Assembly (NCBI RefSeq): GCF_006345805.1
Contig: NC_042999.1
Coordinates: 23,312,001-23,376,000 of the forward strand
Direction: 5' to 3'
Length of the DNA: 64,000 nucleotides
Source of the DNA: Octopus sinensis
Taxonomy: Eukaryota
Shown here: piece after piece, positions 1 through 64,000 of the stretch
How positions within the stretch are numbered: position 1 is the first letter of the stretch
Layout: each line of letters begins with the position of its first letter
Notes under the pieces: generated by a model
Told to the model about the DNA's origin: nothing
Database searches by the model: none
What the model saw: only the letters and a program-made list of their open reading frames with translations
Made by a program: the position numbers and the translations under genes

Positions 1-376
1 TTATAAACCAAAATTATTTTAGATCAAATCTAGAAATAGTTTGTTGTTTCTTGGGAGGGTCATTGTGCCAATAATAAACATACACACTGGTTCTATTTCG
101 TTTCTTTATTATTCATAATTTGGAGCCTGGTGTAGCCATCTGGTTCGCCAGTCCTCAGTCAAATTGTTCAACCCATGCTAGCATGGAAAGTGGACATTAA
201 ACGATGATGATGATGAGTTAACTATTTAACCAATTGACTAATTGGTTGATTGATTAATCAATCAGTCAGTTAGGTTTGTCAAAAACCTTTCATCAACACT
301 TGCAGCCTCTTCAATGACATGCCCTCTCTACTTCAGGTCAGCTTCAGGTCTGTCTGTCACCTAATTTTAGATTCTA

Positions 377-697
377 TCATCATCATCATCATTTAACGTC
401 CGTTTTCCATGCTAGCATGGGTTGGACGGTTCAACCGGGGTCTGGGAAGTCAGGAGGCTGCACCAGTCTCTAGTCTGATCTGGCAGTGTTTCTACAGCTG
501 GATGCCCTTCCTAACGCCAGCCACTTCGTGAGTGTAGTGGGTGCTTTTTATGTGCCACATGCACAGGTGCCAGACGAGGCTGGCAAATGGCCACGATCGG
601 TGGGTGCTTTTACGTGTCACTGACACAGACGCCAGTCAGGCAGCGCTGGCAACTGTCACGTTCGGACGGTGCTTTTAACGTGTCACTGGCACAGGTA
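377..697 (-). mobile_element. RTE-related non-autonomous retroelement with (GAT)n tail (family C, representative; about 20 copies in the window)
   Basis: Shared core ...GAGTGGTTGGCGTTAGGAAGGGCATCCAGCTGTAGAAAC...CCAACCCATGCTAGCATGGAAA.CGGACGTTAAA(C)GATGATGAT recurs throughout the window. The same end follows RTE ORF remnants at about 14450 and 40045. Confidence 0.8.
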
Positions 698-841
698 TAT
701 TTATATAAATTTTGATTAAAATGTTGAAATTTCATCACAAATTTCTCATCCACAATTTTAAGCATTTATAAGCTAATGAGTTTCATAAAGGCATACAAAT
801 TCAGTATAATAATAAATCTATATAGGAATCTTTTTACAAAC

Positions 842-935
842 CTCGATAATCCACACCAGAGTTCAATTTCACCACTACAGGACGCCCAATAATTTGCTTT
901 AAAAAATCACTTGGTGTTTGCTTTCGACCAGACAT
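842..935 (-). CDS. LSM6: U6 snRNA-associated Sm-like protein LSm6, first coding exon (gene continues beyond the left edge)
   Basis: Minus strand reads ttttcag|a ATG, then MSGRKQTPSDFLKQIIGRPVVVKLNSGVDYR+G, then |gtttgt. This is near-identical to the LSm6 N-terminus (RKQTPSDFLKQIIGRPVVVKLNSGVDYRG). 94 nt, phase-1 donor at 841-840. Confidence 0.95.
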
Positions 936-1084
936 TCTGAAAATAAACACATATATAAAAAAAATTAAAATATTAAATATCCAGATTGCTATAAAAATCC
1001 TATCAACATTGGCAATTATGTTTGAGGCCCCAAAACATCATAACCATTACTTACAAGTAAGTATGACTTGGTAGCAGGTACCGT

Positions 1085-1440
1085 CATCATCATCATCCTC
1101 ATTTAACGTCCACTTTCCATTCTAGCATGGGTTGGACGATTTGACTGAGGACTGGCTAACCAGATGGCTGCACCAGGCTCCAATCTTGATCTGGCAGAGT
1201 TTCTACAGCTGGATGCCCTTCCTAACGCCAACCACTCCGAGAGTGTAGTGGGTGCTTTTACATGCCACCAGCATGAGGGCCAGTCAGGCAGTACTGGCAA
1301 CGGCCCCACTCAAATGATGTTTTTTACATGCCACCTGCACAGGAGCCAGTCCAGCGGCACTGGCAACGACCTCAGTCGAAGCCATTTAGCCGCTCTGGCA
1401 ACGATCACACTCAGATAGTGTTCTTAGCGCTCCACTAGCA
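1085..1440 (-). mobile_element. Family C element in LSM6 intron 1
   Basis: Family C sequence flanked by direct repeat CAGGTACCGT (1075-1084 and 1441-1450), a probable target-site duplication. Confidence 0.8.
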
Positions 1441-1913
1441 CAGGTACCGTGCTAGTAATTGAAAGAAACACAGAGCATCTCAACAGAAATACAGTAACGA
1501 AAGGATTAAATTATCGCACTCTTCCATATCCAGTTCGCTGATAATTCAACACCCTTAGTGCTCGAAGTCGTTTCCAATGTATATCGTCACCCTTAGCTTG
1601 TAACATAATTCTCCAAGGACCCATGGTTTAGATTAAGCTCATACATTTTATTTTCCTCATTTGTCAACTAACAAACTATTCAACATTGTAAACATCGTTA
1701 TTTTCCGGATAAATAAATAATTGCTTTTTTGCTTTCGCCAAAAGAGAAAGAAATAAACAAACACTCTAAGGTACTTTTTGGAAAACAAAAGTATTTAATC
1801 AAAGCCTCGTGAATTTAACCGCTCGCTTTATACATGATTTTAATATAACATTTCTAAAGACTGTTGATCATAAACAGACATGCTAATGATGAAATTAGAA
1901 TATCTTTACTTAC

Positions 1914-2060
1914 CTCCTGTATTAAAACTGTAAACTATAATTAACAGGAATCACGTTGAGAACATATAAACAATAAGACAAGTCGATGTGATACTCAATT
2001 AGACTCAAACTCGAAAGTTACCGGGTTGAAGTTCTGGTCTTACAAAAGGCAAAATGTGAG
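1914..2060 (-). other. LSM6: Probable non-coding exon 1 (5'UTR) of LSM6; upstream boundary approximate
   Basis: Consensus donor CAGGAG|GTAAGT at 1914/1913. The LSM6 ATG lies 1 nt after an acceptor at 937-938, so an upstream non-coding exon is required. Confidence 0.6.
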
Positions 2061-2099
2061 GAGGAGTAAATTCCGTTTCGCTTAAAACAAAATCATAAT

Positions 2100-2256
2100 T
2101 ATAAAAATAAGAAAAACGTGGAAATTTTACCGGTGAGTGTGTTACATTATAAGGCACAAAAAGAAAATGACTCTCCCCAGAACACATTTAGAATATGCTT
2201 CAACACACGAACTCATATAAAGAATCTTGCAAACCAAATCCAAAAATGAAATATAA
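2100..2256. repeat. Single arm of the palindromic repeat family seen at 24974-25330
   Basis: GGAAATTTT.CCGGTGAGTGTGTTACAT.ATAAGGCACAAAAAGAAAATGACTCTC...GAATCTTGCAAACCAAATCCAAAAA matches 25186-25310. Confidence 0.8.
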
Positions 2257-2616
2257 TTATAACATTATTTATAAATGCAATTAATTTTTATTATCATTGA
2301 AAATGTTTTTAATTCTAAAATTATTGTAAACTATTTTGGCGAATAAAATTAGTTTATTAAATAATTTTTTTTTATTTATCAAAAGATATTTAATTCAGGT
2401 TTAGGTTTCTCGTCAGTGTCTTTCGTTTCAGCTATTACATTATCTGATTTATATGTTCGTTACTTCACCGGTTATTGTTGAGAGTTATTCCCTCTTTACG
2501 TATCCCTTTGTAATTAGATTCAAAATAAACGAACTGACTCTTCGATACGATTTCTGTATCAATTAGAATTCTCTCGCAACAAATATTCACTATAAGTAGC
2601 TCTAAGTTACTTATTT

Positions 2617-2857
2617 CTGGTACTACTTGAGAACAGTGGTCCCGGTGCGCGCATCGGCGCTAGCTAGTCGTGACTAGTCGATCCTACAACGACTACCTAG
2701 CAAAGTAAATAAAAAACAAAATAAATAATTTTTTTACACAAAGTAAATAATTTTTTTAAAACAAAGTAAATAAAACAAAAACACAGTAAGGATCGACTAG
2801 TCACGACTAGCTTGTGCGAATGCGCGCACCGGGACGACTCTTCTTAAGTAGTACCAG
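2617..2857. mobile_element. MITE-like element with about 68-bp imperfect CpG-rich terminal inverted repeats
   Basis: CTGGTACTACTT...CCCGGTGCGCGCAT...CTAGTCGTGACTAGTCGATCC versus GGATCGACTAGTCACGACTAG...ATGCGCGCACCGGG...AAGTAGTACCAG, with an AT-rich spacer. Confidence 0.75.
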
Positions 2858-3249
2858 TGAAGACATTCTTTCTCTGAAAGTTCCACCCTCAAAAGACCAA
2901 AAAAAAAAATCAAGTGATCAGATTGACCTCACTTTTTCTCATATCAGAGATAACATCGTGTAATGTAGTCATTTTTTGCTTTTCAAAGTGAGTCTAAAAT
3001 TGTATGTTTATCAGAAAAGGCACATTTTATATGGTATTTTCAAACCATCACCCCAAATGCCGAGCATTCCTATAGAATGGAGTCAGAAATTACCTAGTTC
3101 TCCAAAAATCGTAATTTCTTTAGATGTTTCAAGCATCGTTGATTACGATTCTGAAAGAAATTGTGTTGGTACCGTTCCCCAACCATTGTGACTCTTCTCT
3201 TATGCCCCCCGCTCCTTTTTTCTAGATCTGTGTTTTAAGTATGTAAGGT

Positions 3250-3535
3250 GTAACAATGCGTGACCACACATCATTGACAACAGATCAGGCAATTAGCAAA
3301 TTGGGCTGGTCGGCTGTGTCCCCATCCACTGTACAGCCCAGATTTGGTGCCTTCCAACTTCAACTTGGTTCGGTTCAATGAAAGAAAGTCTTCTGCGACA
3401 TCGATTTTATGACACAGATGAGGTAAAACTGGACACAACAGTGCACACGGGAATTTTTTCAAAGAGGAATCGAGAATGCATTTCAAAGATTGTGAAAATG
3501 AATCACATGTGATGGAGATTATGCTGACGAGTAAT
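3250..3535 (+). pseudogene. Decayed mariner transposase C-terminal remnant
   Basis: Translates NA*PH (HDNARPH-like), HPLYSPDLVPSNFNL (YSPDL motif) and DGDY, with stops and frameshifts. Confidence 0.7.
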
Positions 3536-5670
3536 TTCTATGTATAAAAGGGTTACTTTGCTAATATGGGCAATTTAAATTGCCGAAATCTGTAAATAAA
3601 GGTGTTTAACCTGCTTTTACATTGCTTGTGTGTCACATGGTTTGATGGGTCATACATACTGTTGAAGTTCCGCGTTGTTTCCTAATATAAAAACCAAGTC
3701 ACCATATTAAGTTTCCCATGAGTTACATTTTTTTTTTTACATAAAGACATGGATATTAAACGTCAAGAATGTTAAGCCAGGAATATATCTGTGCACAGTT
3801 AAAAGGATCTTTTCTGAAAAGATCCTTTGGTTAGGTGTAAGGTCGCTGTATTTTCGTGTTGGCGAGAGGCGGGGTAACTTCTGTGTACGTTGTAGACAAG
3901 GGGATTCTTTTTTACCCGAGGTCATGGCTTATCAAGAAACCTCTGCATTCGTCAACCTTCTCTCAAACATCAGTCTTGGTTGTCTCGTGCGTCTACATGT
4001 ATGACCGTATTTTGGTGGGAAACTGCACGGAAATTTCCATTCAAATTACGCGATTACACGACAGCATCTCTCATATGATTAGTCGGAGTACATGAGGAAA
4101 TCATCTGACATTTTGTGTCTGCTTTCTTGTTACTAAGTTGCATTGCTGGATAAAGAGTTTAATTTTATAGAAGTATTCTAGTAAGAAGAGAAGAGATGCT
4201 CGAGATGGTCTATAGTCCATCTCAAGCATCTCTTCTCTCCTTATAGGCACTGATTCGCAGTAGCCATTGGAAAATAAGTCCCTTGTGGTCAGGAAATCGT
4301 GGAGGAAAATAGCAACTTCCCTTTTTTCGGTTTGTGCAGTCTGTGCTACTAAGGGTAAAGTCTTTATTTTTGGCCTCTGTGCCTAAGTGACGACTGGGGT
4401 TACATTCAGTGCAGAAGTAAGGGACTGGGTGTAGTTTGGCAATTCAGCCCTTAATGTTTGGAATTTTTGAGCGCTGATATCTTGTACATTTAGCAGAATT
4501 GTCGTAGTCCACAACGTTAACCATACCACCTGAACAAATAGACCCAACAACACTAACATATTCCCCCACGGATGCCTCCATCTGCTTCATTGACAAAAAC
4601 GAGATAGCTCACAGGCTTTCTTCAGTAGTTAAAATCTTTAAAAACAACAAGGGGGACTTTGTTTCTTCATCAAATTACTTTTCTACTCTAGGCACAAGGC
4701 CCGAAACTTTTGGTGAGGTGGCCAGTCGATTAGATCGGCCCTAGTACGTAACTGGTACTTAATTTATCGATCCTGAAAGGATGGAAGGCAAAGTCAACCT
4801 CGGCAGAATTTGAACTCAGAATGTAAAGACAGACGAAAGGCCACCTCTTATTACATCAATATAATGAGTGATGGAACATTGTTAATGTTTTTAATATTGC
4901 ACTGGGACAGCTCTGATGGAGCAGACCAATATTTGAATAAACCAGACGTAGATTATGATCAGCAGATCTGTTGTTCCAGATGCACCATATTATTTACTGC
5001 TGTTACACATTCATATCTATGTGTATACGTATGTATGAAAGCATCCCCACTATTGGCACTATTTGTTAGTAAACAGTATGAGCTGCGTCTAAGGCGGATA
5101 CGCACAACGTGTATCACTCTGCTGTATATTGACAGTTCGTAACAGGTTAAGCCAAATAAACACGTAAAACAATAACAATGCCTTCTTTGAGTTGTCTATC
5201 ATCCCATCACGAACGAAAGAATGCATAACAACTACCTATATGAAGACTATGAATTTCAAGGTAAACGCCTGCTGTGTGACCGTCTGCACACGTAGCCACT
5301 CCGCTGATAATGTAGCTGTTTCTTTGTGTCATTCACATTGATGGGTCAGTACAGCAACAGTACAGTCTGAGAAGTCTTTTCTGGATTATCTTTGTCAGAT
5401 TCTGTATGACTTAAAACAGAGTTCTCTTGGTTAGAGAATGGTTGGCAGCTGGTGTCACTCTAGTCATAGTTGCATAACCAAATATAGTTGCAATCGTTAC
5501 TTTTTTCTCTCTGAATGCGAAGGAAACAGAACAGCAATGGTATAACAAAGGTTGGTGTTACTGTAACGGTTGGTCTTTGTACTAAGATAGACAACAGGTT
5601 TGATGAGGTTGAATTTAATGGAGAGCGGATATGTAACGATGTTGTTTTTGATGGTGGTACGGTATTGGTT

Positions 5671-5903
5671 AAGGCAGCGAGCTGGCAGAATCGTTAGTAC
5701 GCCGGGCGAAATGCTTAGCGGTATTTCGTCTGCCGCTACGTTCTGAGTTCGAATTCCGTCGCGGTCGACTTTGCCTTTCATCCTTTCGAGGTCGATTAAA
5801 CAAGTACCAGTTACGCACTGGGGTCGATATAATCGACTTAATCCGTTTGTCTGTCCTTGTTTGTCCTCTCTGTGTTTAGCCCCTTGTGGGTAGTAAAGAA
5901 ATA
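5671..5903 (+). mobile_element. tRNA-headed SINE, family A, with a Deu/Nin-like central domain
   Basis: Head with box B GAGTTCGAATTCC and central GCCTTTCATCCTTTCG.GGTCGA..AA..AAGTACCAG. Degenerate TSD GGTA..GTATTGGTTA on both sides. Confidence 0.8.
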
Positions 5904-6431
5904 GGTATAGTATTGGTTAGGGGTAAGCTACTTAACCGAGCGTCTAGCTCCTGGGAGGTAGACAAAGGGATAGTCATGTTGTACAAAATAGTGGCAAATT
6001 TGGTGATTCTGTTTTATTCGTGCGGGTCTGGGGCAATTGTTTCTTTAGGGAAGTTATCCCTGGTTAATTTGGTGGGAACATCTACTAAGATGTACTGTTG
6101 GATCGAGATGAAGGAAAATGTGATAGCTTCTTTCAAGTAGTAGTAGATGAGGATGAGTATATACAGTTTCGGTTGCCATGGTAGTAGGTGTGATAACTGA
6201 AGGGTGGAGACGATAGGCAGTAGCAGCAGTGAATCGACGGACACGCCTGAGTTCAATGAGGTCAGTATGTTGCTTCTACTGTCGTTGTTGCTGCTGATGA
6301 ATTGCACCAAACAAATAGATTGAATGGAGTTTTCCGTATGCTTTTTTTTTTTACGCTGTCTGCTTTAGTTTATTTTCAATTTGTTTTGCTGATTGACTTT
6401 TCTAAGTAGGACAATTTTGATAGCAATGCCG

Positions 6432-6888
6432 GCACACATGGTAGAGACGTAACCCAATACCTCCCCACCATAATTTTAATAATTCTTTTTCTTTTTTTTA
6501 CAGAAACCAACATTTACAGCTATGGAAATTCCGATTCTGAAAAAAAAAAAAAAAAAAAAAAGGCAAAAAATCGCAACTGTCAAGGGTAGCCTGTTTGAAG
6601 GCCGTAGAATCAGGCGGTTTTTTTCTTCTTTTTTTTTGAAAAATTGAAATTTTACAAACAATTTTTTTTTAAAGAAATAATCTCCATATTTTTCTATGCA
6701 TTTCGCCAAAAAATGATTTCTGCAACAAGTGAAAAATGAAGAAATGGGTGGGGGATTGAAATTTTGAAGTTGCGATTTTTGCCAATTTTCTTTTTCAGAA
6801 TCGGAATCTCCATAGCCGAAAACGTGGGTTTCCGTAAAAATAAATAAATAACGTAGGAGGGTGGGCTACGTCTCCGCCGTGTGCGTCA
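6432..6888. mobile_element. MITE/fold-back element with about 130-150-bp imperfect inverted repeats
   Basis: GCTATGGAAATTCCGATTCTGAAAA...GGCAAAAAATCGCAACT on the left versus AGTTGCGATTTTTGCC...TTCAGAATCGGAATCTCCATAGC on the right; GAGACGTA/TACGTCTC near the ends. Confidence 0.65.
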
Positions 6889-6914
6889 CAATGTCAATAT
6901 GTATATGTCTCACG

Positions 6915-7320
6915 AAGGCGGCGAGCTGGCAGAAATTTTAGCACGCCGGGCGAAATGTGTAGCCGTATTTCATCCTAAGTTCAAATTCCGCCGAGGTCGA
7001 CTTTGCCTTTCATCCTTTCGGGGTCGATAAATTAAGTACCAGTTACGCACCGGGGTTGATGTAATTGACTTAATACCTATGTCTGTCCTTGTTTGTCCCT
7101 TCTGTGTTTAGCCCGTTGTGAGTTGTAAAGAAATAGGTATTTCGTCTGCCGTTACGTTCTGAGTTAAAATTCCGCCGAGGTCGACTTTACCTTTCATCCT
7201 TTCGGGGTCGATTAAATAAGTACCAGTTACGCACTGAGATCGATATAATCGACTTAAATCCGTTTGTCTGTCCTTGTTTGTCCTCCCTGTGTTTAGCTCC
7301 TTGTGGGCAGTAAAGAAATG
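6915..7320 (+). mobile_element. Family A SINE dimer (one head, two bodies)
   Basis: The second body starts at GGTATTTCGTCTGCC (about 7136). The whole unit is flanked by AATATGTATATGTC direct repeats. Confidence 0.8.
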
Positions 7321-7890
7321 AATATGTATATGTCCCAACACTTCTATTAGTATATATATTGCATTATGTGGGTATGAGTGTAAATACACACACAGTCTGA
7401 TGACAGCAAGTAAGCCAAAACTTCAAAGTCACTGTCAGTCTTTTCCCTGTAAAAATAAATATGGCATTCAACTGAAAAGCATTGAGTGATCTTTCAGTTT
7501 AATGTTCATTTGGGATCTTTTCTGTTCAGCTGCCACTTTTCAATTTCTTCAATTTTTATTCCAATTGAGTTCATATTTGGTGTATTTGTGTAGTTTTGTA
7601 AAGTAATCACTGATTTGAAATTAATTTTTGCCATAAATCAATAAATAAATAATTGATAGCTTTTAAAGTTTGCAAATTTTGGGTAATTTTAGCCAAATAC
7701 TCCAAATTTAGAAATTTTCACTAAATTTCAAAATTTCTACAGGTGTAGTCAAACAGAAAAAAATCAGAATTGTCTGTTTGATAACTACTAGTGTTGACGT
7801 TACAATCTCAAGACAGCAGTTGTAAGAATTTACATCACCCATTGATGACAACTACAATTCAGCCCACACAGCAATGACTACTATCATTAC

Positions 7891-8512
7891 TTTATTGCCC
7901 ACAAGGGGCTAAACACATAGGGGACAAACAAGGACAGACAAAGGGATTAAGTCGATTACATCGACCCCAGTGTGTAACTGTTGCATAATTTATCGATCCC
8001 GAGAGGATGAAAGGCAAAGTCGACCTCGGCAGAATTTGAACACAGAACGTAAAGGCAGACAAAATACTGCTAAGTGTTTCGGCGTGCTAACATTTCTTAT
8101 TTCTTTATTGCCCACAAGGGACTAAAAATAGAGGGGACAAACAAGGACAGACAAATGGATCAAGTTGATTACACTGACCCCAGTGTGTAACTGGTACTTA
8201 ATTTATCAACCTCGAAAGGATGAAAGGCAAAGTCGACCTCGGCGGAATTTGAACACAGAACGTAACGGCAGATGAAATACCTATTTCTTTACTACCTACA
8301 AGGGGCTAAACACAGAGGGAACAAACAAGGACAGACACACGGATTAAGCCGATTACATTGACCCCAGTGCGTAACTGGTACTTAATTTATCGACCCTGAA
8401 AGGATGAAAGGCAAAGTCAAGCTCAGAGGAATTTGAATTGAGAACGTAGCGGCAGATGAAATACCGCTAAGCATTTCGCCCAGAGTGCTAACGTTTCTGC
8501 CAGCTCGCTACC
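7891..8512 (-). mobile_element. Family A SINE trimer
   Basis: Three tandem bodies with the head at the right end, flanked by ATCATTACT direct repeats. Confidence 0.8.
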
Positions 8513-8849
8513 TACCATCATTACTGACACATCTTACACAAATTGCCAAACTGTGTAACTTGCAAATATCACTTCTATCCATTGGTTGTAAAGACGACAC
8601 ATTGTTTTGTTAATGGTAATAAATATTTTGTATTTGGTGCTTCACACAGACTTCTTGTATACCCCTCTCTTAACCACAGTACATCTTTGTGACAACCAAA
8701 TACAAAATATAATTATCTTACTCAGGTGACCCCAAAAGAACATTATGCATCTCTGCAACACATCAAGCAAGATTAAAAACATGGTCGACATGACAGTATG
8801 TCAAGAACACTACACAGCTCCTCAACATCCTAAACAAATTCAAAAATAC

Positions 8850-9250
8850 TCTTTTACTTGTTTCAGTCATTTGACTGTGGCCATGCTGGAGCACCACCTT
8901 TAGTCGAGCAAATCGACCCCAGGACTTATTCTTTGTAAGCCTAGTACTTACTCTATCAGTCTCTTTTGCCGAACTGCTAATTTACGGGGATGTAAATACA
9001 CCAGCATTGGTTGTCAAGCGATGTTGGGGGGACAAACACAGACACACAAACATATATATATATATATGTACATATACATATATACGATGGGCTTCTTTCA
9101 GTTTCCGTCTACCAAATCTACCCCCAAGGCTTTAGCTGGCCCGAGGCTATAGTAGAAGACACTTGCTCAAGGTGCCACGCAGTGGGGCTGAGCCTGGAAC
9201 CATGTTAGTTCGTAAGCAAGCTACTTACCACACAGCCACTCCTACACCTA
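8850..9250 (-). mobile_element. tRNA-headed SINE, family B (representative; also about 15473-15893, 17320-17700, 27010-27228, 31300-31670, 33955-34295, 43983-44353, 50425-50845, 54675-55150)
   Basis: Head GGAGTGGCTGTGTGGTAAG...GGTTCAGTCCC, internal (TA/TG)n, tail CAGTCAAATGACTGAAACAAGTAAAAGAG. Confidence 0.8.
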
Positions 9251-9619
9251 TACTGCCAATGTCAATCAAACTGTTTCTGAGAATCTCTTTTCTATGCTAA
9301 ATTTTTCTGTCATCGTAGCCTCACCCAAATTGCCACCAGTCCCACTGTAGATACACTGATGATGTGTCTCAAATGGCAAAATAGCCTTCTACACAGTCTT
9401 TCAACAACATCAAGTGATTTCAAAACACCACTGAAATGTCAATATGCCACCACAAACACAACCAGTAAGTTCCTTACCATCTTGTTCTCTTTGTTGCTTA
9501 TCTTCAAAACAGACTCAGTCAGCATCAACTGCCTAAAAACAGCTTACTTTGGGTCTCAAACAACATTAACCATACCACCTGAACAAATGGACACAACAAC
9601 ACTAACTCAAACTCCACCT

Positions 9620-9825
9620 GTCTAACACCCATGGACATGTTTACAAAGTCAGAAAACAGCACAGCTCCCATGACTTTCGGAAACATTTTTTCACGCTAAG
9701 AGTTACTGAAGCATGGAACAAACTGCCAGCATCAGTTGTTAGTTGTCGGAGCACTGCATCCTTCAAAACTTCCGTGCTTCCTGAGATTCACCAACACTAC
9801 ACCTGATTTTCTCCTCTCCATACAC
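9620..9825 (+). mobile_element. CR1-clade LINE 3' fragment
   Basis: Nearly identical to 44885-45090 (SNTxGHVYKVRKQHSSHDFRKHFFTLRV.E.WNKLP). Confidence 0.75.
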
Positions 9826-10917
9826 ACGCTGCCAACCACTTTAGCCTTCATCACCATCCTTACTATCCGCTCCTCATCCATCCTCTCCATTCGTCTATCC
9901 AATTTGGTTGTTAGTTTTTCTTTCATTCCTGCTCATGTTTGCACCTCCTCATTCCTCATCCTGTCCATCCGTGTCACACCAACCACAGCCCTCATACATC
10001 TCATCTCAAACCCATCTAGTCCACAATAATAAGACAAAATAATATTTAACAGCAGTAAATTTTAGATGAAAAAAAAATTAAACTTTATTGAAAAAGAATT
10101 CACACATATATAAATATATATATACAATATTAACATTTGAATAGGAAATTAAGAAATTAGGATTCTTACTTTATTGCTTTACCTGTAAGCAGTAATAAAA
10201 ACAAAGCATTTGGAAGATATTTTATTTTGATATTATAAAGAAGGGGTGGACTGTGATACAAAGGAAAATTATATCTGTTATGGCATTACAACACTTACTT
10301 GGTATTCAGTTGTGCCATTGTGGAAGGACAAAGAACAGCGGCTATATTTGAGGCTTCTAAAATAGCCTTCTAAACAGAATGATACACAAGGGGTAGTGGA
10401 GGTTATACAATGTGAACCTGATCATTGTTAAGTGTTTACAAGACATTCCAGTCTAATGATAGCCATGCATTTGTCTTGTTGGTAAGTAGAAAGATAGGCT
10501 AACCAACAAGAGAGCTCTCTACATAGTTGTTCATTCTTGACCCATTAGGAAAAGAAAAAGAAAAAAAAAAAAGACAGGATTGTCGTGGGTGGAATGTCAT
10601 TCCTAATGAAGACTGACCAGTAGGAGCAGAGACTGGGTTGAATGACAATCACATGCAGGAGAAAAAAAAAAATTAAAATGGAAAATGGCTGCAGGAAGTA
10701 ATTGGATTTAGATAAATAAATTAATGCTGATTTGAAGAATGATGTAAGCAAAAAAACAAAATAATATTATTAATAAATAAAATTTTCCTTTTGGTGGGAA
10801 AAAGAAAGTAAAAATCTAACGGTAATTGTGACCATCTAAGAAAAAGGGAAGTAACTTAAAGAAATTAAAAATGAATCTCTTTAAATTAATTTGCAAGCTT
10901 TTGATTAGGTGACAAGC

Positions 10918-10954
<37 letters not shown>

Positions 10955-11380
10955 GATACACACACACATGCACAAACACACAGATACACACACACACACT
11001 TTATTTGGGAATTAAGGTTACCACTGGTTTCATGTTAAGGAGATGAACACCATTTTTCTGTGATAGGCTTGAATAATTGTTGAGATATTCTTTAACATGA
11101 AACCAAAGCAAACCTTAATTCATAAATAAAGAATCTTTATCCACCAATACAGTGTTGAGTACTCATTCACATTGTTTGAGATATATATATATATATATAT
11201 ATATAGCTCCAAGAAAGTTAGACGTTCTGAATTCAACCAACTAAGGGATAATATCTATCCAATATACTGCTGGTAGAATACCCAATTATTACTACACAAG
11301 TGTTTTTATTTTATTGCATTGCAATTACATTACCGAGTGTACTAAATGGGTGAAGGTAAAGAGATATTTTACCATTAATT

Positions 11381-11787
11381 TATATAGCAACAAGAAAATG
11401 GAGTGTATCAATAGGTAGTTCATCAACTTTTAGACATTATATTATGTTAACTTATTTATTTATTTACTAAACTGATAATTACAATAATATACATACATAT
11501 ATCATATTAAGCATTACATACAAGATATAAAATATAATAATATATAAGGATACCAGTAATTATTACAAAATAGCATTCCCAATTTATATTCATGTATGTT
11601 ATTTTGTAATAATTACTGGTATCCTTATATATTAATATATTTTATACCTTATATGTAAAGCATAATGTTATACATGTATGTATATTATTGTAATTGTCAG
11701 TTTAGTAAATAAATAAGTTAACATAATATAATGTCTAAAAGTTGATGAAACAACTATTGATCCCCTCCATTTTCTTATTGATATATA
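11381..11787. repeat. Long imperfect palindrome with about 195-bp arms and a 19-nt loop
   Basis: ATATAAGGATACCAGTAATTATTACAAAATA pairs with TATTTTGTAATAATTACTGGTATCCTTATAT, and TTCATCAACTTTTAGACATTAT pairs with ATAATGTCTAAAAGTTGATGAA. Confidence 0.85.
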
Positions 11788-11840
11788 TATATGTATATAT
11801 ATATGACTAGTATAATTTGTGTAATAAAAAAAAAAACATC

Positions 11841-11846
11841 TTTATT
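11841..11846 (-). promoter_or_regulatory. Candidate proximal poly(A) signal of HAUS6 (a distal candidate lies at 10084-10089)
   Basis: AATAAA on the minus strand about 650 nt after the stop, followed by a T-rich tract. Confidence 0.4.
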
Positions 11847-12490
11847 GAGCTAAAAGGAAGCGATTCAAGTGTGCTATTGGCATGAATTAAGATGAGTTAA
11901 GAGGTGATGTGCTGTATGGCTTGAAATTTTTTTCATCTCCAAGAAAGAAAGAAAAAAATCCTGACCATTATATTTGTTAGTGACGCTCATAGAACTGGGA
12001 AGATAATTGTAAGAAATTAAGATCAAAATTTATTTAAATGCAGAGTATAAAATCTTTGGTAAAAAAAAAAAAAAGAACAAAAGAGGTTTTTTCAAGACAA
12101 CCTAAGAAGCTTGGCATTTTGGCATTTCAAGCCAAGGACCAATCTAATGGTGGGGAAACCATCATAAGAATATTGGTCCTTTATGAAGCACTGCATATTT
12201 TATGCTCATCACCAAGATCATTGGAAAACAGAATTATTAGCTCCATTTCCAAAATGATGTTGGCACTGCCATAGAGACATATAATACATCACAGTTCAGA
12301 TAAGTTCTCAGCTGAGCAGGTTAAAAAAAAAAAAAGGGTGGAGAAAACCCCACTGGGGCTGAAATAAGAAGTCCTCCTTTACAAGGGTTTTTTTCTTTCT
12401 TTTTTTTCTCACAAGCCACCAGCTTTTGATGACCATTTTAAAAGCAGGGTCAGCAGGACTTTACTGGTTGTTTCTTTGTTTCAAAACTTC

Positions 12491-12519
12491 TCAGTCAACT
12501 AATATTGAGTCACTCTCAT
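12491..12519 (-). CDS. HAUS6: HAUS6 terminal coding exon 22 ((D)ESDSILVD*)
   Basis: Long polypyrimidine tract then tgccag|, phase-1 compatible, TGA at 12493-12491. Confidence 0.72.
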
Positions 12520-15500
12520 CTGGCAAGAAAAAGGAAAACAAGAAAATTAAATATCATCATCATCATTTACCATTTGGGATTGGAAAGAAGGTGCATGTAT
12601 TATCGAATGCACATATATTGGGTCGTCCGGAAAGTTCGTGCCGATTTTTAAAGGTCAGATAAAGGTCAATAAATACTTGCCATTACATTTTTAATCAAAC
12701 AAATATGAACCATTTTGTAGCACAATGCGTCTCCATCTTTCCTTTAACTTGAAAATACCCTCTTCCCAGAATTGAGGAGGTTTCATGGCAAAGAATCCAT
12801 CAAAGTATCTTTTTACGTCATCCAAGGAATTGAAATTTTTCCCATTAAAACTATTCTGCAGAGACCTGAATAAGCGGAAATCCGAAGGAACAATATCTGG
12901 TGAATATGGAGGGTGGGGTAACACATCCCAACCGAGCTGCAGCAATTTTTGTCTGGTTCCCAAAGCACCAAGTGCCGAAAATGAACTTTCTTATCTTCCA
13001 TTTTAAAGGGTTACAGAATTAACACAGGTGATAGGAACATAAACCTTCTTCTATGAAAAGATAGCTTAAACTGTGCTCTAAATGGAGGTGTAGTCAAATC
13101 CTATTTTATGGACTCAACCATGCTCTAAAATAAGTCGAAATGTAAGCTACTGTAAATCGGCACGAACTTTCCGGACAATCCAATACAATATATATGCTTT
13201 GCTTGTTTGCTGGTTGGCTGCGAATAGATGCAGAGGAGATGACTCTCTCAAAGTGTTGGATGTTAAAACAACTGAAAGTCAGCCAAAGGCAAGTGAAACA
13301 ACTCACCCCAAGTCCCTTTCAAGAGCGATGGACATTGATATTTCACCATTCTTGTGGCTTATCAACATCATGTACCTGAACCGAACCTGATGCAAATTGA
13401 ATAGCCTATTTGTAAAATAGTGTAAAAACCATCTGCTGGTATGCCCCGATGATGTTTGCATAGGAATAAATTCAAATATGAATAAGAAGCTTGCGAAGGA
13501 CCTGTTGGGGCAAGTGAAATCGAAATTGAACCAAATTCGATGACTGGCACCCGTGCCAGTGGAGCGCTAACAGCTCCATCCAAGCGGGATCACTGCCAGA
13601 GCAGCTGTCTGGCCCGTGAAGAGCACCATTTGAGCGTAATCATTGTCAGTGTCGCCTCACTGGCACTTGTGCCAGAGGCACGTGAACAAAACATTCAAGC
13701 GAGGTCGTTGCCAGTGCTGCTGGACTGACTCCTGTGCAGGTGGAACGTAAAAAACACCATTTTCGAGCGTGGCCGCTGCCAGTACCGTCTAACTGGCCCT
13801 CGTGCCGGTGGCACTTTAAAAGCACCCACTACACTCTTGGAGTGGTTGGCATTAGGAAGGGCATCCAGCTGTAGAAACTCTGCCAGATCAGATTGGAGCC
13901 TGGTGTAGCCATCTGGTTCGCCAGCCCTCAGTCAAAATTGTCCAACCCATGCTAGCATGGAAAGCGGATGTTAAACGATGATGAGGAGGATGATGATGCA
14001 TGAGTGTTGTAACATTATTGAATTCCTCTAAGGGATTATCAGCAGACCTCTCACCCTGATTAAAATAACAGGGATCAATTTTGTGTGTCAAACTGTTGGC
14101 GAGTCAAATGAGACTCAAATTCATATTAGAGAATAAAAACTAAATACTTAGATGCATTTTGAGAGAAAAGAAAAAAAATCTCACCTTCTAGTGGTTTATC
14201 AGACAGTGATAAACGAAAACTTCTTTGTTCAGAACAAGTGGGGGTGGTTTCCACGGAGCCAGGCAATGATACTGAAAGAGAAGATTTTAAATTGAGGATT
14301 AATCAGAAGGTAGCAGCAGAGTTTCATTAACTCTTTAGCATTTAAACCAGCCAAGATATTCTACCTATTTAATGCTCAAATGGACCAGATCCAGCCTCTC
14401 ATATCCACCCAGCAATGTCATTCTAATAATAAATAATATGTGCCAATCTCTGTGGAGGGAACCTGTGGAAGAAGTAGACCCAGGAAGACATGGGACAAGG
14501 TGGTGAAGCATTATTTTTGAGCATTAGGCCTCATGGAGGCAATGGCAAGTGACCAAGACCTTTGGCAATATGATGAGCTTGAGAAGACTCATCAAGCCAA
14601 GTGAAATCGTAGTTGTGGCCGATGCAGGTGTCACGTAACAGGCACCAGTGCCAGTGGCACATACAAAGCACCCTTCAAATGTTGGGTCTCATGGAGGCAA
14701 TGTTAAGTGACTGAGACCTTTGGTGTGATCTGCTGTGCTTGAGAAGACTCATCAAGCCAAGTGAAATCGTAATTGTGGTCAATGCTGGTGTCATATAAAA
14801 AGCACCCATTACACTCTTGGTGTGGTTGGCATTAGGAAAGGCATCCAGCTGTAGAAACCACGCCGAGTCAGATTGGAACCTGGTGCAGCTATCCAGTTTA
14901 TCAATTTCAGTCAAACCGTTTAACCCATGCCAACATAGAAAGCAGACGCTAAATGATGATGATGACGATCAATTCACAACAGTGTGAATAAACAAACATT
15001 AGATCTGACAGAGTAGTCTGAATGTTGAAAAGTTGAAGGTTTATTTCTGGGGACAAATATTTAAAACCCTCCACAGCTGTTGTTGCGTTGTTTAGCCTCT
15101 TTCAAACAATCAAACTATGACCATATTCTTTTCTATGCTAAGCACAAGGCCCAAAGTTTTGGGGGAGGAGGCCAGTCAATTAGATCAACCCCAGTACACA
15201 ACTGGTACTTAATTTATCGACCCCAAAAGGATGAAAGGCAAAGTCGACCTCCATGGAACTTGAACTTAGAGCGTAAAGACAAACGAAATACCGCTAAGCA
15301 TTTTGTCCAGCGTGCTAATATTTCTGCCAGCTTGCCGCCTTTAAATATTTTTATAGTTCATTCATTCATCCATTTTTGATGCAATTGGCATGAAGATCAT
15401 CAAAATATAATGTAAAACAAACTTGCTACAACTATACATACATAGTAAGCAAAATACATACACACAAATACACTTTTACTTCTTTCAGTCATTTGACTGT

Positions 15501-15675
15501 GGCCATGCTAAAGCACTGCCTTTAGTCGATCGAGCAAATCGACCCCAGGACTTATTCTTTGTAAGCCTAGTACTTATTCTATTGGTCTCTTTTGCAGAAC
15601 CGCAAAGTTATGGGGATGTAAACACACCAGCATCGGTTGTCAAGCGATGTTAGGGGGACAAACACAGACACACAC

Positions 15676-15709
<34 letters not shown>

Positions 15710-18700
15710 TTTGTATATAGACACATATATACGATGGGCTCCTTTCAGTTTCTGTCTACCAAATCCACTCACAAAGCTTTGGTTGGCCCGAGGCTATAGT
15801 AGAAGACACATGCCCAAGGTGCCACGCAGTGGAACTGAACCCGGAACCATGTGGTTCGTAAGCAAGCTACTACCACACAGCCACTCCTACGCCTTTATAT
15901 AAACATACAAAAACTTTCTCAACAAATTCTGTCTGATCCCATGCAAGCATGGCAACACAAAGGGGCATCACACAACGATATTGGTGGATATAATTTTCGT
16001 GTATATGTATTTATAGGCGTTAGGAAGGGCATCCAACTATAGAAACCATGGCAAAGCTGACACAGCTCAATGCAGTTCTGCAGCCCACTGGATCTTGTCA
16101 AACCGTCCAACCCAAGTCAGCATAGAAAACGAATGCTAAATGATGATAAAGACGATAATGTATATATACAGAAATACATTTAATGTAAACATCATAAATG
16201 TTCCATTAATGTCATTGTCCATTTAGCTTCGTTTTCAAAAATAAATCTCTTACATCCAAGAAATTTCTAAGAGCAAATGTTTTGGCACAACAATTATTTT
16301 CCCAAGCCAACCCCCTTGCTTGCGAAGACATGTTGGGGCAAGCGAAATCGAAATCGAATTGAACCAGCCAGGATCCCTGGTCTGGTGGTACGTAAAAAAG
16401 CACTATCCGACTCGTGGCCGATGCCAGCGCCGCCTCCACTGGCTTCCGTGCCGGTGGCACGTAAAATACACCAATCTGACCGTACAACAGGCACCCATGC
16501 CAACCCCCTTGCTTGCAAAGACATGTTGGGGCAAGCGAAATCGAAATCGAATTGAACCAGCCAGGATCCCTGGTCTGGTGGTACGTAAAAGCACCATCCG
16601 ACTCGTGGCCGATGCCAGCACCGCCTCGTCTGGCTTCCGTGCCGGTGGCACATAAAATACACCAATCCGACTGTGGCCGTTGCCAGCCTCGCCTGGCACC
16701 TGTGCAGGTGGCACATAAAAAGCACCCACTACACTCACGGAGTGGTTGGCGTAGGAAGGGCATCCAGCTGTAGAAACACTGCCAGATAAGACTGGAGCCT
16801 GGTGCAGCCTTCTGGCTTCCCAGATCCCCGGTCGAACCGTCCAACCCATGCTAGCATGGAGAACGGACGTTAAACGATGATGATGATGATCATTGTTTAA
16901 CGTCCGTTTTTCCATGCTGGCATGAGTTGGATGGTTTGACCGAGGTCTGGCAAACCAGATGGCTGCACCAGGCTCCAATCTGATCTGGCAATGTTTCAAC
17001 AGCTGGATGCCCTTCCTGACGCCAACCACTTCATGAGTGTAGTGGGTGCTTTTTATGTGCCACCGGTAGAGGAGCCAGTCAGGTGAGCCTGGCATCGATC
17101 ACGTTCAGATAGTGCTTTTTATGTGCCATATTTATTAACTTATGTTCTATAGTTAGAAGCACAACACAAGTTTTGCATTCATGGCAACTTGACCACACTG
17201 AATGTATGACTCAAACAGAATATGAAAATTTACAGAAACATCAAACCCAAATTGACACAAAAGAACTAATTGGATTTACAGTTCTAAATTCCTTTTTAAC
17301 TTATTCTCTGTTAAAAATAAGGCTGTGTGATAAGTAGCTTGCTTACCAACCACATGGTTCTGGGTTCGGTCTCACTGCGTGGCACCTTGGGCAAGTGTCT
17401 CCTACTATAGCCGCGGCCCGACCAAAGCCTTGTGAGTGGATTTGGCAGACGGAAACTGAAAGAAGCCCGTCGTGTGTATATGTGTGTGTGTGTGTATGTT
17501 TGTGTGTCTGTGTCCCCCACCCAACATCGCTTGACAACCGATGCTGGTGTGTTTACATCCCCATAACTTAGCAGTTTGGCAAAAGAGACCGACAGAATAA
17601 GTACTAGGCTTACAAACAATAAGTCCTGCGGTCGATTTGTTCGACTAAAGGCGGTGCTCCAGCATGGGGTCAACCAAATGATTGAAACAAGTAAAAGAAT
17701 ATTCATGTGTGTGTGTTTGTCCCATCACCACTTGATAAATGGCATTAGTTTGTTTCTGTCCTTGCATGTTAGTGGGTCATTAACAGCACTAGCATTCCAT
17801 CAGATATGACGACGAGGGTTCCAGTTGATCTGATCATCAGAACAGCCTGCTCATGAAGTTAACATGCAAGAGGCTGCGCACTCCACAAATGCATGTACAC
17901 TTAACGTAGTTCTCAGGGAGAGTCAGTGTGACACAGAGTGTGGCATGGCTGGCCCTTTGAAATACAGGTACTATTCATTCTTGCCAGCTGAATGAACTTG
18001 GAGCAATGTGAAAAAAGTGTCTTGCTCAAGGACACAATGCGATACCGAGAATTGAACTCACAACCTTATAATTGTGGTCTGAATACCCTAACCACTAAAC
18101 CATGTGGCTTCACTAATAGGGACCAACGGAATAGGTATCAGACATTAATAAAAAAAAAAAAAAAGCACTAGGATTGATTGGTCAACTTTAAGGTGATGTC
18201 CCCAGCATGACACCAGTCAAATGACTGCAAAAAAAATAAATAAAATGAAATAAAAAAGAAAGGAAAGAAGGAAGGAAGAGAAAGAAGAACCCAGGCTGTC
18301 ACAGGCAAATGGGTTTTAAATATTTTTTATGCTATTTTCTGTGTGTGTGTGTGTGAGAGAGAGAATGTGTAAAAGTTATGAACTTACTTTGGGAATTAGT
18401 TTGACAAAAATCTCGGTCTCCTGAATGGCCAATCAGATTAAGATCTTTCTTTAGAGGGATGTAATAATCTGATTGGTCAATCTCTTCACCGCTACTATTT
18501 GGGCTGCTAGGTTGGTCAAAACGGATGCTGGCATCATCCAAAATACAATCAAAGGGCTCAGCGTTTTCAGAAGAAGCTAATGAAGTGCATTTATTGTTTG
18601 GTAAGGTAAACAGTTCGGTCAAGTCATTTGGGCTGACCGATAGCAGTTTAAAAGATGAATTTGATCGGTTGATTTTGGATTGTGTAGTTGGAGTTTCGAG

Positions 18701-21700
18701 CAATGGAGAAGGTAGAAAGGATGCACTTGAATCAGCAGAACCAGATGAGACATGCGTTGGATTAAGCAAAGGAGAAGAACTTGGATCAGCACAATTTAAA
18801 GAATTTGGTGACAGCAGCGGAAATATGTCACTTTTAGATTCTTCTATGCCACTGTCTGGAAAAATAAAAAAAATTAAAACAATAAATAAATAAAGTGAAA
18901 TTCCTCTCAGTGCTTATACCATTCCCCTGTTCTAAAACCTGAAGAAATATTAATTTCAAATTTTGGCACAAGGCCTGCAATTTTGCGGAGGGGGTAAATT
19001 GATTACATCAGCTCCAGTATTTAGGCGGTACTTATTTAAAATAAAATAAATGCGCCCTTTCAAAGCCAAGCCAGGCTCATGGGCCTGGCTTCCTGGTTTC
19101 TATGGTGTATGTGTTCCCCAGCTGGATGGGACGCTAGTCCATCGCAGCGTTACTCATTTTTGCCAGCTGAGTAGACTGGAGCAACGTGAAGTGAAGCATT
19201 TTGCAAAAGAACACAATGCATTGCCTGATCCAGGAATCGAAACCACAATCTTATGATCATGATGTCGACACCTTAACCACTAAGCCATGCGCCTCCACAG
19301 TACTTATTTTATTGACCCTGAAAAGATGAAAGGTAAAGTCTGTCTTGGTGGAATTTGAACTCAGAACGTAAAGACGGATAAAATGCCACCTAAGCATTTT
19401 ACCCAGTGTGCTAAATATTAAAACCAAAATTAACAAAATAATTTAACTAAGTAGTTTACTGATAACTCAGCAGTTTGGCAAAAGAGACTGACATAATAAA
19501 TACCAAAATCATCATTTAACATTTCTATGCAGGGCCAGCTCAAGGTACCAGCAACTCAGACAGTTTCCTGGGGTGCCATGTGCTAGGGGGCACCAAAGAG
19601 GGCGTGACAAAGACAAGGAAATTGCCACGACTGTCAGCTTGTACACGCCGAAGTTCAGCTTGCCTACGGTGCCAGCATCCCTAGGGCTGGCCCTGTTTCC
19701 ATGTGGGCATGGGATTGACTACTTTGGTATTTCATCATCATCATCATCATCGTTTAACGTCCGCTTTCCATGCTGGCATGGGTTGGACGATTTGACTGAG
19801 GACTGGCGAACCAGATGGCTGCACCAGGCTCCAATCTGATCTGGCAGAGTTTCTACAGCTGGATGCCCTTCCTAATGCCAACCACTCCGAGAGTGTAGTG
19901 GGTGCTTTTACGTGCCACCGACACGAGGGTCAGTCAGGTGGTATTGGCAACGGCCACACTCAAATGGTGTCTTTTACGTGCCCCCTGCACATGATCAGTC
20001 CAGTGGCACTGGCAACGACCTCGCATGAATGTTTTTCACGTGCCACCGGCACAAGTGCCAGTAAGGCGACGCTAGTAACAATCACATTTGAATGGTGCTT
20101 TTTACGTGCCACTAGCACTTAAAAATAATAAACACTAAGGTCAATTTGTTTGATTAAAATCCTCCAAGGCAGTGCCCCAGTATGGCCAGAGTCCAGTGAC
20201 TGAATGCAAAAATATTACTCTACATAAATGATCAGTTGTCTGAATGCATTTGTTGAGCTAATCACTTAAGTTCAAATCCTGCCAAACAATGCCTTTCGTC
20301 CCTCCAGGGGTCAATGAAATGAAATACCACTCAAATACTGGGGTGAATGTAATCAACTGTATCCCTCCCATTCAGAACTGCTGGCCTAGTATCTTAATCA
20401 GAAACCATTATGTGCTACATGTGTGTGTGTGTGTGTGTGTGTGTTTGTGTGTGCGTGAATCAATTTCTTTGGGTTTCATTTTAGTCTTACTTGTTTCAGT
20501 CATTTGACTGTGGCCATGCTGGAGCACTGCCTTTAGTCAAGCAAATCGACCCCAGGACTTATTCTTTGTAAGCCTAGTACTTATTCTATCGGACTCTTTT
20601 GACGAACCACTAAGTTTTCTGACTTTGTAAACATGTCCACGGGTGTTAGACAGGTGGAGTTTGAAAAGGTGCTCAGAGTTATTGTTTGTAAGATGGTTAA
20701 TAATTTTATGGGTGTCTGCCAAGTCAGCTGCCAGACGTCGGAGTTTCAATGTGTCCATGCCCAGGGAAGTAAGGCGTTCAGAATATGGCAAATGCCTGAT
20801 GGAGGGTAATCTCTTGGTTGCACGTCGCTGAACGGCTTCCAGAGGATTAATATCCTGGGCAAGATAGGGGTTCCAAACCGGTGATGCAAATTCCAGGTGA
20901 GGTCGTACCATAGCTATATAAAGCCGCAGATAGATAGCTGGAGAGCGGCTCACAAAGGACCAGGTGAGTGATGCCAAGACACCCTCAGCCTTCTTGGCAA
21001 TTTTAGCGATGTGTTTTGTCAAACGCAAATCGCTGTTGACAATAACACCCAGGTCACGTTCACAAGAAGACTTTTTGAGATTAGTGTTGTGGAGGGAGTA
21101 AGTAGACACTGGGTTTTTCCTCCCAAAATGCATGGTGGTACATTTGTCCATAGCCAGCTTGAGTTGCCAGTACATGATCCACTGCTGCATTGTGTCCAGG
21201 TTTGATTGCGATAGAGAACTATAGTGTACAGGATCTGACCTCTTTATTTCCAGGTACAGCTTGATGTCATCTGCATATTTCAGCACTGAGGCATTCTTTA
21301 AGTTGGCATCTATGTCATTAACATATGCAACAAATAAAAGGGGGCCAAGAACAGATCCCTGTGGTACACCAGATGTCATCTCATAGGGTGAAGAGTGCTG
21401 TCCTAGAACTGTGACAACCTCTTTTCAGCCAATAATGAAGGACTTCAACTAGTTATAGAGATCATCTCTTACACCCATCGCAGAGAGTTTCACCATAAGT
21501 CTTTTGTGTGGCACAGAATTAAAAGCCTTAGCAAAGTCCAGGTAAATGACATCCACTCAGGATCCACGATCAGTGATTTTGGTAATGTCCTCAAGAAACT
21601 CGATGAGTTGATTACAGCTGCTGGAGATAGGAATAAAACCAAATTGTGATGGCTGGATGAGGCTGTGAGACTTCCAGAAATTCCAGAGGGTTTCCCTGAC

Positions 21701-24700
21701 ACAGGATTCCATCAGTTTGGTGATGCAGCTAGTAAGACTAATGGGGCGATACTTGACAGGTGATGCGCGGTCACCTTTTTTGAACAGAGGGATAACACTG
21801 GCAGTTTTCCACTCTGGAGTAATGCCGTTGCCAAGACAGAATTGGAAGAATAGTGAAAGTTGGTTTAGAAGAAAGTACCCAGCGCATTTGAGAAGTAGGT
21901 ATGTAACACCATCGAGACCAGGAGTGGTATAGTTGCGTTTATTCTTAAGGTGGCATTGTAGCATTGCTGGTGTAAATTTCATAGTAGTTATGGAGTCTGG
22001 TGTCAGAGGTGATGGAGATGGAACATTTTGATCTTTGACAGTAAAGATGCCTGCATAGCATCCAGCAATGATTTCTGCACATTCTTTGGGATTGCCAGTA
22101 ATCTGCCCTGCGTGGGGTTTGCGAAGGGGACCAACTGGAGAATGAGGTTTCTGCTTTGAGTGCACATACTTCCAGAACACTTTGCTGTCAGGATTGGTTG
22201 CAAATGCGTTGTTCAAATTCAAGCACTGCCTTTTTTGTCACCTGCTTGAGGTGGTTGGCTGACCTATTGCGCTTTTTCCTGTTGCTCTCTTATTTGTGCA
22301 ATTTGTATTCCTGTTCAGCATTACGGCGTTCTTTCCTGGCAAGTCGGACTGCTGCAGTCTCCCAAATTGCACTACTGGGTGGTTTTTTGTGCTTGCGTGG
22401 TACCGATGCCGCACATATTGAATTTAGAATGTTCTGGAGTATAGTGTTCACATCTCCAGAGGCATAAAATACGAGCCAGTTTGGGCATCACAGCTTAGTA
22501 CAATAAGAGCTCCAGTCCACTTTATTCCAGTCAAAGCGGGCAGTTTGAAGATGGTTGTAGTTTTTCTTACAACCAATCAATGGTATCACTGCTTGGAACT
22601 GCTTGAATGCTCCGAATGGTGCTCGAAAAATAAGCGGTGTTACCTTAGTTTAGTGGTAGTGAACAACTGACACTGTAGTACATCTCCAGCTTTAGAAGCT
22701 GTACAAAAACAATAAAATAATAATAATACCTTTAGGCAACATTAGCTTCTGGTGTTTTGGTGGCTTTACTGGACTGCGAGCTAATTTGTCTTTTGATTGG
22801 AAAGCATCCATAGCTGTAAAGAAAAGAAATAAATTAAAAATTATCGTTTGCATTTTATGTTTGTTTTTCTACGCTGGTATGGGTTGGACAGTTTTCCTGA
22901 GTCAGATTGCCCTTCTTGCAGTCAAACCTTTAGTCACGACTAATAACACACAGGGGATGCGGCGTACCTATTCTAGAACTGGGACACTACAAAGTAACTT
23001 AAAAAGGAAACCAAAGAAATAAAAACAAAAAATATTGTGGATCCACAGTAGTTTTCTGAGGGCCCCTGAAAAAATTTTGCTTTCGATATATGTATTGGTA
23101 TGTATTGCAAGAAACAGCTAGGTTTCTTTCTCTAACATTTTTACATAGTTCAACCTACATAAGTTCCCTCTCTCTCTTTCGGAGAGGCACTGAGCAGCTA
23201 TACGCACACATATACACACGGCAGTAACTTCCACCTACCGAATTCAATCACAGGTTAATGTGTGAAAAACAAAATAGGAATTTTGGAAGAAGCATCTATA
23301 AAACTAGTTTTTAAACATTGAATGGCTATGGGGACCCACCAGAATAAAATAGTAATCAGAGGGGTCCATAGATGAAAAATGGCTGAAATACATCATCATC
23401 ATCGTTTAACGTCCGTTCTCCATGCTAGCATGGGTTGGACAGTTCGACTGGGGATCTGGGAAGCCAGAAGGCTGCACTAGGCTCCAGTCTTATCTGGCAA
23501 TGTTTCTACAGCTGGATGCCCTTGGTCTAGAATTATGCTTAGTTGGTTGGCCGCCTGCTGTAAATAATTCTGCTCAGTCAAAGCCAACTGGCCTATAGCT
23601 ACAAAACAATACCATTATTATAACAGAGAGGCAAGTGAAATCAAAATCAAATTCGATGACTGCCATCCATGCTAGCGGGGTGCAAAGAGCACCATACGAG
23701 GGTGATCGTTGACAGAGCAGCTATCCGGCTTCCGTGCCAGTGGCACATAAAAAGCCACCTTTTAAGTGTGATCGTTACCAGGATCGCCTTACTGGCACCT
23801 GTGCTGGTGGCATGTGTAAAAAGATTCGAGCGAGGTCTTTGCCAGTATCGCCTGACTGGCTCTGTGCTGGTGGCACGTAAAAAGCACCCACTACTTTCTT
23901 GGAGTGGTTGGTGTTAGGAAGGGCATCCAGCTGTAGAAACTCTGCCGGATCAAGATTGGAGCCTGGTGCGGCCGTCTGGTTCGCCAGCCCTCAGTCAAAA
24001 TCGTCCAACCCATGCTAGCATGGAAAGCGGACGTTAAACGATGATGATGATGAGTGTTAGTAAGGAAATGTTAATGGTATACATACACAAAGCTTCTGTA
24101 ACATCTTGAAGGTCAGCATTTCCACCAGTTTTGTAACAATCGACGACCTGTAACGAAATAAACAAAACAGATGACTTCTACCACCACCACCACCTACACA
24201 ATTACAATTTGTTCAATCGTAGTGACAAGCCAGTATAATATTTAACGTTTTATCTACAATGGGAGTCCCTAGTAACTCACCATGCTATATTCCTAAGATA
24301 CCATGGGGATCACTGGTGATTCTCAATGGTGACGATTTTTTTTGCAGTGGTTTAAACTACATCATCATCATCATCGTTTAACGTCCGTTTTCCGTGATAG
24401 CATGGGTTGGACGGTTCGACCGGGGTCTGGGAAGCCAGGAGGCCACACCAGGCTCCAGTCTGATCAGGCAGTGTTTCTACAGCTGGATGCCCTTCCTAAC
24501 GCCAACCACTTCGTGAGTGTAGTGGGTGCTTTTTACGTGCCACCGCCACAGGTGCCAGGGGGGATCTGGCAGTGGCCACTCAAGGCGGCGCTGGCATCGG
24601 CCACGTTTGGATGGTGCCTTTTATGTGCCACCGGCACAGGTACCTCAGCTACAATTTCCATTTGATATTTATTTTGATGTTGATGTACTTGACTCAATAG

Positions 24701-27700
24701 GTCTCCTCAAGTACAGCAGGTGACATGCCACATTTTAGGAAATATACAAAAAAATGTTTCTTTGTATTTCTCAGAGGGGTTTCAATTTGAATCAATTAAG
24801 CTGGAGACATGGAATTCATCAAAAGATGAAGGGTCATGTTTAATATGAGAAGGGTGCAAGTTATGGTGGTTGCTATCATTGGAGCATTGCATTCCATAAG
24901 ATAATTTTTGTGAAAAAGAAACCATTAAGACTCATACAATAATATAATCTGTAGAAAAAAAATTATAAAAGTGTTGTGTCTGGAGAGAGTCATTTTCTTT
25001 TTGTGCCTTATTATGTAACACACTCACCGGAAAAATTTCCACTATTTTTCTTATTTCTATTGTCCTAAAATTTTCGTTGTGTCTTGCAACCTTTTCAATA
25101 GTTTTGACTCTTTGAGAGTCAAAACTATTGAAAAGGTTGCAAGACGCAACGAAAATTTTAGGACAATAGAAATAAGAAAAATAGTGGAAATTTTTCCGGT
25201 GAGTGTGTTACATAATAAGGCACAAAAAGAAAATGACTCTCTCCAGACACAATAGTATATGCTTCAACACATGAACTCATATAAGGAATCTTGCAAACCA
25301 AATCCAAAAACGAAATTATAAAAGAAAATCGATAAATGGAAGTAAATGGACACTTTAACACATTTTGATATGTGCACCACTAGTGGTTTTTTAGGCACAG
25401 ACTATAATATTTGCTATGTACTATAGGAACCACCAGTGATACCCATGCTATAAATCAATGTGGTAGTTTATATAGTGAACCAGAACATTCATCATTGAAC
25501 ATCCAAGTTCCATGCTGGCATGTGTTGGACAGTTTGACAAGGATCCAATGAGTTAAAGACTGTATCGTACTCTAGTGTCTGCTTTGGCATGGTTTCTAGA
25601 GATTGATGCCTTTCTTAATACCAAGCACTTTACATTGTGTACTGGGTGCATTTCTCACACCACTGGCATCATTGAAGTTACCATACAGTTTGCAAGTCAA
25701 CAAACCCAGGAGGAAGGATATATATATATATATATATATCCTAATTTACACTAATTTACTAGTAAGAACTTGTAACTTTGGGAATTGATGTGATAGTTTA
25801 TTTTTTAGAATGACATTGTAGGATAGGTGTGAGAGGCTGGATCTAGCTGGTTTTAATATAAAACAGGTAGAATATTTGGGTTGGATTTGGGTGGTTTAAA
25901 TTAACTTACAGATGATACATAGTCTTTCATAGCCTTTTCATGACTGAGTTTTGCAGGGACCTTAATTCGAGTTGGTCTTCTTAATGAAGATGCCTTTGTG
26001 TTGTCAGTATTCTGAAATAGATGAAAAATATATAACAACAACGATAACAATAATGATAATAATAATAATAATAATAATAATGATGATAATAAAAATAATA
26101 ATAATAATTATAAATTACCCTGATGCAGTACTAGGCAGTGGCTCGCATGGCTTCTCATCTTAACTGATTGGAAGTGCTATCATGTGTAAAAGATGGGCTA
26201 CAGCAAATATTCTGCTCAATACCACAGATCTGCTCGTCAGTTGTTTGACCTTAACCAGTAGAGCATGTCCCTTAGTGGCTGACAATATGTGCATCTCTGA
26301 TCAGGAGCAGAAGTAGTAGGGGAGTATCATAGTCGTGTGTTGAGAAGGATTCTTTGGGGTTTGAATCAAACTTCTTAACCACCACGGCCACCCCTGCAAA
26401 CTTCTTAACCACCACAACCACCCCTGCAAACTTCTTAACCATCACGGCCACCCCTGCCCCTAAGCACAATCATTACAACAATTAACAATAAGACATGGGA
26501 TCAATTATACCTTTTTGTTGACATCTTTATTGGTTTGGTTAATTGAACAATGAGCATCAAGAGAAAACTGACTGCTTGTTGGGTCGCTAAGTTTCAAAGA
26601 TGGTTTAGTATGCTTGGTATTCTGTTTGGTAGCTTTCAAGGTGATAAGATCTTCAGAGAGCCTGCAATAAAGTTTAATAGGTATTTAAAAAACAAAACTT
26701 TGCATTTCAAGTTAAAAGTCATTTGAACCTTTAAGCATTTAAACCAGATACATCTGGCTGAAATATTTTACCTGTTTTACGCTTATACTGGCCATATCTG
26801 GCTTTTCACACTAACCCTACAATATCATTCTAAAAATGTAACAGTCATCTCGTCAAAATCTCGAAGCCACAAGATGATGCATGATTAATTTAAAACAATG
26901 AGAATAAATAAGCATTTTGTCCACTCTGCTGGGTGGTTGGTGTTAGGAAGGGCATTCAACTAGCCATAAAAACCATGCCAAAACAAGACACAGAAGTGCA
27001 TATACATATATACAATGGGCTTCTTTCAGTTTCCGCCTACCAAATCCACTCACAAGGCTTTGGTTGGCCTGAGGCTATAGTAGAAGACACTTGCCCAAGG
27101 TGCCATACAGTAGGACTGAACCCAGAACCATGTGGTTGGTAAGCAAGCTACTTACCACACAGTGGGACTGAACCCGGAACCATGTGGTTCATAAGCAAGC
27201 TACTTACCACACAGTCACTCCTGCGCCTATAATTAATTGATAAATGATAATGAAAGAAAAAGATGGTAATGGTGATGAAGTGAAATGGAAAACACTCATC
27301 TGGTTAACTAACCATAGCTGGTGAGTGAATTTGAACTAATAACCTTTAGGATAGTAATTTAATGCTTTAATTGGCCTCTACACTATAGACAAATAATAAT
27401 AATAATCCTTTATGCTATAGGCACAAGGTCTGGATTTTTTTGGTGGGGAGGGGGACAATCGATGACATCGACCCTGGTACTTGACTGGTACTTAATTTAT
27501 TGACCCTGAAAGGTTGAAAGGCAAAGTCAACCTTGGCAGAATTTGAACTCAGAGCATAGCAACAGACAAAATACCATTAAGCATTTCACCCGGCATGCTA
27601 ACGATTCTGCCACCTTACCATGTCTGACATCGTCATCGTTTAACGTCCGCTTTCCATGCTAGCATGGGTTGGACGAATGACTGAGGGCTGGCGAACCAGA

Positions 27701-30700
27701 TGGCCGCACCAGGTTTCAATCTTGATCTGGCAGAGTTTCTGCAGCTGGATGCCCTTCCTAACGACATAATAGTAAGAAGAAGAATACAATATTTACATGC
27801 TATTTTTCTTAACTGTATCAATCAGATTTATTGGTTTCTGTTCTGTACAATTCTGAACAGCAATAGTAGCAGCTTCCAGAATCTTCTTAGCTTCTTCTTC
27901 AGAATTTAGAACTAAAGTCGATATAGTAAAAAAAAAAAAAAAGATAAACAAAATAGTTAAGACAAGCAACAATATAAGAAAACCAAAATACAAAATTAGA
28001 AAAAAAAAAAAGGTTTTACATTAAAGCATCAAGATTAATCTCAGTGTAATTGTAGAAATTAAATTTTCAGCAATGTATTGATTAAATTATTGACTTTATG
28101 GCTATACACTCGACTTACTTATTAATTACTGGTAGGAACACTGCATTTTGTTATGCAACTATAATATACTATTATGTTAAAGGCTTATAAGTCAACACTG
28201 TGTCCTACCTGTGTTAGCAGTGCAATATAATCACTTTTTTAGAGCTGTTGAGGCAAGTGAAATCGAAATCAAATTCGATGACTGGCATCCATGCTAGTGA
28301 AACGCTAAGAGTACCATATGAGTGAGATCGTTGCCAGAGCAACAAGCTGGCCTTCGTGCCGATGGCACGTTAAACACACCATTCGAGCATGATCGTTACC
28401 TGCATCGCCTTACTAGCACTTGTGCTGGTGGCACGTGAAAAAAACATTTGAGCGAGATTGTTGCCAGTGCCGCTGGACTGGCTTCTGTGCAGGTGGCACA
28501 TAAAAAGCACCATTTGCTTGTGGCCGTTACCAGTACCACCTGACTGGCCCTCATGCCGGTGGCACGTAAAAGCACTCATTACACTTTCGGAGTGGTTGGC
28601 GTTGGGAAGGGGATCCAATCTGCCAGATCAGATTGGAGTCTGGTGCAGCCATCTGGTTCGCCAGACCTCAGTCAAATCGTCCAACCCATGCTAGCATGGA
28701 AAGTGGACGTTAAACGGTGATGATGACCACTACAGATATTCTATAGAAATTAAAGCCAGCACTGAAAGTTACATTTCATATCTGAATATGTCAATGTAAA
28801 CAATGCGATCAAAGAAAGAGAAATAGGTAACTGGTGTACATGCATATTTCAAGAGTTATTATTCTTTCTTCAGTACCAAATTGAACCCATTAACCATCCA
28901 TGTACAGATAACTTTAAAAATACTGCGGAGGCCAGTATGGACTATCCTTGCAGATTGGGACCATCAGTTCCCGACCTTCAAAACTATCTACAAAGTTCTC
29001 TACAGCCCCTCCCTTGAGATAAGACCACATATTCTTCATTATTTTCACTGGGAGGGGCCACAGCCTCCTCTGCCGGTGGCACAATTCCCACCAACTAAGT
29101 TTCAGGACATGCCAGCAGAGCATTGCAAACCACCGGCACTGTCCCATTCTTCTTACCATATAACCATACTTGCTACATGACATTGGTAATTAAGTTATTA
29201 TAATTACCCAATATTGACCCTTTTAGCATTAAAACCAGCCATATCCAGCCCAAATATTCTACCTGTTTTGTGTTCAAGCTAGCCAGATCCAGCCTCTCAC
29301 ACCTACTCTACAATGTCATTCTAAAAATAAACTGTCACAGCATCAAAATCTTGAAGACAATGTAAGATTAATTCAAAATAATGTGAATAAATAAGTATTA
29401 TATTTGACAGAAATCTGAATGCTAAATAGTTAAGAGTGGAGGCGCAATGACCCAGTGGTTAGGGCAGCGAAAACACCTAAAAGCTCCACAAGGCTCCGCC
29501 AGGTGGCGACCCCTGTTGTACTCTTTCACCCCAACTTTCTCTCACTCTTTCTTCCTGTTTCTTGAGTAACGCTCAGATGGACTGGCGTCCTGTCCAGCTT
29601 GTGGAAAACAAATATGCCATAGAAACCGGGAAACCAGGCCCATGAGCCTGGCTAGGCTTGAAAAGGGCGCATAAATAAAAAAAAAAAGGTTAAGAAATAG
29701 TTTGAGATATGCCAAGTATGAAATTATTATGACAAAAAAACAAGAAGCTATAAAGCAAGCAAGACAAAACAGCCATTTATCTAGCAAACCCACTTGTCGT
29801 AGAATCTAAAATAGATTTTCCAGATTGTGATAGATGCTCTTTCTTTCCAGGCATCAACAAAAAATTCTCGGGTGGTGGTGAATGTGGAATCATGACCTGA
29901 AAGAAAGAAAGAAAAAAAATAACTAAAATTAAATCGCAAAAACATCTTTGAAAATAGTATAACTTACACTGAAATAATCCTTTCTACTATAGGTACAGTG
30001 GAAGCACATGGCCTAGTGGTTAGAGCAGCAGACTTGCAGTGGAGGGATCGCAGGTTCGAATTTCAGACCGGGTGATGTGTGTGTTTATGAGCGAAACACC
30101 TAAGCTTCATGCAGCTCCGGCAGAAGGTAATGGCGAACTTCTGCTGACTCTTTTGCCACAACTTTCTCTCACTCTTTCCTCCTGCATCTAGCAGCTCACC
30201 TGCGATGGACCGGCGTCCAGTCCAGGTCGGGAAACTATATGCCAAGGAAACCGGGAAACCAGCCCTTATGAGCCAGGCATGGCTTGAGAAGGAACAAACA
30301 AAACAACTATAGGTACAAGGCCTGAAATCTTGAGGGAGGGGCCAGTCGCAGTACGCAACTGGTACTTAATTTATCGACCCTGAGAGGATGAAAGGCAAAG
30401 TCAACCTTGGCGGAATTTGAACTTTGAATATAACAATGGGCGAAATACCGCTAAGTGTTTTGTCCAGCAAGCTAATGATTCTGCCAGCTTGGAACTGAAA
30501 TAATGACAAAAAATATGAGAAGAATCTAATTTGTGAGAACTATGAGGTGTAGACATGTCCGCAACCATGTGATTCCAGGTTCATTTCTATGCCATGGCAC
30601 CTTGGGCAAGTGTCTTCTATTATGACCATGGGCTAATCAAAGACCTGCAAGTGGATTTCAAAGATGAAGCTAAAAGAAGTACATCATAACCACATTGTTT

Positions 30701-33700
30701 CTCTACAGCAATAAACCTGTTCTGACCTCTTCTCTCATATTTTAACTTCCTCATCTCCTACCATAAAACAACTGTCCTCTCAATTGTAGCCACCCCACTC
30801 AGTTGAAAAGGATCTCAATCTTATAAGCTGCATGACAACCTCACTAATGGTGGTGCCACAAAAAACACCCCCCAAAAAAACAACTACAAAAACACTAAGT
30901 ACACATGATAAAGTGATTAGTCATTAGGAAGGGCAATCCAGTTGTAGAAACCATGCCAAAGCAGATACTGGAGCATAGCGCAGCCCTCAAACTTGATGGT
31001 GGTGATCCAACAGGGAGTCAGTCTGATGAACGAAACCCCCTAAAAGAATAACCTGGATGCCCTTCCTAACACTAACAACCCAGCAGAATGGACTTAGTGG
31101 TTTTTATGTGGCACAAGCACAGGCGAGGTCAGTTTTGGCAAGGTTTTTACAGCTGGACGCCCTTCTGAACGCCAACCACTTTATAGTATGGATTGGGTGT
31201 TTTTAAGTAGCAACTGCACTGACAGGGTCACCAAAAACTTACAAGACCCGCCCCCCCAAAAAAAAACAAATGTTAAACTGACGATAATAAAATCAATCTT
31301 TATCTTTTACTTGTTTTAGTCATGTGTGACTGTGGCCTTGCTGGAGCACCATAGCCAAGGGTTTAGTTAAGCAAATCAACCCCAGTGCTTACTTTCTAAG
31401 TTTAGTATTTATTCTATCAGTCTCTTTTGTTGAACCAAGTTACAGGAACATAAACAAACCAACACAGGTTGTCTAGCAGTGATGGGTGGGCAATCACAAA
31501 CAACACATGATAGGCTTCCACACTCAGTTTCTGATCACCAAATTCACTTAGACAGGTATTGGTTGGCCCAGGGCTATAGTAGCAGACACTTGGCCAAGGT
31601 GCCATGCATTGGGACTGAACCCGAAACTATGTGGTTACAAAATGAGCTTCTAAACCACATAGCCATGCCTGAAACAGTAAAGGTAAACCATTACTCACCA
31701 AAGTCTTAGCGTCCACTTTATCACAATTATCACTAAGTTTTTCAGTCAGATAGTGCACAGAATCCTTTGACTCCTCTAAGACATCTGTTATTTCTTGTCT
31801 GAAAGTTAAGAAAAAAATTTAATGAGAAAACAAGAAATAAGCAAAAAAAAAAAAAAAAAAAAACTTACCCCCAAAAACTATAAAGAAAATAAAAGATAAA
31901 GTATTATAGCTTTAGTTCTTGTTTAAGCCTTTAACATTTAAACCAGCCATATCCAGTGCAAATATCCCACCTGCTTTTAAGTTAAACCTGGATAGATCCA
32001 CCTTTCACACTTACTCTACAATGGTTACTGTGTCACGCAAATGGCACATGTGTCAGTGGCACATAAAAGCACCTGTCACACACTCAGAGTGGTTAGCGTT
32101 AGGAAGGGCATCCAGCCATAGAAACCATGCCAAATCAGACTGGAATCTGGTGCAGCTTTCCAGTTTGCCAGCCCTGGTCAAACCATCCAACCCATGCCAA
32201 TAATGGATAACAGATGCTAAATGATGATGACGATGATGTTGTTAGAAAGTTATATAACAGTACAAAATGCTGAATGATCTAGATACATTTTTAAGCATGG
32301 GAATTTTATAATCACATATGTTTTACAAAAGCTGAAAAATTATTAGCTTTTGGTAGGCTAAATCCAACATACTTAAGCACTAAACTACTGATACAGCTAA
32401 AAGCATCAAGTCAGCAACACTTATGTAAATGCATCGTACAATCTACCTTTCACTCTGAGCGAGAGGCCCTTTGTCAGCAGTAGAGGTAGGAGCTTTCTGA
32501 ACTTTGCCCAGGCTATTCTTATTCTAGTGGTAATGCTCTCTGAATATCTACCCCCACTACAGACTTGGTCACCTATGTAGCGGAAGCTATCAACAACATC
32601 TAGTTTCTCTCCTGGCATGTGATGGAATCTGTTTTCTGAACATCTGTGGTGTTTATTGCTCCTGTGCATCTGCCGCACATGAAAGCTATCTTCCTGGTTA
32701 ACCTTCCTTTGATGTTACTGCACCTCTTATGCATCCACATCTTACACTGGGTACATCTTATTTCTTTATTGCCCACAAGGGGCTAAACACAGAGGGGATA
32801 AACAAGGACAGACAAGGGGATTAAGTCAATTACATCGACCCCAGTGCGTAACTGGTACTTAATTTATCAACCCCGAAAAGATGAAAGGCAAAGTTGACCT
32901 TGGCGAAATTTGAACTCAGAACGTAACGGCAGATGAAATCCCGCTAAGTATTTTGCCCGGTGTGCTAACGTTTCTGCCAGCTCGCCACCTTATGGAGTTT
33001 TATTCTCCACATAAATAGATTTTGAATTCTAAGAATCTATGATTTTCTTCCTTTCAAATCAAGCTGGTAACATTGGTGTAAATAGATATATTTTGGGATG
33101 ACTGATTAAAATAGTTCTCCGAAAAAGTGTTCTAGAAGAATGGCAAACAAAAAGATGTGACACTGATTTGATTAAAAAGTTAAGAGAATCGAAAGAAACT
33201 ACAGCAGAAAAAATTAGAGAACTGCATGGAGTAAAATCAAAAAGTGTGTAAACAAAAAAATTAAAAAAAAAACCCAAAAAACATACCTCATGGATTCAAT
33301 GTTTTCAAGGTATTTACTGTGATTTTTGGACAGCGTTTCAAACTCACTGATGGTTTCTTTACAGTCAGAGACATTTACTAAATTGGAAAATAATCATATT
33401 GAAGGCTATGTTATTTTACACTTTCTCTGTTAATTCAAAATTAAAAAATTCATCTAGGTTCATTTGTATGAATATCATTAATTTTTAAACATGCATAAAG
33501 TTCAAAGCAAAATTACTAATTCTTACAAATTATTTAAGGGATGATGATGATGATGATGATGATTCTGTACCTATTTCATCATGTTAGAGCAGGTGGAATA
33601 AATATCTCAGGAGAAATTTTATGCCTTCTAAGTTGATTGGTGAAGATGCGTAGCCTGGAGGTTAGGGTTCTGCACTCGCAATCATAAGATTGCAGTTTCA

Positions 33701-34365
33701 ATTCCTGGGCTGGGCAGTGCTTTGTGTTGTATTCTTGAGCAAAACACTTCATTTCACATTGCTTCACTTCAATCACTCATAAATGATTAACCCTGTGACA
33801 GACTGGGGTCCCTTTGTTGCCTTAATTGCTTATATGCCATGGAAACTGGGTAAAAGTCCCTTTTAGTCATAGGACCAACAATCCAACATACCTCCATCAT
33901 CAGCTGCCCCGTGGATATCATTAGAGAGAGACATTATACATACATGTACATTATCAGTCATTTGACTGTGGCCATACTAGAGCACCACCTTTAGTCGAAC
34001 AAACATGCCAGGACTTATTTTATCAGTCTCTTGACGAACTGCTAAATTATTGGAACGTAAACACACCAACATTGGTTGTCAAGCGATGGTAGGGGGACAA
34101 ACACAATTCCCCCCCCCCATATATATATATACACAACGGGCTTTTTTCAGTTTCCATCTACTAAATCCACCCACAATGCTTTGGTCAACTTGAGGCTCTA
34201 ATAGAAGTCACTTGCCCAAGGTGCTACACAGTGGGACTGAACCTGGAACCATGTGGTTGGGAAGCAAGCTTCTTACCACACAGCCATGCCTGCACCATAT
34301 ACACACACACACACACACACACATATAAAAAGAGAGAGAGAGAGTGACATATTGCATACATGTAC

Positions 34366-34399
<34 letters not shown>

Positions 34400-37300
34400 A
34401 TCATCATCATCGTTTAACGTCCGTTTTCCGCGCTAGCACGGGTTGGATGGTTCGACCGGGGTCTGGGAAGCCAGGGGCTGCACCAGGCTCCAGTCTGATC
34501 TGGCAGAGTTTCTACAGCTGGATGCCCTTCCTAACGCCAACCACTCCGTGAGTGTAGTGGGTGCTTTTTACGTGCCACCTGCACAGGTGCCAGGGGGGTC
34601 CGGCATCGGCCACAATCGGTTGGAGCTTGAGAGAGAGAGAGAGTCATCATCATCATCATTTAACATATTATACAAACATGTATATTATACATAAAATTAT
34701 CTCTTACCAGATTGCAATTTTTCATGATACATCTGTAAACTGAAGTTGGAGAGTTTAATTAAACTGAAAAGAGAGATAGAAAAATGAATAAGCTAAAGCC
34801 TCAGAAGGTCAGCAAAAAATTTAACTAATACTGTACAAGGTACTAATATTTAAAACATAGACCAAAATGTCAACAGCACAGCAGAGAATTCAACAATCTT
34901 AACAATACCATGGAATCATTTATGATCAGAACTAAAACAACAGCAACTAATAACTTCTTTATCATTTAAAACTTTATATATTAGAATATTACATACTGCA
35001 TTTGATGGTATAAAAGATGTTACTTAATTTCAGGATAAAAAAGTTTGGATCTTTACTTTTTGACCGAGAGATTAAAAAAATAATTTTTTGTAACTAAACA
35101 CTTTCAAACTTCAAACACTGGTAGAATGTGTCATATAAAACATCTTTTAGTGTGTGTGTGTATATATATCACGTGACCGACCAGACCATCAGATATTGTT
35201 ACACATCGCTGGTCACAATGCGTTCGCATTGTTTTAGCCTTCGAATGACGCCACCCCGCTGGTTAAGCGAGCAGGCCAACAGAAGAAAGAGTGGGAGAAA
35301 GAGTGGTGAAAGAGTACAGCAGGAATCACCACCCTCTGCCGGAGCCTCGTGGAGCTTTTTAGGTTTTTTCGCTCAATAAACACTCACAACGCCCAGTCTG
35401 GGAATCGAAACCGCAATCCTACGACCGCAAGTCCGCTGCCCTAACCACTAGGCCATTGCGCCTCCACGTGTATATATGTATATATACACACAAACACACA
35501 AATATATAAAGACACTACGCTCATTATTATATTAGGAGATGTCAAAAACATTGCCTTACCTAACAATATCCAGTTTTCCTCTTTTGTAGAGACTCTCAAC
35601 TTTCTCCTAAAATATTAAAAAGAAAACAAAATAAAAAACCCCGAGGAATACACAAATTCAAAAAAATTAAAATTATCCACAAAAAAACTATTTTAAAAAT
35701 CACATATTGCACAAATAATCATCTTTTGTATATTTTATCCTTCTCATCACCATTTTTACATCTGCTTTGGATTGGATTAGCCTTCTTAACCCTTTCCATG
35801 CAAAATTAAATTTCATAATTATTTCAGTAACTATTTCTACTCTAGGTACAAGGCCTTGAAAATTTTATGGGGAAGGGGACTGGTCGTTTATAGCGACCCC
35901 AGTGTGTAACTGGTAATTATTTCATCAACCCCGAAAGGATGAAAGGCAAAGTCAACTCAGAACGTAGCGGTAGATGAAATACCTATTTCTTTACTACCCA
36001 CAAGGGGCTAAACACAGAAGGGACAAACAAGGACAAATCGATTATATCGACCCCAGTGTGTAACTGGTACTTATTTAATTGACCTCGAAAGGATGAAAGG
36101 CAAAGTCGACCACGGCGGAATTTGAACTCAGAACGTAGCGGCAGACAAAATACAGCTAAGCATTTCACCCGGCGTGCTAACGTTTCTGCCAGCTTGATGC
36201 CTTAATTATTTCAGTAATGATGTTAAAATATCTACCAAACAATAAAATTTGTAATTTTCTGTAAATCATGTTGCCTCAATAAACTTTATATATTTTAATG
36301 AAAAAAATAAGTTGCAACTATGACATTCCTTAACAAATGATAGATAGGGATATAAAACTGATTTTTACAGTTAAGGATAATTAAATTTTGAGTGGATTTA
36401 ATTTTTCAGCATCCTGAAGGGTATTCAACTGCAGAAACAATGCCAAAGTAGACATTGGAGGTACGATGTAGTTCTTGGACCCATCGGATCCTGTGAAACC
36501 ATTCCAACCCATGGAACATGGACATTAATTGATGACAATGAGGATACGGAAATCTCACAAAAACAATGGATTATTAAAAATATAAAATATATATATATAC
36601 TAGCAGAATTGCCCGGCGTTGCTCGGGGCTGAATTGCTTGAAAGTACTGTTAATGATTGCACTGAATTATGATGATTATTCAGGCAAATATTGATATAAG
36701 CTTACGGAGGGAGATAAGGACTTAACGATCAAACGTGTGCCATTGCATTGTTTTGGGAGAACCAAATTTCTGATGAGCATTATAGGGGCACCAACTTTAA
36801 GTTTGAGAAAGTGTGGTGGTAGTCCGGGGTGCTCAAAGGAATTGAGTACCTCTATTGGATAGTTGATGACGTCCTCTGGGTCAGGAGTTGTATCGATAGA
36901 CTGATATACATAGACTTCCCCAGGAATGAGTTTTAGCATTTCATCATTAATATGGTGAACAGTTTTATTCCTCGGGGCCAGTATAGCCTTTTTGCCAATC
37001 CAATCCATATTCTGATAATTAGCTTGTAGATCTGGGAACACTGCATCTCTGAGATCAGAAGGCGTCTTAACAATGGTACAAATGGAATCGATGGCAATAT
37101 TACCATTTTCATCCCCTGGTATTTTGCCTTCGCCAAGTGCAAGGAGGGTGTGAGGAAATGCTGTTGATGTGATATTACGTCGCATATGAGCACGCATATT
37201 GGTGTGAAGTTTGAGAGTTACTTCCGTTTATTTTATAAAATATGCATTAAAATGGAAAAAAATGATGGTAAATTATTTGTAAAATCATAGACTCATCGTA

Positions 37301-37839
37301 GACGCGCGCTAATACCCAGAAGGGCTCGATATGAATCACGACTATAAGATACCCGGTTTTGGTTAAACTGCATCGCAAAATGTGGGAGTAGTTAGGAATC
37401 TAAATCGGAGTAGACAGACACACAACCTTTCTTTTATATATAAATATTTTCGTGCTAAAAAACTTTGTATGGAGTGAATGGTTACCTCTATGGAAATATA
37501 TACACACACGTTATGCATACATGTGTGCATAGATGAATATATAAATACATTTATATATCTATATACACTTTTGGGCGATCTCTGTGCTACTTAGAGATAA
37601 CTTTAGATCTTATTTTCGTCCTAAAAAACTTTGTGCGGAGTGAATGGTTACGTGTATGGAAATATATACACACACATTATACATACATCTGTGTATAGAT
37701 GAATATATAAATACATTTAAATATCTATATACACTTTTGGGCGATCTTTCTGCTACTTGGATATAGGGGCGATGTTTCGCTTGTTGTAGCACACGTTTCC
37801 GTCGATTTCCGTAAAAAATGTAAACACTGAATCGGCCAT

Positions 37840-37870
<31 letters not shown>

Positions 37871-40800
37871 TACATACACACACACATACATGCATACATA
37901 CATACATATACACATATACCGAGTAAAAAAATTCAGTTATCTCTCTCTTTCACACATTACTCTCTCTGTCTCTTCACACACACTAACAGAAGCACTTCAC
38001 TTACACAACATACTGTCTGTCTCCCACACTCCATCAAACACACACACACACACACATGTACATCAATGCGTCCCATGCACGGTAACTTCAAAAGAACTTC
38101 CCTTGTCATACAATCGCTTTCTCTTAGTCTCTTTCGCTCTCATTACTTATGTAAAAAAAATAAAAGTTTTTTACGGAAATCGACGGAAACCTGTGCTACG
38201 ACAAGCGAAACATTGCCGATATAGGTCTTATATTCGTCCTAAAAAACTTTCCTGTCACACACGCACGCACACGCACGCACACACACACACACCCTCACAC
38301 TCGCACGTTAGCTTACAATTTTATTTATATATTTGCGTGTCTATGTGTGTAAAGAGGAAGTGGCAGACTGAAAGAGTCACTCACTACAAAAGGTGAATTA
38401 CTTTCATTTTATTTGTTGCACACTGTGTGTGTGTGCGTGTGCGTGTGGTGTAAACCACATTAAGAAAAGCATTTGACACACACACCAGAATGTGAGTTTT
38501 CTGTAAATTTTGCTTAATTGGAGTTTAAATTTTAAAAAGTGGACCTAGCAAAACCCGATGCATTCTACTCTTAAAAATGCTAAGTAAATTGTAATTGAAG
38601 AAATCCTATATTGTAGATTTCTATAACTGACAAAGGGAGGCAGATAAAATCTGCCTTTTATAATAAGAGATATAAAGTGAGATAGGGGTTCTGAGTGTAA
38701 CCCATTACCTCAATACATCTGACTAATATGAGCATAATGAGATACTCTTATCTACAGGCTGAAACAGCTGTAAGATCCATTATATATGTATTATTCTTAT
38801 GGTATTATTTTACTTATTGATGTATATTGTTTTAATCTGTATTATTCTGTTGGATTTGGATGTTCCTATTTAATCTAAATAATTAGTTAATAAATTATAT
38901 GAATTGGTATAATCTGGTAGTTGATGATTGAAAGAAATCTATTCCTCCATTTTCTTATTTTGTATTATATATATATATATATATAAATATGTTTACCTCT
39001 TGAATTTCTTTCTCTTTAACCTGAAGCAGCTGGTCTGGAATACAGGCATTAATTAACTGCATATCAAGTTTGTGTTTACTCTCAAAGCTTTTGATGACGG
39101 ACTGGATTGTCTCTCTGTCAGCATTCTGGGACTGTATCTGATGAAGTATGTCTTTCCACTGGTGTTTGATCTGATGAGAAGAAAACAGGTTTTGATTTTA
39201 GAAAATATGAAAAAGAATTAAGATGAAAATAGTGGTAGTGATAAGGAATTGGAAAGGAAACCCAATCACATTTTAAAACTTAACAACCATAAAAGCAAGC
39301 AGAGTTGCAAAGAAAACAGATAAAACATGCCGAAGCAGGGAGTTGTGGGGTCAAATACAGTATAGGACACTTACCCAATATAAAACTTCATTTCTTGATT
39401 CATCTGTACCATCACAATTTTCTTTAGTGCTGGGTAAAAATTCAAGTAATTCAACAAGATATATAAATAGGTATTTCTGAATATTCATAGTTAGAAACAA
39501 TGAGATATATTCTACACAGAGCAAACATGCAAGTATATATGGATCAGAACTAGAGGAGAAATTTCAGGTGTGGAAACAAGGATTAGAATCAAAGGGCCTT
39601 AGAGTCAACCTAGCTAAAACCAAAGTCCTAATAAGTAGGAAGGCAGGCAAACCACAAATCCCTTCAGGTAGATGGCCCTGCTCGATCTGTAGAAAAGGCG
39701 TAAGTAGAAACTCTATAAAATGTACCCATAAGAGGTGCAGCAATATCAAAGGAAGGCTAACTGGGAAGATAGTTTTTGTTTGTGGCAAGATGCTCAGGAG
39801 CAATAAATAACACTGAAAATGTGCAGAGAACAACTTCTGTCACATTCCAGGGAGAAAAACTAGAAGTAGTTGATAGCTTCCGTTACCTAGGTGACCAAGT
39901 CAGTAGCAGGGGTGAGTGCTTTGAAAGTGTAGCTGCTAGAATAAGAATAGCCTGGGCAAAGTTCAGAGAGCTCCTACCTCTGCTGGTGACAAAGGGCCTC
40001 TCACGCAGAGTAAAAGGTAGACTGTATGATGCATGTTTATGAACAGCCATCTGGCTCACCAGTCCCCAGTCAAACCCATGCCAGCATGGAAAGTGGACGT
40101 TAAATGATGATGATGATGAATAGATCCTGAGAACTTTCAGAACAAGAGAGCAGGAAACTATGCTGGTTGCATAGAGGGCATTTGCCTCAGTTGTGTGGGT
40201 TACTGCTCTCAACTAAGTCTGCCCACATCATCATCATTGTTCAACATCCGCTTTCCATGCTGGCATGGGTTGGACAGTTTGACCGGGGACTGGCAAGCCA
40301 AGAGGCTGCGCCAGGCTCCAGTCTGATCTGGCAAGGTTTCTACAGCTGGATGCCCTTCCTAATGCCAACCACTCCAAGAGTGTAGTGGGTACTTTTTACA
40401 TGCCACCGGCACGAGAGCCAGTCAGGTGGGGGGTGGTATCAACCACGTTCAGATGGTACTTTTTACATGCCACTGGCACAGGGAGCCATTCCGGCGGTAC
40501 TGTCAACAACCTACATATGAATGGTACTTATTGCATGCCACCAGCAAGGGAGCCAGTGACCACAACTACAATTTCCATTTGGTTGTGATCTGATTTGATT
40601 TTGTGTCAAATTAATAGCATAACTTGAAGCAGTTCGGCAGTACCACACCAAGAAGATTGCATCAATAGAACAGCTGAGCTACAAGGAGAGACTGAAAGAA
40701 CTACAACTCTCCACCCAGGAGTGAAGACAGGAGAGGTGTGCAGTGATATACATATGGAAGATCCTGGATGGGTTGGCACCTGACTTTGGCATCAAGAGCT

Positions 40801-43800
40801 ATACAAGACACAGAACTGGAGCCGTTCAAGAATTTGGACCTGGAGATCTCCATTTCCAGCGACTTTGAGGGCCACCTCCTAGTGGTGCCGGGCATCAACA
40901 AAGAGCCCGCCCTTGACTACAAGACAACCAAAGTTTTTTTTTTTTTCCAAGATCTGGGGTCTCCCGCCCCTAAGCCCTAGACCATCACCTAATCACCCTT
41001 ACCTGTCTTGGTGCTTAACAACAACAGAACTGGACATCACTATATGGTTCCGAAGGTCCCAGCCATCCTATCTATAGTGAGGGCTGTATTGCAATAGCTT
41101 GGGATTCAAGGGCCCATGGCTGTGTAATACCATGCCAAAACACCTGAGAGATCTGCATGGAGTTGAAATGGATGCTTTCAGGAAACAACTTAACCTCCTG
41201 CTGTCAAAGGCCCCAGATGAGCTTACATTATGGCAAGAAACTTGAAAGAGGGCAGGAATATCAAACTCACTCCTTCACATAAGAAGGGTGATAATACTAA
41301 CAGTGCCCCAGTATGGCCACAGCCTTTGCACTGAAATGCTTAAAAGAATCAAAGAATATACATATTTTTAGACAGACAGACAATCACTCACTTGTTTTCT
41401 TTTAATGCATCCTTTAGACTTGAATTCATGCGGTTTATTTTTTTGAACTGGATTTTGTATTCTTCTGTGAGTTTCCTTGGGAAAGAAAAAAAAAAAATTC
41501 ATGAATTTCAGTACAATCTGTTAGTTTAGTGGAACATTTTGGCTGTTTACTCAGAATTAGTGCAAGATAGAATATATCTGGAGGTTGGAATCATCATCAT
41601 CATCATCGTTTAATATCCGTTTTCCATGCTAGCATGGGTTGGACAGTACGACCGGGGTCTGGGAAACCAGGAGGCTGCACCAGGCTCCAGTCTGATCTGG
41701 CAGTGTTTCTACAGCTTGGTGCTCTTCCTAACGCCAACCACTCTGTGAGTGTAGTGGGTGCTTTTTATGTGCCAGGGGAGGCTGGCAACGGCCACGATCG
41801 GTTGGTGCTTTTTATGTGCCACCGGCACGGAAGCCAGTCAAAGCGGCGCTGGCATCAGCCACGTTCGGATGGTGCTTTTTACGTGCCACCAGCACAGGTA
41901 TCACAACTACAATGTCCATTTGATTTTTATTTTGATGTTGATGTACTTGACTCAATAGGTCTCCTCAAGCACAGCAGGTTGCCCTTCGATCCCAGGTAAG
42001 CACAGCAGGTCGTAACTTTAAATTAAATCTATGGCAAATAGCTATATTGGACATGTACCATATATAACCTAAAACTATATCTGCTGTGATATACTCCCAC
42101 TTTGAGGAAAGTTCTGAACAATGAGACACCATGGGCCTCTACATGGTCACTCGACATGCTAGAAATAGCCACAAAATTTCCTTTACCCTTTTAACACCAA
42201 CTTACTTGAAATTGCCCCTAGATCTATGATGCAAATTCCCTGCTTTAAAGTGATCGAAATTAAAATCTTCCCTCAAAATTCCATATCAATTTATGTTTTA
42301 AACACCATGTAAATAATGAGACAGTTTTTTTCAATAAAATTTTTATCATTTTCAAAGTTTACTGAAACAAAGCAGTGAATTTCAACAAAAATATGGTAAC
42401 CAAAATGTTAAATTCAGAGACTGCATCTAAAAAATTTTTTCGAAATGGAAGACACATTGGATGGAATAGTACTAGGTATACTATGCCTAAGGAAAGTAGA
42501 CGAAGACACTTTTTCACTAGTGTAGCTAGAGTGTGTGCCACCCAGGGCAGCCTTTCAGTTTGTTGCCCCTGGGCCCCCACAAAACATACAAAATCCCTAC
42601 AGCAGACCTAAAAGTGGTGCTGCCCAGGGCAGACTGCACCCTCCACTCCCTTCTAGCTGCACTAGTTCAACTTTTACAACTAGAATGCTTTTGCTCTTAT
42701 GCCTGTTTGATGAGAGCTGACAAGAAGCTAAACTGCAAGATGATGCTCAGTTCAGCTTCTCTTGAGTTTGTGCTTATATTGTGTCTATGTAGATCAGAGA
42801 TGAGAATCATTTCACCGGAGATATTTAAGTAGCAGTTGTATACTGTCAACTTAATGTGACAGTCCCATGAAGGGAATCACACCACCGCTATTTAGCCCTA
42901 GGAAGCATCAACGCTTCCTGTCGGCCCTGACACATTTCCTGTGTCCTTATGTTTACAAGGGGGAGACAAGCACCCCCAACAACTAGGCCTGCATCCAGAG
43001 ACATGTTTCTGAGTCTTGCTCATCATCAGTCTGGAGCAGCAAAGCCTGCAGCTGAAGATACCTGTCTAGACTTGGTAAACATATATATATATATATATAT
43101 TTTCAATGAAGTATATTCACTGATCACCAAAATTAGAAATGTTAAATTTCTAAATATCTCAAAGAGATATAAGCAGTGGTGGAACGATAGAGCAGTTGTA
43201 TACTGTCAACTTAATGTGACAGTCCCATGGAGGGAATCACACCACTGCTATTTAGGCCTAGGAAGCATCAACGCTTCCTGTCGGCCTTGACACATTTCCT
43301 GTGTCCTTATGTTTACAAAGGGGAGACAAGCACCCCCACCTAGCTAAGCCTGCATCCAGAGACTAGTTTCTGAGTCTTGCTTGTCATCAGTCTGGAGTAG
43401 CATGGCTTGCTAGCTGGCTGCAGATGCTTGTCTAGGCCTTGTAAACATATAATAATTCCAGTGGAATAAATAAGTAGCGTTAACCTAATATTGTATGGAA
43501 ATGTCCAACTGTAAGCTTTCATGAGCCAATGAGGGCACTAACTTGGAAAAGCATGATGGTTCATTCCTTAAAACATAGAGAACAACCACAGATGTGTGGG
43601 TAAGAAGTTTGCTTCGCAAACCACAGTTACTAGTTCAGTTTCACTGTGTGGTACTTTGGGCAAGTACCTTCTACTATAGGTTCAGACAGAGCTGTGCCTT
43701 GTCAATGAATTTACTTGATGGGAACTTTGTGGAAGCCTGTCATATGCATGTGTATATGTGTGCATGTGTGTGATCATCATCGTCATTTAACATTTCTTTT

Positions 43801-45213
43801 TCCATGTTGGCATGGGTTGGATGGTTTGACAGGAGCCATACCAGGTTCCATTGTCTGTTTTGGTATGGATTCTACAGCTGGATGCCCTTTCTAATGCCAA
43901 CCACTCGACAGTGTGTACTAGATGCGATGTGTGTGTTTAGAGAGAGAGAGATAGAGTGAGGAATTGATAAAAACTATACACAAGGCACAGGAGTGGCTGT
44001 GTGGTTGTGGTAAGTAGCTTGCCTACTAACCACATGGCTCTGGGTTCAGTCCCACTGCGTGGTACCTTGGGCAAGTGTCTTCTACTATAGCCACAGGCCG
44101 ACCAAAGCTTTGTGAGTGGATTTGGTAGACGGAAACTGAAAGAAGCCCGTCGTATATATGTATATATATGAGTGTGTGAGTTTGTCCCCCCAACATCGCT
44201 TGACAACCGATGCTGGTGTATTTACATCCCCGTAACATAGTGGGTTGGCAAAAGAGACCAATACAGTAAGAATAAGTCCTGGGGTCAATTTCCTTGACTA
44301 AAGGCAGTGCTCCAGCATGGCCACAGTCAAATGACTGAAACAAGTAAAAGAGTACAAGAAAATACTAGAGCTGTACAACTTAACAGATATGAGATGTTCA
44401 GGAGCTGAATATAAAGGGAGAGAGAGATTCCTAACACATTTAATGTAGAATCTAGGTGGTCAAAGATGGATTATTCAGATAACATGACAACGATAATGAG
44501 GAATGGAAGCGAATATAAGCTTACTTTGTAGCCTCTTGCCATTTCCAGTAGAGTTTTAGATTCTCATCAATGCTCACCAACAATGACTGGACATTTTTGA
44601 TTGTGGCACATTTCAGGATCTTCGGAATGTGGGCTGCTTGAGGAAGTGAGGGCTTCAGTGTTGGACATCTAAGATAACCATCTTTGATATTACCTACAGC
44701 AATAGATACAACAACAGAAAAAAAAATAATATATATTAAAGAACAGATATAAAGAAATAAGAACGCCTTACTTCCCTGGGCATGGATACATTGAAACTCT
44801 GACGTCTGGCAGCTGACTTGGCAGACACCCATAAAATTATCAACCATCTTACTAACAATAACTCTGAGCACCTTTTCAAACTCTACCTGTCTAACACCCG
44901 TGGACATGTTTACAAAGTTAGAAAACAGCACAGCTCCCATGACTTTCGGAAACATTTTTTCACGCTAAGAGTTGCTGAAGTATGGAACAAACTGCCGGCA
45001 TCAGTTGTTAGTTGTCGGAGCACTGCATCCTTCAAAACTTCCATGCTTCCTGAGATTTGCCAACACTACACCTGATTTTCTCCCCTCCAAACACACGCAA
45101 GCATGTATCTGACTCATACACTGTTCACTTTCCAGACATTTGTACATTACTGCATATGCTTTATACGCACTTTTGACAAGTTGTAGTGCACCTGAGCACT
45201 GTATACAATAATT

Positions 45214-45248
<35 letters not shown>

Positions 45249-48200
45249 AGAACAAAAATAATTAAAGGATCTGCAATTCATTAAGGGTCATAGAAGATGA
45301 CAGTTGTCATCATCTTTAATAAAAAATGCAAAATTTTGTTTGTCTGTTGGAGACGCCTGTACCTCTGTCTACATATATATACTCTACATATGTATATTAT
45401 GCCATTTTGGAATCAGGATAATCCTGGGACTGAAAATCTGCCCTTCATTTGGTTCTTGAACATCCAGCATTGGGATCAGATCTTGATGAGGGTCTGTTAT
45501 ATGCTAACAGTTGAAAATTCAAATTTTAAAAGAACTCCAAAAATTTGTGAACATACAAGTTTTTCCTTTAAACTGAATTTAAAGTAATACCATATTGTCA
45601 GGCTTCCAATAAATGCTTTATCATTACTGCCCTCTTTAATTTGGGGCTGCAGGAGTCAGGTTAAAAGTCTGCACAGAGTGTCGCTTTTAAGCTAGTAACC
45701 ATTGTTTTAACGTCTACTTTTTCTAGCTCACATGTGTAGAATGGAATCTGTTAAGTCAGGTTTTCTACAACTGGATGCCCTTCCTGTCAATTTTCACCTG
45801 TTTCCAAGCAAGGTCATATTTCTCCATAGTTAGACAAGTTTTTCACGGAAGACTTGAAAGGAACGATTTTGCTTGTATGATGATGATGCACATCCAACAA
45901 CTATTACATGCTGTCTAGACCAGGGTACACACACACACAAAGTGTGGCTCTCAAAGACACAAATGATGACTCTGAAGAGTACAGTTACTGAAACACTGTG
46001 ACCATAATAAAAAGACAAAAAAAAAGATATGTCTGAACGTATCAGCATATAATTTAGATAATCCCGCATCTCAATAACTGAAGCAAAATCTTGTAAGTTA
46101 AGACTAGATTAAGCTATGTTACAGAAAAAAAAAATCAGTGAAGAAGTAGCTATACAATAAATATAAAGAGAAAAAAAAATTTTTATTACATTCTTTTTTC
46201 AGTGTTTTGAGTAAAACATATCTGGACAAGTAGAAGAGGAATTGCTCAAATTTGTAACCTCCAGGTGACAGGAACAGAGATGGGAACACGGAATTAAATC
46301 CTGCTTCTGGATCCTCCTGGGAAATAGAAATAGATGAAAGACAAATTTATTTGGTTAGATATGATGGATTCTCTAGTTATATATGTCCCTGGAGAAGGAC
46401 ATCATGCTCGGAATGGTCAGTGGCAAGAGAATAAGATGCCGACCAAGAACCCACTGGCTTGACACCATCAGGAGTGAAACCGGAATGGACATGGCCAATC
46501 TGAAGGAAGCGGCCCAGGATAGAACTGACTGGAGGACACTGATCCAACGAGTGAACGAGAGTCAACTTCGACTGAGTGGATAGAGAGAGATATGTACCAT
46601 TTGTATTAACTTAAATGGAGATGAAAATATATATACATATATATATATATAATTAAGGGTTAAGCAACAAGTTGCTTCACCACATACCAAAAATTTAGAA
46701 ATAGCAGCCAAAAGACAGCTCATTTCTTTTTACTACAGATATGACTCCACAGATAACAATATTTGTAACTCACATAGGCAAAAAGAAGAAAAATAACGAA
46801 ATCAAACAGTCTTCGATTAATTATGGACACGTTTCTGGATTAGAATTATACAAATTCATTTCCATCCTCAACATAATATTTCGAGAATTTATAAATTTGC
46901 AAATGCTATGAACCTACCCTTTGCATCCCGATCAAGCGGGATGCAAAGGCATGGGTTTGATAGGAGCTGGCCAGGTAGAAGTCTGCACCAGACTTCTATG
47001 ACTGTCTTGGCAGGATTTTTACAGCTGGATACCCTTCCTTACACCAACCACCCAGCAGAGTGGATTAAATATATATATGTGTGTGTGTGTGATTGTTCCC
47101 CTTACTGCTTGACAACTGCAGTTGGTTTGTTTATGTCCCAATAACTTAGTGGTTCAGCAAAAGGGGCCAACAGGATAAATACCAAGGGTTTATTTATTCA
47201 CCTAAATCAGCATGGTTGCAATCCAATGACTGAAAACTAGTAAAAGATAAGACTAAGCAGACGAATTATGGTGAAAAATCAAAGAAAAACTTGAACCTAC
47301 CTGTGCAATTTTGTTTAGCCAGTTGCAAAGTTCCTTTCTGAAGTATTGTTCTTGCTTCTTGTCAAAGACTGGCCAGAATCCTCTGCAAGAAAGAAAAAAC
47401 ATGGTCCTTGGGATGGAAAAAGAGGAATTGTTGAAGCAAACATTTCCATAGCCAAATTATTTTTCTTAGCTTTACTGTGTGGGAACCAAGTATACTGTTT
47501 TGATGTATGTCCACTTGAGACAGGGGAACTTGTCTTCTGACAGAGAGGTCATCATATGATGATCATCATTGTTTAATGCCCACTTTCCATATTAGCATGG
47601 GTTGGACGATTTGACAGAGGACTGGTTAGGAAGGGCACCCAGCTGTAGAAACTCTGCCAGATCAGATTGGAGCCTGGTGCAGCCATCTGGTTCACCAGTC
47701 CTCAGTCAAATCATCCAACCCATGCTAGCATGGAAAGTGGAAGTTAAACGATGATGATAATGATTTCTTTACAATAAACACAAGGAGTTGCAAACATGCA
47801 ATGTAAAAACAAGACACACACCCTTCAAGAATACTGAGGCAGATGTTGTGTAACTCCTGCTAGATCAACCCTAACTGAGAGACCCTTTTATCAAAAGGCA
47901 TTCCAGCCAATAACCTTTCTGTCCTTTTACTGGACATTGCATTGTTGGACTACATTAACGTGTTGCTCCCATTTCAAGAAGAAAGAGTGTGATGAGAGAG
48001 AGAGATCAGGCTGCTACTTCTAGCAGGGTGAACACCATAAAGGTACTCCCAGCCAGCTTGAAATGAGGAAAATGAAAGCAAGAGAGAGAGAAAGACTTCC
48101 AGATGATTTACATCAATAGTTCTCAAGAGGGGTTCACATGACCCTTGGGGGCCCAGATAAGATTTTGTTGTTAAAATTTACATGCAACAAATTGGTTATA

Positions 48201-50577
48201 CTTCTATAATACAAAAGAGATTTCATAATTTTTTATACAAATCCTAATAATATTTAATGATAAAAATATAATAGGATTTTATCTAAGCATCAAATGGCTA
48301 TAGGGGTCCAGCTGAGTAAAAAAGGAATCATAAAGGGTCCATAGGCAAAAAAAAAAAAAATGTTGATTTATAGTTTTAGGAATAATAACTGTTTGCACAA
48401 AGTGTTTGAGTGAAATGAGGAAGAAAAAGGGAGAGGAGGAAGAGCAAGGAAAAGAAGGAAGAGGTGGTGCCAGAAACAGGTGAACTGAGTGGTGCGGGGG
48501 TAAATCTAGGAGTGAAACAAAATATATATATATATATATATAAAAGTAGGAAAAATGTGTTTTCATACCTGAATCTTGTTTTAGCTTCTTCAGGGTCCAG
48601 CTTCTCCATTAGAAAATAAAGGATTGGGAGGGCTCCTTTGTTGTTGGGTACAGCAAACATATTTCTGAAATGATAATAATCTCTTTTGTGAGTCACAGGG
48701 GCATAGATGAGGGGGACATCACAAGGACAGGCAACAATTTGTGTGGGGATTTATATAAGGGATAGGGCATCCAGCTATAGAAACCTTGCCAGTACAGACT
48801 GAAGCCTGATTGCTGCCTCCTGGATTACCAGTCCTCAGTCAAACCATCCAACCCATGCCAGCACGGAAAGCAGACATTAAACAATGATGATGATGATGCT
48901 AGGGTGAAAGAAGTGGAAAAGATAGTGAAATGTGACAGCAAAAGTATATACAGTATACAAATGCAGCCTCCTGGCTTCCCAGACCCCGGTCAAACTGTCC
49001 AACCCATGCTAGCATGGAAAACAGACATTAAACGATGATGATGATGCAAGTGTGTGATAAAATGAATGATGCAGTCCTTCTGATACAGGAGAAACTGGAT
49101 CGCATGACCAGTGGAGCACATCCTTTCTACCGGAAACGGAAAAGTAAATACTCCAGTCCAGCCAAATGTGGATTGGGGCAAGGTACTAAGGAGGCAACGT
49201 GAGCAGGTGTCACCTCTGCTTGACCTTTCAGAGATAATTTTCTCTCAGCCCATTTCTAAGTGAGATTGGCCATCCTGCATGTAACCTCGTCCCAGTTCTT
49301 CTCCACTGGGAAGTCGGGGCCAAACCAGACATCGAGCAATTTCACCATTTCACCTGTCCATCGACCTGCTGTGTTGTTTGTTGACATAGAATTGCCTCTG
49401 CAGTTGCTAAGCTGCAAGGGAGATCAACAACCTGAACATCTGCGGTGTCTGACACTATTATTGTGATGTCATCTGCATATGCCAAAACAAATCTCCCACA
49501 TCCCAGTTTGAAAGGATGCCCCTTAAGAGATCTAGCTTCCGCAGCAATGGCTCAAGTGCCAGAATGTATAGAAGAGATGACAGAGGACACTCCTGACAGA
49601 TTGAGTGTCAGACATGAAACAAGTCTTGAGAGGTGGCCATTTACTTTTAACACCAAGTGCCAGTGTGCATTGTTGCAATCCAGCCACTGAAAATGGGCCT
49701 GAAACCAGCTGCTTTTAGGACAACTGTCAAGAAGCGATGGTTGACCCTATCATGATCCAAACTGATCCAAGGCCCACTAATACCAGAATTGCTACCCATT
49801 CCCTCTATGGTGTAATGCGTGAGGTAGAGGTTGCCGTAGATGGATCTACTGAGGATAGCACATGTTTGAGCTTCTCTGATCAAACCATCCAACCTCTTAA
49901 AATTTTAGCTAAAGTAATATTGGTTTTAAATTTTGACACAAGGGTAGCAATTGCCAGGACAGGGGTTAAGACGATTACATCAACCCCAGTGCTCGACTGG
50001 TACACCACACATTCTCTTCCAATTAAGTTTTATATATATCATCATCATCATCGTTTAACATCCGTTTTCCATGCTAGCATGGGTTGGACAGTTCAACTGG
50101 GGTCTGGGAAGCCAGAAGGCTGCGCCAGGCCCAGTCTGATCTGGCAGTGTTTCTACAGCTGGATGCCCTTCCTAATGCCAACCACTCCGTGAGTGTAGTG
50201 GGTGCGTTTACGTGTCACTGACACGGACGCCGGTCAGGCGACGCTAGTGTAAATATTTGTGTGTCTGTGTTTGTCCCCCCAACCTTCACTTGATAACTGA
50301 TGTTGGTGTGTTTACATCCCTGTAACTTAGCAGTTCGTCAAAAAGAGACCAATAGAATAAGTCCTGGGGTCAATTTGTTCAACTAAAGGCAGGGCTCCAA
50401 TATGGCCACTGTCAAATGGCTGATGTAAGTAGCTTGCTAACCAACCACATGGTCCCAGCTTCACTCCCACTGTGTGGCATCTTGGGCAAGTGTCTTCTGC
50501 TATAGCCCCAGGCCAACCAATGCCTTGTGAGTGGATTTGGTAGACGGAAACTGAAAGAAGCCTGTTGTATATATGTG

Positions 50578-50626
<49 letters not shown>

Positions 50627-53600
50627 GTGTGTGTGTGTTTGTTCCCCTAGCATTGCCTGACAACCGATGCTGGTGTGTTTACGTCCCCGTCACTTAGCGG
50701 TTCGGCAAAAGAGACCGATAGAATAAGTACTGGGCTTACAAAGAATAAGTCCCGGGGTCGATTTGCTCGACTAAAGGCGGTGCTCCAGCATGGCCGCAGT
50801 CAAATGACTGAAACAAGTAAAAGAGTAAAAGAGAGAGTAAAGAGTATATACTAAAAATTACTATACTTACTCATTGTATTGTAAATGGTCTTTCTTTTCT
50901 TGAGCTTCTCGATCAAAGCCCAACAGTAAAATATTGGTGAAAAACGACTGGCGTAGTCTTTGCTGCTGTTCATTCACTCTCAATTTCTTGATTGCACTTG
51001 GCTCCTTTGAAATTAAGAAATGGAATTATTTATGATTATGCTACTACACATGGTACACACTAAGTTATTGTAGATGTTGAACAAGTGTTGTCAGCTCTGT
51101 TTGAGCAGATCTATACCATAGAAGTAATTTTTTTCTTTTTAACCCTTTCGTTATTGTATTTATTTTGAGATGCACTGTGTTTCTTTCAATTACTTTAAAT
51201 ATAACAAAGAATTTAGTAAAATAACTTAGTTATCATTCAAGTAGTGTTAGGATCATAAATTATGACTAAGGTTTGGTGGAAGATTTTAGTTCAAAACTTA
51301 TGGAAACAAGACATTTGTAATACAGAGGCAGTTTCTGCAGGGTTGTTATCGAAAGAGTTAAGAATTGTTTCTCTATTATATATTTTAACCCTTTTTGTTA
51401 CCATATTTCCGTTGAGATGCTCTGTGTTTCTTTCAATTAATTTTAAATATAACAAAGAATTTAGTAAAATAACCTAGTTATCATTAAGCTAGTGTTAGGA
51501 ACATAAATTGTGACTAAGGTTTGGTAGAAGATTTTAATTCAAAACTTATGAAAACAAGACATTTATACTTAAGAGCCAGAGCTAGTTTCAGCCGGGTTGG
51601 TAATGAAAGGATTGAAGGACTGAATATCATGGTGTGGAGGAAAACAAGACGATGATAATGAGTTCTAGAGAGTAGCTGTTCAAGGAAAGAAGCTATTAGA
51701 ATAAAAGGGTTTATGAATAACAGGAAACTCAACAGAGAAATGATGCACCAAGGAAGAGAAGTGGGTTTCAGGCGGGTTGCCTTGATGCACCAAGGAAGAG
51801 AGCCGGTTTCAGCTGGGTTGGTAAAAAAAGGGTTAAGCATTCAGATTACTTTGTCAAATGTAATGCTTGTATATTCACATTGTTTTGAATTAATCATGCT
51901 TTATCTCCATAGCTTTGAGATGTCAATGATGCAATTGTTTACTTTAGGAATTTTAATGTAGGGTAGGTGCAAGGGGCCAGATCTGGTTAGTTGCAAGATA
52001 AAACAAAGCAGAATATTTTGGCTGGATATGACCAGATTAAATGCTAAAGGGTTAAACTTTTAGCCAAGGGGAAGGCACATGACCTAGTGTTTAGTGTTGT
52101 CTTCTCATCATCATTTAACGTCCGCTTTCCATGCTGGCATGGGTTGGATGGCTCAACTGAGGACTGGCAAGCCAAGAGGCAGCACCAGGCTCCAATCTGA
52201 CCTGGCAAGGTGTCTACAACTGGATGCCCTTCCTAATGCCAACCACTCCGAGAGTGTAGTGGCTGCTTTTAAGACTGTGAGTTCAATTTCTGAACCAGGC
52301 AGTGCATAGTGTTCATGAGCAAAACACTTCGTCTCACATCAGTTTAATCTATTCAGCTGTAAGTGAGTAACCCTACAAGACATTGGTATCCTGTTCAGGA
52401 AAAATGGCGTGACCCCAGTCACTTATATGCTGTAAAAACTGGGTAAAACTAGCCTTATGGGTCCCAGGATTAGAGACAATAATGTTTAGGGCTTGATGGT
52501 GATAATGATGGGAGCAGTGCCTCTGAGATTGGTGGGGAAGGAGGTATCTCCAAAGTGGTAACATGGCCAGAATCCTTGCAACAGAGAGGACACCACCAAA
52601 GACATCTGATGGCAGTGCTGAACTGGGAAGTGGTTGTCTGTTATTCAAATAGGTCATGGCAAGATTTAAATTCAGAGTGCAAAGAGCTGGAACAAATACC
52701 ACAAGGTATCTGCTTTAATGTTCTTACAGTGATATTGATCCACAGTCTTGGATTGATACTGTTTTATTGATCCCAAAACTATGAAAAGGAAAGCTGACCT
52801 CAGTGAGAATTGAACACAGAACACTAAGTTGGAACAGATACAACAAAGTATTCTATCCAACACTCTAACAACCCTGCCTACTTGACTGACTAAAGTATTT
52901 GCTTGGTTTATCCAACCAAGACCATCTCCGTCTTTCTTAAGGACATCTTATTCTAAGATTTAAGACTTAAAATATAGCACCAGTTTTAAACTTGATAGCA
53001 AAGAGGGTTTACTTTTTTTTAGGGGAGAGAGAGAGAGGCAGCATATGAATTACGTGCTTCACTGAATAGATCAATCAGCAACATGTGATTGATATTGATT
53101 TGACATATTCTAAATTAACGACAAAGTAGCAGTCAGATGACATGCATAGGAAGATTTATATAGATATTTATATTTCATTTATATTTCATACCATTTATAT
53201 ATATACTAGTACTATGGCCTGGCGTTGCCGGGTCATAGTATTAGTGCATGCATATATAGCTGCGTGCATGCACACATACACGCAAGTACTGTCCAAATCT
53301 CCGATCACTCACATACAGCTAGCTGGCATTCAATCGGCATATCAAGTTTTGGGCATTTTGATTGGGTTTTAGACAGAAAATTCACAAAAAAGTCACTTCT
53401 ATTGATTTTTTTAATGGCTTTGCGGGGTGACTGGGGAAATGTAAAGATGTGCATGACCACCCTTGGATGGTTTTGAATGACCATAGAAAGTGCGAGCCCT
53501 CTAACTGAAAAATTGTGGATTTGTATAAAGGACACGCACGCAGACATTTTGCCGTTTATATATTTAGAGATTTCGTACCATTTTCAGACGTCTTCAAGCC

Positions 53601-56600
53601 GATCAAATAAAACATCACAATGTAATGCTATGAGTAAAATAGTTCATACCACAGTGAAAGTACTGTAGCACCCACTTGCTTTAACATATTAATACATTCC
53701 CATTCAGAATGAAGATGAATGGCTCAATGGTTAGAGCATCAAGCTCACAATCATGAGGTAGCGAGTTTGATTCCCGGGCCGGGCTGCGTGTTGTGTTCTT
53801 GAGCAAGACACTTTTATTGCATGTTGCTCCAGTTCACTCAGCTGTAGAAATGAGTTGCAATGTCACTGGTGCCAAACTGTATTGGCATTTGCCTTTCCCT
53901 TGGATAACATCAGTGGCATAGAGAAGGGAGGCTGGTAAGCATGGGTAAATGCTGGTTGTTGATAAACAATCTTGCCCAGCAGGGAAATTTTCTAGGAGCA
54001 ATCCCATGGTCATTCATGGCTGAAGGGTGTCTTTTTACATTCCCATTATTATAGGTAACTTCAATGGTTGGAGCAGCTTAATGAAAAAATGGGTTCTTTC
54101 TTTCTTTTGTATGTGTAGGGAACTTCATACCAAACCAGGCTATTTTCAAGGACTATAGGTTGTGATTTCAGAAAAATTTGGTTGCTATTTCTAGCAGATG
54201 AACCAGCCATGTAAATATAGATAGGACAATAGCTGAGATTTGAGCAAGATACGGTGACCATTTGTACCAGGATTATATTATCCAATATCTCACTTTCAAG
54301 ATAGCAGGCCAACAGAAGCAGCAGAACCACTTTATCTTAATTTGTCCTTTCTTATCTAAAACAGTGAGTGATTTGAGGGTGATACAGCTACTGTTTGCAG
54401 CAGGTGTACTATCATGTAAACATACATAAGGCAGCATGCTGTGATTTGAAGGTGATCTGGAAGATCCTAGGCATAAACAGGATATGCAATTTTGTTTCAA
54501 TTTGTCTACCTAGTTTCATTAAACACAAGCTTGCAAACACACACATTTCACACTCTCTTTGTTTTAATGTCCTCTACTGCATGCTTGCATGGGTTGGGTG
54601 GAGTTAACTGAGTTTGATTTTCTATGGCTGGATACCCTTCCTGTCAATAACACTCACCTTTTTCTAAGTATCCTTTATCTTTTACTCGCTTCAGTTAGTT
54701 GACTGTGGCCATGCTGGGGCACCACCTTGAAGGGTTTTAGTCAAACAAATCGACTTCAGAACTTATTTTTTTCAAGCCTAGTACGTATTTCAACAGTATC
54801 TTTTGCCAAACCGCTAAGTTACAGGGACATAAACACCAATACCAGTTGCCAAGTGGTGGTGGGGAACAAGCACAGACAGTAGCTGTGTGGTAAGAAGCTT
54901 GCTTCCCAACCACATGGTTCTGGGTTCAGTCCCACTGCATGGCACCTTGGGCTGGAGTCTTCTATAGCCCCAGGCTGACCAAAGCCTTGCAAGTGGATTT
55001 GGTAGATGGGAGCTAAAAGAAACCTGTTGTATGTTTGTGTGTCTGTGTTTGTCTTCCACCACCACTTGATAACTGGTGTTGGTGCATTTACATCTCTGTG
55101 ACTTAACAGTCCAGCAAAAAAATGTCCAATGGAATAAGTACCAAGTTTAAGAAAATAATTATAGAAATGGAAATTGTAGTTGTGATACCTGTGCCGGTGG
55201 CACGTAAAAAGCACCATCTGAACGTGACCAATGCCAGCACTGCCTTGACTGGCACCTGTGCCGGTGGCACGTAAAAAGCACCAACAGATTGTGGCCATTA
55301 CCAGCCTCCCCTCGAACCTGTGCTGGTGGCACGTAAAAAGCACCCACTTCACTCACGGAGTGGTTGGTGTTAGGAAAGGCATCCAGCCGTAGAAACACTG
55401 CCAGATCAGACTGGAGCCTGGTGCAGCCTTCTGGCTTCCCAGATCCCCGGTCGAACCGTCCAACCCATGCTAGCATGGAAAACTGATGTTAAACGATGAT
55501 GATGATGAAGTTGCTGTATTTGACTAAAATTCATCACGGTGCTACGCCACATGGCCACAGTCTAATACTGAAACAATTAAAAGGAAAAAGATAAAGGAAC
55601 TAGTTTTGTCTTTATTAATTTACCGTTTTATATGTAAGTCAACGCAAAGGTTCTTACATAAATCCATCTTTTGTCTTTTGCTTGTTTCAGTAATTTGATT
55701 GTGGCCATACTGGAACACTGCCATGAAGGGTTTACATCATCATCATCATCATTTAACGTCCGCTTTCCATGCTAGCATGGGTTGGACGATTTGACTCATG
55801 GAGTGGTTGGCATTAGAAAGGGCATCCAGCTGTAGAAACACTGCCAGATCAGACTGGAGCCTGGAGCAGCCTCCTGGCTTCCCAAACCCCGGCCGAACTG
55901 TCCAACTCATGCTAGCATGGAAAATGGACGTTAAATGATGATGATAATACTTATTCTATCAGTCTCTTATGGTGAACAGCTAGTTTATGGGGATGTAAAC
56001 AAACTAACACTGGTTACCAAGCAGTGGGGGAGGGCAAACAAAAACACACACATCAGCTGGTATTTGCTTGGTTATGACGACAAGGGTTCCAGTTGATTGG
56101 TTGAATGGAACAGCTTGCTAAGGAAAATAACGTGCAAGTGGCTGAGCACTCCACAGACATGCGTACCCTTAATAAGGTCCTCAAGGAGATCCAGCATGAC
56201 ATGGAATGTGACAAGGGTACCCATGTCTGTAGACTGCTCAGTCAGTTGATGTGTGCTTTTGTGTTTGTCCTCCACTGCTTGGTAACCAGTATTGGTTTAT
56301 TTACATCCCCATAAATTAACAGTTCCAAGTAGGAGACTGATAGAATAAATACCAGAGTTTAAAATTAAAAAATAAATACAAGAGTCAACTGAATTACAGG
56401 TACAACTCATTTTTACCAGCTGGGCAGACTGGTGCAATGTGAAATAAAGAGTCTTGCTCAAGGACATAATGAACCACTGAGAATTGAACTCACAACTTTA
56501 TGATCATGAGCCAAATTCTCTAACCACTAAGCCATGTGCCTACATATATGTATATACACAATAGGCTTCCACAAAGTTTAGGTTTACCAAATTCAGTCAC

Positions 56601-59600
56601 AAAGTTGTGGTTGGCCCAAGGCTATAAGAGAAGACACTTGCCCGTGGTACTGCACAGTAGAACTGAACACAGGACTGCATGATTGGAAAACAAGCTTCTT
56701 AACCACATATCCATGCTGAATACTTTAAGAATGGGAGGTTTTGCATATAAGAATCAAGAGTAGTTTCAGGTGGGTTATAAAAAAAAAAAAAACGGTTATT
56801 CTCATCATTATGGGAATGCCTTGAAAAGTTCATGGGCAAAGCACTTTCTCTACTAACTTTTTTTGGATCTTTTCCTTTTGAATGGCAGACAATTTTTAGT
56901 TAACTAAACACTTTAAAACTTCGTATACTGGTAGAATGTGTCAAAATAAAACATTTTTTTCTCTTGGCTTTCTTGAGAAAATTGTAATTTGTTTGTTTAA
57001 CGTAGTTTAATTTTTCGAATGTTAACCAATCCTATGCTCTCTTTTGAGCTAAAATCATTTGCTGCGTCTAAAACTGAAACAACATCCAGTAACTAACCCT
57101 CCCCCTCCCCCTAGAGGGTGAGGGTTAGTTACAGGATGTTGTCTCAGTTTTAGACGCAGCAAATGTCGTTTACCTAAATGGAGGTAATCGATTGGTTAAA
57201 ATTGCTGAAATGCTTGGATTTTCAGACAAGTTATATTACATACTATAGAATTTTCTCAATAAAACCAAGAGAAAATGATGTTTTATAAACACATTCTACC
57301 AGTATACGAAGTTTAAAAGTGTTTAGTTAACTAGAAATTGTGTTGACATCTGCTGTTCAAAAGGAAAAGATCCCCCTTTTTTTATGTAGCTCACATGAAA
57401 GTAATGCTTTCAGAGCTGCAAAACTAACAGCATTAATTGACGGAACAAGGAAAGCAAGAACATAACAGGAGTTCTCAAAATGTAGGTTAAAAACAGGCAA
57501 TCTTCTGTGACATATTCTCTCTAAATGTCATATGAGAAGCAAGTTATATGACAAATTCATGTAAGAAGTATGATTCAATGAAAGCTGAAAAATAGAGCAG
57601 ATGGCCAATACAGAATACTGAAAAATAACAACTTGCCTTTGTTGCTAATGAATATTTTTTTCTAACAAGCTCACTGACTAAATGTGAACCAGCCACGACT
57701 ATGATTTCACGTGGCTTAACAGGTCTTCATAGACACAGCACATCGTCCAACACTAGAATGGTGCTTTTTACGTGCCAGTTACGTGACACTAGCATCAGAC
57801 ACAATTACAATCTCACTTGGCTTGAAGGGTCTTCTCAAGCATGGCATATCAGCAAAGGTCTCGGTCACTTGTCATCACCTCCGTGAGGCCCAACATTTGA
57901 AGATCGTGCTTCACCACCTTGTCCTATGTCTTCCTGGGTATAGCTCTTCCATAGGTTCCCTCCACCATTAGAGTGCAATACTTCTTCACTCAGCTGTCCT
58001 CATATGATACATCACATGACCATACCAGCGCAGTCATCTCTCTTGCACAAGTTGACAAACAAGTTGTCTGGAGCTCGTTGTGTAAAAGAAAAGTAGTTCT
58101 TCCGTGGTCACCAAACTCATTAACTACAGTTTGACAAAGAAAAATGGTACGTTAAACTCAAAGCTCACCCATAATAATTGTGGCAACAGCTGAGTATGTA
58201 TGGGAAGCAGAGAGTATGGGACAATCTGCATTCAGGTGCCATTTAAACTCTTTCCTTGATCATTCTAATCAATTTTCAAGGTGTTGCCTACTTTCTGCTT
58301 GTGCAAAATTCTTGGGGTACTGGATTGATACTCTGCCTGTGGTCAACATTGGAGGTCTACTCAATCTTGATGAGCTCTGCATCTCCATCGCACTCAGAGT
58401 GGGAGCTGACATCAGTAGGGGACTGAGATGTCACTGTGGTAGGCCCCTTGATCCCTCAGGTTTTCATGGCCATTTCATTCATAACACCAAGCTAAACCTG
58501 ATCATTAAGTGGGCCCTGGCTCAGATTAACATCCCCTCAGTTCTGGAGCTAGTGGGATTATCCAGAAGTGATGGAAAGAGACTAGATGGTCTTACCCTTT
58601 GTCTCTGTATTAGAGGCAGGCGTCTGTGACTCTTTTTGCTCTTTCCCACATCCTAAATGTTGCGCTAAATGGGAGGATCACTACTTCCATAGCTGAACAA
58701 CAAAACCCTGAAGATGGGACCACTAACCACAAAGTTCTTGTCATCACTGGCAGTTCACCTTGCCGAGATGATAGGGGGTACCTGTGAGGGTGCAAGGCTG
58801 TTCCATTGCCTTGGCCTCACCATTGCCCATGGTAATGCTGTGAGCATTGGTTCCATTGAGCCTTGTGGTGTGCAACCAACTGAAGCATTTGGTGTTGCCT
58901 TGGTGTTTTTTTTTCCTTTCTCTTTTGTAAAACTATATTAGTTTTCAAAATAATGACAGCAATTAGAATTCAATAAAAAATCAAAAATGATACTAGAACA
59001 TCTCGTTTATTATTTTTATCATAATTGGCCATCACTTGCCTTAGGTATCAGACATGTCAGATTCGTTCATTACTTTCCGTGAGTCATTTTGTGCATGAAT
59101 GCATGTGTTGTCAACTGTAAGCACATGAAATATTATCACTAATACAGCTTTTTCGATGTTGATCTCATTTTCTTGGAAATTTACGGATTTTACATACACA
59201 AATGAAGCATGTAAGAACGAACTCTAGCCGCATACACGTAAATACACAAAAATGCATGTATGCATTCATAACTCACATATTGTAAATATGCAAAGCTTTT
59301 TTCAAATTTAAAATGAAACATTGCTTTTGTTATCTACATTCCACACACATACATACAAAAAAAAATATGTATATGTATGCACGGTCTATATCAGGGGTCA
59401 CCAAATATTTTTCATGGTGGGTCAGATAATGATGAGAGAATGATGAGTGCGGGCCACATAACTATTTTGGCCAATACAGTACAGTGCATACACAAAAAAT
59501 AAAGATAACCGACATATTTATTTACCAAAAAGTTATCAAAGAAAGCTACGTTAGCAATAAGGTAGTTATATGATCCCCCAGTGTGCACATATCCGAATCT

Positions 59601-60621
59601 CACAAACTAAGCAGCAAAAAAGGTTTGTGAGATTTGTGAAACTGGTGTTTAGCTTTTAAGATATCATCAATATTTGCTTTGGAATTGCTGCATCCAACCA
59701 AGAGAACTGCGTTCGATGTGCTGACTTCACATACTTCAATTTTGAAAATGTTTGCTTATAGACATAAGTTGTTCCAAACACTGATGCCATATACCAGAGG
59801 AAAATGAACTCTCATTGCAAGTACTTACACAAAAGGTACAACGCGACGGCGGGCCAGATGAACTGACCTCGCGACCCGTAATTTGGCGACCCCAGGTCTT
59901 TTACGAAAGATAATGGGTGCGCGTGTGTGTGTGTGAATACAAATACATAAAACAGAACACGCTCGCACATACACACACGTACACCCATTAGCTTTCATAT
60001 ACAAGTACATACATAAATATACACACACACACACGCGCGCGGGTGCCCGTTTCTTTCCTCTTCCTCTTCGACACGTCATGAAACCAAAAGTAAATAAATA
60101 AAACGGCGACATTATTATTTAACTTGTGTAAACCATGATGCATCACATTGCCAGCAGAACATATGGAAGCACACCAGCGGTTCATGGATAAAAAAAAAGG
60201 GCGATCTTTCGTCTCTAGTAGACCTTTCCGTCGATTTCCGTAAAAAACTTCTATTTTTACATATGGGCTTGCGGTCCCCCATACCCCATCAAACACACAC
60301 ACACACATGTACATCAATGCTCCCATGCACGGTAACTTCAAAAGAACTTCCCTCGTCATACAATCGCTTTCTCTTAGTCTCTTTCGCTCTCATTACTTCA
60401 AAAGTTCCCGCAAGCCCATATGTAAAAAAAAAAAATTTTTTTACGGAAATCGACGAAAAGGTCTACTAGAGACGAAAGATTGCCAAAAAAAGTTGCGAAT
60501 ACTTTACCAAAAGTTCCAAGGGCTATCTATATCACGATGTAGGACTAAGAGAGGTTGCGTTCAGAATTAAAGAGAAGCTGAGAATGTAATAACTTAAGCC
60601 AACGCAACTGCCCTTTTAAGT

Positions 60622-60660
<39 letters not shown>

Positions 60661-62383
60661 CGAAACTTCGCCTATATATATATATACATACCACTATTTA
60701 ATAAGATCCTTCTATGATATACTTCTATCTAGTCTCGCCTATAGATATTGAGTGTTTCAATATACATATGTGTGTATGTGTGTAATGACAAAATATTTTC
60801 TAGGGAGGCCATAAATCAACAGGTTTGGGATCTGGCGATACGCTAAGCGTTTTATGGACGAAACCCAGGGTAATCCCATAAACCGGCCTTATCTAAATCT
60901 ATCGATCTGTGTGTATGTATACATATGCGGAGTAGATGAAACAGGGACAACTGAAGAAGGGGAATATTCCTTGTGTTGTATGTGTTGTACTCTGTTTTTT
61001 CGTTGTTTGAAAAAAAGTTCGTTTCCATGTTTTTGTTTTTATGTTTTCGTTTCTCATTGTGTTCAACGTTTTTTTGATGTCCTGTACCCATATATGCATA
61101 TATATATATATACATATAGATGTAGGTATGTACATATATGTATATATATATATAAAATATTAGGGAATAAATCCAAACTTACAGGCAAAAATCAGATTTA
61201 GGATTAAATCCAATTTTATAGTATAAATATATTATATTAAATTAGAGATAAAACCACTATTAGGCAAATCAAACAATGAACACCAGAAAGCAACCACGTA
61301 TATATAATAGACAAGTTAAATTAATGGCCATTACATATAATTCCTTTCTTATAGCAAATTTGTATGTGTGTAGAGATGAAATCTTGAAGTCTGAACTCAA
61401 AATAATAGAATTTACTAAATGCGAACCCCCACTACAAGCTTTCGTTGTTTTCTGCAAATAAATAAAAATGCTAAATAATACACACACATACATGTATACT
61501 GACAGATAGATTCATATTTGAATAATTAACTTGTGAGTCAGCTGCTTGAATCATCATAAGCGCGCACAAATACAGGGTTTGGCACTGAAGACGTCGTCAT
61601 TAATACAATTCCATCTTGTCTGAGCACCAGAAAACAACCACGTATAATAAAATAAGAAATTCATGTAAAGGTGGAAAGACGAAAATCGAGTGTTGCTAGG
61701 GTTGTTTAGCTCCCGAGTCAATTCTGATAGACTAGATATATGATCAAAATGAACTTCTGCCGTAAATTATACGAGGGATAATACAACATAATTACCAACA
61801 GCCTTTATGTTTCAATTCAAAGTTGTTTACCACGAAACGGTTAAATAGAAGTTGTGTTAATTAGGGTCTATTTCTTCTGTTCATTTATTCTATTGACTAT
61901 GAATTAAACAGCATTCTGCCTTCTCAAATTTACCAAATTTCATATCAATCACAACCATAACATTGTTATAAGACAACACATTTGGCTTCGACCCATCCGT
62001 GACCCATCTTTAATTAACTTTGGAGACTCAGATTAAGGAGTATTTCTTTAATTCTTTTTTTGTGTGTATGTGTGTGTGGAAGGAATTAGAGATTTAGCTG
62101 CTGTCTTTTGCAATTCAAGACTCCGTCGTTAGCTCAAAACTAAATGTTTGTTGCTTCCCCCGCTAAGAAAATTTGAAGAATTTCCAGAAAGAAAGAAAAA
62201 GGGTCAATTAGCAAAAAAAAAAACAGATAAAAAACAACAAAAAAACCCAAAAGTTTCCAGACACACCGAGGTGTGATTAACAATAAATTGACACCCCCAT
62301 CATATTATCCAACATAGTAATTTACTTACAGCCGTGGGTCCATTTCGCAATAAGTCAGGCGCTGTCTTCGTTTTTGAAGACAT
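12491..62383 (-). CDS. HAUS6: HAUS augmin-like complex subunit 6 (Dgt6/FAM29A), 22 coding exons, 822 aa (whole-gene span)
   Basis: Hand-spliced exons total 2469 nt in one frame with GT-AG introns and matching phases. The N-terminal domain has HAUS6 motifs: LLLGFD, NMFAVPN...ILYFLMEKLD, FRGFWPVFDKKQEQYFRKELCNWL, SLFLSPGGYKF...LSRYV, LYKRGKLDIV and DAFQSKDKLARSP. Confidence 0.9.
12618..13183 (-). mobile_element. Internally deleted mariner (Tc1/mariner) element with intact ends
   Basis: About 30-bp TIRs TTGG.T.GTCCGGAAAGTTCGTGCCGATTT with TA on both sides. The N-terminus MEDKKVHFRH is joined out of frame to the C-terminus LGWDVLPHPPYSPDIVPSDFRLFRSL...GIFKLKERW. Confidence 0.92.
14185..14271 (-). 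CDS. HAUS6: HAUS6 exon 21
   Basis: tttcag|(I)SLPGSVETTPTCSEQRSFRLSLSDKPLE|gtgaga, 87 nt. Confidence 0.8.
16305..16890 (+). mobile_element. Family C element with an internal tandem duplication of about 187 bp
   Basis: CCCCTTGCTTGC.AAGACATGTTGGGGCAAGCGAAATCG... occurs at about 16311 and about 16505; ends in (GAT)n. Confidence 0.8.
18388..18855 (-). CDS. HAUS6: HAUS6 exon 20 (Ser/Pro/acidic-rich)
   Basis: ttccag|(D)SGIEESKSDIFPLLSP...DFCQTNSQ|gtaagt, 468 nt; overlaps ORF 18332..18769. Confidence 0.85.
20613..22560 (-). mobile_element. CR1-clade LINE ORF2 remnant (reverse transcriptase), frameshifted, 3' end replaced by a family B SINE fragment
   Basis: ORFs 21557..22222 (PGLDGV, WKTASVIPLFKKG, YRPISLTS, QFGF) and 20537..21379 (SGVPQGSVLGPLLF, YADD, ERDLGVI, VRPHLEFASPVWNP). 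Confidence 0.92.
22730..22813 (-). CDS. HAUS6: HAUS6 exon 19
   Basis: ttacag|(S)MDAFQSKDKLARSPVKPPKHQKLMLPK|gtatta, 84 nt; resembles the HAUS6 'F..R..I.RTP' motif. Confidence 0.84.
24087..24147 (-). CDS. HAUS6: HAUS6 exon 18
   Basis: ttacag|VVDCYKTGGNADLQDVTEAL|gtatgt, 61 nt. Confidence 0.82.
24974..25252. repeat. Near-perfect palindrome with 138-bp arms and a 3-nt loop
   Basis: Arms 24974-25111 and 25115-25252 are reverse complements with one visible mismatch; loop TTG at 25112-25114. The right arm continues as the repeat also seen at 2100-2256. Confidence 0.9.
25910..26011 (-). CDS. HAUS6: HAUS6 exon 17
   Basis: tttcag|NTDNTKASSLRRPTRIKVPAKLSHEKAMKDYVSS|gtaagt, 102 nt. Confidence 0.84.
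26377..26457. repeat. 30-bp tandem repeat, about 2.7 copies
   Basis: CAAACTTCTTAACCACCACGGCCACCCCTG repeated; resembles a reversed SINE 5' end. Confidence 0.8.
26511..26661 (-). CDS. HAUS6: HAUS6 exon 16
   Basis: ttgcag|(M)LSEDLITLKATKQ...NKDVNKK|gtataa, 151 nt. Confidence 0.82.
27797..27911 (-). CDS. HAUS6: HAUS6 exon 15
   Basis: ctttag|(I)LNSEEEAKKILEAATIAVQNCTEQKPINLIDTVKKNS|gtaaat, 115 nt. Confidence 0.82.
29215..29433. mobile_element. TTAA-type (piggyBac-like) MITE family (also about 14327, 25800, 26728, 51830-52056)
   Basis: Ends (TTAA)CCCTTTAGCATT...AATGCTAAAGGG(TTAA) with a shared internal sequence. Confidence 0.6.
29794..29896 (-). CDS. HAUS6: HAUS6 exon 14
   Basis: tttcag|VMIPHSPPPENFLLMPGKKEHLSQSGKSILDSTT|gtgggt, 103 nt. 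Confidence 0.82.
29998..30305 (+). mobile_element. tRNA-headed SINE, family D, nested in a family A SINE (related copies about 19030-19298, 29436-29672, 35208-35467)
   Basis: Box A TGGCCTAGTGG and box B GGTTCGAATTTC; TSD ACTATAGGTACA on both sides. Confidence 0.8.
31699..31798 (-). CDS. HAUS6: HAUS6 exon 13
   Basis: tttcag|(R)QEITDVLEESKDSVHYLTEKLSDNCDKVDAKTL|gtgagt, 100 nt. Confidence 0.86.
32420..32757 (-). mobile_element. RTE-clade LINE ORF remnant
   Basis: GEKLDVVDSFRYIGD...RIRIAWAKFRKLLPLL...KGRLY; same family as 39545-40040. Confidence 0.8.
33287..33377 (-). CDS. HAUS6: HAUS6 exon 12
   Basis: atttag|(V)NVSDCKETISEFETLSKNHSKYLENIESM|gtatgt, 91 nt. Confidence 0.86.
34708..34763 (-). 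CDS. HAUS6: HAUS6 exon 11
   Basis: tttcag|(S)LIKLSNFSLQMYHEKLQS|gtaaga, 56 nt. Confidence 0.86.
35560..35606 (-). CDS. HAUS6: HAUS6 exon 10
   Basis: ttttag|EKVESLYKRGKLDIV|gtaagg, 47 nt. Confidence 0.88.
35832..36203 (-). mobile_element. Family A SINE dimer
   Basis: One head and two bodies; TSD TAATTATTTCAGTAA. Confidence 0.78.
36600..37444 (-). mobile_element. Internally deleted Helitron retaining a PIF1-type helicase fragment
   Basis: The 3' end has the hairpin CCCGAGCAACGCCGGG followed by CTAG|T (36603-36600). ORF 36676..37197 has AILAPRN, YPIEVLNS, GLPPHFLKLKVGAPIMLIRNL and CNGTRLIV. The 5' end TT(TC-derived)TATATATAAAAG is at about 37444. Confidence 0.88.
37768..38217. mobile_element. 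MITE with about 50-bp TIRs starting GGC and an 8-bp TSD (Merlin-like)
   Basis: GGCGATGTTTCGCTTGT...CCGTCGATTTCCGTAAAAAA versus TTTTTTACGGAAATCGACGG...CGAAACATTGCC; TSD GATATAGG at 37760-37767 and 38218-38225. Confidence 0.75.
38997..39170 (-). CDS. HAUS6: HAUS6 exon 9
   Basis: catcag|IKHQWKDILHQIQSQNADRETIQSVI...IPDQLLQVKEKEIQE|gtaaac, 174 nt. Confidence 0.88.
39375..39429 (-). CDS. HAUS6: HAUS6 exon 8
   Basis: acccag|(N)TKENCDGTDESRNEVLYW|gtaagt, 55 nt; supplies the phase 2 to 0 bridge between exons 7 and 9. Confidence 0.8.
39545..40118 (+). mobile_element. RTE-clade LINE ORF remnant plus (GAT)n tail
   Basis: WKQGLESKGLRVNLAKTKVL...CSICRKGV..NSI.C, then LEVVDSFRYLGD...RIRIAWAKFRELLPLL. 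Confidence 0.85.
41392..41475 (-). CDS. HAUS6: HAUS6 exon 7
   Basis: cccaag|(K)KLTEEYKIQFKKINRMNSSLKDALKEN|gtgagt, 84 nt. Confidence 0.88.
42994..43035 (-). ncRNA. Minimal type I hammerhead ribozyme (copy 1, intact core)
   Basis: Minus strand: UCCAGA CUGAUGA UGAG-CAAGA-CUCA GAAAC AU GUC^UCUGGA. Stem I 6 bp, stem II 4 bp, palindromic stem III ACAUGU, predicted cut between 43000 and 42999. Confidence 0.8.
43355..43396 (-). ncRNA. Minimal type I hammerhead ribozyme (copy 2, stem II damaged)
   Basis: Minus strand: UCCAGA CUGAUGA CAAG-CAAGA-CUCA GAAAC UA GUC^UCUGGA. Palindrome ACUAGU, predicted cut between 43361 and 43360. Confidence 0.7.
44525..44693 (-). CDS. HAUS6: HAUS6 exon 6
   Basis: ctgtag|(C)NIKDGYLRCPTLKP...LKLYWKWQEAT|gtaagc, 169 nt. 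Confidence 0.88.
44765..45247 (+). mobile_element. CR1-clade LINE 3' end with (TTA)n tail
   Basis: LADTHKIINHL...RGHVYKV...FFTLRVAEVWNKLP, 3'UTR and (ATT)n; same family as 20613-22560. Confidence 0.88.
46190..46316 (-). CDS. HAUS6: HAUS6 exon 5
   Basis: tcccag|EDPEAGFNSVFPSLFLSPGGYKFEQFLFYLSRYVLLKTLKKE|gtaata, 127 nt. Confidence 0.92.
46383..46583 (+). mobile_element. RTE/BovB-like LINE C-terminal fragment
   Basis: SLEKDIMLGMVSGKR...RPRTHWLDTI...AQDRTDWR. Confidence 0.8.
47301..47382 (-). CDS. HAUS6: HAUS6 exon 4
   Basis: ttgcag|(R)GFWPVFDKKQEQYFRKELCNWLNKIAQ|gtaggt, 82 nt. Confidence 0.92.
48569..48664 (-). CDS. HAUS6: HAUS6 exon 3
   Basis: tttcag|(E)NMFAVPNNKGALPILYFLMEKLDPEEAKTRF|gtatga, 96 nt. 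Confidence 0.92.
49075..49890 (-). mobile_element. Decayed L1/Tx1-like reverse transcriptase remnant
   Basis: Fragments DRVNHRFLTVVLKAAGF, YADDIT (GCATATGCAGATGACATCACA) and LLDVWFGPDF..EKNW. Confidence 0.6.
50871..51004 (-). CDS. HAUS6: HAUS6 exon 2
   Basis: ttcaaag|EPSAIKKLRVNEQQQRLRQSFFTNILLLGFDREAQEKKDHLQYN|gtaagt, 134 nt. Confidence 0.9.
51139..51613. mobile_element. Two adjacent copies of a TTAA-flanked MITE of about 225 bp
   Basis: TTAACCCTTT.GTTA...GGGTTG.TA..GAAAG..TT.A at 51139-51361 and 51386-51615. Confidence 0.7.
53206..53570 (-). mobile_element. Non-autonomous Helitron
   Basis: Minus strand begins A|TCTCTAAATATATAAA and ends with the hairpin CCCGGCAACGCCAGG...CTAG|T. Confidence 0.75.
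56865..57373. mobile_element. Fold-back element with about 245-bp imperfect arms (MULE-like MITE); fragment at 35047-35148
   Basis: GGATCTTTTCCTTTTGAA...TTCAAAAGGAAAAGATCC ends; inner CATTTGCTGCGTCTAAAACTGA...TAACTAACCCTC versus GAGGGTTAGTTA...TCAGTTTTAGACGCAGCAAATG. Confidence 0.82.
58290..58860 (+). mobile_element. Remnant of an RLE-endonuclease non-LTR retrotransposon (CRE-like)
   Basis: WIDTLP..NIG..L...ISIALRVG...CHCG..LD..G.H...IPSVLELVGLSRSDGKRLDGLTL: a zinc knuckle plus a KRPDG-type restriction-like endonuclease start. Confidence 0.7.
59392..59895 (-). mobile_element. Deleted hAT (SPIN/Charlie-like) element
   Basis: TIRs CAGGGGTCACCAAAT and ATTTGGCGACCCCAG. The minus strand encodes SVFGTTYVYKQTFSKLKYVKSAHR (hAT dimerisation motif FGSTY.CE..FS). 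Degenerate 8-bp TSD GTCT.T.. Confidence 0.8.
60200..60484. mobile_element. Second Merlin-like MITE with an 8-bp TSD
   Basis: GGCGATCTTTCGTCTCTAGTAGACCTTT...AAAGGTCTACTAGAGACGAAAGATTGCC; TSD AAAAAAAG; an internal block of about 110 bp is shared with 38031-38148. Confidence 0.75.
60822..60884 (+). ncRNA. Degenerate type I hammerhead-like motif (different family)
   Basis: GGTTT GGGAT CTGGCGA ... ATGGAC GAAAC CCAGG GTA^ATCCC AT AAACC; core A6 changed to G and stem II incomplete. Confidence 0.5.
62330..62383 (-). CDS. HAUS6: HAUS6 coding exon 1 (MSSKTKTAPDLLRNGPTA)
   Basis: ATG in AAAGAATG context, 18 codons, donor GCT|GTAAGT; phase 0 matches exon 2. Confidence 0.75.
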
Positions 62384-63049
62384 TCTTTCAACTGCAAAAG
62401 TAATCCGACAGTTAAAATATCCGCCACTAAAACTACCCGGATGTACGTATTTATTTACAGCAGTAGATACGTATTTTTAGCTTTTTTTTTTAATTTATTC
62501 AAGTATAAAAAAAAAAGGAAAAGGAATTAAGTTAAATCAAATTAGATAAGAAATAATTAAAAGGTTTAGTTAATTTCTGAAATATATTCTTATTTGACGA
62601 AAATTATGGGAAAAAATATCGATGTAAAGCAAAAAAATACTTTTGACATTTGTTGGCTCAGATAATGTAATGGCTGTGAAAGATTAAATTGTCTTCTCAC
62701 TACTGTATTTGTTTACATATATAATGCTAGAAATATAATGCAAGATATCTGGGTCAAAATTGAGGATAACATCGTACCTGAACCTTTAAAAAAAAAACCC
62801 AGAAAAATACATAAATTATATTTATTTTAAGGTACAAAAACTGGTGGTCGCATTATATTTGAATATATTTGAGATAGCCCAAAATTTCGTGCAATTTATT
62901 AAATATGTATATATACATATGATGTAGATATTTATTGATGGTGAATAAAATAAATAATTTGCTCCGGAGAAGAAAAATGTTTTATATGATGTACGTAAAG
63001 TCGGCTAAGATTTGGCTTCCAAAGTATTTGTATCTCAATATCAACAACG
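62384..63049. promoter_or_regulatory. HAUS6 5'UTR/promoter, possibly bidirectional
   Basis: Lacks the common SINEs, CpGs retained near both ends, ETS-like CCGGATGT at about 62437; lies between the HAUS6 ATG and a candidate + strand ATG. Confidence 0.4.
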
Positions 63050-63095
63050 ATGACCTCGGTCAAATCTGTTTCGCGGCTCAGCTGTCTTTGCCGAA
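63050..63095 (+). CDS. Candidate first coding exon of a divergent gene (MTSVKSVSRLSCLCR, resembles a mitochondrial presequence)
   Basis: CAACAACG ATG context, 46 nt, consensus donor CGAA|GTAAGT; no homology recognised. Confidence 0.4.
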
Positions 63096-64000
63096 GTAAG
63101 TTCCTTGTTTTTTTGTCTCCACATATACACCACAGACATGTATATATACTTACACTCACACACACAAGCACTAAACCCCGGGTGTGCGGTATTCTTTACC
63201 TTCGTTGCATAATTACATAATTGTGGTCTTCGACTTTGTTTCCTCATAACTCAGTGAAAATACGTATTTTTTAAAATGAAATTTTTAAAAAATACTTTTC
63301 AGAATGGCATAGATTACGATTATATAGGATTTTAATGCGAAAAAATAATTGGTAGACGTACACACACACACACACACTCACACACATACATACTAACACA
63401 TAAATATTATTCTCTATAAATTTAGACTTCTAATAACAAACCTGTGTTGGTTTTTAAGAGGGAAAATGGTATTTGAGAACGATTTCCTGCACTGCAACAT
63501 GAAAATAAATATACCGTCAATTACATAACAGAAATAAACAAGGATAAGACATCTTCAAACATGATACACCTAAACCACATGTTCTCTGAAACAAACTCAA
63601 CTTCAGACAACTATACAAGGAAATAACAAGAAGGAAATCATAGAAAACCAGAAAACTGGAAAATATTTGTATCCAACGTAACCCCCGCCTCCAACTAATA
63701 ACGAAACAATATATCGATAATGCTCAATAATTTTGGTAAATTAAATCAGAAAATTGGACAAAAGGGAGAACACAATTGAAAAAAAATCAAGACGATCTTT
63801 CGTTACGAGAACACACGACTGCTAGTTACAAACCATGTGTGTTTATATACATTTGTGAAGATGATCGTTGTTACTAGTACCGTAAGATGGCCAAAATTAA
63901 AAAGGAAAAAACCAAAACAATTCACCACCTTAGGATGAAAAGTTGGGGGCGCTGGGAAACCTCTATAAGGGCTATTGAGGCACGCCTGTAGAGTTGCCAC

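Follow-up and report, generated by a model that had tools for sequence, protein, structure and literature searches.

A decayed two-hammerhead copy of a non-LTR retrozyme-like family, probably Penelope-copied, in the genome of Octopus sinensis

The 64,000-nucleotide stretch of the Octopus sinensis genome analyzed here (contig NC_042999.1, positions 23,312,001 to 23,376,000; this whole stretch is called the window below) carries an insertion that is quite probably a decayed two-hammerhead copy of a non-LTR retrozyme family with a unit of about 355 nt, likely copied by a Neptune-type Penelope RT and GIY-YIG. The retrozyme class is already known; what is new is the octopus family, its clean Penelope insertion signature, and a fold that is conserved in three branches of the family. 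The window locus itself is probably a dead end. Its parts are as follows, in window coordinates.

42831 to 43471, minus strand: the complete 641-nt insertion, made up of about 1.8 circularly permuted units of a non-autonomous element of about 355 nt; on the 3' side it stops at the family's short end A
43471 to 43478, no strand: 8-bp target-site duplication on the element's 5' side
42826 to 42833, no strand: 8-bp target-site duplication on the element's 3' side, overlapping the element end by 3 nt (microhomology)
43308 to 43451, minus strand: long hairpin of the upstream unit, an extended stem I that bears the hammerhead at its tip; UA-loop subfamily, fold z -6.3
43355 to 43396, minus strand: upstream type I hammerhead, stem I of 6 bp, core CUGAUGA/GAAA, helix III palindrome ACUAGU, damaged stem II CAAG/CUCA, predicted cut 43361/43360
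43000 to 43360, minus strand: predicted cut-to-cut monomer, 361 nt, 41% GC, a chimera of two subfamilies
43191 to 43305, minus strand: the upstream unit's multi-hairpin domain, which stops at the short 3' end A of the family (about 43188)
43134 to 43188, minus strand: optional "tail" of about 55 nt between 3' end A and 3' end B
43086 to 43133, minus strand: rest of the unit, with a short (TA)n run, AU-loop subfamily
42947 to 43085, minus strand: downstream long hairpin with hammerhead, AU-loop subfamily, fold z -4.4
42994 to 43035, minus strand: downstream type I hammerhead, stem I of 6 bp, helix III palindrome ACAUGU, stem II UGAG/CUCA of 4 bp, predicted cut 43000/42999
42831 to 42945, minus strand: the downstream unit's multi-hairpin domain, which likewise stops at 3' end A

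The first-pass annotation of this DNA had described two direct minus-strand hammerhead copies with a period of about 360 bp, and these are indeed present: 42831-43085 and 43191-43451 repeat one another at an offset of 360-361 nt, and other copies, set beside them, show the intervening 110 nt to be part of the unit. The pattern CTGANGA-N8-30-GAAAC-N2-8-GTH has two matches in the window, both on the minus strand (43361-43390 and 43000-43029), where 0.19 would be expected and where 1 of 100 shuffles reached two. In both hammerheads stem I (UCCAGA/UCUGGA) is 6 bp long, the CUGAUGA and GAAA boxes are present, helix III has two pairs closed by a loop of two bases, and the triplet is GUC; each hammerhead is the tip of a hairpin of about 140 nt. 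Because both matches end in GUC followed by UCUGGA, the two cuts are predicted to lie where they had been placed before, 361 nt apart. The monomer between them is predicted to fold strongly (z -9.5 as a linear RNA; as a circle, -131.2 kcal/mol versus -88.3 +/- 5.8 in 40 shuffles, z -7.4), with its two ends paired into a rod. The element is longer than the 42831 to 43451 originally assigned to it; the 3' boundary stands, but the 5' end lies at about 43471, where the 8-bp duplications flank it, and since one duplication pair flanks the whole element it appears to be the product of a single insertion event. The small hairpins named earlier are present in all their arms, except that only the copy at 42959 has an exact plus-strand GGGGG arm. 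The unit is non-coding, as had been thought: the only frame of at least 110 aa over it is a 119-aa stop-to-stop run on the opposite strand, and it has no tblastn match to four Penelope proteins. The Rfam hammerhead families (clan CL00010), which had been named as a check on the ribozymes, did not bear the motifs out, giving no match at the locus at E<=1 over the whole window or at E<=10 locally.

Both catalytic cores are thus in place, but the two copies are not equivalent, as their earlier description had implied. They have 233 matches and 22 mismatches over 255 aligned bases, so that they are 91% identical to each other versus a median of 91% for random copies, and they differ in loop III (UA upstream, AU downstream) and in stem II (two pairs upstream, four downstream). 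The upstream unit has a 96.9% relative elsewhere in the genome; its hairpin is nearest to L002 and L037 (98.4% over 43341-43471), whereas the spacer at 43100-43190 is nearest to L042 (95.5%) and the downstream hairpin to L042 and L056 (about 95%). Because the upstream part and the downstream and spacer parts have different nearest relatives, the window dimer joins two subfamilies, with the junction between about 43335 and about 43185, and it presumably arose by a template switch or from mixed source RNA. Copying of a single template round a circle would have made the two units more alike than this. A dimer of the sister branch described below (L300) is similar, with 11 differences between the units and 4 to the nearest outside copy.

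Could the window locus be an active source that excises and circularizes a 361-nt monomer, as the first-pass annotation supposed? The two cores, the two GUC triplets and the 6 bp of each stem I are undamaged, the predicted monomer fold is stable with its ends paired, and hammerheads from other loci could act as partners in trans. On the other hand, the palindromes ACUAGU and ACAUGU are unable to form the usual 6-bp double-hammerhead helix together; their helix III heteroduplex has a computed energy of +0.9 kcal/mol (+1.7 when forced) versus -4.8 and -4.6 kcal/mol for the homoduplexes. The upstream stem II, with its two remaining pairs, lacks the G-C pair that is kept in 82 of 97 cores, and at this place the CA and TG variants, which stand where CG is commonest in the family, resemble CpG decay. 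We consider an active window locus decidedly unlikely. Because the helix III palindromes are mismatched and the upstream stem II is broken, self-excision here of a circle from 43360 to 43000 seems doubtful unless trans partner RNAs act, and on these modelled grounds the window copy is likely a weak or dead source of circles; the self-excising 361-nt RNA is the part of the original description that is not supported at this locus. An "active" retrozyme locus has been defined by two consecutive units with complete hammerheads (Li et al. 2026), and the window locus has two intact cores, a damaged upstream stem II and mismatched palindromes.

The unit belongs to a large family. Copies were counted by exact pattern, so the counts are lower bounds: the genome has at least 85 exact matches to a 35-nt core, at least 558 to a looser core and at least 386 to a 3' hairpin pattern, each with no match for the reversed control. 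A DNA search of the genome with the unit gave 2977 first-look candidates, of which 40 were scored. The first-pass annotation had considered that the unit might be single-copy with no core conserved elsewhere, which is clearly not so, and it had also anticipated tandem arrays; the high copy number is borne out, but the family consists mainly of dispersed monomers and partial tandems rather than arrays. Head-to-tail tandems are a minority of the loci (the window, the dimers L023/L227 and L046/L228, and the 2.3-mer L262 of an older branch), and the longest multimers seen, in the sister branch, have about 3.6 units. These findings refute the idea that a minisatellite or a tandem duplication of local DNA happens to contain a hammerhead-like motif, which two direct copies at a near-constant period might otherwise have suggested: hundreds of copies are dispersed through the genome, the nearest relatives of the two units differ, a single duplication pair flanks the whole, and the core is conserved across branches.

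Two further branches were recognized. The older branch, at about 70% identity, is likewise a closed unit; the sister branch, at 55% identity, has the loop III UCGA and 197 exact core matches, and keeps the unit length (347-353 nt) and the hairpin order. Across the three branches, eight natural monomers measured from cut to cut have lengths of 347-361 nt, and most of them are individually predicted to fold alike, with an end-joining rod followed by the same hairpin series; two of the eight, from L262 and L300, have folds less like the others. A joint fold of the eight has two-sided changes in 16 of 54 pairs, a thin sample in that five of the eight are sister copies.

The hammerhead core appears to be better kept than the rest of the element. 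When 30 old and 35 young copies, picked regardless of their cores, were compared, the commonest letter was the same in both groups at 15 of 15 core positions, 12 of 12 stem I positions and 232 of 292 other positions. Departures within the groups were 3% in the core versus 7% elsewhere, and the core was intact in 17 of 30 old and 24 of 35 young copies. Among 97 distinct cores, many of them pattern-selected, loop III is TA in 68 and AT in 26; since it is one or the other in 94 of 97, helix III stays palindromic despite a two-base change. In the same cores the first pair of stem II is C.A in 58, U-A in 20, U.U in 13 and A-U in 6, and the second is the G-C pair mentioned above. Over 47 copies the long hairpin is 93% paired, and 12 of its 51 pairs have two-sided changes versus 6.1 +/- 1.6 in shuffled controls, in a tested structure that was built from one member with the hammerhead imposed and that leans towards that member. 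RNAalifold, given the alignment of the 47 hairpins, returned a different, partial fold without the hammerhead. A catalytic core that is unchanged amid such divergence suggests selection on the RNA.

The manner of insertion was studied at loci anchored on the 3' hairpin, which avoids selecting for intact hammerheads. From 100 listed of the 386 3'-hairpin matches, 14 were skipped (most of these places were already in earlier sets, and skipping them biases the sample against long copies), 86 were analyzed and 3 duplicates were dropped, leaving 83 insertions. Among the matches listed, the 3' end is at A in 49 insertions, at B in 29 and elsewhere in 5, the two fixed ends being about 55 nt apart; 5' ends are scattered round the unit (3 of 83 near the cut), 47 of 83 insertions cross the cut, and 13 of 83 are longer than one unit. 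The cut-crossing and over-length copies indicate that the template is a circle or an uncut multimer and not a linear cut-to-cut monomer. End B comes after an AT-rich hairpin. Again among the matches listed, 34 of the 83 insertions have an inverted 5' arm, 23 have duplications of at least 8 bp (shuffled pairs gave a mean of 2.8 and a maximum of 6), and 35 have dinucleotide runs at the 3' end versus 133 of 3388 flank windows (3.9%). Twenty-four of the 34 inverted pairs could be classified, and among the matches listed all 24 consist of one short (A) and one long (B) end (Fisher p 5e-7).

In published accounts, Penelope-like elements insert with an inverted copy that lacks its 5' part, a single tailed end, short flanking duplications and a preference for microsatellites, with a "tail on one of the inverted pLTRs" (PMC3846280, PMC8557442). 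All of these marks, 5' truncation, inverted 5' arm, one-end tail, short duplication and microsatellite bias, are seen in the octopus family, and the 24 A/B arm pairs match the one-sided tail pattern in those accounts. Earlier proposals that Penelope elements move animal retrozymes drew on co-occurrence (PMC7229834) and on similarity to pLTRs (the 2026 preprint of Li and colleagues, cited below); the octopus family shows the Penelope insertion signature directly and quantitatively. The description of the window element as retrozyme-like and Penelope-dependent is in this respect well founded: the family is non-coding, closed, high in copy number and hammerhead-bearing, and it has Penelope-type insertion marks.

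Whether circles are the template is a separate question. Redundant segments and inverted arms are a median of 92% alike versus 89% for random copies, only moderately more, and multimers of the sister branch are near-identical, but their outside relatives are equally so; in these comparisons, aimed at single-template rolling-circle copying, outside copies were often equally close. A circle and an uncut multimeric transcript account equally well for copies that cross the cut. Contigs from 4 of 24 runs that were guessed to be RNA (85% likeness) cover the family sequence with many differences from the locus and leave its unique flanks uncovered; their "goes back 356/357" joints are equally explained by genomic tandems. 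It is thus conceivable, though in our estimation unlikely, that the template is a linear, uncut multimeric transcript, possibly antisense, that is mobilized by Penelope, with the hammerhead cutting rarely or serving to pair RNAs and circles playing no part. The whole insertion anatomy would fit equally well, there is no pile-up of 5' ends at the cut, and sister-branch multimers do reach about 3.6 units; moreover, minimal Penelope hammerheads are reported as poor cleavers in vitro (PMC4209133), and an antisense template has been proposed for Penelope (PMC3846280). This idea, however, does not sit well with a catalytic core that stays constant across branches while the rest diverges, with a rod pairing the ends of the cut-to-cut monomer that is kept at 55% identity, or with the circles described from axolotl and mussel units of similar size (PMC7229834).

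Potential partners are present in the same genome. A genome search for GIY-YIG gave 5029 candidates, of which 150 were scored, and intact ORFs of 775-781 aa with RT, GIY-YIG and a C-x4-C-x2-C linker were found; a cysteine linker of this kind is described for the Neptune and Nematis clades (PMC8557442). Intact Penelope proteins of this genome also include one of 811 aa. A protein search that started from a Penelope fragment adjoining L234 gave 20093 candidates, of which 150 were scored, and led to a young related Penelope family whose 3' ends are short in 14 cases and have a tail of about 40 nt in another 14, at (TA)n or (TC)n. No sequence is shared between the unit and the Penelope families examined (50 + 29 Penelope loci; 150 of 5029 GIY-YIG candidates scored), and each of these families has its own, different hammerhead-like motif. 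It is well supported that the mobilizing enzyme is of the Penelope type; because no examined Penelope family shares the unit's sequence, the same cannot be said of the identity of the partner.

The same observations bear on whether the unit could be the pseudo-LTR of an autonomous Penelope family, its copies being the truncated ends of that family, an outcome that the first-pass annotation had foreseen. Several features of the family are those of pLTRs (its hammerhead type, the two 3' ends, the inverted arms, the duplications, the microsatellite targets), and Penelope fragments lie within 1.5 kb of 3 of the 210 fetched family loci. But among these 210 loci (duplicates included) no copy is continuous with an RT or GIY-YIG ORF, and in 29 of the 83 insertions among the matches listed the sense arm extends upstream beyond the hairpin, where it enters the 3' sequence of the unit itself and never coding sequence. 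Between the unit and two of the three neighboring Penelope fragments lie several hundred bases of unrelated sequence, and the third fragment is old, at 22-35% identity; the Penelope families examined, as noted, carry motifs of their own. Flanks common to copies are microsatellites and one common interspersed repeat only. A search for a parent element by the GIY-YIG family search, 20 fetched loci, the protein search and an old-branch DNA search gave no shared pLTR. We therefore regard the pseudo-LTR explanation as very unlikely. Two weak hits, L292 (55 nt, E 0.011) and L087 (34 nt, E 0.039), seem to be independent insertions of distantly related elements.

The retrozyme explanation that we favor would run as follows. 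Transcripts of the hammerhead strand would come from a few multimeric source loci; hammerheads that pair through matching helix III palindromes are predicted to cut at GUC and release a monomer, whose ends would be held by the long rod while a host ligase closes the circle. Target-primed reverse transcription, as the insertion anatomy shows, begins from end A or B, often in (TA)n or (TC)n, crosses the cleavage site and halts at scattered points, and a second, inverted arm is often added, starting at the other fixed end; the enzyme responsible would be the Penelope-type one. Most products are single or partial-tandem copies, which then decay, and the window locus would be one insertion joining templates of two subfamilies.

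Judged by its sequence, the family has the characters of metazoan non-LTR retrozymes. As in the systems treated in the sections of PMC7229834 concerned, there is a type I hammerhead with a short palindromic helix III, a non-coding unit (347-361 nt), GC below 50%, duplications of more than 4 bp, a strongly self-paired predicted circle, and co-occurrence with Penelope elements. The octopus unit, 361 nt at 41% GC in the window, lies within the 150-450 nt given for non-coding units with GC below 50%, and the window locus has an 8-bp duplication where more than 4 bp is specified. The retrozymes of Cervera and de la Pena 2020 include those of coral and mussel (about 350-390 bp) and axolotl (330/350 bp), and a mismatch at the base of stem II has a precedent in the U.U of HHR_Amex2 (PMC7229834). 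Hammerheads with such short helices III are described as active mainly as dimers (PMC4209133, PMC7229834). Unlike the metazoan retrozymes of PMC7229834, which form long arrays, the octopus family is mostly monomers and partial tandems, and it shows the Penelope two-end, inverted-arm signature, a feature not described in those sections; circle data are given there, whereas the octopus family is known from its sequence and predicted folds. The main text of PMC7229834 has neither "octopus" nor "cephalopod".

The vertebrate retrozymes of Li, Clavereau and Pollet 2026 (bioRxiv 10.64898/2026.07.22.740005) are likewise non-autonomous, hammerhead-bearing and dispersed as monomers with rarer multimers. 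In the portions of that preprint relevant here, which sampled 31 vertebrates, 3 insects and 1 coral, dependence on Penelope is proposed from co-occurrence and pLTR homology (a Repbase match for 24 of 57 Xenopus families), and 1 of 9 Xenopus retrozyme dimers tested cleaved. In the octopus family, by contrast, the link to Penelope is the insertion anatomy, and pLTR homology was not found among the loci examined. The hammerheads in the pLTRs of Neptune-type EN+ Penelope elements (PMC4209133, PMC8557442, PMC3846280) resemble ours, as those sources describe them, in the palindromic helix III, predicted dimer activity, partial tandems, inverted 5'-truncated arm, one-end tail, duplications of 8-10 bp and microsatellite targets. 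The octopus unit differs in having no attached ORF and being closed on itself, in stems I (6 bp) and II (3-4 bp) of canonical size, and in a tail of about 55 nt versus 30-40 for the Penelope pLTR. Plant LTR retrozymes (Cervera et al. 2016, after PMC7229834 and PMC6765202) also have a non-coding, self-paired unit flanked by two hammerheads, but these are type III rather than type I, their units are described as 600-1000 nt rather than 355 nt, and their duplications are 4 bp versus about 8-15 bp in the octopus family, which has no fixed LTR pair.

In a literature search, with Repbase and Dfam outside its scope, we found no report of such a family in octopus, cephalopods or further molluscs, so retrozymes would be extended to a lineage for which none was found. 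Dimeric Penelope hammerheads are reportedly the subject of a paper by Lunse et al. The same genome holds intact young Penelope ORFs and near-identical sister-branch multimers, and which protein moves the retrozyme, and whether from a circle or from linear RNA, is testable with these defined parts.

A bolder reading, to which we give a slim chance, is that the family is an old, viroid-like lineage of RNA circles of about 350 nt with at least three branches, alike in fold down to 55% identity, in which the palindromes ACUAGU, ACAUGU and ACUCGAGU act as a pairing code and kissing hammerheads keep two RNAs joined while a Penelope protein copies the pair at one site. If this were true, kissing hammerheads would explain both the inverted pairs of short and long arms and the mixed-subfamily dimers, and the palindrome code could also dock a circle onto a Penelope mRNA. 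The intact L093 Penelope family has a degenerate hammerhead with the ACAUGU palindrome. Relatives of the genome's Penelope protein, among which no cephalopod label was seen, include an Atlas cluster with Mollusca as the commonest known phylum; others are in gill-symbiont records, whose hosts we take to be bivalves.

The searched genome (G000) holds a second retrozyme branch, whose unit of ~350 nt is 55% identical to the ~355-nt hammerhead family represented by the 641-nt insertion at window 42831-43471 (-). The hammerhead of this sister branch has a loop III of UCGA and a helix III palindrome ACUCGAGU, and its core has 197 exact matches in G000. Multimers of the branch are near-identical, and the branch is a more promising candidate than the 42831-43471 locus as an active source. 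Examples are as follows:

C5:69021200-69023800 (locus L325), sister branch
Loci L326 and L300 of G000, sister branch
L029:1040-1490, sister branch
L098:6430-6770, sister branch

Relatives of the ~355-nt unit that are remoter still, with degenerate hammerheads, lie at L292:150-800 and L262:450-750, and suggest additional old branches. The stem II variant differs between the two arms of a single inverted insertion of the family (L039/L166, C2:23970233-23970705); one insertion may therefore draw on two different RNAs.

Several Penelope-like families have open frames of 775–811 amino acids that encode RT and GIY-YIG domains:

L093:2532-4874, L094, L095 and L097, open RT and GIY-YIG frames
L098, likewise
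L283-L285, likewise

L093 has an additional, overlapping upstream frame of 479 amino acids, for which no convincing Pfam match was found. The 3' UTRs of L093/L094, L104 and L283-L285 carry hammerhead-like motifs whose core is the U3-A8 variant (UUGAUAA or UUGAAAA) and whose helix III is palindromic (ACAUGU, ACCGGU); stem I is weak in the motif of L093. A U3-A8 core is reported for a schistosome element in PMC4209133.

In the window itself, positions 13309-13383 (-) match Rfam Hammerhead_HH9 weakly, with 25.2 bits against a gathering score of 52 (E 0.061). This motif, with a UUGAUAA...GAAA core variant, a 4-bp stem II and no clear stem I, is possibly a decayed Penelope-type hammerhead.

Other repeats and frames in the window are:

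25037-25174, near-perfect MITE-like palindrome of ~138 nt, matched by Rfam plant miRNA models only below their own thresholds
36676-37227 (-), 183-aa frame, presumably resembling a fragment of a Helitron helicase of the PIF1 type
40226-40557, 41595-41905, 43633-43923, 44044-44365 and 47556-47764, short interspersed repeats

The last of these, present in many copies, surround the 42831-43471 locus, and several end in (CAT)n and contain tandem units of 67 nt.
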